NCBI GenBank assembly: GCA_041946735.1
Contig: JBHGAY010000019.1
Coordinates: 32,001 to 96,000 of the forward strand
Direction of reading: 5' to 3'
DNA from: Candidatus Eiseniibacteriota bacterium
GTDB lineage: Bacteria > Eisenbacteria > RBG-16-71-46 > CAIMUX01 > VGJL01
Length of the DNA stretch: 64,000 bases
Shown here: positions 1-64,000 of the stretch, one piece after another
How positions within the stretch are numbered: the stretch's first letter is position 1
How the letters are laid out: each line of letters opens with the position of its first letter
Position numbers and translations under genes: made by a program
Notes under the pieces: model-generated
The model's input: the letters and a program-made list of their open reading frames with translations, nothing else
What the model was told of the DNA's origin: nothing
Database searches by the model: none

Positions 1-2
1 CG

Positions 3-587
3 GACGTCAGGGGACTTTCCGTGCAGGGCGGAGAGCTTCCCCCGCATCACGAACCGTTCCACGGACCGCTCGCCGCTGAGCACGATCCGCGGCGCGTCGA
101 TCGCGAGGGTGTCCACGGCGATCGAGAGCAGCCCGGGGATCGAGCCGCCGCGGAAGAACCCCTGGCGCGCCTGCTGCACGACCGTCGTGTCGGCCTGCGG
201 CTTTTTCGGGAACCGTTCGAGGATCGCGGGAAGATCGGCGCGCACGTCGCGCGCGAGCAGCCTCGAGAGCGACAGGTCGTGGCGAAGCAGCTTCAACGGC
301 CGGACGGCGATCTGCAGCGTGTCGAACGAGGCGAGGGTGTCCCCTTCGTCGGTCCACACCGCGCCGGTGAAGCGAAACGCCAGCGGCCCGTGCCAACGCG
401 CTTCCTCGAACGTCAGGTTTCCGGGAAGGATCTTCTCCACCCTCGCGAGTCCGGCGCCTAGCACCGAGCGGCGCGCGGCGGGAAGCAGGAGCACCAGCGG
501 AACGAGCACGAGCAACCCGAGCGCCGTCGCGGCGATCGCGACCGGCACCGCGAGGATCGGGCGCAGGACGCGCCGGGTCGTGCCCAT
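3..587 (-). CDS. tamB: TamB/AsmA-like translocation and assembly module protein, N-terminal part (runs off the window)
   Basis: Not in the ORF track. Read by eye: GGAGG RBS, then ATG at 587 giving MGTTRRVLRPILAVPVAIAATALGLLVLVPLVLLLP (membrane anchor) followed by AsmA-like beta-strands. Lies directly downstream of the Omp85 gene. Confidence 0.6.
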   Translation of the reverse strand, partial: MGTTRRVLRPILAVPVAIAATALGLLVLVPLVLLLPAARRSVLGAGLARVEKILPGNLTFEEARWHGPLAFRFTGAVWTDEGDTLASFDTLQIAVRPLKLLRHDLSLSRLLARDVRADLPAILERFPKKPQADTTVVQQARQGFFRGGSIPGLLSIAVDTLAIDAPRIVLSGERSVERFVMRGKLSALHGKSPDV

Positions 588-603
588 CGTGCCTCCCCTC
601 TTC

Positions 604-2544
604 CTAGAAGACATGGCCGATCGACAAATGCGGGACGGCGTGGGGCTGCCCCGAGCGAAGTCCGCCGAGCGGAAATCCGACGTCGACGCGGATCGGCCCG
701 ATCGGCGTCTGCACCATGATCCCCGGACCGACCGCGAAACGGAGGTCGCGCGGCCGCACCTTGTCGCGCCGCAACCAGACCTGTCCCCCGTCGACGAACA
801 GCGCGCCGCCGAAGCGCCACCAGATCGGGAACCGCAGCTCGGTCGAGAACTCCGCCTTCACGGTCCCTCCGATGGGCGTCCCCTCGGAGTCGAGCGGACC
901 GAGCATGCGTCGCTCGTAGCCACGCATCGAGCTCGTCCCGCCTGCGTAGAAGCGCTTGTTCGGGAGCAGCGCGGTCGCGTTGCGCATCGGCGCCGCATAG
1001 CCGATCAGCGCCCGGGATGCGAGCGTCCAGGTCTCGGTCACCGGCGTGTAGAGGATCCCCTGCGGCTCGAGGCGCGCGTAGTTCTCCGTCGTCTCGAACC
1101 CCGGCATTCCCAGCTCGAGAGGGGCGGAGAGGTACCGCCCGTCGTGCGGCGACAGACGGTTGTCGAGATCCTCCTGCGACCAGGTGAGGCTGAACGTGCC
1201 GAGGCTCGGGCCGGGATTCGCGAACGCCGCCGCCGAATCGGTCTTCGCGTCCAGCGTGTAGCTCGAGAGCGCCACCGCGCCGCGGAGTGTGCTCGTCACG
1301 GAGTAGAGGTAGAAGGCGGCCAGCTCCACCTCGCCCGTGTTCAGCACGTAGGTCTCCTCGTCCTCGCGTTGCCCGCGAAGGGTGATCGAGCCGTAGGTGC
1401 GCGAGCGGAAGAGCGTCGGGCGCCAGACGGAGACCGAGGCGTCCTGCAGGAACTGCGAGTAGCTGCCGTCGAGCGAGAGCCCGCGCCCCGCCCGGAACAG
1501 GTTGCGGTGCTTCCAGCTCGCGCTCGCCCGCACCTGATCCTCCGTCCAGTAGCCGATCGACGCCTCGATCGTGCGGTACGGTCTCTCGTCGAGGTCGGCG
1601 ACGACGTGCAGGCGCCTCTCCTGCGCCGCCTCGGTATAGATGTGGATCTTGCGGAAGAGGTCGAGCAGGCGCAGGTTCTGCTCCGCCCGATCGAGCGCCT
1701 TCGGCGAGTAGGTCGCGCCCTCCTCGATCGCGATCGCCCGCTTCGCCACCTCCTTCAGGTCATCCCCGACGCCGATCACCTCCGTGCTGCCGAAGGTGAA
1801 GACCGGACCCGCGTCGACGACGAAGACGACGACGACGTGCGTCGGATCCTGCCAGTCGAGGCGGGTCGTGATCTCCCCGAACGCGTGCCCCGCCTCTTTC
1901 AGCACCTGCGTCAGCTCGGCCAGCCGGCGATTGACCTCATCCTCGGTGAAGATCTCGCCTTCCTTCAGCTCGAGGATCTTCTTCGCCTTCGGCTCCAGCT
2001 CCTCCGGAAACGCCTCTGTGACGTTGTCGGCGACGCGCACCGCCGGTCCCGCATCGACCTGGATCGTGACGGCGAGCTTCTTCTCCTTCTCCCCGGGATG
2101 AAGCCGCGGCTCGACCTTCGAGCCCGGATAGCCGTTGCGGGCGAGGAACAGGCGCGTCCGGTCGAGATCGTCGGCGAGCTTCTCCGGCGTGAAGATCGGG
2201 TAGTCGGTCCAGAGGATCTTGCTCTTGCCCGCCAGCTCGAGCCCGTCCTTCAGGTCGCCGCGGAGATCCTTCGGCGCCCCGCGGATCTGGAAGTCGGAGA
2301 TCTCCCAGCCTCGGAAGCGGGAGGGATCGGGAGAGCGGCCGGCTTCCTCGTCGCCGGCCGCGCGCGCGGCGGGCGGCGGAAGGAGCCACGGGGCGAGCAG
2401 CAGAAGCAGCGGCAGCAGGAGCGGCAGCGGCGGGCGCCGCAGAAGGATCGACGGAAACGCCGGTCTGGCGGGCGCCGGACGGCTCCGCTCGGAAGCGATC
2501 GCCCCGAAGGCGCAACCGTACCGGATCTGCTCGCGCAGCCGCAT
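604..2544 (-). CDS. tamA: Omp85 (TamA/BamA) family outer membrane protein with POTRA domains
   Basis: Signal-like LLLPLLLLLAPWLL segment, POTRA-like repeats, RFYAGGTSSMRGY motif, TPIGPIRVDVGFP, C-terminal Phe. Start codon uncertain. Confidence 0.85.
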   Translation of the reverse strand: MRLREQIRYGCAFGAIASERSRPAPARPAFPSILLRRPPLPLLLPLLLLLAPWLLPPPAARAAGDEEAGRSPDPSRFRGWEISDFQIRGAPKDLRGDLKDGLELAGKSKILWTDYPIFTPEKLADDLDRTRLFLARNGYPGSKVEPRLHPGEKEKKLAVTIQVDAGPAVRVADNVTEAFPEELEPKAKKILELKEGEIFTEDEVNRRLAELTQVLKEAGHAFGEITTRLDWQDPTHVVVVFVVDAGPVFTFGSTEVIGVGDDLKEVAKRAIAIEEGATYSPKALDRAEQNLRLLDLFRKIHIYTEAAQERRLHVVADLDERPYRTIEASIGYWTEDQVRASASWKHRNLFRAGRGLSLDGSYSQFLQDASVSVWRPTLFRSRTYGSITLRGQREDEETYVLNTGEVELAAFYLYSVTSTLRGAVALSSYTLDAKTDSAAAFANPGPSLGTFSLTWSQEDLDNRLSPHDGRYLSAPLELGMPGFETTENYARLEPQGILYTPVTETWTLASRALIGYAAPMRNATALLPNKRFYAGGTSSMRGYERRMLGPLDSEGTPIGGTVKAEFSTELRFPIWWRFGGALFVDGGQVWLRRDKVRPRDLRFAVGPGIMVQTPIGPIRVDVGFPLGGLRSGQPHAVPHLSIGHVF

Positions 2545-2649
2545 GTCCCGAAGCCTACCAGACGGTCGCTTCCCGATCCCCCGCGCCGGCGGTTCGCACC
2601 GTGACTTCCCGTTCATCGCGCCGGTGTGTGGCCCCGGCGCAGCGGAACG

Positions 2650-4515
2650 TCAGCGGAGCCGCACGAGACGGACCTTCGTTCCCGCGGCGACGACGGAGTA
2701 GACGCCGGCCGGCACGGGCCGCCCATCGGCGCCGGCGCCGTCCCACACGAGGACCGAGGGGCCTTGGCCCTCGCCGGCTGCCGGCGGCCGCGGCGCCGCA
2801 AGCTCGCGCACGAGACGGCCGGCCACGTCGACGATCCGCACGGTCGCGGCGCCCGGCTCCGCCCCGGCCGCGAGGGCGCTTGTCAGGACGATCCGCACGG
2901 CGCCGCCCGGCGAGGGGTTGGGCGCGATCCACGCGACCCGCGCCGCCCCGGCCATCCCCGCTTCCGGGAGCGCGGCGGCGACCGGCGGCAGGATCGTGAA
3001 GGCGCGCGGCGTGATCGTCTCGGCGATCTCCCCGTTCACGTCGACGCGCAGGCGCAGGCGCGCCTGGTCGGTCGCCGGGAGGACCGGGACGCGCCACTGA
3101 TAGCGCCCGCCGTCGGCGAGGCCTGCGGCGACCGGGATCCACGGCCCGCCCGCACCGTCGAGCGACAGGTCGATCGACACGCTCCCCTGCGCGCCGCCCG
3201 GGATGCTCGTGATCCAGTCGACGAACCGCACGGAGCCCGCGACGAAGCGCTCTCCGCCGCGCGGCGCTTCGGCGCGGATCGCGAGAGCGGCCGGCGCGGA
3301 TCCCTCGCGCAGCACGTGGAAGACGTTCTGCTCGCTCGGCCAGCTTCCCTCCTCGACGATGAGCGCGAGGTCGGGCCGTCCGTTGTGATCGACGTCGCCG
3401 CCGGCGCGCAGCGCCGTGAAGTTGCCGGGCGACGCGAACTGGCGGGAGTAGGCGAGCGTCCAGGCCGTCCCGCCGTTTCCGAGCCACACGCGCAGCAGCC
3501 CGTTGCCCAGCCCGATCACGTCGATCCATCCGTCGCCGTCCATGTCGCGCAACTGGGTCGCCGCGATCCCGCTGGCCGGCAGTCCGGCCGACGCGTTCGC
3601 CCATGCCCCGGGACCGTTCCAGAGCCACACCTGCAGGCTCGCGTCCGACGCTCGATAGGCGAGGTCGAGATCCCCGTCGTTGTCGACGTCGCCGAGCGAG
3701 GGGCCGGTGCGGTACGCTGCGCCGCCGGGGAGCCCGGCGTCCGCGTTGACGAATCCGCCCTGTTGATCATTCAGATAGACGGTCCCGTACTGCTGCGCAG
3801 CGACGAGATCCGGAAAGCCGTCGTTGTCGACGTCGCCGAAGAGGAAGTCCTGCGAGGAGTTCCCTCCGAGGAAACCCCACGTGTGCGTCCAGCTCCCGTC
3901 GCCGTCGTTCGCGTAGACGTGCAAGCCGGCGCAGCAGCCGAAGGAGACGGAGCCGACGTCGAGGTCGCCGTCATTGTCTATGTCGGCCAGGTCGGTCCCG
4001 AACATTCCCCAGTCTTCGCCCGCGGTCGCCAGGCCGTCGTCCCACGGCGTCCACGCGCGCCCCGTCCCGTCGCCGAGCGCGACCTCGAGGAGCTGGTCTC
4101 CCAGGTCGCCCGGCGCGTAGTCGTGATGCATCCCATAGGCTGCGTCGATGAGACCGTCGCCGTTCACGTCGCCCAGCGCGACGCCGCCGTAGCCGAACTG
4201 CCCCGTCTGGAAGCAGGACCAGCCGCCGAGCCCGTCGCCGAACCACACCATGATCCCGTGCTCGTCGGTGTTGACGTAGGGATTGCCGTGATCGCCGATC
4301 GAGACCAGGTCGAGGCGCCCATCGGCGTTCACGTCGCTGAACTCGACCTCCGTGCGCCCCGCCTCGAGCTCAGGCGGGGTCAGCCCCGTGGACGATTCGA
4401 CGTATTGGAGATCGGCAAAGGCGGCGGGCGCGGGGGCGGCGAGCAGGAAGACGAGGACCAGGGCGGAGCGGAGCGGCACGGCGTGAAGCAGCGCGGCGAA
4501 GCGGCGATGGATCAT
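2650..4515 (-). CDS. Secreted FG-GAP/VCBS repeat protein with C-terminal FlgD-Ig/T9SS-like sorting domain
   Basis: Signal peptide; seven DxxxDGxxD repeats; C-terminal PNP...DVAGRLVR...WDG...GVY motif. Confidence 0.85.
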   Translation of the reverse strand: MIHRRFAALLHAVPLRSALVLVFLLAAPAPAAFADLQYVESSTGLTPPELEAGRTEVEFSDVNADGRLDLVSIGDHGNPYVNTDEHGIMVWFGDGLGGWSCFQTGQFGYGGVALGDVNGDGLIDAAYGMHHDYAPGDLGDQLLEVALGDGTGRAWTPWDDGLATAGEDWGMFGTDLADIDNDGDLDVGSVSFGCCAGLHVYANDGDGSWTHTWGFLGGNSSQDFLFGDVDNDGFPDLVAAQQYGTVYLNDQQGGFVNADAGLPGGAAYRTGPSLGDVDNDGDLDLAYRASDASLQVWLWNGPGAWANASAGLPASGIAATQLRDMDGDGWIDVIGLGNGLLRVWLGNGGTAWTLAYSRQFASPGNFTALRAGGDVDHNGRPDLALIVEEGSWPSEQNVFHVLREGSAPAALAIRAEAPRGGERFVAGSVRFVDWITSIPGGAQGSVSIDLSLDGAGGPWIPVAAGLADGGRYQWRVPVLPATDQARLRLRVDVNGEIAETITPRAFTILPPVAAALPEAGMAGAARVAWIAPNPSPGGAVRIVLTSALAAGAEPGAATVRIVDVAGRLVRELAAPRPPAAGEGQGPSVLVWDGAGADGRPVPAGVYSVVAAGTKVRLVRLR

Positions 4516-4542
4516 GGGGAACCTCCATTCGAAGCCGGGACG

Positions 4543-4551
4543 ATTCTACCA
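4543..4551 (-). promoter_or_regulatory. Extended -10 element (TGGTAGAAT)
   Basis: TGn-TAGAAT about 28 nt upstream of the FG-GAP gene start, in a GC-rich background. Confidence 0.5.
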
Positions 4552-4611
4552 CGCGGCGGGCGGTCCGCGGCTGCCGCTACCTCGAGGCGCGCGGGCGGCG
4601 CGGACGCGATG

Positions 4612-5229
4612 TCAGTCGAACGAGAGGGTGAGCGAGGCGCCGACCGTCCGGCCTCCGTCGCGCACGAAGGGAACGGCGCGAAGCTCGCCGTGATTGCGCA
4701 GGGAGCGATTGTGGTCGCCGACGACGCCCGGCAGGCGCGCCATGTCGTAGATGCCGTCGATCAGGACGAGGGCGCACCCGCCCGCGGCGACGCCGAGGGT
4801 CGTTTCCACGCCGGAGAAGTCCAGGAAGCCTCCATGCGGCTGGTTCGCGGAGACCAGCGCCGTGATCACGGTCGCGCCCGCGGCGATGCCGAAGCGGATC
4901 GCGATCCCGGTAGCGCCGCGCGACCCCTCCTGCGCATACACATAGCCGCCGGATGGACCGAGGATCAGCCCGGAGCCGAAGAGAACCCCGCCGTAGGGCC
5001 ACGCATCCTCTTCCGCGGCGGCGATCGCCAAGCCGCCGACCATCGGGAGCAACGTCGCGGAGACCGAGGTCAGCACGGCCGTCGTTGGGCTCCTCGGCGT
5101 TCGGAGGACTTCCTCCTTCTTGGCCGACCAGGACGCCGCTCCGGCGGCGTTTGCGAGCGCCCCGAGGATCAACACGCCGCTTGCGATTCTCGACGCCGGG
5201 ATGCTCCAGGAGTGAGCGCCGGGCTTCAT
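4612..5229 (-). CDS. Hypothetical membrane or exported protein
   Basis: GGAGG RBS; several Gly-rich hydrophobic segments; ends in a beta-strand-like LTLSFD. Confidence 0.65.
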   Translation of the reverse strand: MKPGAHSWSIPASRIASGVLILGALANAAGAASWSAKKEEVLRTPRSPTTAVLTSVSATLLPMVGGLAIAAAEEDAWPYGGVLFGSGLILGPSGGYVYAQEGSRGATGIAIRFGIAAGATVITALVSANQPHGGFLDFSGVETTLGVAAGGCALVLIDGIYDMARLPGVVGDHNRSLRNHGELRAVPFVRDGGRTVGASLTLSFD

Positions 5230-5352
5230 GACCGCCTCCTCGGGATCGCCGCGGACCCCGAGGCCGCATAAGAACCAGGAGCATGCCGGTCCCTAAGTGA
5301 CCTCAGACTCGCGAGGAGCGGCGCCGCGGGCGCACGAAGCGTATCCGCGCGG

Positions 5353-5955
5353 TCACGGAGCTGTATCGAGCGCGCCACGGACACCGCGGGCCGCGCGGAC
5401 GACGCGGAACGTGATCGAGTAGCGGAGGGACTTCACGGCGGGGATCGTGTGCTGCCAGCTCCAGCGCGCCGGCCCCGACAGCGCGTACAGCGATCGAGGC
5501 GCGATCGGCAGCGCGTAGACGACGCCCCCGCCCTCCTTCGCGCGCCGCTGCCGCAAGCGCATCACGCAGGGCGCGAGCAGCGAGACGCCGGCGACCGGCT
5601 CGCCGAATCCCGGCGCGTCCCGGTGCCACCCGATCCCCGCGCCTGCCGGGTAGCGTGTGACCAGCACCTCCCCGAACTCCGCGCCATCGACGCCCGACTC
5701 GCGGGCGGCGCGATCGCGCAGCGGGCGCAGGAACTCCGGAATCGGCTCGGCCGGCGTGATCGACCAGGACTCGTAGGCGTACGACCATCCGAAGTGCGCG
5801 GTCGTGCGTTTCGCCGCCACCCCCTTCATCCGCACTTCCGCGAACGGGAGCGATTCGACGAGGGGCAGAAGCGCCGCCTCCTCCTCGATCGAGAGGAAGT
5901 CGGGAACGTAGCGAAGCCCGTCAGGGGGCGTCTCGGTCCGGATCCAGCGCGGCAT
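5353..5955 (-). CDS. AlkB-family 2OG-Fe(II) dioxygenase
   Basis: GLRYVPDFLS...IGWHRD...WQH...RYSITFR (HxD...H and RxSxTxR motifs). Start reset to MPRWIRTE. Confidence 0.9.
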   Translation of the reverse strand: MPRWIRTETPPDGLRYVPDFLSIEEEAALLPLVESLPFAEVRMKGVAAKRTTAHFGWSYAYESWSITPAEPIPEFLRPLRDRAARESGVDGAEFGEVLVTRYPAGAGIGWHRDAPGFGEPVAGVSLLAPCVMRLRQRRAKEGGGVVYALPIAPRSLYALSGPARWSWQHTIPAVKSLRYSITFRVVRAARGVRGALDTAP

Positions 5956-6011
5956 CGTGGCCCGAGCGTAGCAGCCGTGACCGCCGATGCCGCGCGTCGC
6001 CGAAGCTGTCG

Positions 6012-7832
6012 CTACTCCACCCGCACCCAACGCACCGCGTCGCGGCCGCCGGCCGGGCGGACGAGGTAGATCCCGGGCGCGACGGCGCGGCCCGCCGCGT
6101 CCTTGCCGTCCCACTCGGCCGCGCCCGGAGCGAGCGCGCGCACGAGCCGGCCTCCGGCGTCGAAGATCGACACGCCGGCCGACAGATCCCCCTCGATGCG
6201 CACGCGGTCGATGCCGGGATTCGGCGAGACCCTAAGCAGCCCCCGCACCGCGGCGGCCGCCGCGCCGTCCGGATCGTCGATCGCCGCCGACGGCCTTCCG
6301 AGGAAGCCGGTGTGGTCGATTCCGAGGTGGTAGTACGGCCACAGGATGTTCGCGTCGACCCAGGCGCCGGGCGCGTCCCATGCGTAGACGGTCTGGTTGT
6401 AGGCGAGCAGGAGCTCGACGCGTCCGTCGGCGTCCATGTCGGCCAGCGCGGGGTACGGCGGCGCCGCCGTTCCGAGGTTGACCGGCCAGCCCGAGTACGT
6501 CGTGCCGTCCGCGTGGAAGAGATACGCCTTGCTCTCCGCGACCGAGCAGCCGAACGGCGTGAAGCCCGACCCGGATCCGATCGCGATCTCGATCGTCCCA
6601 TCGCCGTCGACGTCGCCCACAGCCGGCGAGGATCCGTCGACGACGCAGTTGACGAGGACCGGCCACCCCTGCGCGACCGTCCCGTCGGCGTTCCAGACGT
6701 AGACGGTGCCGCACTGGCCGCAACTGCCGTCGACGATCTCCAGGTCGCCGTCCCCGTCGAGGTCGCCGACCGCGGGCGAGGAACTGACGTGCGAGCCGCT
6801 CGCCGGCGCGCGCGGGATCGTGAACGGCCAGCCGGCCACCTCGGTCCCGTCGTGGTTCCAGACGTGCATCTTCGCGTCGGTCTCGTAGGTGCCGACGATG
6901 ATCTCGTAGTCGCCGTCCCCGTCGAGGTCGGCGAGGGCCGGCGAGGCGATCACCGAGGTGTGCGTCTCCGTCAGCGTCGGCCATCCGGAAAGCGGGGTCC
7001 CATCGTGCGCGAAGCCGTAGACGCCGCCCGTGCTGCCGGGCTGGTAGTCGTACCAGGAGCCGACGAAGACCTCGAGGTCGCCGTCGCCGTCGACGTCCCC
7101 CACCGCGGGCGAGCACCGCTCGATGAAGTTCCCCGCCGTGACCGGCCAGCCGGGGACCGGCGTTCCGTCGCCGTGCCACGCCTGGAGCGTCCCGTCCTGC
7201 ACGCCGACGATGATCTCGAGGCCGTCGACGGAGGGATCGAGATCGGCGAGCGCCGCGGTCGAGCGGACGTTGCCGCCGACCGCGATCGGCCAGCCAGGCA
7301 ACGGCGTGCCGTCCGCGTGGAGCGCCCAGACCTCGTTACTCCCCCACGCTCCCACGACGATCTCCGGCTCGCCATCGCCGTCGACGTCGCCGATCGAAGG
7401 GGAGGCTGCGACGAAGAAGCCGATGCTGATCGGCCAGCCGGGCATCGGCGTGCCGTCCTGGCGGAAGACGTAGAGGTTGTTGCCGCTGCTGAGCGTCCCG
7501 ACCACCGTCTCGAGCCCCGGAGAGGTCGGATCGAGATCGGCGCAGACGGGAGGCGCCGCGCCGCCGAGAACCGACACCGGCCAGCCGGCGTGATCGGGGA
7601 ACACGAGCGGTTCCGGCGAAGCCGGTAATGCCGGTTCGCTCGCCGCCGGGATCGCGCTGCCGAGCGCGTGCAGGAGCCCCGCCGCGTCCGGAGTCGCGAT
7701 CGACGCGCCGGCGGGAAGCTCGGCGACCGCGATCGCGCCCTCGGACTCTCCAAGGGCGGGGACTGCGGCGAGCAGGAGGAGCGGGACGAAGACAAACGGA
7801 GCGAGCTTGCGGGACGAAGCGATCTTTCTCAT
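6012..7832 (-). CDS. Secreted FG-GAP repeat protein (GWP-type repeats) with C-terminal FlgD-Ig/T9SS-like domain
   Basis: GGAGG RBS before MRKIASSRK; signal peptide; repeated SPAxGDxDGDGxxEI...GWP units; C-terminal SPNP...DAGGRLVR...WDG...GIY. Confidence 0.85.
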   Translation of the reverse strand: MRKIASSRKLAPFVFVPLLLLAAVPALGESEGAIAVAELPAGASIATPDAAGLLHALGSAIPAASEPALPASPEPLVFPDHAGWPVSVLGGAAPPVCADLDPTSPGLETVVGTLSSGNNLYVFRQDGTPMPGWPISIGFFVAASPSIGDVDGDGEPEIVVGAWGSNEVWALHADGTPLPGWPIAVGGNVRSTAALADLDPSVDGLEIIVGVQDGTLQAWHGDGTPVPGWPVTAGNFIERCSPAVGDVDGDGDLEVFVGSWYDYQPGSTGGVYGFAHDGTPLSGWPTLTETHTSVIASPALADLDGDGDYEIIVGTYETDAKMHVWNHDGTEVAGWPFTIPRAPASGSHVSSSPAVGDLDGDGDLEIVDGSCGQCGTVYVWNADGTVAQGWPVLVNCVVDGSSPAVGDVDGDGTIEIAIGSGSGFTPFGCSVAESKAYLFHADGTTYSGWPVNLGTAAPPYPALADMDADGRVELLLAYNQTVYAWDAPGAWVDANILWPYYHLGIDHTGFLGRPSAAIDDPDGAAAAAVRGLLRVSPNPGIDRVRIEGDLSAGVSIFDAGGRLVRALAPGAAEWDGKDAAGRAVAPGIYLVRPAGGRDAVRWVRVE

Positions 7833-7890
7833 GGGTACCTCCGTTTCGGTGCGCAACAAGGATACCACAGGAGCGCCGCGAATCGGACGG

Positions 7891-8853
7891 TCAGCTCGCG
7901 CGCAACGTCCGGGCGAGGAGGCGAACATGCTCCGGTGTCGTGCCGCAGCATCCCCCGAGGATGCGCACCCCGGCGTCGCGCAGCTCGAGCGACTTCGCGG
8001 CGAACGCCTCGGGCGAGAGCGGATGCACGAGCGCCGAGCCCCGCCTCTCCGGCAGGCCCGCGCTCGGCCGGAAGTAGAGCGGGAGATCGGTTGCCGCGCG
8101 AAACTCGCGCGCGAGCGCGACCATCTCCTCGATCGACGGAGCGCAGTTCGCGCCGAGGACCTCGGCGCCCGCTGCGGAGAGCGCGTCGCAGATCGTCCGC
8201 ACGTCCTCTCCGCCCGCCGCCCGGAAGGGAGGCCCTCCACGGGGAAACGCCATGGTCGCCATCACCGGAGTCTCCCCGTCCGCCGCTTCGCGCGCGGCGT
8301 CGACGGCGATCACCGCCTCGCGCAGGTCGGTCATCGTCTCGACGGCGATCGCGTCGACGCTGCCCGCGTGCAGGCGCATGGCGGCAAGGAAGCTTTCCCG
8401 CAGCTCCTCGGGGGTGACGTCGCCACCGGGTCCCAGGCGCCTGCCGGAAGGGCCGCAGGAGCCGAAGACGAACCTCGGGATGAACTGGACCTGCCCGGCT
8501 CGCTTCCCGCGAGTCCACTGCTCGACGACGGCCATTCGCGCCGCGGCGATCCCAGCCCTGACAACCTCCTTGAGTTCCCCGGACAAATCGAGGGAGGCGA
8601 GGCGAAGGGGCGTCGCTCCCAGGGTGTTCGTGGTGACGATCTCCGCGCCGGCCTCGAGATAGCGCCGGGCGATCTCCTGGACCATCGCATAGCGCGCGAT
8701 GTTCCACGACTCCGGCGGCGGCGGCAGTCCGCGCGCAAGAAGCTGCGTGCCGGTCGCGCCGTCAGCCACGCGGACGATCCCCTCGCCCAGCCACCCGCGT
8801 AGGAAGCTCCCGCGCCGCTTCGGATGGTCCGGGCGATCCGCTCGCGCTCGCAT
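7891..8853 (-). CDS. Stand-alone homocysteine S-methyltransferase family protein
   Basis: DGATGT, TTNT, ETMTDLRE, GANC and GGCCGTTPEH zinc-binding motifs. Confidence 0.9.
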   Translation of the reverse strand: MRARADRPDHPKRRGSFLRGWLGEGIVRVADGATGTQLLARGLPPPPESWNIARYAMVQEIARRYLEAGAEIVTTNTLGATPLRLASLDLSGELKEVVRAGIAAARMAVVEQWTRGKRAGQVQFIPRFVFGSCGPSGRRLGPGGDVTPEELRESFLAAMRLHAGSVDAIAVETMTDLREAVIAVDAAREAADGETPVMATMAFPRGGPPFRAAGGEDVRTICDALSAAGAEVLGANCAPSIEEMVALAREFRAATDLPLYFRPSAGLPERRGSALVHPLSPEAFAAKSLELRDAGVRILGGCCGTTPEHVRLLARTLRAS

Positions 8854-9008
8854 GACGATCCTCCTTCCCTCCGCGAGCAGGATGGAGCCGGACGGGCGGC
8901 AAGGGCAAGAGCGGCACGAGCGGCAAGAGCGGCGCGAGGGCAGAGCGAGGGCGGAGCGAGTGATCGCTCCGCCCCTGCGCCGCCTTCCTCGAAGCTTCCG
9001 CCGGCTTC

Positions 9009-12000
9009 CTATTTCAGAAGCGTGACGGTGCGGACCGAGAGGGCGTCCGGCGTGTCGAGCCGGACGAAGTAGACGCCGGACGGCAGCGGGCGCCCCGCGC
9101 CATCTCGGCCGTCGAAGTAGATCGTGTGCGAGCCGGCCGCAACCGGCCCGTCGACGAGCCGGCGCACGACGCGCCCGCTGACGTCGACGACCTCGAGCCG
9201 CGCCGCCATCGCCCGCGCGATCGCGAAGCGGATCGCCGTGCGCGGGTTGAACGGATTGGGCCGGCAGTCCTCGATGGAGGTCCTGAGAATCGTCGCGCCG
9301 TCCTCCGCGCCCGTCACCGGCCGCCGGTTCGCCGTCAGCTGGAAGTCGTCGACCGCCGCCTCGACGAGCGATCCGGGCGCGACGTCGCCCGCGACGAAGC
9401 GCACGCGCACCTGATCGGTCAGCGCCACGTAGGCGGCCAGATCGAACGCGTAATGCGTCCAGGAGTTTGCGCTCTCCGTCGTGTGCTCGAGGTGCACCCA
9501 GTTCGCCCCGTCCGCGGTCACGTCGACGTCCCACGTGTCGAGGTCCGGGCTGTTGCCGAGATCGTTCGTGTACCAGCGCCAGTACTCGATCGAGGCCGAG
9601 GTGGCATCGCCGAGATCGAACACCGGCGACAGCAGCGTCGTCTTGCCGCCGTCGACGTCCGCCTCCCCCGCCGCGCCGCCGACCGACCCGTTGCCGGTCA
9701 CGAAGCAGATCGTCCCGGGAGTCGAGGTGTGGTCGTCCTCCGGCTGGCACGGACTGCCGTTGTAGACCGTCCCGACCGGATCGGCCCGCGTCCAGCGCCC
9801 GCTCGACGCGTCGTCGTCGGGCGCGGCGAGCGCCCATCCACGGTCCGCCTCCGCGTCGTCGACCCACGCGCCGACGAAGACCTCGTACTCGAGGTCGGTC
9901 TCGTACCCCATCGGACAGGAGATCGCGAGCTGGAGCGCGAGCGCGCTCGGGCTCGGGCAGCCCGGAAGCACCCGCAGGCCGAAGCCGCCGATCACCCCCT
10001 CGCCGCTCGCCGTCACGCGCAGGCAAACCCCCTCGCCGTCCGTCACGACGACGTTCGGATCGGAGCAGGTCAGCGTCCCGGTGAGGTTGCACGCGTCGGC
10101 GTGGCCCGCGTTCGCGACCTCGGCGGTGAAGAAGACCGTCTCGTCCGGATCGATCCCGCCGTCGCCGTTGCCGTAAGGCGCGGAGTCGTCGATCCCCACC
10201 GGCCCGGAGAGGAGCGCCGGAGCGTGGACGAGGGTCGAGAACGCCGAATCCCAATCGCCCTGATCGGCGTGCGCCGAGGCGGTCCACGCGATGACGTAGC
10301 CGTCCGGCGCGTGGCCGGCCACCCGCACCCCCTGCCCGCTCGGCGAGACGACGACCTCGCCCGGCGCGATGTCGCCGAAGTCCAGTTCGTTGGAGGTGAT
10401 CACGACGAGCGGATCGGCGCTCGCCGCCGAGCCGGTCACGTGCGTCGCCGGCTGCGTCCCGACGTTCTTCAGCGCCAGCTTGAGCGTCGCGTCCTCTCCC
10501 GCGTCGAGGTAACCGTCCGCGTCGCCGGTGAGAGCGTCCTCGATCACGACGTGATCGAGGACGAGATACGGGCCGCTCGGCGGGATGACCTGCGTGGTCC
10601 CCTCGAACGGCAGGAAGTCGTGCGCCGCGACGGTCAGGCGCAGCGTGCAGGGAACCACCGGCTGCGGATGCAGGACGACCTGACCCGCCAGGTTCGTCAC
10701 GCCGGTGTCGTAGACGCCGAAGCTCTCGTCGTAGACCGTCACCTGCGCGCCCGCGATCGGAAGGCCGCCGAGTTGCGTCACCGCGACCGGATAGTCGGGA
10801 TTGCCGATCACGAACGCCTGCGGATAGCTGACGCTCGCCGTCCGCGGCGCCGCCGTCCACAGGTGCATCGCCGGATCGCCGAAGAGGTTCAGCTCGTAAT
10901 AGCACCAGCGATTCGCGCCGTAGTCGATCGCCCAGAGGACGTCGACCCTCGAGTCGTCGTTGACGGGGCCGATCGCGTAGATGCGCTCGGAGAACATCGC
11001 GTCGAAGAACTCCCGGTCGAAGAACTGCGAGGAGCCGTTCGTCCCGCCCGGATCGCCCCATCCGTAGCGGGAGTTCATGACGACCGCGGCGGCGCCGTGG
11101 TCGTCGGTCTGGAACTCCTCGGCGAAGCAGTCGCTGCCGTAGCCGCCGCCGTCGCCGCGGTTGTCGAACGATCCGCAGTAGCAGCCCTGGCTGTAGACGA
11201 AGTTGTAGCTGTGGGTGACACCGTCGTTGTCGAAGGAGGGGATGTCGGTATTGTACAGCTTCATCGCGTAGTCCACGTTGGCGTGTCCCAAGTGGTTCAC
11301 GATGTTCATCCCGCTCTCCATCCGCTGGATCAGCTGCGCGCCGGACCAGGTCCCCTCGTGGTCGTAAAGCCACGTGACGTTCATCGAGCCGGGGAACCCG
11401 ACCGTCGTGTAGCCGTTGGCGCTCGAGCCGAGACGCACCTCTTCCTTGTACGTGTCGCCGTAGGTGAGCGGGTTCGACCAGAGCAGCTCGCCCGCCATCA
11501 TCGCCTCGCCGCTTTCCGCGACGACCGGCGCATTGGCATAGCGCGTCGTCTTCGTCACGAACGCGCTCATCTCGGCCGCCTCGTCGACGCACGCGCGTCC
11601 GACCGCGACCTCCGGAATCATGTCCGCCTCGGCCGGCTCTCCCCAGTAGCCGTCGCCATCGGTGTTCCAGTTGCCGTCGAGGCCTCCATAGTACAGGTCG
11701 GCGGGAATGTCGCTGTCGGAGTCGCCGTAGTCGGTGCTCGAGTAGAGCCCGCGATGCGGGATTCCGTTGGCGTCGCGCGCGTCGCCGACGAGGAGCAGGT
11801 AGTCGGAGCCCCAGGTCTGGTACGCGTCCTTCACGAACTCGCGAATCTTCGCCTGGTCGTCGACGCCTGTATAGTTCGCCACGATCCAGGACATCAGGAA
11901 GATCGCCGCCTTATGGCCGCGCGCGCTCTCGAAAGCGACGAGCGGCGCGCACCCCGCCGCCCAGCTCTCGGTGGTGACGATCAGGTAGGTGATCCCGAGC

Positions 12001-12707
12001 GAGGGATCGAGCGCGCGGCTCCCGCCGGCAGGCTGGACCAAATCGTAGGCGCTCGCGTCGCCCGGATTGTCCACGCGCCCGGCGAGCGTCTCGCGGGTCG
12101 AGGCGTCCTTGCGCAGCATCGCTTCGGTCTCCCGGTACGCGGCGAGGCTCGGAGCGGTCTCCACCTCGACGTCGAAGGAGCGAACGACCGACAGCCGTCC
12201 CTCCGCGGGAATGTACTCGAAGGGATGGAGCACGACGGTCAGGATCCGGTAGCCGCGATAGAGCGCGGCGTGCGGCTCGTCGTTCCACCGTCCGGGGAAA
12301 GGAAGCGACGAGCCGTAGATCGCCGGATCGCCTTCGACGCGCGCGGGCGGCTCGCCGGAAGAGAGATGCGCCTGCGGCTGGCCCGGAGCGATTTCGATCC
12401 CGCTCCCGAGCTCGTGGCGCTCGCCCGGCAGGACGGAGATGCGCACCAGCTCCTCCCCGGGGGGAAGCAGCAACCGCGCGCCGATCATCGGAAGGACCGG
12501 CTCGCCGGGCCGGCCGAAACTCCACGCTCCCTCGAGCGTGACCTGGACCCCTTGGCCGGTCCGCTCCAGGACCGGCTCGGCGAAGTCGTAGTGCTGGCGG
12601 AGAACGGTCGCGCCGGCCAGCGTGGCGAAGGTCAGGGTACCGAGGATCGCCAGGGCGATCCCCAGCCCAATGCGGGCGGTGCCCGCGCACGGCCTCGCGA
12701 AGTGCAT
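9009..12707 (-). CDS. C25 (gingipain-family) cysteine peptidase with propeptide, Ig-like domains and C-terminal FlgD-Ig/T9SS-like domain
   Basis: Propeptide GEPVLP; YLLLVGD; ADLYY; VAVGR; catalytic His in NHLGH and Cys in SQGCYCGSFD; NLFGDP; C-terminal PNPFNP...SGVYFVRL...VTLLK. Confidence 0.9.
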   Translation of the reverse strand: MHFARPCAGTARIGLGIALAILGTLTFATLAGATVLRQHYDFAEPVLERTGQGVQVTLEGAWSFGRPGEPVLPMIGARLLLPPGEELVRISVLPGERHELGSGIEIAPGQPQAHLSSGEPPARVEGDPAIYGSSLPFPGRWNDEPHAALYRGYRILTVVLHPFEYIPAEGRLSVVRSFDVEVETAPSLAAYRETEAMLRKDASTRETLAGRVDNPGDASAYDLVQPAGGSRALDPSLGITYLIVTTESWAAGCAPLVAFESARGHKAAIFLMSWIVANYTGVDDQAKIREFVKDAYQTWGSDYLLLVGDARDANGIPHRGLYSSTDYGDSDSDIPADLYYGGLDGNWNTDGDGYWGEPAEADMIPEVAVGRACVDEAAEMSAFVTKTTRYANAPVVAESGEAMMAGELLWSNPLTYGDTYKEEVRLGSSANGYTTVGFPGSMNVTWLYDHEGTWSGAQLIQRMESGMNIVNHLGHANVDYAMKLYNTDIPSFDNDGVTHSYNFVYSQGCYCGSFDNRGDGGGYGSDCFAEEFQTDDHGAAAVVMNSRYGWGDPGGTNGSSQFFDREFFDAMFSERIYAIGPVNDDSRVDVLWAIDYGANRWCYYELNLFGDPAMHLWTAAPRTASVSYPQAFVIGNPDYPVAVTQLGGLPIAGAQVTVYDESFGVYDTGVTNLAGQVVLHPQPVVPCTLRLTVAAHDFLPFEGTTQVIPPSGPYLVLDHVVIEDALTGDADGYLDAGEDATLKLALKNVGTQPATHVTGSAASADPLVVITSNELDFGDIAPGEVVVSPSGQGVRVAGHAPDGYVIAWTASAHADQGDWDSAFSTLVHAPALLSGPVGIDDSAPYGNGDGGIDPDETVFFTAEVANAGHADACNLTGTLTCSDPNVVVTDGEGVCLRVTASGEGVIGGFGLRVLPGCPSPSALALQLAISCPMGYETDLEYEVFVGAWVDDAEADRGWALAAPDDDASSGRWTRADPVGTVYNGSPCQPEDDHTSTPGTICFVTGNGSVGGAAGEADVDGGKTTLLSPVFDLGDATSASIEYWRWYTNDLGNSPDLDTWDVDVTADGANWVHLEHTTESANSWTHYAFDLAAYVALTDQVRVRFVAGDVAPGSLVEAAVDDFQLTANRRPVTGAEDGATILRTSIEDCRPNPFNPRTAIRFAIARAMAARLEVVDVSGRVVRRLVDGPVAAGSHTIYFDGRDGAGRPLPSGVYFVRLDTPDALSVRTVTLLK

Positions 12708-12926
12708 TCCTGCAGACCTCCTTGGATGGAAGAAGCGAGGCCGGCAGACCCGCCGCCGTGCGGCATCGGGGCGAAAGAATCGGGTCGTGGGCGGCCTCTC
12801 CACACCGCGCCTGCACGCCGGGCACGCGATCGCCGGGCGCCCGAGGGGGACGCGGGGAGAGACGGGAAGGTCGGTTGCGGCCGTCCTGCGGTCCACGCGG
12901 CCCCATGCCGCGTGCAAGCAGGGGCA

Positions 12927-12955
12927 ATTGTACAGGCGACGGCGGGGCCCCTCAA
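12927..12955 (-). promoter_or_regulatory. Sigma70-type promoter for the C25 peptidase gene
   Basis: TTGAGG-N17-TACAAT on the minus strand, about 220 nt upstream of the start codon. Confidence 0.6.
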
Positions 12956-13491
12956 GGCGGGAGGGAGGCGCCGGATGCGGGAGGGAAGCACACGGGAGGG
13001 AAGGGAGGGAGGGACGGAGGGGGGCGCTCGGCGGGCCCGGCGGTGCCGGCGCCGTCTTCCCGGGTCAGCGCGGCGCTCGCACGCCTGCGGGCGGCATGTT
13101 CCCGCGTCAACACGGCGCTCGCACGCGCTCGCGAGGCAGGTTCCCGCGTCACCATGGCGCTCGCACGCGCTGGCGAGGCATGTTCCCGCCGCACCTTGGC
13201 GCTCGCACGCGACCGTGAGGCAGGTTCCCGCGTCACCTTGGCGCTCGCACGCGACCGCGAGGCATGTTCCCGCCGCACCTTGGCGCTCGCACGCGACCGC
13301 GAGGCAGGTTCCCGCGTCACCTTGGCGCTTGCACGCGCTCGCGAGGCAGGTTCCCGCGTCACCATGGCGTTCGCACGCGCCCGCGAGCCAGGTTCCCGCC
13401 GCACCATGGCGCTCGCGCGCGCTCGTGAGGCATGTTCCCGCCGCACCATGACGTTCGCACGCGTTCGGTCGCCGTATTCCCGCCGCAACAT
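12952..13491 (-). CDS. Possible heptad-repeat, Arg/Ala-rich protein encoded by the tandem array (179 aa)
   Basis: GGAG-N7-ATG at 13491; translation repeats V(T/R)RE(H/P)AS-RARASA(M/K). Other frames are also open, so coding status is uncertain. Confidence 0.3.
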   Translation of the reverse strand: MLRREYGDRTRANVMVRREHASRARASAMVRREPGSRARANAMVTREPASRARASAKVTREPASRSRASAKVRREHASRSRASAKVTREPASRSRASAKVRREHASPARASAMVTREPASRARASAVLTREHAARRRASAALTREDGAGTAGPAERPPPSLPPFPPVCFPPASGASLPP

Positions 13492-13518
13492 GGCTGTTCT
13501 CCGCCAATGTGCGCCGCG
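13057..13518. repeat. Tandem array of 11 x 42-bp units (each two related 21-bp halves)
   Basis: TTCCCG recurs exactly every 42 bp (13057, 13099, 13141 ... 13477). Consensus TTCCCG(CGT/CCG)CACC(A/T)TGGCGCTCGCACGCG(CT/AC)CGCGAGGCA(G/T)G. Terminal units are degenerate. Confidence 0.97.
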
Positions 13519-13786
13519 GCGCGGCCGCAGCGCCGCCCCCTCACGCCCTCCAACGCTATCGTTATTCTTTTTCTCTTCGAGCTTGCGACATCCCCGTTTA
13601 TGAAATCGACCTCTCCACAAAAATAAATTTCCGGGGCAACTCCAACATTCCTGGCAACTTGCACGAAACCGCCCCCGCTCGCGTCCCTGCGCCGCGTATC
13701 CTTTCGACCCCCTCGTGCGTATGGGATGTAGAGCCTCGCCGGCCGGGCCCCGAAGGTCCTTTTCCCGGCGGGGTGGGGAGGATCAG

Positions 13787-14482
13787 ATGAGACTGCCATC
13801 GCGGTCCACCAGTGCACGGATCCTGCTCGTCTTCTACGGCGCCTACCTCATGGTCCGGCTCGGCGTGGAGTCGCTCCTCGCCGAGATCCTGGAGTTCTTC
13901 CGTCCCTTCCAGGAGCGGCTCACCTCCTGCCTGGAGGCCTACGACCGGGCGGTGCTGCGCGCGCAGCAGGCGCTCGCGCTGCGCGATCACCGCGACTTCC
14001 TCCTGGATCGTGAGATCCTGATGCTCTACAACGTGCTCCTCGCGCGCGTCGGCGGAGACCGCGACGCCGCTTCGTTCCGGGCCTACTTCCCCGACGGGCT
14101 GCCCGCCGTCACCCGCGTCGCCGCGCCCTACGAGCTGCGGCGCGTGGCGGTGCTCCAGCAGAAGCTCGCCGAGGAGGCGATCCCGGAGATCGCGGCGTAC
14201 GGCGCGCCGATCGCGGCGGCCGCGCAGGCCCTCCAGGAGGCGCTCGACGGGTACACGCAGGCGCTCACGGCGCGCGAGGCGGCGTCCGGGCTGCTCGAGG
14301 TCGAGAAGGCCAAGTGGCTCGACGGCTACGCGCAGACGTTCCGCCGCCTGCAGCTCCACTTCCACGACGACCCGAAGCGGGCGGAGGAGTTCTTCCGGGT
14401 CCGCCCGCGGAAGGGAACGCCCATCGAGGAGCCGAAGGCGACGGCGCCCGAGCCGGCGCAGAGCGCGACGGCGACGTCGTAG
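13787..14482 (+). CDS. Hypothetical all-alpha-helical protein (231 aa) next to the repeat array
   Basis: GGGGAGGA RBS before ATG 13787; typical GC-rich third codon positions; long amphipathic helices; YFPDG and AEEFF motifs; low-complexity tail. Confidence 0.85.
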   Translation: MRLPSRSTSARILLVFYGAYLMVRLGVESLLAEILEFFRPFQERLTSCLEAYDRAVLRAQQALALRDHRDFLLDREILMLYNVLLARVGGDRDAASFRAYFPDGLPAVTRVAAPYELRRVAVLQQKLAEEAIPEIAAYGAPIAAAAQALQEALDGYTQALTAREAASGLLEVEKAKWLDGYAQTFRRLQLHFHDDPKRAEEFFRVRPRKGTPIEEPKATAPEPAQSATATS

Positions 14483-14594
14483 CCGCGGGCCGGCTCCCGG
14501 TCTAGACAAGGGCGCGCTCCGGGCCGGGGGTCCCGGGGCGCGTCTCCTTGCGGGCGGCAGGCGATCCGGAACCTTCTCGCTCGCTCCGTCGGCG

Positions 14595-15353
14595 TCAGCT
14601 TCCCAGCGGAACCGTGACGGAGACGAGCGGAGGGACGGGAAAGGCCCCGGCCACGGGAGAGCCGAAGCGCTGCACGCCGACCCCCGCCGTGATCGCCCAC
14701 TCGATCCGACCGGACCGCAGGCGGACCGCCGGGAGCAGCAGCAGCGTCGAGTCGAAGCCGTCGTCGGCGCCGGCCGCTCCCCAGAGGGCCTCGAAGCCAT
14801 AGGTCGCGCGGCCGCGCGTCCACTCCCCGGCGCCGAAGAAGGAGACCTGCGGATTGCTCCAGTCGTAGCGCCCGCCGGGATACTCGGAGCCGGGCATCGA
14901 GTGGACGGCGAGGCCGCCGTGGAAGCGGGCGGGACGCACCGGGGAGCTGACGAGCGCCGCGACCGCGTCGATCCTTCCCCCCTCCCCCTCGCCGCGCGAG
15001 ACGACGAAGCCCCCGATCGACTGGGCGAGGATCGCGCTCCCCCACGTGTCACCGTCCGGCACGGTGAGCGACAGCTTCGCCGATGCGGACAGCACGCCGC
15101 CGAAGGTGTCGAGGAACCAACTGCCGCCGAAGTAGCCGGAGACCGACAGGCGGGGAACGACGGGAACGGCGAGCTCCGCGACCAGCGCGGGCGGAAAGAC
15201 GAGCGCGTGCCCGGCGATCTCCGGCTGCGGGATCGGATCGGCCGTCGGCATCAGCGCGACGACCGGACTCGCCGCGGCCGGCGCGGCGAGGATCGCCCAC
15301 GCGGCGCAGGCCGCCGCGAACAGCCGCCCGCGCGCCACGGCGCCAAGGGGCAT
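14595..15353 (-). CDS. Hypothetical exported protein, probable small beta-barrel
   Basis: Signal peptide (AILAAPAAA); alternating beta-strand pattern; abuts the stop codon of the upstream gene. Confidence 0.65.
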   Translation of the reverse strand: MPLGAVARGRLFAAACAAWAILAAPAAASPVVALMPTADPIPQPEIAGHALVFPPALVAELAVPVVPRLSVSGYFGGSWFLDTFGGVLSASAKLSLTVPDGDTWGSAILAQSIGGFVVSRGEGEGGRIDAVAALVSSPVRPARFHGGLAVHSMPGSEYPGGRYDWSNPQVSFFGAGEWTRGRATYGFEALWGAAGADDGFDSTLLLLPAVRLRSGRIEWAITAGVGVQRFGSPVAGAFPVPPLVSVTVPLGS

Positions 15354-15734
15354 CTACTTCTCCCCGCTCGTCCCGACGAACCAGTCCTCGCGATCGGCGA
15401 AGAGAACGTTGAACGTGGTGAACGTCCCGTAGACGCGCGAAATGTAGGCTTGCAGCTCCACGCGCTCCGCGTCGTTCAGCTTCGGATGGTTGTTGATCTT
15501 CTGCTCGAGCACGCGGAGCTTCTCGCGGGCCATGACGAGCTTGTGGAAGAACGCGTCGATCGGGACCGACTTCTCCTGCGTCCCGGCCTTCCCGGGACGC
15601 AGCACGATCTCGCCTCCCTCCCAGCGTCCCGCGAGGTCCGGCTCGCGACCGCCGAACAGGCCCGCCTCCTCGAAGCTCCGCCGCATCTCCTGGCGGATGA
15701 CGCCGGCGATCTCACGTATCGATTCGCTGTCCAT
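15354..15734 (-). CDS. Conserved hypothetical protein (126 aa)
   Basis: GGAGGAGG RBS; protein-like RWEGGEIVLRPG...IDAFFHKLVMAREKLRVLEQKIN...YGTFTTFNVLF, which I recall as a Bacteroidota-type hypothetical family. Confidence 0.8.
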   Translation of the reverse strand: MDSESIREIAGVIRQEMRRSFEEAGLFGGREPDLAGRWEGGEIVLRPGKAGTQEKSVPIDAFFHKLVMAREKLRVLEQKINNHPKLNDAERVELQAYISRVYGTFTTFNVLFADREDWFVGTSGEK

Positions 15735-15945
15735 CGCATCCTCCTCCACGCTGTGGCCACGGGCCGGGCCGCCCTTCGCGGCCGGGGTCCACCGGCGGTG
15801 CCGGCGCGCGGCGCCGCCCGGGTCGACAACGATAACGGAATCGCCGGCGCCGGGAAGCGGCCGCCGGCGCGGTTGACGAGCCGGCCTTTCAGGGAGGATC
15901 TTCGGTGGCGTGCGGTCGGCCAAGCAACCCGCAGGGAGGTGTGGA

Positions 15946-17397
15946 ATGCAGGGGTACGAGGCGTTGGAGCCGAAGGCGGTCTGGCAGATCTTCGCGAGGA
16001 TGAGCGCGGTCCCGCGCCCGTCCGGGCACGAAGGCGCGGTGATGGAGAGCCTGCAGAAGTGGGCGGCGGAGCGCGGCCTCGCGACGCGGCGCGACGCGGT
16101 CGGGAACATGGTCGTCTCGATTCCGGCCAGTCCGGGGCGCGAGAAGGCGGCGCCGGTCGTGCTGCAGGGGCACGTCGACATGGTCTGCGAGAAGAACGCC
16201 TCGGTCTCGCACGATTTCCACGCCGATCCGATCCGCATGAAGGTCGAGGACGGCTGGGTGCGCGCCGAAGGGACCACCCTCGGCGCGGACAACGGAATCG
16301 GCGTCTCGATGGCGCTCGCGCTCGCCGCCGACTCCTCGGTCACGCATGGACCGGTCGAGGTCCTGATGACGATCGACGAGGAGCGAGGGCTCTCCGGCGC
16401 GAAGGGGATCCAGGCCGGGTTCTTCCAGGCGAAGCGGATGATCAACCTCGACTCCGAAGAGGACGACGCGCTCTTCATCGGCTGCGCGGGCGGGCGCGAC
16501 TCGGCGTTCGACGTCCCGTTCCTGCCGGGCCACGTCGATCCGCACTGGACCGGTCGCGCGGTGGCGATCTGCGGCCTTACCGGCGGGCACTCCGGCCTCG
16601 ACATCCACCGCAACCGCGGCAACGCGATCCGGATCCTGACGCGCCTGCTCCTCGCCGGATGGGACGCGACCCCGCTGCGCATCGGCGCGATCGCCGGCGG
16701 ACAGCTCCGCAACGCGATCCCGCGGGAGGCGAGCGCGCTCGTGAGCGTGCCGGCCGACCGCGCGGCCGCCTTCGAGGAGGCGGTGCGCGCCTGCTTCGAG
16801 CGGATCCGCCGCGAGGAGCTCTCCGGCGTGGACGACGGCGTGACGATGGCGATCTCCGAGGCGGAGGTGTCCGAGGCGGTCCTGCCGGAGGAATCGCGGC
16901 GGATCCTCGACCTGCTCGCCGCCGTCCCGCACGGCGTCACCGCGATGTCGCAGGCGGTCCCGGGGCTCGTGGAGACGAGCAGCAACCTCGGCGTCGTCCG
17001 GACCGCGCAGGGCCAGGTCGACGTCGTCTGCTGCAGCCGCTCCTCGGTCGGCGCCTCGCTCGATGCGCTCGCCGCGCAGCACCTCTCGATCGCGCGGCTC
17101 GGCGGCGTCGGGATCACGCAGGAGCCCGGCTACCCGGGCTGGAAGCCGAATCCGGGGTCGGACCTGCTCGGGATCGTGCGGCGGCAGTACCTCTCGGTCT
17201 TCGGGCGCGAGCCGGACCTGAAGGCGGTGCACGCCGGACTCGAGTGCGGCCTTTTCACCGAGCGCTATCCGGACCTCGACATCGTCTCCTTCGGGCCGAA
17301 CATCGTCGGCGCCCACTCCCCCGACGAGCGGGTCGAGGTGGCGTCGGTGCAGCGCGTCTGGAAGCTCTTGGGAGGCGTCCTGGAGGCGCTGGCCTAG
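15946..17397 (+). CDS. pepD: Aminoacyl-histidine dipeptidase (peptidase M20C)
   Basis: QGHVDMV, TLGADNGIG, DEERG, NLDSE, HAGLECG and GAHSPDE motifs. Confidence 0.95.
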   Translation: MQGYEALEPKAVWQIFARMSAVPRPSGHEGAVMESLQKWAAERGLATRRDAVGNMVVSIPASPGREKAAPVVLQGHVDMVCEKNASVSHDFHADPIRMKVEDGWVRAEGTTLGADNGIGVSMALALAADSSVTHGPVEVLMTIDEERGLSGAKGIQAGFFQAKRMINLDSEEDDALFIGCAGGRDSAFDVPFLPGHVDPHWTGRAVAICGLTGGHSGLDIHRNRGNAIRILTRLLLAGWDATPLRIGAIAGGQLRNAIPREASALVSVPADRAAAFEEAVRACFERIRREELSGVDDGVTMAISEAEVSEAVLPEESRRILDLLAAVPHGVTAMSQAVPGLVETSSNLGVVRTAQGQVDVVCCSRSSVGASLDALAAQHLSIARLGGVGITQEPGYPGWKPNPGSDLLGIVRRQYLSVFGREPDLKAVHAGLECGLFTERYPDLDIVSFGPNIVGAHSPDERVEVASVQRVWKLLGGVLEALA

Positions 17398-17455
17398 CGC
17401 GGCCGCCCTACGACGAAGGCGGGAGACGCTCGGACAGCGCCGCCGCCCAACGACG

Positions 17456-17484
17456 AAGGCCCCGTCCACGAGGGACGGGGCCTT
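17456..17484. terminator. GC-rich hairpin between convergent pepD and pilQ
   Basis: AAGGCCCCGTCC-acgag-GGACGGGGCCTT, a perfect 12-bp stem; U-tails are short. Confidence 0.65.
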
Positions 17485-17583
17485 GCGCCGGGAGGTCACA
17501 ACTCAGGCTGCCATGCGCGCGTCAGGAGCGGCGCGGGAGACCGCCGCTCTGGTCGGCGGCCCCCCGCGTCCGTCAGGTCTTCT

Positions 17584-19677
17584 TTAGCGGTCGCCCGCGT
17601 CCGCCATGTGCCGCACGATCTTCGGAGTGACGAAGATCAAGAGCTCGCGGCGGTCCTTCTGCGTCTCGCTCGTCTTGAACAGGTTGCCGAGGAGCGGGAT
17701 GTCCTTCAGAACCGGGATCCCCTGCTCGAAGACGGTGTCGTTCGTCCGGATCAGCCCGCCGATCACCGCCGTCTGGCCGTCGTCGACCATGACGCGCGTG
17801 TCGGCCTCGGTCGTCGTGAAGACGATCCCGCCCTGCACCGTCGCCTGCGACGAGAGATCGCTCACCTCGGGATGCAGGTCGAGCGTGATCCGCTTCTCGG
17901 AGTTGATGTAGGGGGTCACCTCGAGCGTGATCCCGACCTTCTTCAGCTGCGTGATCGGGTTGCCCGCCTCGTCGAGGACGATGAGCGGGATCTCCTTGCC
18001 GACCAGGATCCGGGCGAGGCGGTTGTTCACCGTCGTGATGCTCGGGTTCGAGATGATGTTCGCCTTGTTCGTCCGCTCGAGGGCCTGGATCGTCGCGTCG
18101 ATGTTGCCCCAGTCGCGGACGACGCCGATCTTCATCTCGGCGGCGGCGGAGGTTAGCGGAGTGCTGTGCGTGATCCCGCCCGAGATCCGCTCGGAGTTCG
18201 AGTGGAGGTTCTGGATCGACCATTCGATCCCGAACTGGCGCGACGCGGTCGCGTCGACGTCGACCAGCTTCGCCACGATCTCGACCTGGAGCGTCTCGCT
18301 GTCGAGCTGGTCGATCGTCTGGCGGATCTGGTCGATCCGCTCCGTGATGTCGGTCACGAGGATCGAGTTCGTCCTCGAGTCGACCTCGGCGCTCCCCCTC
18401 TTGCTCAGCAGGAACGAAACCGCCTGGCGCAGTTCGGTCGCGTTCGCGTACTGGATCGGGAAGATCGCCGTGTCGAGCGGCAGGAACTCCTCCTTCTTCC
18501 GGTCCGCCGACTGCTGGTCCAGCTCCTCGTTGAGGTAGGTCTCGTGCGTCGTGACGCGGATGACGTCCCCCCGCTCCATCGAGCGCAGTCCCGCCGCCTC
18601 GTTGACGATGTCGAGCGCGCGGCGCCACGGCACCGACACGAGCCGGACGCTGATCGGTCCGGAGATCTCGCGGTCGGGGACGATGTTCACGCCGCTGAAC
18701 TCGGAGATCGAGCGCAGGACGGTCCGGATGTCGGCCCCCTGCACGTCCAAGTTCATCGGCTTGCCGCCGCCGGCCGGGTTGGTGACGCTCGATGCGGGCG
18801 GCTCCTCGCGGACCGCGGGGAATCCTTCCGTGCGCTGGGCGAGCTGCGGGAGGCCGGGACCCGGCTCTCCCGTTCGCTTCGCGGGCGGCGGAACGGCTTC
18901 GGCGAGCTGCGAGTCGCGCGCCGTCTTCGGCGCGACCTCCCGCCATCCGAAGGGCCGTTGCTTCCCGTGCTGGACGAACTGCGCGAGACGGCCGGGCGCT
19001 CCGGCCGAGCCGGCGACCACGCGAGCGGCGGGGGCGGACTTCGCCGCGCCGCTCTTGGCCACGGTCGGATCGGCGGCGCCGAGCGGAGGCGCGGCGTCCA
19101 GGGGTGGCCGGCTTGCCGCCGCCCGCGGCGCGCCCGTGGCCGTCACATCCGCCGTCGCTCCCGCCTGGTTCTCCGAGAAGTCAGGCGGCGTCCAAGTCCC
19201 GTCGGGCGGGGCCGTCGCGGCGGACGCCCGCGTTGCGCTCGCCGGGGTGGCCGGCAGATCCGATTCGCGGACGCAGAGGCGCAGATGCTCGCCGTCGGCC
19301 ATCACGCTGTACTGCGCGCGGCCCTTCGTCTCGAGCACGTAGCGCCACGCGGGACGGGAGGGATCTTCCTCCCAGCGGGACGAGCGCATCGCGACGAGCC
19401 ATCCGGCGGCGTCCTGCCCTGCGATCTCCGGCTTGCCGGTGACCGAGGCCTCGAGCACGTCGAGGACGATGCGATCCGGTCCGGTGAGCTGGAAGACCTC
19501 GTAGCGGATCGTCCCGTTCGCCGTGAGATCGAGGGTCGCCTGCCCGGCTCCCTTCTCGAGCCGGACCTGCTCGAGCGAGTATCCCGCCCAGACGGGCGAA
19601 GCGACCGCCGCCGCGAGGATCGCGGCGAGGAAGATCCGCCCGAGGAGGCTATCGGTTCCGCGAACGTGCATGGTCAT
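17584..19677 (-). CDS. pilQ: Type IV pilus secretin
   Basis: Signal peptide, AMIN-like N-terminus, STN/N domains, secretin C-domain (GQTAVIGGL...IPLLGNLF...RRELLIFVTPKI). Confidence 0.95.
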   Translation of the reverse strand: MTMHVRGTDSLLGRIFLAAILAAAVASPVWAGYSLEQVRLEKGAGQATLDLTANGTIRYEVFQLTGPDRIVLDVLEASVTGKPEIAGQDAAGWLVAMRSSRWEEDPSRPAWRYVLETKGRAQYSVMADGEHLRLCVRESDLPATPASATRASAATAPPDGTWTPPDFSENQAGATADVTATGAPRAAASRPPLDAAPPLGAADPTVAKSGAAKSAPAARVVAGSAGAPGRLAQFVQHGKQRPFGWREVAPKTARDSQLAEAVPPPAKRTGEPGPGLPQLAQRTEGFPAVREEPPASSVTNPAGGGKPMNLDVQGADIRTVLRSISEFSGVNIVPDREISGPISVRLVSVPWRRALDIVNEAAGLRSMERGDVIRVTTHETYLNEELDQQSADRKKEEFLPLDTAIFPIQYANATELRQAVSFLLSKRGSAEVDSRTNSILVTDITERIDQIRQTIDQLDSETLQVEIVAKLVDVDATASRQFGIEWSIQNLHSNSERISGGITHSTPLTSAAAEMKIGVVRDWGNIDATIQALERTNKANIISNPSITTVNNRLARILVGKEIPLIVLDEAGNPITQLKKVGITLEVTPYINSEKRITLDLHPEVSDLSSQATVQGGIVFTTTEADTRVMVDDGQTAVIGGLIRTNDTVFEQGIPVLKDIPLLGNLFKTSETQKDRRELLIFVTPKIVRHMADAGDR

Positions 19678-20335
19678 CCCCCCTCTGCTCCAGCGGCAGC
19701 GAGACGTTGCGCGAGGTGCCGTATTCGGTCACGTGGATCACCACCCGGTTCGGAAGGATCTCGATCACGGTTCCGTCCCCGACCGGATCCCCTTCCCGGA
19801 GGATCATGCTCTTCTCGTCGTCGGTCTCGATCAGCGCGAAGCGGTCCTTTTCGGCCCAAAGGATTCCGACGACGTGCAGCTGCGAGCTGACCGGAGCCGA
19901 CGGGGGGTTGTCCTCCCGGTACTGCTCCGATACGAGGCTCACGAAGATGTCGCGGCGTCCGAGCCCCTGGTAGTAGTACGGCTCGGGCGAGAGGAGCAGG
20001 CCGTCCAGCTCCGCGTCGAACGGGATCGTCTCGTCGGTGGACGGCGCGGCGGGCGCGTCCGCCGAGACCCCCGTCGAGGGCGCCGGCGAACCGGTCTGCC
20101 CGACCTGCCCTGCCGCGGGCCTGCCGGTCTGCGCCGGGACGGGCGTCTCCGGCGCGCCACCCGGCTCCGCGGCGGGCGCCGGAATCTCCGCGACCTTGTT
20201 GGCGGCCGCGCGCAAGGCGTCGCCCGGCGTCCCCTCCCCGCTTCCGGCCGCCGTCACGGCGCACGGAAGCGCGAGGAGCGCCGCGGCGCAGAGGAGCGCG
20301 AGCCCGCCGATTCCACGGTTCGACTCACTCCCCAT
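19649..20335 (-). CDS. pilP: PilP-like pilus assembly protein
   Basis: Lies between pilO and pilQ; RRDIF (RDPF-like) and LHVVGILW...ALIE...GDPVGDGTVIEI. Confidence 0.75.
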   Translation of the reverse strand: MGSESNRGIGGLALLCAAALLALPCAVTAAGSGEGTPGDALRAAANKVAEIPAPAAEPGGAPETPVPAQTGRPAAGQVGQTGSPAPSTGVSADAPAAPSTDETIPFDAELDGLLLSPEPYYYQGLGRRDIFVSLVSEQYREDNPPSAPVSSQLHVVGILWAEKDRFALIETDDEKSMILREGDPVGDGTVIEILPNRVVIHVTEYGTSRNVSLPLEQRGDDHARSRNR

Positions 20336-21056
20336 GATCCGTCCCTCCCGTCTGCTTCTTCGCGAGCTTCTTCGTCAGGTCCTTCGCCTTGCCGACCGCC
20401 TGCGCGGCCGTCCCGCCTTTCGCCCCCTTGCCCGCCTTGCCGTCCTTCCCCGCCGCGAGCGCGTCGCTCTCCTGTTCCGGCGGCACGCCGGTCCCGCCGA
20501 GCGTGTAGGTCTTGGCGATGAACGAGGCCTTCGCCGGCGGGCCGTCCGGGCTGCGCGTGTCCTCGAGAGTCAAGCCGCTCACGACCAGGATCCGCTCGAG
20601 GTTCGCGATCTCCCCGAGGAAGGTCCCGATCTCGTGGTAGCCCCCCTCCACCTGCACCTCGACCGGATGCTCCGTGTAGTACTGCGCCGCCTGCTCCGGG
20701 AGCGGACGGAAGAGGACGAAGTCGATCCCCGACTGGTCCCCCAGCAACGTCACCGCGCGCAGCAGGGAGGCCATCTCCTGCTCGTCGGGCAGGAGCGCCT
20801 CCGCGGAGAGCCACTTGCGGTGCAGCAGCTCGTACTCCTGCTCGAGGTAGGCCATGGAGTGGACCGTCTGGCGCGCCTTCGTGAGATCGCTCGAGAGCTG
20901 TGTGTAGCGCCCGTTCAGCTCGCCGATCTGCGCGGCGCTCGCCTTGTAGGTGAACGGGAAGAGGCTCGTCAGGAAGTAGACGTAGAGGACGGCGAGACCG
21001 AGGATCGTCGCCAGGGCCGCCTTCTGCGTCTTCGGATCGTTGAGCTGGATCGCCAT
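20325..21056 (-). CDS. pilO: Type IV pilus assembly protein PilO
   Basis: N-terminal TM, coiled coil, LPDEQEMASLL, GGYHEIGTFL...LERI. Confidence 0.9.
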   Translation of the reverse strand: MAIQLNDPKTQKAALATILGLAVLYVYFLTSLFPFTYKASAAQIGELNGRYTQLSSDLTKARQTVHSMAYLEQEYELLHRKWLSAEALLPDEQEMASLLRAVTLLGDQSGIDFVLFRPLPEQAAQYYTEHPVEVQVEGGYHEIGTFLGEIANLERILVVSGLTLEDTRSPDGPPAKASFIAKTYTLGGTGVPPEQESDALAAGKDGKAGKGAKGGTAAQAVGKAKDLTKKLAKKQTGGTDHGE

Positions 21057-21077
21057 CGTGTTCTTCCTCCCGCCCGG

Positions 21078-21641
21078 CTACGGCTTCACCCGCGTGGACA
21101 GGGTGAACTGGACGACCTCGACGTCTCCGAGCTTCTCCCGCTCGGCCACCATCAGCGAGACGTTCTCGAAGATGTCCGCCTCCTCCATGCGCATCATCAG
21201 CTCGGCGACCAGGAGGTTGGAGAACGTCCTGCCTTCCAGCTCGAGCTGCCCCATCGTCGTGTTGCGGTAGTTCGTGAACCACAGGTAGTCGGGGGTGCAA
21301 TCGGCCAGCTCGTCCATCACCTGGACCGGCAGGTAGCGGTCGCGCGAGAGCGACTGCACCGTGATGAGCCGCTCGTTCACCTGGTCGCGCTCCGTCATCA
21401 GCTGCTGGATCTTCTGGATCTGCGGCTGGAGCCGGCGCGACTCCGCCTCCGCCCTCGCGATGTCCGACTTCAGGCTCGCGATCTTCATCTGCTGCATCGC
21501 GCCGATGCCGGCGAGCGGAAGGAGGACGGCGATCGAGAGCGCGAGCGGGAGCCAGAAGCCGCGCTTGGGGAGACTCAGGGAGAGGCCGGGGCGCGAAGCC
21601 TCCTGCCTCTCCTCCACCGGGAGCAGGTTGACGCGGATCAC
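21078..21641 (-). CDS. pilN: Type IV pilus assembly protein PilN
   Basis: MIRVNLLP motif followed by a TM segment and coiled coil. Confidence 0.92.
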   Translation of the reverse strand: MIRVNLLPVEERQEASRPGLSLSLPKRGFWLPLALSIAVLLPLAGIGAMQQMKIASLKSDIARAEAESRRLQPQIQKIQQLMTERDQVNERLITVQSLSRDRYLPVQVMDELADCTPDYLWFTNYRNTTMGQLELEGRTFSNLLVAELMMRMEEADIFENVSLMVAEREKLGDVEVVQFTLSTRVKP

Positions 21642-22687
21642 CGCTGCCTCGCCTTCCGCAGCGCGAGCCCGATCCCCACCGTGAGCTGCGGGGCGACCGC
21701 GCGCGCTTCATCGGAGCCGAACAGCTCCGGCGCGTAGGTGATCTTGCGAAGCGGGTCGACGAGATCGACCGGGACCTTCTGCCGCTCCGCGAGCGCTTGC
21801 GCGAGGCCTTGCAGCCGCGCGCCGCCGCCGGAGAGCAGGATCCGGTCGATCCTCTCCGCCTCGCCGCTGGAGCGCAGCGTCGCGAGGCTCCGCTCGATTC
21901 CCATGCCGAGCTCGTCGCCGAAGGAGCGCACGATCGGCTCGAGGTCGAACGGCGCGCTCGATCCCTCGTACGTCCGGCACGCGTGGACCGCCTCTTCGCG
22001 GCTCACCTGATAGCGCTTCTGGACCGTCTCGAGGAAGCTGTCGCCGCCGACCGAGAGATCCTGCGTGTAGAGCGGGACGCCGCCGCGGACGATGTTGACG
22101 TTCGTCAGCTCGGCGCCGATGTTCACCAGCGCGACGATCTCCTCGCGGACGAAATCGTAGTTGCGCTCCGCGGCGTTCTGGACCGCGAAGGAGTTGATGT
22201 CGATCACCGACGGGATCAGTCCCGCTTCGCGGATCAGGTCCGCCTGCATCGAGACCAGATCCTTCTTCGCAGCGACCAGGAGCACCTGCATCTGCTTGGG
22301 TCCGACATCGAGGTCGAGGATCTCGAAGTCGAGGGAGACGTCGTGGACGTCGTACGGGACGTGCTGCTCGGCTTCCCAATGGATCGCCTCGCGCGCGTCC
22401 TTCGGGTCGAGACGATCCATCGTGATCTTCTTGACGATCACGCCGCGTCCCGCGATCCCGGTCGTCACACGCTTCTGCCGGATTCCCGCCTTCTCGAAGA
22501 GGTTCTGGATCGCCTCGATGACGAGTTGGCGATCCATGATCTCCCCGTCGACGATCGCCTCCGGGACGAGGTCGACGACGCCGTAGTGCACGAGCCGCGT
22601 CGTCTCACCGCGCGTCTCCAGCTCGACGGCTTTGATGGTGCTGGAACCGATGTCGAGACCCACCGTCGTCTTGCCTTTGCCGAACAC
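21638..22687 (-). CDS. pilM: Type IV pilus assembly protein PilM
   Basis: Actin-like VGLDIGSSTIK, VNIGA, LSGGGA and GLALR motifs. Confidence 0.95.
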   Translation of the reverse strand: MFGKGKTTVGLDIGSSTIKAVELETRGETTRLVHYGVVDLVPEAIVDGEIMDRQLVIEAIQNLFEKAGIRQKRVTTGIAGRGVIVKKITMDRLDPKDAREAIHWEAEQHVPYDVHDVSLDFEILDLDVGPKQMQVLLVAAKKDLVSMQADLIREAGLIPSVIDINSFAVQNAAERNYDFVREEIVALVNIGAELTNVNIVRGGVPLYTQDLSVGGDSFLETVQKRYQVSREEAVHACRTYEGSSAPFDLEPIVRSFGDELGMGIERSLATLRSSGEAERIDRILLSGGGARLQGLAQALAERQKVPVDLVDPLRKITYAPELFGSDEARAVAPQLTVGIGLALRKARQR

Positions 22688-22765
22688 TCCAGACCTCCGG
22701 CTTCGTGTAGGAAAGCGGACGCGTGGGCTGGTTTCCCCAACGGGGAAGACCCTGCCGCAATCCCT

Positions 22766-22793
22766 ATATCGGTCGAGCGGGCTGGGATGTTTA
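22766..22793 (-). promoter_or_regulatory. Sigma28/SigD-like promoter upstream of pilM
   Basis: TAAA-N16-ACCGATAT on the minus strand; the TAA is also the pilD stop codon. Confidence 0.5.
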
Positions 22794-23603
22794 CCGACTT
22801 CCCGGGGTGAACGGCGCGAAGAGGCCCAGGTACCAGGTGAGCGCTCGGGAGCCGGCGAGAAGCACGACCGCCGCGGCCGGGGCCAGGAACGTTCCGTACG
22901 GAAGCGCGGTCCGGCCGTCCGCCCGCCGGGCGAAAAGCAATGCGATTGCGAAGAGCGAGCCGAGGAGCGAGCCGAGGAAGATCGCCATCAGCACGCCCTT
23001 CCAGCCCAGGAAGGCGCCGAGCATCCCGGCGAGCTTCACGTCCCCCATCCCCATTCCGGCGGCGCCACGGATCGCCCGGTAGGCCGCGGCGACGGCCAGG
23101 AGGGCGCCCGCGCCGGCGGCGACGCCGATCGCGCCGTCGAGGCGAGAGACCCCCATCCAGGGGCAGAGCAGCAGGCCGGCGGCGACGCCGGGCAGGCTGA
23201 TCTCGTCGGGGATGATCCGATGATCGAGATCGATCCAGGTGATGACGAGGAGCGCGAGCAGAAACGCGGCGCGGATCGCCGCCTCGGCCGGTCCCGGCGC
23301 GCTCGCCGCGGCGACGAGGACGGCCACCGCCCCGGCGATCTCCACGGCGGGATAGCGAAGCGGGATCGGCGCCCTGCAGCGGCGGCAGCGCCCGCGAAGG
23401 AGCAGGTAGCTCGCGACCGGGACGTTGTCGTAGGGGGCGATTCGGCTCTCGCAGCGCGGACAGCGCGACCGCGGGCGCACGAGCGAGAGGCCGAGCGGGA
23501 GCCGGTGGATCACGACGTTCGCGAAGCTGCCGAGGCAGAGGCCCAGGATCGCGAGCAGCGGCCAGACGCCCGGCAGGCCGTCGGTCCAGTGCGGGGCGCT
23601 CAT
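22791..23603 (-). CDS. pilD: Prepilin peptidase / N-methyltransferase
   Basis: GSFANVVIHRLP, CPRC...CRRC, IDLDHRIIPD, GMGMGDVKL, PYGTFL. Confidence 0.95.
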   Translation of the reverse strand: MSAPHWTDGLPGVWPLLAILGLCLGSFANVVIHRLPLGLSLVRPRSRCPRCESRIAPYDNVPVASYLLLRGRCRRCRAPIPLRYPAVEIAGAVAVLVAAASAPGPAEAAIRAAFLLALLVITWIDLDHRIIPDEISLPGVAAGLLLCPWMGVSRLDGAIGVAAGAGALLAVAAAYRAIRGAAGMGMGDVKLAGMLGAFLGWKGVLMAIFLGSLLGSLFAIALLFARRADGRTALPYGTFLAPAAAVVLLAGSRALTWYLGLFAPFTPGSR

Positions 23604-24409
23604 CGCGCCTCGCGCACGGGCCGCGCCTCGCGGGCAGGTCGCGCGTCGCCCGCAGGCAGCGCCTCGCGCGCAGGTCGCGCGCCGCCCGCGGCTCCGGCCG
23701 CCGGCTCCGGGCCCGCCTCTTCCAGCTCCTGGAGACGGCGCCGCGCCACCTCGCGGAGGCTCTCGTCCTCACCCACGGCGATCTCCTGCCAGAGGCGGAC
23801 GGCCAGCTCGCGGCGGCCGACCTTCGCGAACGCGTGGGCCGCCATCCGTGCGGCATAAGGGGCGGCGCCGGGACGGCGCGAGGCGCGCTCCATCTCGATC
23901 GCGCCGGTCTCGAGATCGCCCCGCAGGTACTCGAGGAAGCCGTGATGGAACGGGATCTGCCAGTCGAGCGGATTCTCGCGGGCTCCGCGCGCGAAGAGAG
24001 CGCGCGCCGCCGGCAGGCTCGCCGCGTCGTCGCCGAGCACGAGGCCGCCGAAGATGTAGGCGTTGCGGAAGCGCGGATCGAGGTCGGTCGTGACGCGGAA
24101 GAGGTGCTCGGCAAGCGGGTAGCGGCGATCTCCCAGCCGGTGGCGACCGTAGTACTGGATCGACTCGAGCCACGCGAGATCCGCGGCGAGCGTGCGATGG
24201 CCGAGCGAGAGGATTCCGAGGAGCCGGCCCGACGGGAAGAGCGCCATCTCCTCGCTCGCGCCGGCGGCGGCGCAAGCGCGCGATCGAGCGGCATCGAGGC
24301 GAGGCGCGAGGAGTCCCGCGGCCGCGACGGCGAGGATGCCGAGCACGAGCGCGGGAAGCGGCGCGTGAAAGCCCCGCAGCAGACCTCGTGCGCTTCGGCG
24401 CACCTTCAT
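23600..24409 (-). CDS. PilG/XapA-like membrane-anchored TPR-type pilus accessory protein
   Basis: N-terminal TM; ADLAWLESIQYYG...TDLDPRF...AY; coupled (ATGA overlaps) to the ABC permease and pilD. Confidence 0.7.
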   Translation of the reverse strand: MKVRRSARGLLRGFHAPLPALVLGILAVAAAGLLAPRLDAARSRACAAAGASEEMALFPSGRLLGILSLGHRTLAADLAWLESIQYYGRHRLGDRRYPLAEHLFRVTTDLDPRFRNAYIFGGLVLGDDAASLPAARALFARGARENPLDWQIPFHHGFLEYLRGDLETGAIEMERASRRPGAAPYAARMAAHAFAKVGRRELAVRLWQEIAVGEDESLREVARRRLQELEEAGPEPAAGAAGGARPAREALPAGDARPAREARPVREAR

Positions 24410-25209
24410 CCGACCAGCGAGCGGCGCGCGAACGCCACGCGCGCGAGGAGCAGCGCGCCCGTGGCGTAGAGCGCAGCGTAGCAGACCGAGAAGAGCCACT
24501 GCTCCGGCGCGATCCGGCCGCCGTGCACGACGGCCGGCGCCGCCTGGAAGAGATCGAAGCGCGGGACGATCCAGAGAAGCGCGCGGGAGAGCGCGCCGGC
24601 GCCCCCCTGCGGGAAGAGTTGGCCGAGCTGCGTCAGGCTGCCGGCTGCGTTACCGATCAGGAACGCGCCGGCGACGAACAGCCCGGCCAGGATCGGGGAG
24701 GCGAGCGCGGCGAAGAGGATCGCCAGGGCCGCGAGCACCCAGAGCTCGAGCAGGACGAGGGCGATCGCGCCGGCGAAGACGGCGCCCACCTCATAACCGG
24801 AGAGAACGAGGACCAGGAACAGGACGATTCCCATCCCGGCGACGGCGCCGGCGAGGACGGCGGCCAGGCCGAGGAACTTGCCCGTCACGAACGATCCGCG
24901 CCCGAGCGGGCGGCTGAAGAGAAACGCCGCCGATCCGCGCTCCAGCTCGCGGTAGACGAGGGAATGTCCGACGAAGACGATCAGGAGCAGCCCGAAGAGC
25001 GAGAGTCCGGCGAGGCCGATGTCGATCGTGACGCGGCGTCCCTCGCCGAGCGCGAGGGGCGCCAGGACGCGCGAGGCGGCGCAGGCGAAGAGCGCGAAGC
25101 CGGCGAGCAGGTAGAGGACCTTCTCGCGGACCGCCTCGAGGACCGTGTTGCGCGCGATCGCGAGAGTCGCTTCCGGCAGATCGAACGCGAACCTTCCTTG
25201 CGCCGCCAT
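24406..25209 (-). CDS. ABC-2 type permease (PilI-like)
   Basis: IARNTVLEAVREK...SRPLGRGSFVTGKFLG...FARR; six TM segments. Confidence 0.85.
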   Translation of the reverse strand: MAAQGRFAFDLPEATLAIARNTVLEAVREKVLYLLAGFALFACAASRVLAPLALGEGRRVTIDIGLAGLSLFGLLLIVFVGHSLVYRELERGSAAFLFSRPLGRGSFVTGKFLGLAAVLAGAVAGMGIVLFLVLVLSGYEVGAVFAGAIALVLLELWVLAALAILFAALASPILAGLFVAGAFLIGNAAGSLTQLGQLFPQGGAGALSRALLWIVPRFDLFQAAPAVVHGGRIAPEQWLFSVCYAALYATGALLLARVAFARRSLVG

Positions 25210-25210
25210 C

Positions 25211-26224
25211 TCAGCTCCCTTCCGCCGCGCCGCGGCTGGCGGCGGCGGCGGCGGCGCCGGCCCGGTCCGTCGCCTCGCGGCTGCCGGCGTCGGCTTCGCC
25301 GCGGCCCGTCCGGTAGGAGTCGACGAACACCTCCTCGAGCCCGCGGCGCCGGCGCAGCACGGAGCGGACCGTCCCGCCGCGCGCGAGGATGCGCGCGAGG
25401 AGAGCGGAGACCGCGAGCTCCTGATCCGCCTCGACGCGGGCCGTCCAGATTCCCGCCCCTTCGCGCAAGACCACGGGAAGCTCGCGCACGAGCGGGGCGG
25501 GATCGACCGGGAGGCGGAAGACGATCTCGGTGCCGGTCTCGCTCCCCTCGAGCAGCTCTTCCGCCGTCCCCTGGAGGGCAATCGCGCCGTCGCGGAGCAT
25601 CCCGACCCGGTCGGCGAGCGCCTCGACGTCGGGGAGCATGTGGCTCGCGAGGAGGACGGTGCGCCCCTCGTCGCGCCATCCGCGGATCCAGCCCTTCACC
25701 TCGGAGCGCGCAAGCGGATCGAGGCCGCTCATCGGCTCGTCGAGGATCAACAGCTCCGGCTCGTGCACCGCCGCCTGCGCGATCCCGACCCGCTGGAGCT
25801 GCCCCTTGCTGAGCTTCTTCACGGGACGGTGCGCGAGGGCCGCCAGGCCGAAGCGCTCGAGCGCGCGATCGACCGCGCGCGCGCGATCGGCGACGCGCGA
25901 GAGGCGGGCGGCGAGATCGAGCAGCTCGCGGACCGAGAGGAACGGGTAGTAGCACGGAGCCTCGGGCAGGTAGCCGAGGCGCGCGCGCCCGCGCCGGTCG
26001 CCGAGCGGCGCGCCGAGGATCGTCCCGCGCCCCGAGTCGGCCCGCACGAGCCCGAGCAGGATACGGAAGGCGGTCGTTTTGCCCGCGCCGTTGGGGCCGA
26101 CCAGCGCGTACACCTCTCCCGCGGGGACGGCGAGCGACAACCCGCGGAGCGCGGGCACCGCGGGCCGCAGGATCCCCGGGCGATAGGTCTTGCGGATCTC
26201 CTCGAGGACGATCGCCGGTTCCAA
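25211..26224 (-). CDS. ABC transporter ATP-binding protein (PilH-like)
   Basis: GPNGAGKT, LSKGQ, ILDEPMSGLDP; TTG start after GGAGG. Confidence 0.92.
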   Translation of the reverse strand: MEPAIVLEEIRKTYRPGILRPAVPALRGLSLAVPAGEVYALVGPNGAGKTTAFRILLGLVRADSGRGTILGAPLGDRRGRARLGYLPEAPCYYPFLSVRELLDLAARLSRVADRARAVDRALERFGLAALAHRPVKKLSKGQLQRVGIAQAAVHEPELLILDEPMSGLDPLARSEVKGWIRGWRDEGRTVLLASHMLPDVEALADRVGMLRDGAIALQGTAEELLEGSETGTEIVFRLPVDPAPLVRELPVVLREGAGIWTARVEADQELAVSALLARILARGGTVRSVLRRRRGLEEVFVDSYRTGRGEADAGSREATDRAGAAAAAASRGAAEGS

Positions 26225-26516
26225 GGCTCCTCCCTGCTTCGATGGCGGCCGCGGGCGAGACGCTCGCGCGGCCGCGGCTCCTCGCTTCTGTGATCGGCCC
26301 GGGCGGGTTGCGACTTGACGCGGCGAAGGGCGGCGGTGGGGCAAGGCAAGGCAAGGCAGGGCAGGGCGGGACGCGGCGGCATCCGGCGGCGGGACGCGAC
26401 GCAACCTATACGACGAACCGGCCGTCATTCGACGGCCGGCCCGGGGTCCGAACGGCGGCCGGGGCAGGCGCAGGACCTCGCGGGACCCTGCACTCCCGCC
26501 CCGACCCGACGGTTCG

Positions 26517-26909
26517 TTAGTTGGTCGTGTTGCTCAAGGTCAGGATCGGCGTCCCTTCCTTGCCGTTGGCCGTGATCACGTAGCTCGTGAAGTCAGCGGA
26601 AGGCGTCCAGTAGACGACGCCCACGTCGGCGCCGGCCGCGCCGTCGGCGAACGGATCGCCGCCGCCGAACGGGTTGGTGTACTCGAGGTTCAGGACGGCC
26701 GCCACGGTGGCCGGGTAGACGCCGTTCGCCTTGACGCCCTCGTCCTCGCCGTAGAGCTGGCACGCGTGGGCGTTGCCCTTGACGCTTCCCTCGCGGGCGC
26801 GGTCCTGCATGCTGACGTAGTTCGGGATGGCGATCGCCGCGAGGATGCCGATGATCACCACCACGATCATCAGCTCGATCAGGGTGAAGCCTTGCTTGTT
26901 CCGCAACAT
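26517..26909 (-). CDS. pilA: Type IVa major pilin (130-aa precursor)
   Basis: GGAGGTG RBS; MLRNKQG|FTLIELMIVVVIIGILAAIAIPNY. Confidence 0.95.
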   Translation of the reverse strand: MLRNKQGFTLIELMIVVVIIGILAAIAIPNYVSMQDRAREGSVKGNAHACQLYGEDEGVKANGVYPATVAAVLNLEYTNPFGGGDPFADGAAGADVGVVYWTPSADFTSYVITANGKEGTPILTLSNTTN

Positions 26910-27033
26910 GTCACACCTCCGTTGCCGACCAGGTCTCTCTCTCCAGTCGCCCCGATCGAGTCCGGGGCCGGACCGGCTTGGGGTCCGGTCCACCGGGCCT
27001 GCGGCGACTTCGCCGTTGCCGTCTCCAACCATT

Positions 27034-27049
27034 GGCCAGGGTCGTGCCA
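27034..27049 (-). promoter_or_regulatory. Sigma54 (-24/-12) promoter of pilA
   Basis: TGGCACGACCCTGGCC with GG and GC at the canonical spacing; adjacent to pilR. Confidence 0.75.
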
Positions 27050-27208
27050 TCGCCACGTCGCATCGCAACGCGATGGCAGCGCGGCGCTTGCGGCCGGCGT
27101 GCCGCGCGCCCGGCCGCCACGCCTCGTCGTCCTGCATGTTTGGGGTTTGCAGTTCGCAATCCGTCCGACGCCGCGCAACGAGAGCGCGGCGAGGCGACGC
27201 CGGGCTCC

Positions 27209-28621
27209 TCACGCCGCCTCCGCCTGCTGCGAGTCCTCGAAGCCGGGCTCGAGCGCGCCCTTCCCCTCGTGGTCGCCGATTCCGTAGGAGAGGAGCTTGC
27301 GGTAGAGCGTGGACGGGTTGATCCCGAGGATCTCGCTCGCCCGCTTCTTCTGCCATCCGGTGTGGTCCAAGACCTTCAGGATGTACTCGCGCTCGAGCTC
27401 GTCGAGCGTGAGCGTCGGCGTGTCGATCACGAGCGTCCCCTGGCGCGTGGGTCCGCGGATGATCTTCTCCGGCAGATCCTGCAGGCGGATCGCGCCGCCT
27501 TCGTTCAGGATCACGGCCCGCTCGATCACGTTCTCCAGCTCGCGCACGTTTCCCGGCCAGTCGTAGCGGAGCAGCCCCTCGAGCGCCTCGTCGTCGACCG
27601 TCTTCAGGCCGGTCGGCCCGGTGAAACGCTGCAGGAAGTGCTCGACGAGCAGCGGGATGTCGTCGCGCCGCTGGCGCAGCGGCGGCAGGCGCAGCGGGAT
27701 CACGTTCAGCCGGTAGAAGAGGTCGGTCCGGAAGCGCCCCTCGCTCACCTCCCGCTCGAGGTCGGCGTTCGTCGCGGCGATCAGGCGCACGTTGATCTGG
27801 ATCGGCTTCGTCCCGCCGACCGGGATGATCTCGCGCTCCTGGAGCGCCCGGAGGAGCTTCACCTGCGTCGCCGGAGTCATCTCCCCGACCTCGTCGAGCA
27901 GGAAGGTCCCGCCCTCGCTGACGGTGAAGAGGCCGGGCTGGTCGCGCACCGCGCCGGTGAAGGAGCCGCGGACGTGGCCGAAGAGGTTCGACTCGAGGAG
28001 GTCCTTCGGGAGCGCGCCGCAGTTGATCGAGACGAACGGCCCCTGCGCGCGCCGGCTGCAGTAGTGGATCTCGCGCGCGATCAGCTCCTTGCCGGTGCCG
28101 CTCTCGCCGTAGATCAGGATCGTCGCCTCGGTGTCGGCGACTTTCTCGATCATCTTGAAGACCTTCGCCATCTCCTCGGACTTGCCGATGATCTTGCGTT
28201 CGGAGTGCGTGCGCCGCATCTGCCGCTTCAACGTCTGGTTCTCCGACTGCAGGCGTCCCATGGAGAGGGCGTTGCGCACGACGAGGAGGATCTCGTCGTT
28301 CTTCGCCTTCTTCTCGATGTACTGGTACGCCCCCTTGTTCAGCGCTTCGATGGCCGAGGCGGTGGAGGCGTAGGCGGTGAGGATGACGACCGGCGTCTCG
28401 ACCGACTTCTGCTTCACCGCCTCGAGGATCTGGATGCCGGTCGCGTCGGGCATCTTCAGGTCGGTGATGACGAGGTCGAACGACTCCTCCTCGAGGAGCG
28501 CGAGCGCGGCCCGCCCCGTCGAAGAGGAGACGACGCGATGGCCTTCCTTCTCGAGGAGGACGGTCAGGAACCGGCGCATCGACTCTTCGTCATCGATGAT
28601 CAGGATGCTCGTCTTCTCCAC
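27209..28621 (-). CDS. pilR: Sigma54-dependent response regulator (PilR)
   Basis: REC domain (IIDDE, TDLKMP), GESGTGKE, GSFTGA, WPGNVREL, Fis-type HTH. Confidence 0.92.
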   Translation of the reverse strand: MEKTSILIIDDEESMRRFLTVLLEKEGHRVVSSSTGRAALALLEEESFDLVITDLKMPDATGIQILEAVKQKSVETPVVILTAYASTASAIEALNKGAYQYIEKKAKNDEILLVVRNALSMGRLQSENQTLKRQMRRTHSERKIIGKSEEMAKVFKMIEKVADTEATILIYGESGTGKELIAREIHYCSRRAQGPFVSINCGALPKDLLESNLFGHVRGSFTGAVRDQPGLFTVSEGGTFLLDEVGEMTPATQVKLLRALQEREIIPVGGTKPIQINVRLIAATNADLEREVSEGRFRTDLFYRLNVIPLRLPPLRQRRDDIPLLVEHFLQRFTGPTGLKTVDDEALEGLLRYDWPGNVRELENVIERAVILNEGGAIRLQDLPEKIIRGPTRQGTLVIDTPTLTLDELEREYILKVLDHTGWQKKRASEILGINPSTLYRKLLSYGIGDHEGKGALEPGFEDSQQAEAA

Positions 28622-28636
28622 GGTCTCCTCCGGTTG

Positions 28637-30280
28637 TCAAGCCACCCGCGCCAGCGCCGTCCCGCGGGGCAGGGAGAGCCGCGCCCTCGCTCCGCCCCCC
28701 TCGCGGGGTTCCAGCCGCACCTCGCCGCCCATACGGCGCGCGAGCCTGCGCGCGATCGAAAGACCGAGTCCCGTCCCCCCCGCCTTGTGGGAGCGGAACG
28801 GCTCGAACAGCCCCTCCGGATCCCCCTCCGGAAGCCCCTCGCCCGTGTCCTCGACGAGGATCGCGAGCGCGCCGTCTGCGGCGTCCGCGGCGTCCGCGAC
28901 GTCGGTGGCGTCCGCGGCGTCCCCGGCAGGCTCCCCCTCCGCCACGCGCACCCGGACCTCCCCCTTCGGGGTCGCCTCCAGGGCGTTCAGGATCAGGTTG
29001 CGGAGGACATCGCGCAGGGCGGAGCGGTCGGCGCGCGCCGTCCAGCCTCCGCCGTCCACCACGATCGCGACCTCCGGAGAGCGCGACGGATGGAACGAGA
29101 GGGCGGACGCCTCCTCACGCAGGAGTGAATCGAGATCGATCTCCTCGATCGTTAGCGATTTGTCCCGAGCGAAGGTCAGGAAATCGCCGAGGAAGGTCTC
29201 GAGCGCCGCGGACTCGCGCAGGATGATCGAGAAGAGCTCGCCCGCGACCCCTTCCTGGGGGATCTCGCGCGAGAGAAGCTCGATCGATCCGACGACCGGC
29301 TTCAGGGAGTTGCGGATCTCGTGCGCGAGATGCCCCGAAAGTTCCCCGAGCAGCGCGAGGCGTTCGCGCCGCGCCGCCTCGGCCTCCTGCTCCTTGTGCG
29401 TCGTCAGGTCGTGCAGGAGAAGGACGAGGCCGCGGGGATCGCCCTGCGCGTCGCGCACGTGCGAGGCGAACAGCTCGAGCGGGACCGGGGCCGCCCCTGG
29501 AGTGAAGGAGGTGGCGAGGCCGATCTCCTCGCCGGCCAAGGGCAGCCCCAACATCGTCTTCTCGATCGCCGCCAGTAGCGGCGCCAGCCTCTCCGGGTCC
29601 CCCGCTTCGTCGAGACGCTTGCCCTCGAAATCGGGATGGAGGGCGAGCAGCGAAACGGCGGAAGCGTTCGCGCGGCGGATCCGCCCGGTCCGATCGAGGC
29701 AGAGGAGCGGATTCGCGAGGCTTTCGACGATCGTCTCCGCGTCGAGCCGCTCGTGCTCCAGCTCTCCCTGAACGCGGGCCATCTCGCGCGTCTGCCTCTC
29801 CATGCGGCGCCCGAGCAGTCCGACGAGGAGTCCGAGCAGCAGCAGGAAGAAGCTCGTCAGGACGGAGGGGAAGCCCGAGTCGACGCCGGCGTGGGCGATC
29901 CCCGCCCAGGTCGCGCCGGCCGCGCCGAAGGCGGCGACCATCCCGCCGGCCAGGCCGAACGACATCCCGGCGCAGCCGATCGTGAGGGTGAAGAGGAGCA
30001 GGAACGGCGATCGCGACAGCCCGGTCGTCGCGACGGCGGCCGCTTCGAGCAGGAGATCGAGCGCGAGCAGGATGGCCAGGATCGTCGCACGCGACGACGG
30101 AGAGCCTCTCCGCAGCGGGACCGCCGCGGCGAGGCTGCTCGCCGCGGCCGCCCCGATCAGGAGGGGGGCGAGCCCGCGCGCCGGCGCGTCGAACCAGAAG
30201 GCCAAGAGCGCCCCGATCCCGGCGGCCAGCAGGACGCGGGTCACCAGATAGCGGATCAAGGTGCTGGAGGCGCGCATCAC
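28637..30280 (-). CDS. pilS: Membrane sensor histidine kinase (PilS-like)
   Basis: Multiple TM segments, PAS domain, AHEIRNSL, NLILNA, DTGEG, GTGLGL; located between pilC and pilR. Confidence 0.88.
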   Translation of the reverse strand: MMRASSTLIRYLVTRVLLAAGIGALLAFWFDAPARGLAPLLIGAAAASSLAAAVPLRRGSPSSRATILAILLALDLLLEAAAVATTGLSRSPFLLLFTLTIGCAGMSFGLAGGMVAAFGAAGATWAGIAHAGVDSGFPSVLTSFFLLLLGLLVGLLGRRMERQTREMARVQGELEHERLDAETIVESLANPLLCLDRTGRIRRANASAVSLLALHPDFEGKRLDEAGDPERLAPLLAAIEKTMLGLPLAGEEIGLATSFTPGAAPVPLELFASHVRDAQGDPRGLVLLLHDLTTHKEQEAEAARRERLALLGELSGHLAHEIRNSLKPVVGSIELLSREIPQEGVAGELFSIILRESAALETFLGDFLTFARDKSLTIEEIDLDSLLREEASALSFHPSRSPEVAIVVDGGGWTARADRSALRDVLRNLILNALEATPKGEVRVRVAEGEPAGDAADATDVADAADAADGALAILVEDTGEGLPEGDPEGLFEPFRSHKAGGTGLGLSIARRLARRMGGEVRLEPREGGGARARLSLPRGTALARVA

Positions 30281-30299
30281 GAATCCGCCCCGGGCCGGG

Positions 30300-31517
30300 T
30301 CACTTCGAGCCGGCGACGACGTTGATCAGCTTGAACATCGGCAGGTACATCGCGATCACCATCCCGCCGACCAGAACTCCCATGATGACGATCATGACCG
30401 GCTCGATGATCGAGGTCAGCGTCTCGACGGCGACGTTCACCTCGTCGTCGTAGAAGTTCGCGATCTTCTCGAGCATCTTGTCGAGCGCGCCGGTCTCCTC
30501 GCCGACCGCGATCATCTGGACGACCATCGGCGGGAAGACGCCCGATTCCTTCAGGGGGGCCGCGATCGTCTCCCCTTCGCCGATCGAGCCCTTGGTCGTC
30601 AGGATCGCCGCCTCGATCACCTTGTTGCCGGCCGTCCGCGCGGTGATGTCGAGGGCGGTCAGGATCGGCACGCCCGAAGTGATCATCGTCCCGAGCGTGC
30701 GCGTGAAGCGGGCGATCGAGGACTTGCGCAGGAGCGATCCGAGGACCGGCGACTTGAGGAGCATCCGGTCGATGCGCATCTTGCCGGACTCGGTACGGTA
30801 GTAGCGGCGCAGCGCGGTCACGAGCGCGAAGATGACCCCCGCGATCGCCCACCAGTACGCCTTGAGCCCGTTCGACATGATCATGACGATCCGCGTGGGG
30901 AGAGGCAGCTCGCCGCCGAAGTCGGCGAAGATTCGCGCGAAGGTCGGGATGATGAAGATCAGCATGAAGACCGTGGCCCCGATCGCGACGGTCATGACGA
31001 CCGCCGGGTAGGTCATCGCGCTCTTCACCTTGCGGCGGAGCGCCTCGGCCTTCTCGAGGTAACCGGCGAGACGCTGGAGGATGTCGTCCAGGATACCGCC
31101 CGCCTCCCCCGCGTCGACCATGTTGCAGTAGAGGGTGTCGAACACCTGCGGGCGGCGCCCGAGCGACTCGGACAGGGTCGAGCCGGCCTCGACGTCGTGC
31201 ATGACCCCCGCGATGATCTGGCGGAAGTTCGCGCTCTCCGCCTGCTTCGACAGGATGTCGAGGCACTGCACGAGCGGAAGCCCCGAGTTGATCATCGTGG
31301 CGAACTGCCGCGTGAAGATCACGAGGTCCTTCATCTTCACGCGCGCCGCCGCGACCTTCAGCCCGAGCGTGATCGGTTTCGGCTTCTCGCGAATGTAGAG
31401 CGCGATGATCCGCTTGCGGCGGAGATAGGTCACCGCCTCGTCGCGCGAGTTGAACGTGAGCTCCCCCGCCTGCGATTCGCCGGCGGTCGTCTTCCCCTTC
31501 CACGCGTAGACCGGCAT
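30300..31517 (-). CDS. pilC: Type IV pilus platform protein
   Basis: FTRQFATMINSGLPL, AGEAGG, AMTYP, VGEETG, MYLPMF. Confidence 0.96.
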   Translation of the reverse strand: MPVYAWKGKTTAGESQAGELTFNSRDEAVTYLRRKRIIALYIREKPKPITLGLKVAAARVKMKDLVIFTRQFATMINSGLPLVQCLDILSKQAESANFRQIIAGVMHDVEAGSTLSESLGRRPQVFDTLYCNMVDAGEAGGILDDILQRLAGYLEKAEALRRKVKSAMTYPAVVMTVAIGATVFMLIFIIPTFARIFADFGGELPLPTRIVMIMSNGLKAYWWAIAGVIFALVTALRRYYRTESGKMRIDRMLLKSPVLGSLLRKSSIARFTRTLGTMITSGVPILTALDITARTAGNKVIEAAILTTKGSIGEGETIAAPLKESGVFPPMVVQMIAVGEETGALDKMLEKIANFYDDEVNVAVETLTSIIEPVMIVIMGVLVGGMVIAMYLPMFKLINVVAGSK

Positions 31518-31557
31518 CGGTCGAAACTCCTCTCGGCACCTACCGCGGCGCCAGCGC

Positions 31558-32667
31558 CTACCGCGACGTCAGGCTGACGCTCTGCGGCCGGTAGCTCGGA
31601 TCCGACTTCTGGATCATCTGCTCGAGCTCGAGCATGTTCGAGCTGTGGCCGATCGCGCTCTCGAGCGTGATCTTCTTCTGGACGTAGGCGGCGAAGAGCC
31701 CCTGGTTCATCGTTTGCATGCCGAACTTCTGCCCCGCCTGCATGAGCGTGTAGATCTGGTGCGTCTTCCCTTCCCGGATGACCGCGGACACGGCCGGGGT
31801 GCAGACGAGCAGCTCGCTCACGTTGATCCGGCCGCCGCCGCGCGCGCGCGCGATGAGCTGCTGCGTGATGACTCCCTTCAGCACGAAGGCGAGCTGCGAG
31901 AGCACCTGCCGCTGCTGGTTCGGCGGGAAGACGTCGACGATGCGGTTGATCGACTCGAACGTGGAGTTCGTGTGCAGGGTCGCGAAGACCAAGTGGCCGG
32001 TCTCCGCGATCGTCAGCGCCGCGGCGATCGTCTCGAGGTCTCTCATCTCTCCGATCAGGATCACGTCCGGGTCCTGGCGGAGGACGTACTTCAGAGCCTC
32101 CTGGAACGACCGCGTGTCGGAGTTCACCTCCCGCTGGTTGACGATGCACCGCTTGTGCGGATGGATGTACTCGATCGGGTCCTCGATCGTGATGATGTGT
32201 CCCGCGCGGTTCGCGTTGATCCGGTCGAGCAGCGCGGCGAGCGTCGTCGACTTGCCGCTGCCGGTCGGACCCGTCACGAGGACGAGGCCGTTCGGCAGAT
32301 CGGAGAAGTTGCGGACGACCGGCGGGAGGCCGAGCGCGTCGAAGTCCGGGATCTCGTACGGGATCTTTCGGATCGCGGCGGTCGTGACGCCGCGCTGCAG
32401 GAAGACGTTCACGCGGAAGCGCGAGAGGCCCTGGATCCCGAAGGAGAGGTCCAGCTCCTTGTTCATCTCGAAGCGTTTCTTCTGATCGTCCCGGAGGATC
32501 GAGTAGATCAGCGACTCGCAGGTCTCCGGAGTGAGCGGCTCATGGGAGGTGGGGAGGATTTCCCCATCGACCCGGAGTTGCGGCGGCACCCCCGCCGTCA
32601 GATGGAGGTCGGACGCGTTCTGCTCGATCGCTTCCTGCAACAACATGTGCAACGTCAGCATGCTCAT
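31558..32667 (-). CDS. pilT: Pilus retraction ATPase
   Basis: SDLHL, GPTGSGKSTT, TIEDPIE, RQDPD, AETGHLVFATLHT, AVSAVIRE (AIRNLIRE variant), GMQTM. Confidence 0.96.
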   Translation of the reverse strand: MSMLTLHMLLQEAIEQNASDLHLTAGVPPQLRVDGEILPTSHEPLTPETCESLIYSILRDDQKKRFEMNKELDLSFGIQGLSRFRVNVFLQRGVTTAAIRKIPYEIPDFDALGLPPVVRNFSDLPNGLVLVTGPTGSGKSTTLAALLDRINANRAGHIITIEDPIEYIHPHKRCIVNQREVNSDTRSFQEALKYVLRQDPDVILIGEMRDLETIAAALTIAETGHLVFATLHTNSTFESINRIVDVFPPNQQRQVLSQLAFVLKGVITQQLIARARGGGRINVSELLVCTPAVSAVIREGKTHQIYTLMQAGQKFGMQTMNQGLFAAYVQKKITLESAIGHSSNMLELEQMIQKSDPSYRPQSVSLTSR

Positions 32668-32832
32668 CCCCCTGCGCGCTCGCCGAGCGCCGTCCGGCCG
32701 TGGAATCCCCTAGCGTTTTCGACCGTTCCGGCGGGCGTCTTGAGGGGGGATCCGGAGGCGGCCGGATCGGGGAATTGCGCCCGGCCGCCGGAGGGGCGCG
32801 CGGGCGAAGCGGGGCGATGCCGCGGACCCGGT

Positions 32833-33972
32833 CTAGGTCGTCTGCCGGTCCGCCCAGGCGAGGACGGTGCTCGCGACGTATTCCCGCTGCTCGGGCGTCA
32901 CGTCGGGATGGACCGGCAAGGCCAGGACTTCCCCGGCGGCCTCCTCCGCGACGGGGCAGTCCCCCGCGCGGCCGCCGAGCGGCGCGAAGCATTCCTGCAG
33001 GTGCAACGGCAGCGGGTAGTAGATTCCGCTGTCGATTCCGGCATCGGTCAAGTGCCGGCGCAGGCCGTCGCGGCCGCCGCCCGCAACGCGGATCACGTAC
33101 TGGTGGTAGACGTGGCGGCGTCCGGGCAGGACGGCGGGAGGGAAGAGGGCGGGATGGCCGGCGAAGCGAGCGTCGTAGAAGCGGGCGTTCTCCTCGCGCG
33201 CCTTCTGCCACACCGGGAGCCTCGACAGCTTCACCCGCAGGATCGCCGCCTGCACGGCGTCCAGGCGGCTGTTCGTCCCGACGACGCGGTGCACGTAGCC
33301 GCCGTCGCTGCCGTGCGCGGCGTAGCGGCGAACCGCGGCGGCGAGAGCGTCGTCGTCCGTCGTGACGAGCCCCGCGTCGCCGCAGGCGCCGAGGTTCTTC
33401 GTGGGATAGAAACTGAAGGCCGCGAGATCGGCCAGATCGCCGAGCGCGCCGGCCGGCCGGCCGTCGAGCGTCGCGCCGATCGCCTGCGCCGCGTCCTCGA
33501 GGATCGCGATCGGTCGCGCGGGGAGTGTGGGGAGCGCGGCTCGGATCGCGTCGTAGCCGGCGCACTGTCCGAAGAGGTCGACCGGGATCACCGCCTTCGT
33601 GCGCTCGGTGACGAGGCGCGGCAGCGCGGCGGGATCGAGCGTCATGCCGGCGGGCTCGACGTCGGCGAAGACGGGCCGGGCGCCGGCGTTCACCACCGCT
33701 CCGGCGGTCGCGAAGAAGGTGAAGGTCGGGACGATCACCTCGTCCCCCCGTCCGACGCCGAGCGCCTTGAGGGAGAGCAGGAGCGCGTCGGTCCCCGACG
33801 CGACGGCGATCGCGTGGCGCGCGCCGAGGAGGCGGGCCATCTCCTCCTCGAGCCCCTTCACCTCCGGCCCGCCGATCCATCCGCCCGAGGCGAGCACCCG
33901 CTCCACCGCCTCGAGGATCGGCTTGCGCAACGATTCGAACTGAGCCGCCGTGTCGAGCATCCGCACCCGCAT
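32833..33972 (-). CDS. DegT/DnrJ/EryC1/StrS PLP-dependent sugar aminotransferase
   Basis: SGTDAL, EDAAQA, SFYPTKNLG (catalytic Lys), NSRLDAVQAA. Confidence 0.95.
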   Translation of the reverse strand: MRVRMLDTAAQFESLRKPILEAVERVLASGGWIGGPEVKGLEEEMARLLGARHAIAVASGTDALLLSLKALGVGRGDEVIVPTFTFFATAGAVVNAGARPVFADVEPAGMTLDPAALPRLVTERTKAVIPVDLFGQCAGYDAIRAALPTLPARPIAILEDAAQAIGATLDGRPAGALGDLADLAAFSFYPTKNLGACGDAGLVTTDDDALAAAVRRYAAHGSDGGYVHRVVGTNSRLDAVQAAILRVKLSRLPVWQKAREENARFYDARFAGHPALFPPAVLPGRRHVYHQYVIRVAGGGRDGLRRHLTDAGIDSGIYYPLPLHLQECFAPLGGRAGDCPVAEEAAGEVLALPVHPDVTPEQREYVASTVLAWADRQTT

Positions 33973-34106
33973 CGTCCTCTTCCCTCCCCGCCGTCCCGGC
34001 CGGCATTCCCCGCCGAGGTCCCGATTGCGGCCGTGACCCGCCGTATCGTAGCCCAGCGGCGGCAGGACGGAACAGGAGAAGGAGCGAGGGGCAGCGGCCG
34101 CCTTCG

Positions 34107-35801
34107 CTACTCGTCCGGGCCGGTCTCCTTGAGAATCTCCTCCGCGCTCGTGATCCCCCGCTTGAGCTTCTCGAGCCCGTCCATCCGGAGCGTCAGCATC
34201 CCCTCGCGGATCGCTTGCTCCTTGATCGCCTGGGTCGAGGCGCGGTCGAGGATCATCTGGCGGATGCGCCCGCTGACGGTCAGGACCTCGTAGACGCCTT
34301 GCCGCCCGCGGTAGCCGGTGTTGTTGCAGTCGTAGCAGCCGCGGCCGCGATAGAACGTGACGCCGGCGGCGCGGGCCGGATCGAGCTGCAGCTCTCGCAG
34401 CACCTCGGCGGAGAGATCGACCGGCTCGCGGCACTTCATGCAGATCCGGCGGATCAGGCGTTGCGCGAGGATCAGGTTCGTCGAGGAGGCGACGAGGAAC
34501 GGCTCGATCCCCATGTCGATCAGGCGGGTCAGCGTCGAGGGGGCGTCGTTGGTGTGGAGAGTCGAGAAGACGAGGTGCCCGGTGAGCGCCGCCTTGACGG
34601 CGATCGAGGCGGTTTCATGGTCCCGCATCTCGCCGACCATGATGATGTTCGGATCCTGCCGCAGGAAGGAGCGCAGCGCGGCGGCGAACGTCAGGTCGAC
34701 CGCCTCGTTGACGTTGACCTGGTTGATGCCGTCGAGGTTGTACTCGACCGGATCCTCCGCGGTCATGATGTTCACCTCGGGCGTGTTCACCTTCGAGAGG
34801 GCGGAGTAGAGCGTGGTCGTCTTTCCCGATCCGGTCGGCCCGGTCACCAGGATCATCCCGTACGGCAGGACGATCGCGCGCTGGAAGCCCTCGAGCGCGC
34901 CCGGCTCGAAGCCGAGCTTCGTGAGATCGAGGGACAGGTTCGATTTGTCGAGGATGCGCAGGACGATCTTCTCGCCGTGGATGCACGGGAGGCTCGAGAC
35001 GCGCAGGTCGACCTGGCGATTGCCGAGGCGGATCTTGATGCGCCCGTCCTGCGGGACGCGGCGCTCCGCGATGTCGAGGTCGGCCATGATCTTCAGGCGC
35101 GAGGTGATCGCGGCGCGCAGCTTGTGCGGCGGGGACATCATCTCGTAGAGCGTGCCATCGATGCGGAAGCGGACGCGCAGCGTCTTCTCGTACGGCTCGA
35201 TGTGGATGTCGCTCGCCCCGCGGCGCACCGCCTCGGCGATCAGGCTGTTCACGAACTTGACGACCGGCGCCTCGCCCGCGCCGACGGCCCCCGCCTCGAT
35301 CGAGAGGTCCTCGTCGATCGTCTCGACGACCTCGACCTCCTCCTCGACCGTTCGCATGATGTCTTCCATCGAGCCGGCGGAGTCGTAGTACTTGTCGATC
35401 GCGCGCTTCAACTGCGCTTCGGTCGCGACGAGCACGCGGACGTTCAGGCCGGTGATGAACTTGATGTCGTCGATCGCGAAGAAGTTCGTCGGGTTCGCCA
35501 TCGCCACCGTCATCTGGCGGCCGTTGCGGGCGATCGGAAGGACCTGGAACTTGTTCGCGACCTCTGCCGGGATCATGCGGACGACGGTGGGGTCGATCTC
35601 CGCCTGATCGAGTTGCACCGCCTGGATGCCATAGAGATCGGAGAGGAAGGCGAGGAGCTGCTCGTCGCTCACGGCGCCGAGCTTGACGAGAGCGGTCGCG
35701 ACCGAGCCCCCCTCCGCCTTCTCGATCTCGCGGGCCCGGCGAAGGGCCTCCTCGCCGATCAATCCGGCATCGAGGAGCTTGCGACCGATGTCGTGCTTCA
35801 A
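34107..35801 (-). CDS. pilB: Pilus extension ATPase
   Basis: TTG start after GGAGG; N-terminal GxxLLxAGLI; GPTGSGKT; CxxC...CxxC; TGYRGR. Confidence 0.96.
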   Translation of the reverse strand: MKHDIGRKLLDAGLIGEEALRRAREIEKAEGGSVATALVKLGAVSDEQLLAFLSDLYGIQAVQLDQAEIDPTVVRMIPAEVANKFQVLPIARNGRQMTVAMANPTNFFAIDDIKFITGLNVRVLVATEAQLKRAIDKYYDSAGSMEDIMRTVEEEVEVVETIDEDLSIEAGAVGAGEAPVVKFVNSLIAEAVRRGASDIHIEPYEKTLRVRFRIDGTLYEMMSPPHKLRAAITSRLKIMADLDIAERRVPQDGRIKIRLGNRQVDLRVSSLPCIHGEKIVLRILDKSNLSLDLTKLGFEPGALEGFQRAIVLPYGMILVTGPTGSGKTTTLYSALSKVNTPEVNIMTAEDPVEYNLDGINQVNVNEAVDLTFAAALRSFLRQDPNIIMVGEMRDHETASIAVKAALTGHLVFSTLHTNDAPSTLTRLIDMGIEPFLVASSTNLILAQRLIRRICMKCREPVDLSAEVLRELQLDPARAAGVTFYRGRGCYDCNNTGYRGRQGVYEVLTVSGRIRQMILDRASTQAIKEQAIREGMLTLRMDGLEKLKRGITSAEEILKETGPDE

Positions 35802-35913
35802 CCGCGCGCCTCCGAGGAAAACGACACGGACGGCACGACCGTATCCGCGGTCGTGCCGGGGCGACCGGACGCAAGGGCTACCAGAGGCATGCCAGAAGCG
35901 CGGGCGGAACCGC

Positions 35914-36453
35914 TCAGGGAAGTCGCGAAGAGGCGCGGGGTTGCGATCCGGAGGCCGCCGGGCGGCCGCGTGCGCCGCGTGCAATCTGCATCGAGGAATC
36001 GGCGAAAGAGGGCGAATCGCCCGGAGCGATCTCGAAGCTCAGAAGCGGCGCGAGACGTTCCACCGTCCGCGGACCGATCCCCTTCACGCGCCGCAGATCG
36101 GCCGGCGCCCGGAACGGCCCGCCCTCGCGGCGCGACGCGACGATGCGGCCGGCAAGCGCCGGGCCGATGCGCGGGAGCGCCTCGAGCGCCGCTTCGTCCG
36201 CCTCGTTGATCCGGATCCGCCCTTCACCGGCGAGGCCGGGAGGCGCCGGCGCGAGGGAGGTGCCCGCGGCGGAACCGGGCGGGGCGGAGGACGTCGCGAG
36301 GCTCTCCGCCTCCTGCGCCAGCAGCACGAGCAGGGAGTCGCCCCCGCAGGCGGGGGAAGGAGCGTCCGGGAACGCCACCCATGCGAGGAGGCCGAGAGAG
36401 AGAAGCCCGATCAGCGCGAGGAGCGCGCGTCTCTCGTCGGGAGTGAAGAGCAT
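35914..36453 (-). CDS. comEA: ComEA-family helix-hairpin-helix DNA-binding protein
   Basis: N-terminal TM; INEAD...LPRIGPALA...DLRRVKGIGPRT. Confidence 0.9.
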   Translation of the reverse strand: MLFTPDERRALLALIGLLSLGLLAWVAFPDAPSPACGGDSLLVLLAQEAESLATSSAPPGSAAGTSLAPAPPGLAGEGRIRINEADEAALEALPRIGPALAGRIVASRREGGPFRAPADLRRVKGIGPRTVERLAPLLSFEIAPGDSPSFADSSMQIARGARGRPAASGSQPRASSRLP

Positions 36454-36502
36454 GATCGCCTCGGCATTGGCGTGACGTAGCGCCACGCCACGCCGCGCGG
36501 AA

Positions 36503-38542
36503 TCAGTCGAAGAACGCCCAGCGGACGCCGGCGCGGTAGTGGCGTCGCGGCATCGACATGAACGAGCCGTCCCAGCTCCAGGACGGAGTGTCGACGTTCG
36601 TCAGGTTCGCGAGGACGAAGAAGAGCTCGGCGTCGCCGATCCGACCTCGCGCCTGACCCTCGAGCCACTCCATGGCGGGAAGCGTGCCGTAGGGGGTCGC
36701 GACGCGCGAGCGCCCCTCCCCGGTCACGCGGAGATCGAGATCGAGGCTGCGGCGGAAGAGCGCGCCTCGCCATCCCAGCCAGCCGTTCCAGCGCGCCTCC
36801 GGGACGCCGGCGTGCGCGCGCACGCCTTCCTCCGCGATCGTTCCGCGCGCGCCCGCTCCCGCGAAGAAGCCGTACCGCAGGCGCGACTCGATCCCCGCCC
36901 ACGGAGAGAAGAAGTGGGCGGAAGCGTCGAGCTCGGCCGGCGAGAGTTCCCGCTGGCGATCGATGCCGAGGAGCGGCACGACGGAGGAGCCGGGCGCCAG
37001 CGAGTGATCGGTGCGCAGCGCTTCGACGCCGGCCGTGACGACCGCGCGAGCGGAGCGATCCGTTCCCGCTTCGATGCCGAGCGTCAGCGCCGACGCCGGC
37101 GCATCCCCAGGCTTCGAGCCGGCAAGGCCGATTCCCTGCAGAACCCAGGCGCGCCCGTCGGTCGCCAGACGCGGCAGCGACGGGGCGCCGACACCGCGGC
37201 TCGCGTAGAGGGCGAAGTAGGGAACGATGCGGCCGCGCAGCGACGCTTCGGCGCCGAAGATCGGGGAGGGATCGAATGGCGCGATCCGCGCGAAGCCGGC
37301 GGAGAGCTTCGCGTCCCAGCCGCCCGTCCCACCGCCCTCCCATCCCCCTGCCAGGCCGAAGGAGAGGTCGCGGTGGCGATGGTGCCCTCCCCCGTCGATC
37401 GCGTAGCGCGTGCGCGCGGCGTCGATCTCCGCGACCGCGACGCCGGTGCCGGCGGCAAGGGGCCGCTGGGCGAGCAGGCGGGCGAACAGCGACCGGCTCT
37501 CGCGCTCGTTCGGGCCGAGGCCGCTTGCCCATCCCGCCTCGACGTCCTGGAAGGTCGCGGCCGCTTCGATCGACGTCGCGATGGAGTCCGGCCTCTGGTA
37601 GCGCACGGTGACCGCGTTGCGGTCCCACGTCCCCTTGCGCGTCGCGGGAAGCGAGAACTGCTGCTCGTCGTCGTCGTAGCCCCACTCGAGGACGCCGCGC
37701 CCGGCGCGGTGCGCCATCCGCAGGCCGATCGTCTCGCCGAACTGGCGTCCCCAGAGCCGGCGTCCCGCGCTCTTCGTGTCGCCGTAGTAGAGCGAGAAGA
37801 GGAGCGGGCCGACCGGGCGGCGGAGCGCGATCTCCTCGGCGAAGGTGGCGTAGTTCGCGCGGGTGAGACGGACGACGCTCTCGGCCACGTCGGAAGGCGG
37901 GCGCGCGAGGCGCACGTCGATGCGTGGGCCGCCGGTCTGCGAGAGAGGTCCGTCGGCCGGCGAGAAGCGGCGGAGGCAGACGCTGTCGACGGCGACGAGC
38001 GGCACCGGAAGGAAGAGCGTCTCCGGCCAGCGGAGCGGATGCGCCGGCAGTCCATCGATCCGGATCTCGGAAACGTCGCGGCCCGGGGCGACGAGGAACA
38101 GCGGATCCGGAAGGTTCGGGCTGCCCGCGGCAAGCGAGGGGATCTCGAGCCGGACCTGCGCCGCCTCGCGTGGATCGCCGATCGCCGGGAAGTCCGGCGT
38201 GCCGCCCGGACGCATGCACCGGATTGCGGAGCCGCGCGCCGCGGGGAGGATCGGCGCCGGCAGGACGAGCGGCTGCTCGATCGTCGCGCGCGTGGTGTCG
38301 ACCGCGAGCGACTCGGGGAGCGCCGGCAGAGGGGACGGAGGAAGGCCTTGCGCGAGCGCGACGCGCCCGCCCCCGTCGAGGACGGTCGAGCCGGACAGCG
38401 GGAGTGCGGCGCCAAGCGCGAGGACGAGGAGGAGGACGCGACGGAGAGAGCGAGCGCGGGACGAAGCGAAGGCAACGGCCGCGACGGCCAGGGCGGTCGC
38501 GACGGCCGCGGCGGCGAACGTCGCGAGGACGGCGGCGATCAG
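36503..38542 (-). CDS. Putative outer-membrane beta-barrel (porin or TonB-receptor-like)
   Basis: Signal-like RRVLLLVLALGAALP segment; short plug-like region; amphipathic beta-strands ending YRAGVRWAFFD. Start uncertain (possibly CTG at 38542). Confidence 0.65.
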   Translation of the reverse strand: MIAAVLATFAAAAVATALAVAAVAFASSRARSLRRVLLLVLALGAALPLSGSTVLDGGGRVALAQGLPPSPLPALPESLAVDTTRATIEQPLVLPAPILPAARGSAIRCMRPGGTPDFPAIGDPREAAQVRLEIPSLAAGSPNLPDPLFLVAPGRDVSEIRIDGLPAHPLRWPETLFLPVPLVAVDSVCLRRFSPADGPLSQTGGPRIDVRLARPPSDVAESVVRLTRANYATFAEEIALRRPVGPLLFSLYYGDTKSAGRRLWGRQFGETIGLRMAHRAGRGVLEWGYDDDEQQFSLPATRKGTWDRNAVTVRYQRPDSIATSIEAAATFQDVEAGWASGLGPNERESRSLFARLLAQRPLAAGTGVAVAEIDAARTRYAIDGGGHHRHRDLSFGLAGGWEGGGTGGWDAKLSAGFARIAPFDPSPIFGAEASLRGRIVPYFALYASRGVGAPSLPRLATDGRAWVLQGIGLAGSKPGDAPASALTLGIEAGTDRSARAVVTAGVEALRTDHSLAPGSSVVPLLGIDRQRELSPAELDASAHFFSPWAGIESRLRYGFFAGAGARGTIAEEGVRAHAGVPEARWNGWLGWRGALFRRSLDLDLRVTGEGRSRVATPYGTLPAMEWLEGQARGRIGDAELFFVLANLTNVDTPSWSWDGSFMSMPRRHYRAGVRWAFFD

Positions 38543-40431
38543 CCTCCCAGGCGCTGCAGGCGCTCTTCGAGATCGGGGAACGCGGCGTGCTCGATCGAGA
38601 GCGCGCGGAAGAGCTGCCGCGCCTCCTCGATCTCCCCGCTCGCTTCGAGCAGGCAGGCGAGACGGTAGCGCACCCCTGCGGCGTTCGGCGATTCCGCCGG
38701 GTCCTGGCCGAGAATGCGGCGATACTCCGAGGACGCTTCTTCGGTGCGGCCGAGCCGTTCGAGGCAGATGCCGCGCATCTCGCGCGCCTGGGCCGCCCGT
38801 CCAGGCGGCAGCGATGGCACCGCGAGGACGAAGTCGAACTCCTCGATCGCCTCCTCGTAGAGGCCCATCTCCTGATGGCTCACGCCGAGGTCGTAATGAC
38901 CCTCCACGTCGTCCGGCCGGAACTGGCTGCGCACCCCGGCGCGGAACTCCTCGAGGAGGGTCGAGAGATCGACCCATTCCGGCCCGCCCGTCCCCTCCTG
39001 CTCGAGGACGGTGAGCGGTACGCGGCGCGGCGGCGGGGACGCCTCCCCCTCGACCGTATCCGGGATGCGCTCCCAGCCACGGACCCGCATCTCGCGGAAC
39101 CGCGCGAGACGCCGGCAGGCCGTCGCATTCTCCCGTTCGATGTCGAGGACTTGGAGGAAGCAGTCGAGCGAGCCCTCCAGATCCTCCTCGTTGATCCGGA
39201 GATCGCCGAGAAGGGTCAGGTAGCGTACCGCGGCCAGTCTATCCCCCTGCCCGCGTGCGGCGGCAATCAGTTTCTCGACGATCCAGCTCTGCTCGGGCTG
39301 CTCCTCGTGAAGGCGAAGCAGCAGGTCCGTGGCGAGCGAGAAGTCTCGCTCCTCGAGAAGCCTCTCGATCCTCTCCCGTTCGGTGCGCGTCTCCGCGTCG
39401 CCGGCGGATCGCGCGGCCGGATCGATGGCAGCCGGCTCGATTGCAGCCGGATCGAGGGCCGCATCGGCGACCGGACGCAGGTCGAAGACTCCCCCGCGAG
39501 GTTCGTGGCCGTTGCCGCCGCTGCCGCCGCTGCCCGGCGTCGCGGACTCCTCCGCGCCTTCGCATGCCGCCGCCGGTCGCGCCGTCCCCGCCTCCGCCCG
39601 CTCGTGATCCTCCGCCGGCGCTTCCGCATCCGCCTCCGCCGGCGAACCGGCAGCCGCCGTAGCGCCGGAGATCTCGAGGTCCGCCTCGACGGTGAGATCG
39701 AGCGAGAACGGCTCGCGCGGGGGTCCGAACGGGGCGGGAGGCTCCACGCAAGGCTCGAGCGCTCGCGGCATGTCCTCGACGATCGAGGCGGCCAGGTCCG
39801 CGACCGGATCCGGCCCCTCGGGAGGCGTCGCGCAAGACCCGGGATCGAGCCCGTCGGCCCTCTCCCGCAGCGGCAGGGCGATGTCGAGGGCGCCGGCCGC
39901 CGCGGCCTGGTCCGCCACGCTGCGGAGCAGCATGGCGGCGCGATCGGCACGCCCGGCCCGCGCGCAGAGGTCCGCGAGGCGCAACGCCACTTCCGCCTTG
40001 GGACCTGCGATCTCCGCGACCCGCTCGAGGACTTCGAGGAACTCCTCGCCGGTCGCCTCTCCGCCGGCCCGGTCCAGGAAGATCAGGAAGTGGGCGATCG
40101 CGTCGCCCATCAGCCCCTCGCTGGCGTACAGCTCCCCGAGGCGGCGATGCGTGCGCGGCCGGGCGGGATCCGTGCGGAGGATCTTCTTCGCGATCGCGAT
40201 CGCGTTGCGGAAGAGACCGACGCGCTCATAGGCGAGCACCGCCTCCTCGTAGGAGGCGATCGCATCTTCGACGCGGTTCCCGCGCGCGAGGAGATCGCCA
40301 TGAAAGACGAAGTCGTACGGATCGGTTTCCCCGCCCTGGAGGACCCGCTCCATCTCCCCGATCGCCCGGTTCAGCTCGCCATCGCGGGCCAGCTGCTGCG
40401 CCTTCCTTCTCGCAGCGATGCTTCGATCCAA
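38539..40431 (-). CDS. TPR-repeat protein with an acidic Pro/Ala linker (SgmX-like architecture)
   Basis: N-terminal TPRs; C-terminal GHYDLGVSHQEMGLYEEAIEEF TPR block; first gene of the pil cluster. Confidence 0.8.
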   Translation of the reverse strand: MDRSIAARRKAQQLARDGELNRAIGEMERVLQGGETDPYDFVFHGDLLARGNRVEDAIASYEEAVLAYERVGLFRNAIAIAKKILRTDPARPRTHRRLGELYASEGLMGDAIAHFLIFLDRAGGEATGEEFLEVLERVAEIAGPKAEVALRLADLCARAGRADRAAMLLRSVADQAAAAGALDIALPLRERADGLDPGSCATPPEGPDPVADLAASIVEDMPRALEPCVEPPAPFGPPREPFSLDLTVEADLEISGATAAAGSPAEADAEAPAEDHERAEAGTARPAAACEGAEESATPGSGGSGGNGHEPRGGVFDLRPVADAALDPAAIEPAAIDPAARSAGDAETRTERERIERLLEERDFSLATDLLLRLHEEQPEQSWIVEKLIAAARGQGDRLAAVRYLTLLGDLRINEEDLEGSLDCFLQVLDIERENATACRRLARFREMRVRGWERIPDTVEGEASPPPRRVPLTVLEQEGTGGPEWVDLSTLLEEFRAGVRSQFRPDDVEGHYDLGVSHQEMGLYEEAIEEFDFVLAVPSLPPGRAAQAREMRGICLERLGRTEEASSEYRRILGQDPAESPNAAGVRYRLACLLEASGEIEEARQLFRALSIEHAAFPDLEERLQRLGG

Positions 40432-40611
40432 GCGGTTCTCCTGGTCCGCCGTCGCGCGGCGCTCCTGTGGGAATCGGCGCTACCCCGTCTTGCTATCGGA
40501 CGATGCGGGGCCCCTCTCCAACATTTCCCGCGGGACCGCAAGCGGCGGGGAGCGAGGAACCTCGCGCTCGTGGGGAAGAGTCCCCGGTCGCCCGAGGCGG
40601 TTCGGCGCTCT

Positions 40612-41874
40612 TCAGGCGGCGGCCATGTCCTTTCCCGCCTTCACGACACGCTCGGGCCGCAGTCCCCCCAGCCGATAGACGATCGCCGCCGGGGTGGAAG
40701 CGCGAAGCACCTGCAGGTCGGCCCGCATTCCAGGAGCGATCCGGCCGATCTCGCTCTCGAGGCCGAGCGAGGCGGCCGCGTTCACCGTCACCGCGGTGAT
40801 CGCCGCCCCCACCGTCATCTTCATCTCGAGGACGGCCAGCGTGATCACGAGCGGCAGGCTCGTCGTCATCGAGGAGCCGGGGTTGCAGTCGGTCGCGAGC
40901 GCGATCGGAATCCCGAGCTCGCGCATCCTTGCGGCGGGGGCGTAGCGCCGCTTGCCCATCGAGAAGGAGGTGGCGGGCAGGAGGATCGCGATCACGCCGC
41001 CGTCGCGCATCGCCGCGAGCCCTTCCTCGTCGATCTCCATGAGATGGTCGGCCGAGAACGCCCGGAGCGATCCGGCCAGCGCGGCGGCCCCGCTCGGCGC
41101 GAACTCGTCGGCGTGCAGCCGCGGCTCGAGCCCGGCAGCCCGCCCCGCCTCGAGGATCTCGCGCGCCTCCTCGGGCGTGTAGACACCCTTCTCGCAAAAG
41201 ACGTCGCAGAAGCGCGCGCGCGTCGAGCGCGCGACCTCCGGGATCATCTCTTCGACGATCCGGCGGATGTAGGCGCGGCGGTCGGAGCGGAACTCGGGAG
41301 GAATGTCATGCGCGCCGAGGAAGGTGCCGACGAGATCGACCGGATGCTCGTCGTCGAGGCGATCGATCAGGCGGCACGCCCGGATCTCCTGCTCGACGGA
41401 AAGGCCGTAGCCGCTCTTCGCCTCGATCGTCGTCGTCCCCATCGCGAGCATCGCGTCGAGGCGCGCCCGCGACTGGGCGAGCAGATCCGCGTCGCTCGCC
41501 TCCCGAAACGCGCGCACCGACGAGGCGATGCCGCCCCCCGCGGCGGCGATCTCCATGTAGCTCTTCCCCGCCAGGCGCATCTCGAACTCGCGCTCGCGCG
41601 AACCGGCGAAGAGCACGTGCGTGTGGGGATCGACGAAGCCGGGCAGGACGGTCCGGCCGGGAAGCTCGAACGTGCGCTCCGATGGCGCGGCGAAGCGGCT
41701 CTCGATCTCGGCGGTCGTGCCCGCCGCGACGATCCGCCCGTCGCGCACGGCGAGCGCGCCGTCCTCGATGGTGCCGAGGTCGTCCGCCTCGCTTCCCCGC
41801 CGCGGGATTGCCCCGCCGTCGAGCGTCGCGAGGCATCCGATCCGCTTCCAGAGGAAGTCGACCGCTTCGCGCAT
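40612..41874 (-). CDS. hutI: Imidazolonepropionase
   Basis: PGFVDPHTH, EAKSGYGL, LGAH, DVFCEKG, LHADE, ATDCNPGSS. Confidence 0.96.
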   Translation of the reverse strand: MREAVDFLWKRIGCLATLDGGAIPRRGSEADDLGTIEDGALAVRDGRIVAAGTTAEIESRFAAPSERTFELPGRTVLPGFVDPHTHVLFAGSREREFEMRLAGKSYMEIAAAGGGIASSVRAFREASDADLLAQSRARLDAMLAMGTTTIEAKSGYGLSVEQEIRACRLIDRLDDEHPVDLVGTFLGAHDIPPEFRSDRRAYIRRIVEEMIPEVARSTRARFCDVFCEKGVYTPEEAREILEAGRAAGLEPRLHADEFAPSGAAALAGSLRAFSADHLMEIDEEGLAAMRDGGVIAILLPATSFSMGKRRYAPAARMRELGIPIALATDCNPGSSMTTSLPLVITLAVLEMKMTVGAAITAVTVNAAASLGLESEIGRIAPGMRADLQVLRASTPAAIVYRLGGLRPERVVKAGKDMAAA

Positions 41875-41891
41875 CACTGCGCCGCCCGCGC

Positions 41892-43589
41892 CTAACGGTC
41901 CCCGGGCGCGCCGCCCGGTCCCGGCGTATCGAGCATCGGAATGCGGACGCCGCTCGCGCGCGCGAACTCGATCGCCTCCTCGTAGCCGGCGTCGGCGTGG
42001 CGCGCGACCCCCATCCCCGGATCGCTCGTCAGCACCCGCGAGAGGCGCTCCGCCGCCTCGCGCGTGCCGTCGGCGACGACGACCATCCCGGCGTGGATCG
42101 AGTTGCCGATCCCGACCCCGCCGCCGTGGTGGATCGACACCCAGGAGGCGCCGCACGCCGTGTTGACGAGGGCGTTCAGGAGCGGCCAGTCGGCCACGGC
42201 GTCGGAGCCGTCCTTCATCGACTCGGTCTCGCGATAGGGCGATGCGACCGATCCGGAGTCGAGATGATCGCGGCCGATCACGATCGGCGCCGACACCTCT
42301 CCCCGCGCGACCAGATCGTTGAAGGCGAGGCCCGCCTTCTCGCGCTCGCCGTATCCGAGCCAGCAGATGCGCGAGGGCAGTCCCTGAAACGCCACGCGCT
42401 CCTCCGCCATCCGGATCCATCGCGACAGGCTCTCGTTCTCGGGGAACGCCTCGAGGATGGCGCGATCGGTGCGCAGGATGTCGGCGGGGTCGCCGGAGAG
42501 CGCCGCCCAGCGGAACGGACCCTTTCCCCGACAGAAGAGGGGGCGGATGTAGGCGGGAACGAAGCCGGGATAGGCGAACGCGCGCGCGAAGCCGGCCTTC
42601 TGCGCCTGCCCGCGCAGGTTGTTGCCGTAATCGAAGACGATCGATCCCGCGTCGAGGAAGCCGACCATCGCCTCGGTGTGCCGCGCCATCGACGACATCG
42701 AGGCGTCGATGTACGCCTTCGGATCGCGGCGGCGCAGGTCGAGGGCGGCCGCGAGGGTCATCCCGCCCGGGACGTAACCGTTCAGCTCGTCGTGCGCGGA
42801 GGTCTGGTCGGTCACGACGTCCGGCTTCTCGCCCCGCCGCAGCAGCTCGGGCAGGACTTCCGAAGCGTTGCCCGTGAGGCCGATCGAGACCGCCTGGCGC
42901 GCCGCGACCGCCTGGCGCGTCCAGCGGAGCGCCTCGTCGATCGAGCCGGTCGCGCGATCGAGATAGCGGGTCTCGATGCGTCGCTGGATGCGCGCCGGAT
43001 CGACCTCGACGCAGAGCGCGACGCCGCCGTTCATCGTGATCGCGAGCGGCTGGGCGCCGCCCATCCCGCCGAGGCCGGCTGTCAGGGTCCAGGTCCCCGC
43101 GAGCGAGCCGCCGAAGTGGCGGCGTCCGATCTCGGCGAACGTCTCGTAGGTCCCCTGCAGGATCCCCTGCGTCCCGATGTAGATCCACGAGCCGGCCGTC
43201 ATCTGGCCGTACATCATGAGCCCCTTCGCCTCGAGATCGCGGAAGACGGTCCAGTTCCCCCAGGCGGGGACCAGGTTCGAGTTCGCGATCATCACGCGCG
43301 GCGACATCGGGGTCGTGCGGAAGATGGCGACCGGCTTGCCCGACTGCACGAGGAGCGTCTCGTCGTTCTCCAGCGAGCGGAGCGAGGAGACGATCGCCTC
43401 GTAGCAGTCCCAGTTGCGGGCCGCCCTCCCCGAGCCGCCGTAGACGATCAGCTCGTCGGGCCGCTCGGCGACCTCCGGGTCGAGGTTGTTCATCAGCATC
43501 CGCATCGCCGCCTCCTGCACCCATCCCTTGCAGGAGATCTCCCGCCCGCGCGGCGCGCGCACGGGGCGCGGCCCGGCCGTCGTCTTCAT
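41892..43589 (-). CDS. hutU: Urocanate hydratase
   Basis: [42 protein letters not shown]. Confidence 0.98.
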
Positions 43590-43613
43590 CGCTGCCTCCC
43601 CTTCTCGCCTACC

Positions 43614-43738
43614 CTCGGTCGATCGGTCCCTCGGTCCAGAGTCCGTCGTCGATCGGTCCATCGGTCCATCGGTCTATCGATCTATCGGTTCCTCGGTCCA
43701 ACGGAACATCGGAACGTCCGTCCATCGGAACGTCCGTC
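43614..43738. repeat. Degenerate 8-bp tandem repeats (ATCGGTCC-like, about 14 copies)
   Basis: atcggtcc / atcggtct / atcgatct / ctcggtcc / atcggaac units fill the dinG-hutU intergenic region. Confidence 0.85.
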
Positions 43739-45821
43739 AATGACGGAACCACGCCTCGGCCGCCTGGACGAGCGCGTCCCAGGACGCGGGCGCCTCGACC
43801 GGGATGCCGATCGCTTCCCGGAAGCGGCTTCCGTAGCGCCGCGTGAGGATCCGCGCGTCGAGGACGGCGAAGACGCCGCGGTCCTCTCGGCTGCGGATCA
43901 GCCTTCCGAACCCCTGGCGGAAACGAACGATCGCCTCCGGCAGCATGTAGTCGTCGAACGCATCGCGCCCGTCCTCGCGCAGCCGCTCCGCGTACGCCTC
44001 GACGAACGGATCGGTCGGCACGGGGAACGGTAACCGCGCCATCACGAGGATCTCGAGATCCTCGCCGGGGAAATCGACCCCTTCCCAGAAGCTCGCGGCG
44101 CCGAGGAGCACCGCCCGCTCGCTCTCCACGAAGCCGGAGATCAGCGCCTGGCGCCCGCCCGCGTCGCGCCCCTGCGCGTAGACGCGGACGCCGCGATCCT
44201 GAAGCGGCGTCCGGATCCTCTCCTCCACGCGCCGCAGCGTCTCGTGCGCCGTGAACAGGACGAGCAGCTTGCGTGGCAGGGCGGTCGCGAGCTTGACGAT
44301 CCCTTCGGCGAGGTCCGCCTCGTGTCCCGGCGCGGTCGGCTCGGGCATGCGGGCCGGAACGAGCGCCTTCACCTGGCTCGCGAGATCGAATACCGGCGGC
44401 AGGATCAGCGAAGGGGTATCCGCCGGCAGGCCGCACTGGCGCGCGAAGAACTCCGTGCCGCGATCGGCGGCGAGCGTCGCCGAGGTGAGCACGACCGCCC
44501 GTCCCGAGACGAGGCGCTCGCCGAGCGGCCCCGACATCTGCAGCGGGCGCGAATGGAGCGACAGGTCCTCCCCGTCGCGCTCGAACCAGTAGACGGTCTC
44601 CGCGGCGTCCGCCTCGACGAGGAAGGTGAGCGCATCGAGCGCTTCGCGCGCGGCGTCGAGCTGCGTCCGGATCTCGGGAACGATCGCCTCGGCCACCTGC
44701 TCGCCCGCCGGCATCGGAGCGATGGCGGGAAGGACATCCCGCAGGATCTGTTCGTGACGATCGAGAAGCCCCGAGGCCGCTTCGAGGAGCGGATACGTCG
44801 ACTCGGGGAACGGTCCCCCCGAACCCGCTCCCTGCCGGTAGCGCTCCCGCCCCGTCGCCGGCGGCACCTCGGCCGTCGCCCGCAGATCGGCGAAGAAGGC
44901 GCGGGATCGCTCGAGCAGCCTGCCCAGCTCCGACTCGACCTCGCGCACGCGCCGGAGCCGCCGCTGCCGCTCCTCCTTGTCCGGGATGGCGCGCGCGAGG
45001 CGCCGGTACAGGTCGCTCGCGCCCGGCTCCCCCTGCCCGCCAAGCCCGAGCATCGCGGCGTTCCACGCCCGACCGCTCATGCGGCGCGCGAGCGCGTCGC
45101 CGGCGATCCGCGGAAGGTGATGCGCCTCGTCGAGGATCGCCCCGTCCCAATCGGGCAGCCCGACGCTGCCATGGAGCAGATCGAGGACGAGCAGGCTGTG
45201 GTTCACGAGGACGATGTGGGCCTCGCGCGCCCTCTTGCGGGATAGCTTGAAGAAGCAGCCGGAATCTGCGTCGCAGCCGGTAGTTGCGCAGCTACGAGCG
45301 TCGGAGGAGATGCGCGAGAGCAGCGGGCGCAGGCGCGGCGGGACGATCGGTCCCTCGTCGAAGTCCCCGCTCTCGGTGACCGGGATCCACCCCTCCATCA
45401 GCCGTACGAACGCCTCGCCGTCGGTCGTCCCGAGCAGATCCTCGCGGGCGACCTGCCAGCGCCGCCGGCAGAGATAGTTCGCCCGCCCCTTGAGGACGGC
45501 GGCCTCGATGCGCCGGTCGGTCAGCCGCCGGAGCAGCGGCAGGTCCCGGCGGAGGATCTGGTCCTGCAGGTGCCGCGTGTGCGTCGAGACGAGCAGGCGC
45601 TTCTGGGATCCGCGTGCCCAGAGCGCTCCCGGCACCATGTAGGCGATCGACTTGCCGACGCCGGTCGGCGCCTCGACGATCTGGATCGAGCCGTCCTGCA
45701 ACGCGGAGGCGACCGCGTCGGCCATCTGGGCCTGCTGCGACCGCCACTCGTAGGACGGCAGCGCCCGAGAGAGGCTCCCGTGCGGGGCGAAGATCCCCGC
45801 GACCTGGCTGCGGAGGCTCAG
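43737..45821 (-). CDS. dinG: DinG/YoaA-family ATP-dependent helicase with Fe-S cluster
   Basis: Q motif (RSQQ), EAPTGVGKS, KGRANYLC plus three further Cys, DEAH, TSATL, FWEGVD, QGFGRLIR. Probable CTG start. Confidence 0.93.
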   Translation of the reverse strand: MSLRSQVAGIFAPHGSLSRALPSYEWRSQQAQMADAVASALQDGSIQIVEAPTGVGKSIAYMVPGALWARGSQKRLLVSTHTRHLQDQILRRDLPLLRRLTDRRIEAAVLKGRANYLCRRRWQVAREDLLGTTDGEAFVRLMEGWIPVTESGDFDEGPIVPPRLRPLLSRISSDARSCATTGCDADSGCFFKLSRKRAREAHIVLVNHSLLVLDLLHGSVGLPDWDGAILDEAHHLPRIAGDALARRMSGRAWNAAMLGLGGQGEPGASDLYRRLARAIPDKEERQRRLRRVREVESELGRLLERSRAFFADLRATAEVPPATGRERYRQGAGSGGPFPESTYPLLEAASGLLDRHEQILRDVLPAIAPMPAGEQVAEAIVPEIRTQLDAAREALDALTFLVEADAAETVYWFERDGEDLSLHSRPLQMSGPLGERLVSGRAVVLTSATLAADRGTEFFARQCGLPADTPSLILPPVFDLASQVKALVPARMPEPTAPGHEADLAEGIVKLATALPRKLLVLFTAHETLRRVEERIRTPLQDRGVRVYAQGRDAGGRQALISGFVESERAVLLGAASFWEGVDFPGEDLEILVMARLPFPVPTDPFVEAYAERLREDGRDAFDDYMLPEAIVRFRQGFGRLIRSREDRGVFAVLDARILTRRYGSRFREAIGIPVEAPASWDALVQAAEAWFRH

Positions 45822-46254
45822 AGTGCGCCTCCCTCCGGTCGGGGCGGCACCGCGCCGCCGGTCGCCATGGCGCTCGCCGCCGCCCTCGGCATCGCTGTTC
45901 CCGGCGCTCCCGCCGCTCCCGAATCTCCGCCGCCGGTGCGCAGCAGCGCGATCTCCTGCGCGAGCGTGCGCATCGCGGCGGAGAGGCGCGACAGGCGCAC
46001 GGTCAGGTGCAGGACGATGAAGAGCAGCACGATGATGCAGACGAAGAAGAAGAATGCGGGGGGATAGTCGATCCCGACCAGGCGCGACAGCGCGTCCGCC
46101 TTCTCGGTCCAGAAGGCGGCCACGACGGCGAACCCGGTCAGGAGCAGCCAGAGGATCGAGTACTCGAGCCCGAGCGCGCGCCGCCGCGACATGCGCAGCA
46201 CGACGAGAAAGAGGATCGCCGAAAGTCCGGCGACGAAGATCCTTCCGGTCAGCG

Positions 46255-46258
<4 letters not shown>
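45818..46258 (-). CDS. DUF2304-family membrane protein
   Basis: YSILWL...LVGIDYPP...LAQEIALL; GTGA overlap with the GT2 gene. Confidence 0.85.
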
Positions 46259-49304
<3,046 letters not shown>

Positions 49305-49419
49305 CGAAGGGGGTCTCTGCGCGGAGAGGGCCCGGGTCGCGCCGAGGCGCGCCCCCGAACCCTCTCTCCGTCTCTCGTCCGGCCCGGGATCGATCTCCCG
49401 GGATCGATCTTGGCCGGGC

Positions 49420-51177
49420 CTATCCCTTGTTCGCGCCGGAGCCGGCCGGCACCCGGTCCGGATAGATCTTCAGCCCCATCTTCTCGCGGGATTCCTTGAC
49501 GAGCTGATCGACTCGCTCGCCGGTCTTCTGCTCGTCGAGAATCGTTCGAAGCTGCACGGTCAGCTTCTCGAACGGCTGCATTCCCTCGTGCTCGCGGTAC
49601 TGCACCCGGCCGACCGCCCACCCGCGATCGCCGTAGCGCGCCGGCCCGACGATGTCTCCCTGCTCCGCCGCCTTCCCCTTCTCGCACAGATCTCGCATCT
49701 CCTCGGGGATCGTGCCGGAGTAGAGGATCTCGTCGCCGTTCTCCTGAACGAGCACGTCCTGGCGCTTCTTCAGCTCGGTCATCCGATCCGCCCACCAGAA
49801 CGGATCCTTCTTCGCGCTCGCCTCGGCGTAGAACTTCGCCGCCTCGTTAGCCGTCGGGAAGACGACGTGCGCGAGCCGGATCTTCTCGTAGTTGCGGAAG
49901 CGGTCCGGATTCTCCTCGTAATACTTCCGCATCTCGTCCTCGGTGATCGTCACGTCCTTCTTCACCTGCTTCGCGACGAACTGTTCGAGGAGGACCTTCT
50001 CCTCCTCCATCCGGTTGCTCGCGAGAAGCTTCGGATCCTTGTCGAGGCCGGCGCGGCGCGCGAGGTCGATCTCGACCTGCACCAGCGCCCGGGTCTCGAT
50101 CAACCGGACCAGATCCTCCGGCGCCCCTCCGCTCGGCCAGAGCGAGTTGGGGACATCGGGCAGGCCCTCGAGATACTCCCGCAACGTGTAGGTCTTCCCC
50201 TGCAACTTGTAGAGCGGCGTCTTCAGCTCCTCGGGACGGAATGCGGAGAGCGGAGCGGTGCGCAGGCGCGGGACCCCGCGCGGCAGCGGCGGCTCGTTCT
50301 TCTTCAGCGAGTCGTAGTAGGCGGCCATCCGCGTCTGGACCATCGGAAGCGGGTCGCGCAGGACCTCGATCTGCGAGGCGGTCTTCACCGAGTCGATCCA
50401 CGAGGTGATCCGCTGCCGGACCCGGATGCGCGTGGCCGTGATGCGCGTGAGACGCTCGAAGTCCGGGTCCTGGCTCCTATCCACCGGCGCGATCGAGTCG
50501 ATCTGCGCGAGCTCGATCCCCTGCATCGTGTGGATGATCGGACTGAGGTACCCCGGCTGCCGGTCCCCCTTCAGCCACAGGTCTTCCGCCATGTCCGTGT
50601 CGACGGTGTAGGGGACCTTCCAGCCGACGTCGCCGCCGAGAGCGGCGGTCTTCGGCTCGAGCGAGTACTTCTTGGCGACCTCGGCGAACGGCGTTCCCGA
50701 TTCGACGAGCTTGCGGGCTTCGGCGCTCGCGGAGTCGGACGTCATCAGCATCATCCGCAGCTTCATCTTGCGGCGGAACTTCTCGAGCAGCGGATCGAGG
50801 CCGGCGCTGTCGCGCTGCACCTTCTGGACCAGGCTGTTCTCGAGCGACTGGAGCAATCGCGCGTCGCGGCCCTGGCGAATCATCTGCGCATAGTTCGGCT
50901 CGAGTCCGCCCGCCTCGCGAGCGAGGCGCAAGAGAATCTCCTTGCTGCCGATCGTCTCGAGGAAGTCGCGCTGCTCTTCGCTCGAGGCGGCGTCGAAGCT
51001 CTGTCCGTCGTGGCTCCGCGCGTAGAGTTCGCGGACCTCCTCCAGCGTCACCTTTCGATCGCCCAGTTCCACGACCACCGGCCCGCCCCCCGCCCGGTCG
51101 GACGTGCAGGCGATCGGCAACAGGACGAGACAGGCGAGAAGCACACTCGGTACAGGAATCAAGCGCAAGAACGACAC
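49420..51177 (-). CDS. PpiC/parvulin-type peptidyl-prolyl isomerase lipoprotein (SurA/PrsA-like)
   Basis: AAAGGAGG RBS before GTG; lipobox LPIA|C; FAEVAKKYS...GGDVGW; EMRKYYEEN. Confidence 0.85.
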   Translation of the reverse strand: MSFLRLIPVPSVLLACLVLLPIACTSDRAGGGPVVVELGDRKVTLEEVRELYARSHDGQSFDAASSEEQRDFLETIGSKEILLRLAREAGGLEPNYAQMIRQGRDARLLQSLENSLVQKVQRDSAGLDPLLEKFRRKMKLRMMLMTSDSASAEARKLVESGTPFAEVAKKYSLEPKTAALGGDVGWKVPYTVDTDMAEDLWLKGDRQPGYLSPIIHTMQGIELAQIDSIAPVDRSQDPDFERLTRITATRIRVRQRITSWIDSVKTASQIEVLRDPLPMVQTRMAAYYDSLKKNEPPLPRGVPRLRTAPLSAFRPEELKTPLYKLQGKTYTLREYLEGLPDVPNSLWPSGGAPEDLVRLIETRALVQVEIDLARRAGLDKDPKLLASNRMEEEKVLLEQFVAKQVKKDVTITEDEMRKYYEENPDRFRNYEKIRLAHVVFPTANEAAKFYAEASAKKDPFWWADRMTELKKRQDVLVQENGDEILYSGTIPEEMRDLCEKGKAAEQGDIVGPARYGDRGWAVGRVQYREHEGMQPFEKLTVQLRTILDEQKTGERVDQLVKESREKMGLKIYPDRVPAGSGANKG

Positions 51178-51406
51178 GGGGATGACCTCCTTTTGCCATT
51201 GGGCCCCTTGGGGAGGGCCGCGGTCCATCCTACCGGCAGCGTGGGGAGGGAGTCCACGGCCGGATCGGCGGTTTCGGTCGGGGTTTGGCGACGGCTTCGC
51301 AGGCGCCGGTTGCCCAGGCGACGGCTGCGCAGGCGGCAGCTTCGCGTGGGCCGGCCGGGCAGGGCTGCCGGCCGTGCCGCGTCTGCCAGGGGCTGCCGGG
51401 GTCGCT

Positions 51407-53200
51407 TCAGAAGCGGGTCTCGAGACGGAAGTGCAGGCGCCCGGCGAGCGGGGGTTCGCCCTTGGGAATGCCGTAGTCGAGGCGGATCCAGCCGCCGGCC
51501 CCCCGTACACGAACGCCCGCTCCGTATCCCCAACGCTGCTCCGTCTTGCCGGTCCCCCCCGGCCACGCGCGGAAGAAGGCGCCGTCGGCGAAAAGGTAGA
51601 GCCGGTTTCCCTCGGGAAGGATCCGGATGCCCGGCTCCACGCGAAGACGGCCGTAGCGGAGGGCGCGAAACGCCCCGTCTTCGTATCCGCGCAGCCCCGC
51701 GCTTCCACCGAGGTCGAAGGCGTCGGGCCGCGGGAGGGAGTCCGGTCCCTCGATCCATCCCCCCTCGACTTCGAGGCGGAGGTGCGCCGAGCGTCCGGCC
51801 GGGAAGTTCTCCTCCGCGGTCGCGACGGTCCGCAGGAGCGTCCCTTCTCCGCTGGCGCGGCGCGGCGAGCGGTGCAGATCCCCGCGCTCGATCTCGATCA
51901 CGGCGCGATCGCCTCGGGTGGCCGACTCACGCAGCCCGTCGTGGCCCAGCCCGAGGATCGTCGAGACGATCGAGGTGCGGTACGGATCGATCCCGGACGC
52001 GACGTTGCGGCGCGCGGCGAGACCGGCGCGAGCGAAGAAGCCGCTTCCGAGGTCGCCCTCGAGTCCGAGCCGCGCCTGGTCGGACGACCAGGTCGAGTCC
52101 TCGACCTCCTGCGAGAGCGAGGCGTCGGCAGCGACCGGCAGGTTTGCGAGAAACGGCTCCCGGTAGGCGAGGGAAAGCGCGGAGCGGTCGCGCGTGAGGC
52201 GTCGCCACGAGGCGGCCGCGCTGCGGCCGGTGCCGAAGAGGTTGCCGAGTCCCACCTCGAGGTAACCGGACATCGTGCGGCTCTTGCCGTCGTAGCCGAG
52301 GGCGCCGTCGATCCTGTTCTGGGACTGGGGGACGAGGCGGTAGACGAGGACGCCCCCGCTCTCTCCCGCGCGGCGGAGGTAAGGGCCGTCGACCTGGCGG
52401 AAGAGCCCGCTCCGCTCGATCCGCTCGCGCGCCTCGCGCGCTTCCTCCACCCGGATCGGATCTCCGACCCGCAGCCCCGAGATGCGCGCCAGGTAGGAGT
52501 CGCGCGTCCCTCCGGCCCCTTCGAAGGCGAGCCCGGTCAAGCGCAGGCGTGGGCCGTCGTGCAGGCGCGCGCGCACGCGCATCGACGTGCCGTCCCCTCC
52601 CGCTTCGAGAATCTGGATCGAGGCGAGGGGATGGCCATCCTCCTGCACCTCCTCGAGGAGGCGCGAGATCTCCTCGCCGCGGTGCTCGGGCTCCCAAAGG
52701 CCGGGCCGCGGTCCGTCCGGGGGATCGTCCGAGCCGACCCATTCCCAGCTCGAGAGCCTCGCGGGCTCGAGGCCGCGCAGCGTGAGGCGCGCCCGCCATC
52801 CGGAGACGGAAGTCGAGTCGATTTCCGCCTCGATCTCTCCGTTCCCCCATCCTTCCTCGACGAGGCGGCGGGCGACCGCCTGCGCGAGCGCGACGGGATC
52901 GATTGCGCGGGCGGCGCTCGCGGGCTGCCCCGGAGCGGCTTCGCGGAGATACGCGGCGGCGGCGTCCTCGGCGGTCGCGCGTGCGCCGGCCGGGCCGCCC
53001 GCGACCTCGATCGCAGCGGCGGCCGCGGCCGAGGCGGCGTCGAGCGGAGTGGCGGCGGCGGCCGCTGCGGGCGCGAGCGCGGCGGGAGCGGACGCCACGA
53101 GCGCGACGACGAGGACGACCGGAAGGGCATGGGTTCGTGCACTCGCACGGACTCGGGCGGGGACACGCGCGACACGCGCAAGGAGGCGCGCGGGCCGCAT
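51407..53200 (-). CDS. Second Omp85/POTRA-containing outer membrane protein
   Basis: Signal peptide; POTRA-like GTRDSYLAR...ERIERSGLF; NLFGTGR; LGGSAGLRGY; C-terminal LETRF. Confidence 0.8.
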   Translation of the reverse strand: MRPARLLARVARVPARVRASARTHALPVVLVVALVASAPAALAPAAAAAATPLDAASAAAAAAIEVAGGPAGARATAEDAAAAYLREAAPGQPASAARAIDPVALAQAVARRLVEEGWGNGEIEAEIDSTSVSGWRARLTLRGLEPARLSSWEWVGSDDPPDGPRPGLWEPEHRGEEISRLLEEVQEDGHPLASIQILEAGGDGTSMRVRARLHDGPRLRLTGLAFEGAGGTRDSYLARISGLRVGDPIRVEEAREARERIERSGLFRQVDGPYLRRAGESGGVLVYRLVPQSQNRIDGALGYDGKSRTMSGYLEVGLGNLFGTGRSAAASWRRLTRDRSALSLAYREPFLANLPVAADASLSQEVEDSTWSSDQARLGLEGDLGSGFFARAGLAARRNVASGIDPYRTSIVSTILGLGHDGLRESATRGDRAVIEIERGDLHRSPRRASGEGTLLRTVATAEENFPAGRSAHLRLEVEGGWIEGPDSLPRPDAFDLGGSAGLRGYEDGAFRALRYGRLRVEPGIRILPEGNRLYLFADGAFFRAWPGGTGKTEQRWGYGAGVRVRGAGGWIRLDYGIPKGEPPLAGRLHFRLETRF

Positions 53201-56200
53201 CAGAAGCTCGCCCGCAGCTCCATCCGCGCGTTGGTGCGCGATGGAGCGCCGTCGGGATCGTCCCAGTCGAGGAGAAGCGAGGCGTCGAGCGAGCTTCGCA
53301 GCCGCACCGCGAGCGTGCCCCGCGCTTCCCATCCGGCCCGCTCGAGCCCGAGGACGCGCGCGCGCGGGCCATCGTGCCAGGTGCGCTTCGCCTGGAGGTC
53401 GAGCCGCATCCGCTCGCGCGGGATCCACTGGACCCCGGGGAGGATCTGCACGATTCGCACGCGATCCCCCTCGGCGGACGCGTGGTGGCGAGTCCTGCCG
53501 ATCGTCCCGGCGCGGAGCGTCCACGCCTTGCCGGCCCTCCAGGCGGCGGAGAGCCGGAGCTGCGCCGAGCGCCATCCGTAGGCCGTCTCGGGGGAAGAAG
53601 GGGAGTCGAGCCAGCGCGCGAACTGGAGGTCGCGATCGATCTGCACCTCCTGCTCGAGCGTCCAGCCCTCGCGCGGTGTCGAACGCAACTGGAGCGCGGC
53701 GAGGTCGCGTTCGATCCGCGACGACGCGTTGGAGAGCGCGGAGGAGCGGCTCCGCTCCCGTTCGAGGCGGATCTGCGGGCTGGCCCATCGCGCGCGCGGC
53801 AGCGCGCTCCCTTCCATCCGCAGCCGGTGCGAGGCGAGCGGAACGCCGTCGCGGCGCGCGAGGAGCAGCTGCGGCAGATCGCGCCAGAACGAAGCGGCCG
53901 ATCCGGTGGCGCGTGTCGAGAAGCTCGCATAGAGCAGCCAGCGCGAGGACGACCAGAGCCGCGTGGCGAGCGGCACCCCTTCGCGCTCGCCCGGCCCCTT
54001 CGGGACGAAGTCGACCCGCCAGGAGCCATCGAGACGGCGCTCGAGCTGACGCAGTCCCGAAGGAACGAGGACGAGATCGTAGTCGCCGTCGCCGACGTAG
54101 ACGCCGAGGGAGTCGTAGCGGCCGGCGCCGGGTCCGACGTAGCGCAGCGAGCGCGACTTCCCTTCCTCCTCGTTCGTGCTCAGGTCGGCACGGAGCTGCT
54201 GGCCGAACCATCCGTCCCCTCGGTCCTGCGACCAGAGAAGCGCCGCGACGTCGGAACGCGTGTCCCCCTCCTCGAGCCGCGTCAGGGTGCGCCAGGTGTA
54301 GCGCGCGTCGAGGAGCTTGCCGGGCGGGCTGTAGGCGGCGTGCGCCTCCCACGTGCGGGCCCGGTCCGAGTCGCGCTCGTCGCCGGCGGCGATCGTGCGA
54401 TCCTGGCGCGCGGTGCGCGAGAGCTCGAAACTGCCGCGCTCCTCCGGCAGGCGGTAGACCGCGCCGAGGCGCCACTCGTCGAAGCCGTTGCCGCTCGCTG
54501 CCCCGGCCTCCCCGTTTCGGGTGCGTTCGCGCCGGAACGCGACCGTCGCCTCGGTCGCGGCGAGACGCCCGCCCAGCATCCCCGAATCGACCGATCGCTC
54601 GCCGGGCACCTCCGCTCCGCTCGATCGGTCGCGCGTCGTCGCGCGCGCGCGCTCGGCGAAGCCGAAGATCGCGCCGCTGCGCCGGATCCCCAGGCGGGAG
54701 CGCTCGCCTTCGAGATCCCGGCGGTTGGAGAGCGTCTCGTACGCCCCCTCGAGCTGGAATCCCAGCCCCGGCTCCTGCGTGAGGACGGCGGAACGCCGGC
54801 GATCGCCGCGCGCGAGGCGCTCCTCGGCGACCCCCCATTCGTAACCGGCCCACGATGGATCGACGCGTCCGATCGCGCGGAAGCGATCGTCGCGATCGCG
54901 CGTCTCGATCCGGAAGCCGACCTTGCCGAGCGAGACTCCTCCCGGAGCGAACGGAAGGACGTCGCGGCCGAAGCGCAGGCGCATCGCCCCTCCGCGTCGG
55001 TCGCGATCGTCGCGGCTCGACAGCGTGTTCGGATCGTCCTGCGATCCCGCCGCCTCGATCTCGCCGGAGAGCCCGGACGGACCGATCCAGCCGGCCTGCA
55101 GATCGAGCATGTCGCGTTGCGACGGCCGTGGGACGGCGCGGCCAGGCAGCCAGCGTCCCTGGCGGTAGCCGACGTAGCGGAAGATCGTGTCGCCGGAAGG
55201 CGCGAGGCTGTCGGCATAGTCGCCGTTCTTCTCGCCGACCAGGTCGAACCGGACCCGGCAGGTTCCCTCTCCGCGTCCCACGTAGCGCAGGAACCGCACG
55301 TCGAGCGTGTCCGCCTCGACCCATTCATAGTCCCCGTCCCCCGGGCTTCCGCATTCCACGCCCGATGCGAGATCGGTCGTCACGCTGTCTCCGGCCGCCT
55401 GGAGCGCGTCGCGTTCGCGGTCGCTCAGCGCTCCTCCCACCGGATGGCCCACGTCGTCCCGCTCGGTGAAGAGGCTCGCGCGGAAGCCCAGCCCCGGCTC
55501 GCGCGAGGAGATCGCGCGGCCGAAGGAGATGTCGGCGGCGTAGGCGTTGCGGCGGTACGGCTGATCGCTCCGCTCGAGATCGACCGTGATGCGGGAGTCC
55601 TTGTCGATCAGGCGGCGCCCGGTGAAGGTGATCGTGCCGGCGGCGTAGTCGATCACGTAGTCGCGGTCCTCGCCCCGCACGAGCAGTTCGCCGTCGACCC
55701 AGACCTTCTCGCTGCCGGCGACGATCGGCGAGTCGAACAGGCGGCCTCCCGACGGAACGAGCCGGTAGGGCCCCTGCTTCCCTTCCTCGCCGAGAAACTC
55801 GAACGAGACGAACTCCCCCGGCACCTGCGCGGCGGCCACCGAAGCGGATGCCGTCCCGCGGCTGCCACGCAACGAGATCCCTTCGAGCTGGCGCTCGTAG
55901 TTGCCGAAGAGCCCGCCCGGCCCGCGAAGCTGGAAGTCGCCGAGGAGCATGCTCGCTCCCCGTCCCTCGACCTGCAGGTAGACGCGATCGAGGTCGGACA
56001 GCTCCGTCGTCCGTCCCTCCGGCTGGAGCGGCGTCTCGCGATCCGAGAGGACGCCGCGCACCGTCACGCCCGGCGCGATCTCGCCGGTCAGCGCGACGTC
56101 GAGCGACTGGCGGAGCGTCAGGTCCTGGGACGATCCGATCTCGAGGCTCACCGTCTTGCTCCCCCGCAGATCGAGACGGGCATGAGAGGGATCGTTCGCG

Positions 56201-56640
56201 CGCCCGGAGGAGCCGCCGCCGGGATCGCGCGGCGCAATCGCCGTGGAGGCCGCGCGCACGCTGTCGAACGGGATCGGCTGCTGGAACACGCGGCCGATCG
56301 CGAGCGGCACGATGCGGTAGGTGACGCGCAACTCTCCCGCTCGCTCACGCGCGCCGGGCACCTTCAGGATCCCTTCGGCCGGCTCGAGCTGGTAGTCGGC
56401 GCCGGCGCGCAGGGTCTCGGCGCCGACCGTCGCGATCAGGCTCCCGGCAACGATCCACCGTTCCGGAAGGTCGAAGCGCGTCGTGTCGGCCGGGAGCGAG
56501 ACGGTCCAGATCCGCAGATCGAGCGGGAGGCGCACGTGGGCGCGGCTGGGCGGCGGCGCTACGGAGGAATCGCCGGCCCGTGCGATCCCTCCCGCGCCGC
56601 TCACGAAGGCGAGCAGGAAGAGGAGGCTTCTAGCGCGCGT
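53200..56640 (-). CDS. Large (about 1146 aa) putative outer-membrane beta-barrel of unknown function
   Basis: Signal peptide RARSLLFLLAFVSGAGGIARA; SDRETPLQPEG; GSEKVWVDG...DYVIDYAAGTITF; long run of amphipathic strands; ends ELRASF. Start appears to be ACG. Confidence 0.8.
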   Translation of the reverse strand, partial: TRARSLLFLLAFVSGAGGIARAGDSSVAPPPSRAHVRLPLDLRIWTVSLPADTTRFDLPERWIVAGSLIATVGAETLRAGADYQLEPAEGILKVPGARERAGELRVTYRIVPLAIGRVFQQPIPFDSVRAASTAIAPRDPGGGSSGRANDPSHARLDLRGSKTVSLEIGSSQDLTLRQSLDVALTGEIAPGVTVRGVLSDRETPLQPEGRTTELSDLDRVYLQVEGRGASMLLGDFQLRGPGGLFGNYERQLEGISLRGSRGTASASVAAAQVPGEFVSFEFLGEEGKQGPYRLVPSGGRLFDSPIVAGSEKVWVDGELLVRGEDRDYVIDYAAGTITFTGRRLIDKDSRITVDLERSDQPYRRNAYAADISFGRAISSREPGLGFRASLFTERDDVGHPVGGALSDRERDALQAAGDSVTTDLASGVECGSPGDGDYEWVEADTLDVRFLRYVGRGEGTCRVRFDLVGEKNGDYADSLAPSGDTIFRYVGYRQGRWLPGRAVPRPSQRDMLDLQAGWIGPSGLSGEIEAAGSQDDPNTLSSRDDRDRRGGAMRLRFGRDVLPFAPGGVSLGKVGFRIETRDRDDRFRAIGRVDPSWAGYEWGVAEERLARGDRRRSAVLTQEPGLGFQLEGAYETLSNRRDLEGERSRLGIRRSGAIFGFAERARATTRDRSSGAEVPGERSVDSGMLGGRLAATEATVAFRRERTRNGEAGAASGNGFDEWRLGAVYRLPEERGSFELSRTARQDRTIAAGDERDSDRARTWEAHAAYSPPGKLLDARYTWRTLTRLEEGDTRSDVAALLWSQDRGDGWFGQQLRADLSTNEEEGKSRSLRYVGPGAGRYDSLGVYVGDGDYDLVLVPSGLRQLERRLDGSWRVDFVPKGPGEREGVPLATRLWSSSRWLLYASFSTRATGSAASFWRDLPQLLLARRDGVPLASHRLRMEGSALPRARWASPQIRLERERSRSSALSNASSRIERDLAALQLRSTPREGWTLEQEVQIDRDLQFARWLDSPSSPETAYGWRSAQLRLSAAWRAGKAWTLRAGTIGRTRHHASAEGDRVRIVQILPGVQWIPRERMRLDLQAKRTWHDGPRARVLGLERAGWEARGTLAVRLRSSLDASLLLDWDDPDGAPSRTNARMELRASF

Positions 56641-57643
56641 CGTCCCCTCCCGCGGGGGGCACGATCCGCCAACGGAGAATCTGGCCCCGGGTCGGATCGG
56701 CGCGATAGAGGATCCCCTGGCGATCGACCAGGATCGGGTGGACGCCGGAGGTGCGCTCTCCGCCGGGCGGCACGCCCTCCCAGCGGGGAGGCCCGCCGCC
56801 GCGCGGGAAGATCCGCACCACGCCGCTCGCATCGAGCACGACGATCTCCCCCGCCGGCGTCGTCGCGAGCGAAGCGGGAACGGGGAGCGTCGGGCCGATC
56901 GAGCGCGCCGGCAGGATTCTCCCTTCCGGATCGAGACCGGCGAGACGCGGAGGATCGGCGACGAGGAGGCGGAGCGTGTCGTCCTCGTCGAGCGCGAGGT
57001 CCTCGATGAGGGACGGACGGTCGGGCCCGGCGAGCGCGTCGAGCGGAGCCTCGAGAAAGCGGCCGCGACGGTCGAAGTGCAGCAGGTCGCCGCTGTGGAG
57101 GTCGGCGAGCCACAGGTCGCCCGAGCGGCCGACGATCAGGCGTGAGGCCAGGAATCCTCGCCGCCCGGCGCGCTCGATCTCGCTGGACAGATCGACCCGG
57201 TCGCGAAGGTGGCCGTCGAGATCGAGTAGTGCGATGGCGGGGACGGCGGGATCGAGCAGATAGAGGAACGTGCCGCTCGCAGCGAGATCCGAGTAGGGAG
57301 CGCCGGCCGCGTCGCCCGTCTGGGCGGCCGGGCTGAACGAGAACCCCTCGCCCGCGCTCGGCCCCTCCCGTCCGGGATCGAGGCGCAGGACTCGGCCGCG
57401 TGATCGATCGAGCACCCAGATCCGGTTCAGCGGATCGAGCGCGAGGGCGTGGGGCGTGAGGCGGATCCCGGCCTGCGGATCGCGCGGCGTCATCGCCGGC
57501 AGCGCGACGAGCGAATCGAGCGCGGCCCGCGCCGTGTCAGCAGCCACCGCATCGGGGCCCGCACCGATCGCCTCAGGCGCTGCAGCAGCCACAGGGGCGA
57601 GCACGGCGAGCAGGAGCGCGAGTCGGAGAAGGACGGGGCGCAT
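56630..57643 (-). CDS. Exported NHL/6-bladed beta-propeller protein
   Basis: Signal peptide; repeated blades (PHALALD...IWVLD, GDLWLAD, GEIVVLD, GILYRAD). Confidence 0.75.
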   Translation of the reverse strand: MRPVLLRLALLLAVLAPVAAAAPEAIGAGPDAVAADTARAALDSLVALPAMTPRDPQAGIRLTPHALALDPLNRIWVLDRSRGRVLRLDPGREGPSAGEGFSFSPAAQTGDAAGAPYSDLAASGTFLYLLDPAVPAIALLDLDGHLRDRVDLSSEIERAGRRGFLASRLIVGRSGDLWLADLHSGDLLHFDRRGRFLEAPLDALAGPDRPSLIEDLALDEDDTLRLLVADPPRLAGLDPEGRILPARSIGPTLPVPASLATTPAGEIVVLDASGVVRIFPRGGGPPRWEGVPPGGERTSGVHPILVDRQGILYRADPTRGQILRWRIVPPAGGDDAR

Positions 57644-57699
57644 GCGCAGGAAGGTCGCGCCGAGCGGCAGCCGGCCGCGCGGCGCCGGACGGAGAGCTG

Positions 57700-58455
57700 C
57701 TATCGGAAGCGCAGGGCGAGGCCGATACGCGCAGCCAGCTCGGGATCTCTCGGATCGGCGGAGAGGATCAGCCCCATGGCCGGCTCCTTCCCCTGGTTGT
57801 TCGCGATCCGCACCGCGTCGATCGCCGCCACGAGACGATTCGCCACGGCAATGCCGAGCATGTAGTTCGCGCGCTTGCTCGCCTGCTGGCTGTCGCTCCG
57901 CTTCGCGCGGTAGCGATCCCATTCGGCTGTCGAACTCCACGACCATCGCTGGTCCTCCGGGACCCGGTGGCGCTGGTAATAGTCCTCTCGCGCCGGAAGA
58001 TCATCGGGATAGAGGGCCCGGGCGTCGCGCCTCACCTCGTCGTCCACCCAATCCGAAGAGGGGTACCTTCCGAGCTGGCGGTAGTATTCGTCGGAGTGCC
58101 CGCTCGCGTCCTTCACGCCGGCGAACAGCTCCGCCATCTCGATGTAGCTGTCCTTCCGCAGGTGGGACTGGACCTCGAACACTCCGAACCCGCCCCAGAT
58201 TCCCGCTTCCGTTCCAAGGAAGATGGCGCCCCGCGTCTCGCGCCCCAGCGCGCGGTGGCCCAGCCCCGGGACGAGAAGCGACAGCCCGAGGACCTTCAGG
58301 CGGGACGGCGGATCGTGCGATCCCAGCGCGGCCGCATCGCTCGCCTGCGGCGCTACCGCCCCCGATCCACCCAACAGCCCGCCGAGGAGCAGCGCCAGCG
58401 GCGCCAGGATCTTGAGCCTCGGAGTGAGCCTCGGGGAGCGCCTCGGGGTCACCAT
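57700..58455 (-). CDS. Hypothetical membrane protein (DUF5683-like), paralog 2
   Basis: SLLVPGLGH...FLGTE...NRLVAAIDA; ends LALRFR. An alternative GTG start lies at 58482. Confidence 0.7.
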   Translation of the reverse strand: MVTPRRSPRLTPRLKILAPLALLLGGLLGGSGAVAPQASDAAALGSHDPPSRLKVLGLSLLVPGLGHRALGRETRGAIFLGTEAGIWGGFGVFEVQSHLRKDSYIEMAELFAGVKDASGHSDEYYRQLGRYPSSDWVDDEVRRDARALYPDDLPAREDYYQRHRVPEDQRWSWSSTAEWDRYRAKRSDSQQASKRANYMLGIAVANRLVAAIDAVRIANNQGKEPAMGLILSADPRDPELAARIGLALRFR

Positions 58456-58478
58456 CGGAGAGAGCCTCGAGCGGCCGC

Positions 58479-59501
58479 TCACCAGCGCTTCCTCACGCGC
58501 AGGGCAGCGCGCGGCCTCTCCAGCGAGCCGCCGAAGTCGAGCTCGAGGTCCGTCCCCTGGGCGATCTTCAGCCGCGCGCCGCGCGCGGTCCGGTAGGCGT
58601 CGACCGCCGAGACGACGCGGTTCAAGAACGCGAACGTCGTCGCAAAGCGCGCCTTGTCGAGGTAGGAGTTGCTGTCGTCGCGCATGCTGCGGTACTCGCC
58701 CCGGTTCGGCGAGATCACGATCGCGTTGGGATCGGCGGGACAGGGAAAGTCGTCCCATCCCCCGCGGTAGGCTTCGAGCTTGCCGATGTCCTCGTAGTAG
58801 TGCTGGTAGTTCTCCTCGTCGAGAAAGTGGATCAGCGTGGACTCCGCATCGGCCCGGTTCACTCCCGGCGGGATCGCGGTCAGGCAGCTGTCGGCCGTGG
58901 CGCGCCAGCGGTCGAGATCCCAGTGGCGGCGGGCGTACGCCTCGTACTCCCCTTCCTTCTTGTTCCCCGCGTCGAGCCAGGCGAAATGCGCGATCCACGC
59001 CATCGTCTCGGCGCCGAGATAGGCGAAGGCGCGGTTGCGTCCCTCCAGGAGCTGGCCGGCGCCCGGCAGGATCGCGCTCGCGAGGAACGCGAGGCCCGGC
59101 GAAACGCGGGACGCTCGATCCACCGTCTCCACCCTGCCGGTCATCACTTCCCCGGCCGACGGGCCGCCCGCCTGCGCGAGATCGCGGCGGTAGCCTTCCT
59201 CGGCGCTGCGAAGCCACCGGTCGCGAGCGCTCGAGGCGAGAGCGAATGCGAGTGCCGACCGAGAGGAACGAGGACCGGATGCGCCGTCCTGCGCGCTCGC
59301 CATCGCCGCGTCTTCCGCGGCACGCGCGTTCGCGCTCGACCCGGCGCACCAGCCGGCGAGAGCGGGAAGGAGCGCCGCGAGCACCAGGCAAAGCGACGGT
59401 CGCCCAGACCCGCGAATCCCGCGGAGCCGTCGCGCGGTAGCAGCGATGATTCGCCTTCCGGCCATGCCGCCGATCTTACGGGCCGCGCTCACTCCTGCCA
59501 A
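58479..59501 (-). CDS. Hypothetical membrane protein (DUF5683-like), paralog 1
   Basis: SAILPGAGQ...YLGAE...YYEDIGK...NRVVSAVDA; ends in W. Start uncertain. Confidence 0.7.
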   Translation of the reverse strand: MAGVSAARKIGGMAGRRIIAATARRLRGIRGSGRPSLCLVLAALLPALAGWCAGSSANARAAEDAAMASAQDGASGPRSSRSALAFALASSARDRWLRSAEEGYRRDLAQAGGPSAGEVMTGRVETVDRASRVSPGLAFLASAILPGAGQLLEGRNRAFAYLGAETMAWIAHFAWLDAGNKKEGEYEAYARRHWDLDRWRATADSCLTAIPPGVNRADAESTLIHFLDEENYQHYYEDIGKLEAYRGGWDDFPCPADPNAIVISPNRGEYRSMRDDSNSYLDKARFATTFAFLNRVVSAVDAYRTARGARLKIAQGTDLELDFGGSLERPRAALRVRKRW

Positions 59502-59562
59502 CCCGCCTCCCGTCGCTCCCCGCGATGCTCCCCGCGCCGCCGCCTCGCCCCGCGCGTCTCGA

Positions 59563-62500
59563 TCATCGGACCACCGCGATCATCTTGCGGATCGTGCGCG
59601 ACTCCCCGTCTCCTTCGACTCGCAGCTGCACGACGTACGGCCCGGGCGCGAGCGCGCTCAGGTCCCAGCGATAGACGCTCCCCGCGGCGCCCGCCACTCC
59701 GTCCCAGCGGGCCGACGCGACGCGCCGGCCGCTGACGTCGAACGCCTCGACTCGCATCCGCGCCGGCTCGCCGAGCGTGTAGCGGATTGCCAGCACATCG
59801 CCGCGCACCGGGTTCGGCGCGAACACCACCTGGCTCGGATCGAGGAACGAGGGCGCCGTCGCGGGCACCGGCACCATCGCGGGATCGAGCGACCCGGCGC
59901 GATTCGGGCCGCCGCCCGGGCCGGGGAAACAGCCGACGCAATGGTCGGCGACGCTCGTCCCGGCCAGCGGGGCGCCGGCAAGCGCGGTGATCGTGTCGGA
60001 GAGCGCCTCGGAGAAGACGAAGGCTTCGTCGCCGAGCGGCGAGAAGAGCCGGATCGGTCCGGAGTGCCCGAGCGCGCCGCTGGCGAAGGGCCACCCAGGG
60101 AGGTTCTTCCCCTGGGAATCCCACACGAGCAGGATTCCGTCGCCGCGAAGCTGGATGAGCTCGACGCTCCCGTCCGATCCGACGTCCCAGAAGCGCGGGC
60201 CGCTCGTGCAATCGGGCCGGCGGAACTGGTCCGGATGCCAGACCGACTTGGGCCAGCCGCGTTCGGTGTTCCCCCCGAGGTCCCAGAGGAAGATCTCGCC
60301 GGAGCGCGTCGTGACGGCGACCTCGAGCGCGCCATCGCCGTCAGGGTCGCCCACGGCCGGCGACCCGGCGAGCGAATCGCCCGCCTGCTGCGGCCATCCG
60401 TCGACCGGGAGCAGATCCTCGCCTTCGACCCGCAGCAGATCGACCGTCCCGTCGCTCGTCGTCGCGAGGACCAGCCGCTCCGCGTCTCCGCCGAAGAGGC
60501 GAGGCGCGCGGAACTGCAGGAGGTCCTTCACGGAACCGGCTCCGATCGAGACGGGGCGCGATGCCACGTCCTCGTCGGAGATGCGCGCGACGTTCCCATT
60601 CTCCGTGCCGAGCACGACCACGCCCATGATCGCCGAGACAGCCGTCGCGGCGCCGGTCAGGCCGGCGTCGCGCACGTATGCCTGGTCGAGCGAACCGTCC
60701 GGTCGCAACGTGAGCGAAGCGGCCTTGCCGTCGCTCGTGCCGGCGACGATCGCCCCGGCGGTTGCGATCGGGCCTGCCGTGACCTTCCGCTCCGTCGTGT
60801 CGGCGGGCCAGGAACCGAGGAGCGTCCCCGCCGCATCGAGCCACCACGCCTTCCCAGCGGCGCGCTGCAGCACGGCGGGCGCGCCCTCTCCCGTCCATCC
60901 CGTCACGACCGCAGGACCGGCTTCCAGCGTGTCGGGGAAGCTCGCGAAGAGGACTCCCTCGCCCCCCTGCGTGAATCCTGTCCCGTCGTAGCGGATCCCG
61001 AAGAGCGCGTCGCCCGCCGCCAACAGCACCTCGTCGAATCCGTCCCCGTCGAGGTCGATCTGGTTCAAGCCATCGCGGACCGGCACGCCGATCAATCCGA
61101 CCGGGAAGCCGGCGAGCTGGCGCTCGGAACCGGCGCGAATCCGCATCTCGAGTCCCGGTGGATCGAGCACCTCGATCGACACGCCGCTCGGGGATCCGTC
61201 GTTGGTGCGGGAGTCGGGAAGCGTCTCGGGCCCGAACTTCGTGTAGCCGCCTGCGAAGTAGGGATCGTACGGGCCGCCGAGGAACTCCGGCGAGGCGGTG
61301 CCGATGTCCTGGATTCCGTCCGCCTCCTCGACATCGACTCCCCGCCGGTCGGAGTAAATGTTCACGCCTCCATACGGGGAGTTCAGGCCGGAGATCGCCG
61401 CCAGCTCGTCGATGTGCCAGACGAGGATGCCGCTGCCCGGCAGCAGGTAGTCGTACTCGAGCCGCGCGAGCGGATCGTTCCCGTTCTCCTCGGCCGGCTC
61501 GGGCCCGAGGATCACCCCGGTCTCGGGGTCGGCGCGCAGGACGATCGACGAGTCGCCGTTGTAGTCGATCTCCCGGTTCTCGGCGAGGAAGTACTCGGAC
61601 AGATGGACCGGCAGATAGAGGACGTCGCGCTCGAGGAGCACCGCCTTCTGCGAGACGGTCTGCTCGGGACCGATCTCCAGGAGGTTCGTGTAGTCCGGGA
61701 AGAACAGCACCCGGTGCCACGGATCGAGGCTCGCGGGCAGGATCCCGCGCACCGCGACGACCTGCGTCGTGTCGTACGGATCGGCGACGAGCCCGTACTC
61801 CCCCTCTCCGGAGTCCATGAGGCTGAACACCCCGACGACCGGCAGGCCGCTGAAGACGTCGTAGAGATCGAAGAAGCCGAGCTGATGGCCGAACTCGTGC
61901 GCGAGGACCCCGTTCATCGCCCCGGTGAATCCGTCCTGGCTCACCGTCTCCGGGACCACCATCACGAGGTTGATCTTCACCGAGTCAGCGCCGCCGACGG
62001 TCACGGCAAGCGAGTCGGTCAGTCCCAGGTTGAAGCTCGGAATGTCGTAGGGGGTGTCCTGGTGGATGTCCCCCTGGAAGTCGGTCCCCGCGTGGAAGAC
62101 GAGGAAGGACTGGTAGCGCTTCCAGTCGATCGACCGATCGAGCGAGTCGGCGAGCATCACGCTCTCGCGGACGAACCGCTCGGCGCGCGTAAGGATCGAA
62201 TCGCTGCTGACGCTGAAGATCCAGGGGCCGTAACGATCGGTGTCGGGAAGGTGATACGCCGAGTCGGGCTCCTGCGGAAAGACGTCGTACTGCAGGACGA
62301 GGCCGCCGCCGGTCTGCACGTCGTAGTAGCGGCGGAGCGCCTCGAGGTGCCGCTCGAAGTAGAGCTTGTTGTGCGGCGGAGGATCGATCGCCACTTTCGC
62401 GCTGTCAGGGTCGCGCATGTCGAACCGGCCGTCCCCCGTCGTCTGGTCGCCCGCGGAGTTCTTCGCGAAGTCGACCCGCAGCGCGAGGATCCGCACCGTC

Positions 62501-62835
62501 TCGGGCTCCGCGACCTCCCGGAGCTTGGCCATCGCCCGCAACGCCGACGCGGGATCGCTTCCGCGATCGGAGAGCATGGCCGGCATCCGCCGCAGGACCG
62601 TCGGACGCATCGTCTTCGAGGAGAGCGTCGCGTTGCCCGTCCGCCCGAGGCCATCGGTGGAGCCGATCGCCCCGCGCTCGAGCAGATGCGGGAAGGGACG
62701 GAGCGACGGTGCGGCGAGGCCCGCACGCTCGGCGCTCGCCGGAGCGGCGGGGCGCACGTGGAAGGAGCGCGCAAAGGAGGCGGCCGGGAAGAGGAGCCCG
62801 GCCGCCAGCATCAGGATCCCGAGAGTCTTGCGCAA
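59563..62835 (-). CDS. Secreted M6 (immune inhibitor A)-like metallopeptidase with FG-GAP repeats and T9SS-like C-terminal domain
   Basis: Signal peptide; ILALRVDF; FHAG; HEFGHQLGFFDLYD; FSLMDSG Met-turn; ILVWHID; GWP/FG-GAP repeats; FAPNP...GPY...KMIAVVR. Confidence 0.85.
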   Translation of the reverse strand: MRKTLGILMLAAGLLFPAASFARSFHVRPAAPASAERAGLAAPSLRPFPHLLERGAIGSTDGLGRTGNATLSSKTMRPTVLRRMPAMLSDRGSDPASALRAMAKLREVAEPETVRILALRVDFAKNSAGDQTTGDGRFDMRDPDSAKVAIDPPPHNKLYFERHLEALRRYYDVQTGGGLVLQYDVFPQEPDSAYHLPDTDRYGPWIFSVSSDSILTRAERFVRESVMLADSLDRSIDWKRYQSFLVFHAGTDFQGDIHQDTPYDIPSFNLGLTDSLAVTVGGADSVKINLVMVVPETVSQDGFTGAMNGVLAHEFGHQLGFFDLYDVFSGLPVVGVFSLMDSGEGEYGLVADPYDTTQVVAVRGILPASLDPWHRVLFFPDYTNLLEIGPEQTVSQKAVLLERDVLYLPVHLSEYFLAENREIDYNGDSSIVLRADPETGVILGPEPAEENGNDPLARLEYDYLLPGSGILVWHIDELAAISGLNSPYGGVNIYSDRRGVDVEEADGIQDIGTASPEFLGGPYDPYFAGGYTKFGPETLPDSRTNDGSPSGVSIEVLDPPGLEMRIRAGSERQLAGFPVGLIGVPVRDGLNQIDLDGDGFDEVLLAAGDALFGIRYDGTGFTQGGEGVLFASFPDTLEAGPAVVTGWTGEGAPAVLQRAAGKAWWLDAAGTLLGSWPADTTERKVTAGPIATAGAIVAGTSDGKAASLTLRPDGSLDQAYVRDAGLTGAATAVSAIMGVVVLGTENGNVARISDEDVASRPVSIGAGSVKDLLQFRAPRLFGGDAERLVLATTSDGTVDLLRVEGEDLLPVDGWPQQAGDSLAGSPAVGDPDGDGALEVAVTTRSGEIFLWDLGGNTERGWPKSVWHPDQFRRPDCTSGPRFWDVGSDGSVELIQLRGDGILLVWDSQGKNLPGWPFASGALGHSGPIRLFSPLGDEAFVFSEALSDTITALAGAPLAGTSVADHCVGCFPGPGGGPNRAGSLDPAMVPVPATAPSFLDPSQVVFAPNPVRGDVLAIRYTLGEPARMRVEAFDVSGRRVASARWDGVAGAAGSVYRWDLSALAPGPYVVQLRVEGDGESRTIRKMIAVVR

Positions 62836-62852
62836 AGCGGCGACCTGATCGA

Positions 62853-63827
62853 TCAGAACCGGTAGGTCAGGGAGAACTTGTTCACCCGGTCGAGCCCTCG
62901 CGCCTGGGGCACGCTCGCGTAATCGAACGCGAGGCTCCCGATCTGCACGCCGAAGCCGAAGCTCGGATCGCGGATATCGCCGTCCTTGTCGTAGATGTAG
63001 CCGGCGCGCAGGGCGGCGTAGGTCGAGTAGCCGAGCTCGACGCCGCCGTTCAGGATCGGCTTCTCATCGGAGTAGATGAGGCTCTTGTTGACGTCGAACT
63101 CGCCGAGAGCGCGGAAGGTGCCGTTGTCGAACGGCTTCGCCGCCACGCCGACCTTGAGGTTGCGGCCGATCGGGTCGGACTGGTCCGCGTCGATGAAGGC
63201 GATGTTCGGGCCGAGGTTCTGCACGTTGACGCCGACGCGCACCGGGACGCCGGGCACCTCGTAGAGAGCGGCGAGGTCGGCGGCGAAGGTATCGCCGGTC
63301 CCGGCCTGGCCGTCCTGCGTGACGTCCGCCGGAGCGAGGTTCACGTAGACGTACTTCAGCGTGATCCCGGCCGACAGGCCCTTCGCGATCTGCGATCCGA
63401 GCGAGATCGAGGGCGCCACCTCGTAGCTCGAGAAGGTCCCTTTCTCGATCCCCTGCTCGTCGGTCGCGACGCTCTTGCCGTAGGTGAGGAAGATCAGGCT
63501 CGCTCCGACGCCGCCCCATCCCTCCAGGTGCTGGGCGTAGCCGAGGTACTCGTAGTAGACGTCGTCGGCGAGGCCGGGCACGAGCTGGGTGTGCATCAGG
63601 GAGAAGACGCGTTGATTCAGTCCTGCCAGAGCGGCCGGATTCCACCAGTTCGCGGTGGCGTCGTTGACGGTCGCCACGGCGGCGCGGCCCATCCCGTCCG
63701 CGCGGGCGCCCGGGGTGATGTTCAGCGAGGCGGCGCCGCTGGTGCCTTGCGCCATGGCGTGAGCGGAGAGTACGAGGGCGAGACCGGCGGCCAGGGCGGC
63801 CGCACGAGAGAGAATCCGACGGTTCAA
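62853..63827 (-). CDS. PorV/PorQ (UPF0164)-family outer-membrane beta-barrel
   Basis: AGGAGG RBS before TTG; LNITPGARADGMG...DATANWWNPAAL; NLGP; LRAGY; FSLTYRF. Confidence 0.88.
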   Translation of the reverse strand: MNRRILSRAAALAAGLALVLSAHAMAQGTSGAASLNITPGARADGMGRAAVATVNDATANWWNPAALAGLNQRVFSLMHTQLVPGLADDVYYEYLGYAQHLEGWGGVGASLIFLTYGKSVATDEQGIEKGTFSSYEVAPSISLGSQIAKGLSAGITLKYVYVNLAPADVTQDGQAGTGDTFAADLAALYEVPGVPVRVGVNVQNLGPNIAFIDADQSDPIGRNLKVGVAAKPFDNGTFRALGEFDVNKSLIYSDEKPILNGGVELGYSTYAALRAGYIYDKDGDIRDPSFGFGVQIGSLAFDYASVPQARGLDRVNKFSLTYRF

Positions 63828-63910
63828 CGAACTACCTCCTCGATTCCCGGGAACGTCGCCACGGCAAAAGCCACGGCCGACTAACCCGTACCGGCCGGTC
63901 GGTTCCCGGG

Positions 63911-63939
63911 ATTCTAGCATCGGCGCGGAAGGCCCACAA
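63911..63939 (-). promoter_or_regulatory. Sigma70-type promoter for the PorV-led cluster
   Basis: TTGTGG-N17-TAGAAT with extended -10 TG. Confidence 0.55.
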
Positions 63940-64000
63940 CGTCACCACAGATCTGTACGGTGAAACGAGTTTCGTGCGGGCGCCCGTCCGGATCGCGGTC

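Follow-up and report, generated by a model that had tools for sequence, protein, structure and literature searches.

A 42-bp tandem array conserved upstream of genes for all-helical proteins in uncultured bacteria: a candidate phased DNA platform

Long phased repeat-array systems known from bacteria so far make up a short list, consisting mostly of plasmid centromeres and iterons. In iteron origins, phased direct repeats of about 17-22 bp are followed by an AT-richer stretch and then by the rep gene, the Rep proteins being of the winged-helix type. RAYT transposases are the helpers of REP elements. In the F plasmid, sopC is described as an array of 12 repeats of 43 bp, each carrying a 16-bp inverted repeat (PMC3177203). 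KfrA of plasmid RA3 is reported as a mostly alpha-helical oligomeriser that binds a direct-repeat operator located before its own gene; its helix-turn-helix has been mapped to the N-terminus, the operator comprises five 9-bp repeats overlapping the promoter, and the protein has plasmid partition partners (PMC7783346). As regards RNA partners, ToxI is presented as 5.5 repeats of 36 nt, and the account of type III systems that accompanies it has endoribonucleases as toxins, a terminator hairpin 1-50 bp away from both array and gene, and the promoter ahead of the array (PMC3401426).

The locus examined here comes from a genome assigned to Candidatus Eiseniibacteriota. The window, i.e., the whole stretch of DNA that was analysed, spans 64 kb, and its sole large tandem repeat is an array that precedes the gene of a 231-aa protein, P0001. 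The conservation of such an array next to an all-helical gene in many uncultured bacteria points to an undescribed DNA-protein module rather than to chance repeats. No description of the module was found in the openly accessible literature, subscription journals being outside the scope of that search. The features of the module are as follows:

12952-13051, no strand assigned: G-rich tract beyond the array as seen from the gene, (GGGA)n occupying 12994-13022 (TRF, sequence)
13057-13518, no strand assigned: tandem array, 11 head-to-tail units of 42 bp (TRF, register; no Rfam or Pfam match)
13519-13786, + strand: lower-GC spacer from array to gene, carrying motifs 1 and 2 and the ribosome-binding site (GC profile, sequence)
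13588-13601, + strand: motif 1, core ACAT-N2-3-CGTTTAT (whole-genome pattern scan, by-eye alignment of paralog upstream regions)
13696-13721, + strand: motif 2, core CTCGTGCGTA at 13712-13721 (upstream alignment, genome scan)
13787-14482, + strand: gene for the 231-aa all-helical protein P0001 (codon-position GC, ribosome-binding site, paralogs, model)

TRF called the array at 13057-13462 with a period of 42 bp, 9.7 copies and 84% matches, as well as an 84-bp super-period with 87% matches, the units alternating in two variants. Slicing 13057-13518 every 42 bases gave 11 units in strict register and free of indels, the final two being degenerate; the units are arranged head to tail with no spacers between them. 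Per-column variability revealed two conserved boxes in each unit, TTCCCGC and GGCGCTCGCACGCG, approximately 20 bp apart. The array ends 268 bp before the start codon of the 231-aa gene and ~180 bp before its putative promoter motif. A search of Rfam over 11500-15500, with E values up to 1, gave no RNA family. It had been suggested in the preliminary description of this DNA that the array might encode a divergently transcribed heptad-repeat partner protein, a suggestion that we had to abandon: GC content per codon phase is flat (0.73/0.73/0.71), variability along the units has no 3-base rhythm and the four ORFs crossing the array carry no Pfam family. Coding is furthermore excluded by sister arrays with periods of 43 and 83, in which a reading frame could not be kept. 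The window array is non-coding. A CRISPR array was also considered and rejected, given that the units lack unique spacers and that no Cas family was detected in the scanned ORFs. Whether the G-rich tract is part of the module is uncertain; paralog C21 has a similar tract, but on the opposite side of its array.

Between array and gene, GC content falls to 0.595-0.605 (13500-13800), compared to 0.70-0.77 on either side. The pattern of motif 1 has only five occurrences in the 4.9-Mb genome, all of them upstream of paralogs of the 231-aa gene. Motif 2 is common to five paralogs, about 105-157 bp downstream of motif 1, and is the putative promoter of the 231-aa gene, judging from the aligned upstream regions. 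In paralogs C7, C21, and C24 it has the ECF-sigma-like form CAACC-N16-17-CGTA, and the window copy carries TATCC where the -35 element stands. Both motifs are nearly identical before paralogs that are just 23-33% identical to P0001, which suggests shared host factors rather than paralog-specific recognition, at least as far as motifs 1 and 2 are concerned. In paralog C24 the degenerate array consists of motif-1-like sites at spacings of 86, 43, and 85 bp, which fits arrays being multiplied operator sites. On its left the module adjoins a C25 peptidase (Pfam PF01364), whose sigma-70-like promoter (12955-12927, - strand) lies divergently, ~100 bp from the array, and on its right a convergent 252-aa ORF without an assigned family. 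Cas, transposase and reverse-transcriptase families were absent from the 11 ORFs scanned around the locus, and no conserved partner gene was found within 1.5 kb across 30 loci of the P0001 family. Neighbors with a secretion-tail domain were present in 4/30 of these loci, about the base rate of the genome.

The gene itself shows GC values by codon position of 0.74/0.46/0.95, typical of real genes here, and a ribosome-binding site (GGAGG, 13777-13781) 6 nt ahead of the ATG. This ATG at 13787 is favored over a GTG at 13715, since the N-terminal M-R-x-P aligns with the paralogs. P0001 was modeled as an elongated all-helical bundle (pLDDT 95.5). A symmetric homodimer model scored 0.75, compared to 0.00 for the best of three controls, with 100% contact agreement between runs and a partner pLDDT of 91; of proteins solved as one-chain pairs 20/30 attained the homodimer mark, and of those solved as single chains 1/23, counts that hold only roughly because a custom alignment was used. 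The net charge of P0001 is -1 (pI 6.9) and the family median +1, the core being near neutral. Among seven paralogs F101 is nearly invariant and P102 invariant, so that the FPxG motif named in the preliminary description is real. The same description had listed 11 phased 42-bp repeats, an AT-rich stretch after them, a clean 231-aa gene, a C25 peptidase promoter on the left with a convergent gene on the right, and the absence of Cas, transposase and reverse transcriptase nearby, all of which hold on the evidence given above.

The P0001 family has eight paralogs in this genome and comprises 1088 clusters at 50% identity in a library of 1.84 billion proteins, with members labeled Eisenbacteria, Latescibacterota, and Acidobacteriota; in a protein atlas, the clusters that look most alike mostly carry the label Myxococcota. 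Its distribution is patchy among close relatives: 11 of the phylum's 206 genomes have it, each in 1 to 20 copies. Searches with P0001 of Pfam, NCBIfam, PADLOC, PHROGs and PDB sequences gave no match, and 100 family members had none in Pfam. Foldseek of the model against PDB and viral models returned nothing at E ≤ 0.001, and a wide structural search returned only generic helical bundles, the best matches, namely the McpZ and McpS sensor domains (Z 10.1/9.7, rmsd 4.4/3.5 over 185/188 residues), being below a meaningful level for helical proteins. A word-index protein search returned the query alone, a single-protein scan of wider genomes gave no relative, and tblastn, a single-sequence search of limited reach, found nothing in plasmid and phage collections. 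Sequence and structure searches revealed no recognizable DNA-binding fold or family in P0001, and no nuclease or recombinase fold or motif; a diverged helix-turn-helix is possible and would lie beyond what sequence alone can tell.

The pairing of array and gene was assessed by the best self-repeat lag, among lags 15-99, in 30 family loci of 11 related genomes. Upstream of the family gene the top lag was 42 or 84 in 21/30 loci and 41-43 or 83-86 in 27/30, compared to 0/30 downstream and 88/1500 random 1.5-kb windows of this genome for the latter range, statistics that overstate independence because the counted loci are kin. By TRF, arrays of 2 to 18 units were found upstream of 13 of the 30. 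Among relatives of a member labeled Acidobacteriota by NCBI, the top lag was 42 in four of the nine usable upstream flanks, and one additional upstream flank in this set contained a 42-bp array according to TRF. The near edge of the array lies at a median of ~253 bp from the start codon (range 107-1033, 24 loci), and arrays are always 5' of the conserved promoter-like motifs. In one relative, array, spacer and gene were duplicated as a single block (L020/L029), and the arrays of two paralogs whose DNA is 76% identical can still be aligned, at about 62% (manual count). The orthologous loci L027 and L033 of two genomes, about 80% identical, both retain the array with the gene, a picture that resembles vertical descent. 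In another case, two copies with 73% protein identity in a relative have arrays without recognizable likeness. The preliminary view of array and helical protein as a two-part unit, and the enrichment of period-42 arrays beside homologs that it called for, are thus borne out by a pairing conserved across homologs.

Across loci the array period is 41.5-43 bp, or doubled to 83/84; sequence varies from locus to locus and the period is kept, and arrays of up to 30 units hold register. A max-count test found no k-mer common to 16 array types beyond shuffles, which makes a single shared sequence-specific factor unlikely. Per-k-mer tests gave hints for GAAC (10/20 types), ACGCGT (5/20) and TYCC-N0-6-GGRA (4/24 array types vs. 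0.47 expected), many k-mers having been tested and against mononucleotide shuffles only. The shared-motif tests covered 15 to 17 of the 24 delimited arrays, mostly those with clearer periodicity, leaving out the remaining 7 to 9, and also took 1 to 7 consensus units from other arrays. Inverted repeats are enriched within the units: the best one per unit had on average 6.63 matched pairs over 24 array types, compared to 5.75 in random genomic 42-mers (P = 0.0004) and 5.67 in shuffles, where the observed value was reached in 0/200. At least seven dyad pairs were present in 14/24 units vs. 24.5% of random 42-mers. The dyad of the window unit itself is weak (5 pairs).

Arrays also occur without the gene. 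Some lie beside unrelated genes, and in this genome 4/11 array loci adjoin a family member; for both type A and type B there is a further array copy that lacks the gene. In the relative G015 one array type is found at 15 places, 2 with the gene and 13 without, the dispersed copies agreeing with the gene-linked one at 76-94% identity in the pieces that matched. Some arrays of up to 30 units are far from any family gene, and the gene-less copy L088 has retained part of the spacer. Five gene-less copies were inspected for shared termini or target duplications and had none, their starts and ends falling at differing unit phases. The array is therefore not exclusive to the protein, as the same array types occur gene-less. 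Occurrence of the same array beside unrelated genes, which had been named in advance as speaking against a two-part unit, was in part observed (a second place in this genome and 13 in the relative). Contig ends, both here and in public runs, fall inside arrays; for the window array, contigs from three DNA runs of three studies cover the flanks and break within the array.

As the best explanation, which we hold tentatively and regard as well short of established, the array may be a helically phased multi-site dsDNA platform for the assembly of a dimeric protein, probably the product of the gene itself. Each 42-bp unit would provide one operator-like site, and since the unit corresponds to four helical turns every site would face the same side of the helix. 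The row of sites would be placed upstream of the gene's own promoter, with a dimeric protein on each unit and adjacent dimers joining into one long nucleoprotein complex. The likeliest binder would be the all-helical product of the adjacent gene, for which the model is a symmetric dimer. Expression of this gene would be set by the complex (autoregulation), which may also mark or regulate further loci at arrays of like sequence type in other parts of the chromosome. We infer the binding of protein to the array, P0001 as the binder and the role of the complex, and the evidence leans toward the array being the DNA rather than the RNA partner of the protein.

A bolder form of the platform, in our opinion rather unlikely, is a system of satellites and readers. 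Each paralog would polymerize on its own 42-bp satellite, whose unit length would be fixed by the helix and not by sequence, and gene-less satellites would be further docking sites; the family may mark, silence or bridge loci, and the satellites would spread together with their reader. The loci in this genome often adjoin genes of secreted proteases. Several observations run against a platform occupied by P0001, namely the lack of a recognizable DNA-binding fold, the near-neutral core, the weak dyad of the window, the arrays beside unrelated genes and the unlike arrays at the copies with 73% identity. Single strands of several sister arrays are also expected to fold well, which leaves some room for an RNA reading.

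Folding bears in particular on a type III toxin-antitoxin-like system, in which array RNA would be cut into units of about 42 nt that bind and inactivate the helical protein, the fixed unit length stemming from protein-RNA geometry and not from the DNA helix. We consider such a system unlikely. Its layout, with tandem repeats placed before the gene of a small protein, fits, and so does the patchy multi-copy spread, which is common in such modules. In addition, 5/9 arrays reach a folding z of -3 or below on at least one strand; however, the better-folding strand is mixed (the gene's sense in about four, antisense in five), and the sense strand of the window array folds less well than shuffled sequence (z +2.46). 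At L020 of a relative, the stretch separating array and gene carries two terminator-like hairpins in the orientation of the gene, but this number is within shuffle expectation (mean 1.0, sd 1.1). Simple consensus scans of the window gave no terminator-like site and no + strand sigma-70-like promoter before the array, and the conserved promoter-like motifs are situated between array and gene instead of ahead of the array. Moreover, the all-helical protein has no ToxN, CptN or TenpN family match, the array no Rfam match, and arrays of up to 30 units exist far from family genes.

Another alternative is a self-spreading satellite, i.e., a selfish or mobile 42-bp repeat that seeds loci and for which the helical protein is a helper or a frequent passenger. 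The dispersal of one array type in G015, the gene-less second copies of types A and B, the piece of spacer retained at L088 and the patchiness of the family among close relatives all speak for it. It nevertheless appears improbable: the five gene-less copies inspected have neither common termini nor target duplications and start and end at varying unit phases, neither a nuclease nor a recombinase is recognizable in the protein by fold or motif, L027 and L033 resemble vertical descent, and the constant four-turn unit is left unexplained. An equally improbable option is that the array serves as a platform for some other host factor, or for in-phase DNA bending, and tunes nearby promoters, with the helical gene as its commonest client. 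Same-period arrays beside unrelated genes, the short distance of the window array to the divergent peptidase promoter, the near-neutral protein core and motifs 1 and 2 being common to diverged paralogs are in line with this option, yet the tie to the P0001 family is far tighter than that to any other gene.

If the phased platform is correct, a widespread and unnamed protein family would join, together with its DNA partner, the long phased-array systems of bacteria. The rule seen is that the unit length is held at four helical turns and the sequence drifts freely. In the form with satellites and readers, it would give bacteria an equivalent of satellite DNA and of the proteins that bind it. Because arrays break short-read assemblies, metagenome genomes systematically under-represent such modules in both assembly and annotation.

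Compared to the type III systems (ToxIN, CptIN, and TenpIN), the module shares a fixed-unit tandem array directly upstream of a small protein gene; it differs in that P0001 is all-helical and that gene-less arrays exist, and simple consensus scans picked up no terminator or pre-array promoter in the window. Iteron origins have the same order, repeats followed by an AT-richer stretch and the gene of the presumed binder, whereas the unit here is 42 bp, Rep families are not matched and many chromosomal copies are present with no plasmid or phage context. Dispersed gene-less arrays are reminiscent of REP/RAYT, in which a Y1 (HUH) transposase is flanked by its palindromic repeats, but the protein here is all-helical and matches no transposase family. 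KfrA, too, is a mostly helical protein with repeats before its own gene, and its oligomer has a counterpart in the modeled dimer. In contrast to KfrA-type autoregulators, which combine an N-terminal helix-turn-helix with a long coiled-coil tail, no helix-turn-helix was detected in P0001, the 42-bp units number up to 30 and lie 100-1000 bp upstream of the start, and in the window about 180 bp separate the array from the putative promoter motif, which it does not overlap. The likeness to the ParABS type Ia centromere sopC with its protein SopB concerns the nearly equal length of the direct repeats (42-43 bp here) and the dyads, which are enriched in 24 array types here. Dimeric SopB, encoded alongside, binds the inverted repeats, and for P0001 the dimer is modeled and binding would follow the same pattern. 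However, P0001 has no ParB-type, ribbon-helix-helix or other known DNA-binding domain, no ParA-type ATPase was found among the neighbors scanned and no neighbor is conserved in the 30 loci. The module is also chromosomal and multi-copy, at 8 to 20 per genome, P0001 having no match in the plasmid collection, and its array is located upstream of the gene rather than downstream as in sopC and differs in sequence per paralog. By this comparison the module is not a member of the sopC/SopB family, which it resembles in logic.

The window array at 13057-13518, which the preliminary description had given as 11 phased 42-bp repeats, indeed yields 11 units in strict register with zero indels when cut every 42 bases, the final two being degenerate. 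Tandem Repeats Finder reported a period of 42 at 13057-13462 (9.7 copies, 84% matches) and a super-period of 84 bp (87% matches), the latter due to two positions alternating between successive units. Each unit carries two near-invariant boxes, TTCCCGC and GGCGCTCGCACGCG, with ~20 bp between them. The 64-kb window has no other large tandem repeat. The low-GC stretch and the 231-aa gene described beside it were also confirmed, and the surroundings are as follows:

9009-12707, - strand: C25 peptidase gene with an FlgD_ig-like secretion domain, left of the array
12955-12927: sigma-70-like promoter of the C25 peptidase, left of the array
12994-13022, + strand: (GGGA)n G-rich tract adjoining the array on the left
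array to gene: low-GC spacer, GC 0.60 vs 0.70-0.77 in the surrounding region
13787-14482, + strand: gene of the 231-aa helical protein (P0001), GGAGG before ATG, codon-position GC 0.74/0.46/0.95, as in real genes
right of the P0001 gene, convergent: 252-aa ORF, no family

The (GGGA)n tract could form a G-quadruplex; a similar tract adjoins the array on contig C21 (71369-71434), there on the gene side.

The pairing of gene and array is conserved. The genome holding the window has eight copies of the P0001-family gene. The copies on contigs C15, C7 and C21 are preceded by arrays of period 42 or 43 whose sequences differ from the window's, and the C24 copy by a degenerate 43-bp row of sites; no array was found at the C40 copy, while those on C65 and C27 are uninformative on arrays, the contig ends being too near the gene. 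The family is carried by 11/41 related genomes, with 1 to 20 copies each, and the same 11 are the carriers among 206 genomes of the phylum, all within the window's order. The check proposed in the preliminary description, for enrichment of period 42 around homologs, gave a positive result. Taking the best self-identity lag among 15-99 with a 126-bp window, the top lag upstream of the gene was 42 or 84 in 21 of 30 loci and, with the lag set broadened after data inspection, 41-43 or 83-86 in 27/30, counts that overstate independence because some of the loci are orthologs or recent duplicates. Such top lags were found in 0/30 downstream regions and in 88/1500 random 1.5-kb windows of the genome (identity 0.5 or more in 23 of the 88). 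At least 15 sequence-unrelated array types occur among these loci, and the near array edge precedes the start codon by a median of about 253 bp (24 loci). Among relatives of a member that carries an Acidobacteriota label at NCBI, with loci on metagenome contigs of 47-62% GC (two, too short, were left out), the top lag was 42 in 4/9 upstream flanks at least 250 bp long, although close kinship is possible among three of the four; Tandem Repeats Finder added one further 42-bp array, and none of the downstream flanks showed the period. No other conserved neighbour genes were found beside the family.

Common to the arrays is the period and not the sequence. All periods are 42, 43 or 83/84, no k-mer was common to 16 array types in a max-count test, and arrays of 14 to 30 units in a relative keep register almost perfectly. 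Dyad-symmetric sites are enriched in the units: across 24 types the best inverted repeat averages 6.63 matched pairs, compared with 5.75 for 42-mers drawn at random from the genome (P = 0.0004), and 0/200 shuffle sets attained the 6.63.

The array is neither a gene nor a known RNA. Its codon-phase GC is flat (0.73/0.73/0.71), its unit-to-unit variability has no three-base rhythm, and related arrays have periods of 43 and 83, at which a frame cannot be kept; a coding sequence was thus ruled out, and the suggestion that the array encodes a heptad-repeat partner protein had to be abandoned. No Pfam families were found in four long ORFs spanning it. The array has no match in Rfam and, as RNA, folds worse than shuffles on the + strand (z +2.46) and like shuffles on the - strand (z -0.38). 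When nine arrays were folded as single strands, five folded more stably than shuffles on one strand or the other. Preference was split, about 4 arrays favouring the gene's sense strand and 5 the antisense, which argues against a single conserved RNA. A partner RNA like those of type III toxin-antitoxin systems (criteria from part of PMC3401426) is unlikely. Overall, the findings point to a double-stranded DNA function with sites presented on one helix face, because the unit is held at four helical turns while its sequence drifts, each unit has one dyad-type site, the place upstream of a putative promoter is fixed, and there is no consistent RNA signal.

In the array-gene spacer, two conserved sites (window 13588-13601 and 13696-13721, + strand) are common to five paralogs of the genome; motif 1 occurs only at those five places in 4.9 Mb, and motif 2 follows 105-157 bp after it. 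Motif 2 reads CAACC-N16-17-CGTA in 3/5 paralogs, only one of which is within the 31 loci of the strict-pattern scan; the form at loci in two related genomes is GAACC-N14-CGTC or CGTA. The strict promoter-like pattern was present in 8/31 upstream and 0/31 downstream regions (shuffle average 0.75). ECF sigma promoters are characterised by an AAC-type -35 together with a CGT-type -10; since the window copy carries TATCC at the -35 position, the assignment is weak for this copy. At locus L020 of the related genome G015 (2300-2355), two terminator-like hairpins with T-runs lie in the array-gene interval on the gene's strand, a count within shuffle expectation, and the window copy is without such hairpins. 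The C40 paralog (L039, C40:7472-8194), without array and without motif 1 or 2, lies directly upstream of a 1345-aa secretion-tail gene, head to tail, as if in an operon.

Recurrence of the same array beside unrelated genes, which the preliminary description had taken to count against a two-part system, was observed in part. A second copy of the window's array type (74-77% identity), split across two contig ends with a 30-base overlap, has no family gene beside it, and the C21 array type occurs in the genome once with a paralog and once without. Further 42/43-bp arrays adjoin unrelated genes, often the 3' ends of secreted-protease genes with an FlgD_ig-type tail. In a small sample, 5/11 array loci were <1 kb from such a tail vs 10.7% of random positions, the tail-bearing proteins being C25, M36 and M1 peptidases and a beta-helix protein. 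The five non-coding 42/43-bp arrays near an FlgD_ig-tail gene are:

C5:115342-116202
C55:10401-10562 with C43:7-168
C6:46309-46473
C7:129935-130073 with C32:1-111
C15:39346-39428

The FlgD_ig-like C-terminal secretion domain is found in 255 ORFs of this genome, whose secretome is unusually large. The array type found with two gene copies in G015 recurs there at 13 further places, and in the five gene-less copies inspected homology extends over the array plus some 30 bp of flank. A self-spreading satellite would be a quite unlikely account of the arrays. A third G015 gene copy (73% protein identity) has a quite different array, found nowhere else in G015. Locus L088 (G015 C15:9049-9795), one of the five gene-less copies, keeps ~170 bp of the usual spacer, followed by a MarR-family gene and no helical-protein gene, and looks like a module with its gene lost or replaced. 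In three public metagenomes from three studies (X1-X3; soil, industrial waste, rhizosphere), every short-read contig reaching the window array breaks within it, and many contig ends of the genome also fall within such arrays, so that genomes assembled from metagenomes under-represent these modules. A CRISPR-like array at C17:76812-78692 (period 74, about 24 copies, repeat ~37 bp) is unrelated to the finding.

P0001 had no matches in Pfam, NCBIfam, PADLOC, PHROGs or PDB sequences, and a word-index protein search recovered only P0001 itself. A profile of seven full paralogs matched 1088 clusters at E <= 0.001 (446 at E <= 1e-10) among 1.84 billion representative proteins; among the matches listed (150 of 1088 clusters) most are of 200-300 aa. 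Named members are hypothetical proteins from bins labelled Candidatus Eisenbacteria, Latescibacterota and Acidobacteriota, while look-alike clusters in the protein atlas are labelled mostly Myxococcota and Acidobacteriota. The AlphaFold2 model (pLDDT 95.5, 100-sequence alignment) has long helices at 29-87 and 139-191, two shorter helices and a loop bearing the FPxG motif, which is conserved, in agreement with the preliminary description. Fold searches with the model returned nothing beyond generic helical bundles. The modelled homodimer, with an interface of helices 15-28 and 53-71, scored 0.75 (best of 3 controls 0.00), a mark reached by 20/30 proteins solved as one-chain pairs and 1/23 single-chain proteins; all runs agreed (100% of contacts) and partner pLDDT was 91. 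The core charge is near neutral.

As binder, the neighbouring protein is the strongest candidate for four reasons: no other neighbour is constant, gene and array duplicate jointly, array types differ from paralog to paralog, and the protein's model is a symmetric dimer. Arguments against it are its neutral charge, the absence of any known DNA-binding fold, the two 73%-identical copies with unrelated arrays and the arrays adjoining other genes. A platform for something other than the neighbouring protein is improbable, and we tentatively favour an array that would act as a platform read by its own protein. No description of such a module of array and helical protein was found in the literature searched. 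The defining proteins of neither the sopC/SopB nor the KfrA family are present. A known system of similar logic is the repeat operator of KfrA, an alpha-helical autoregulator (part of PMC7783346). The closest known logic is that of the F-plasmid centromere sopC, where 12 repeats of 43 bp, with an inverted repeat in each, are bound by SopB (part of PMC3177203).
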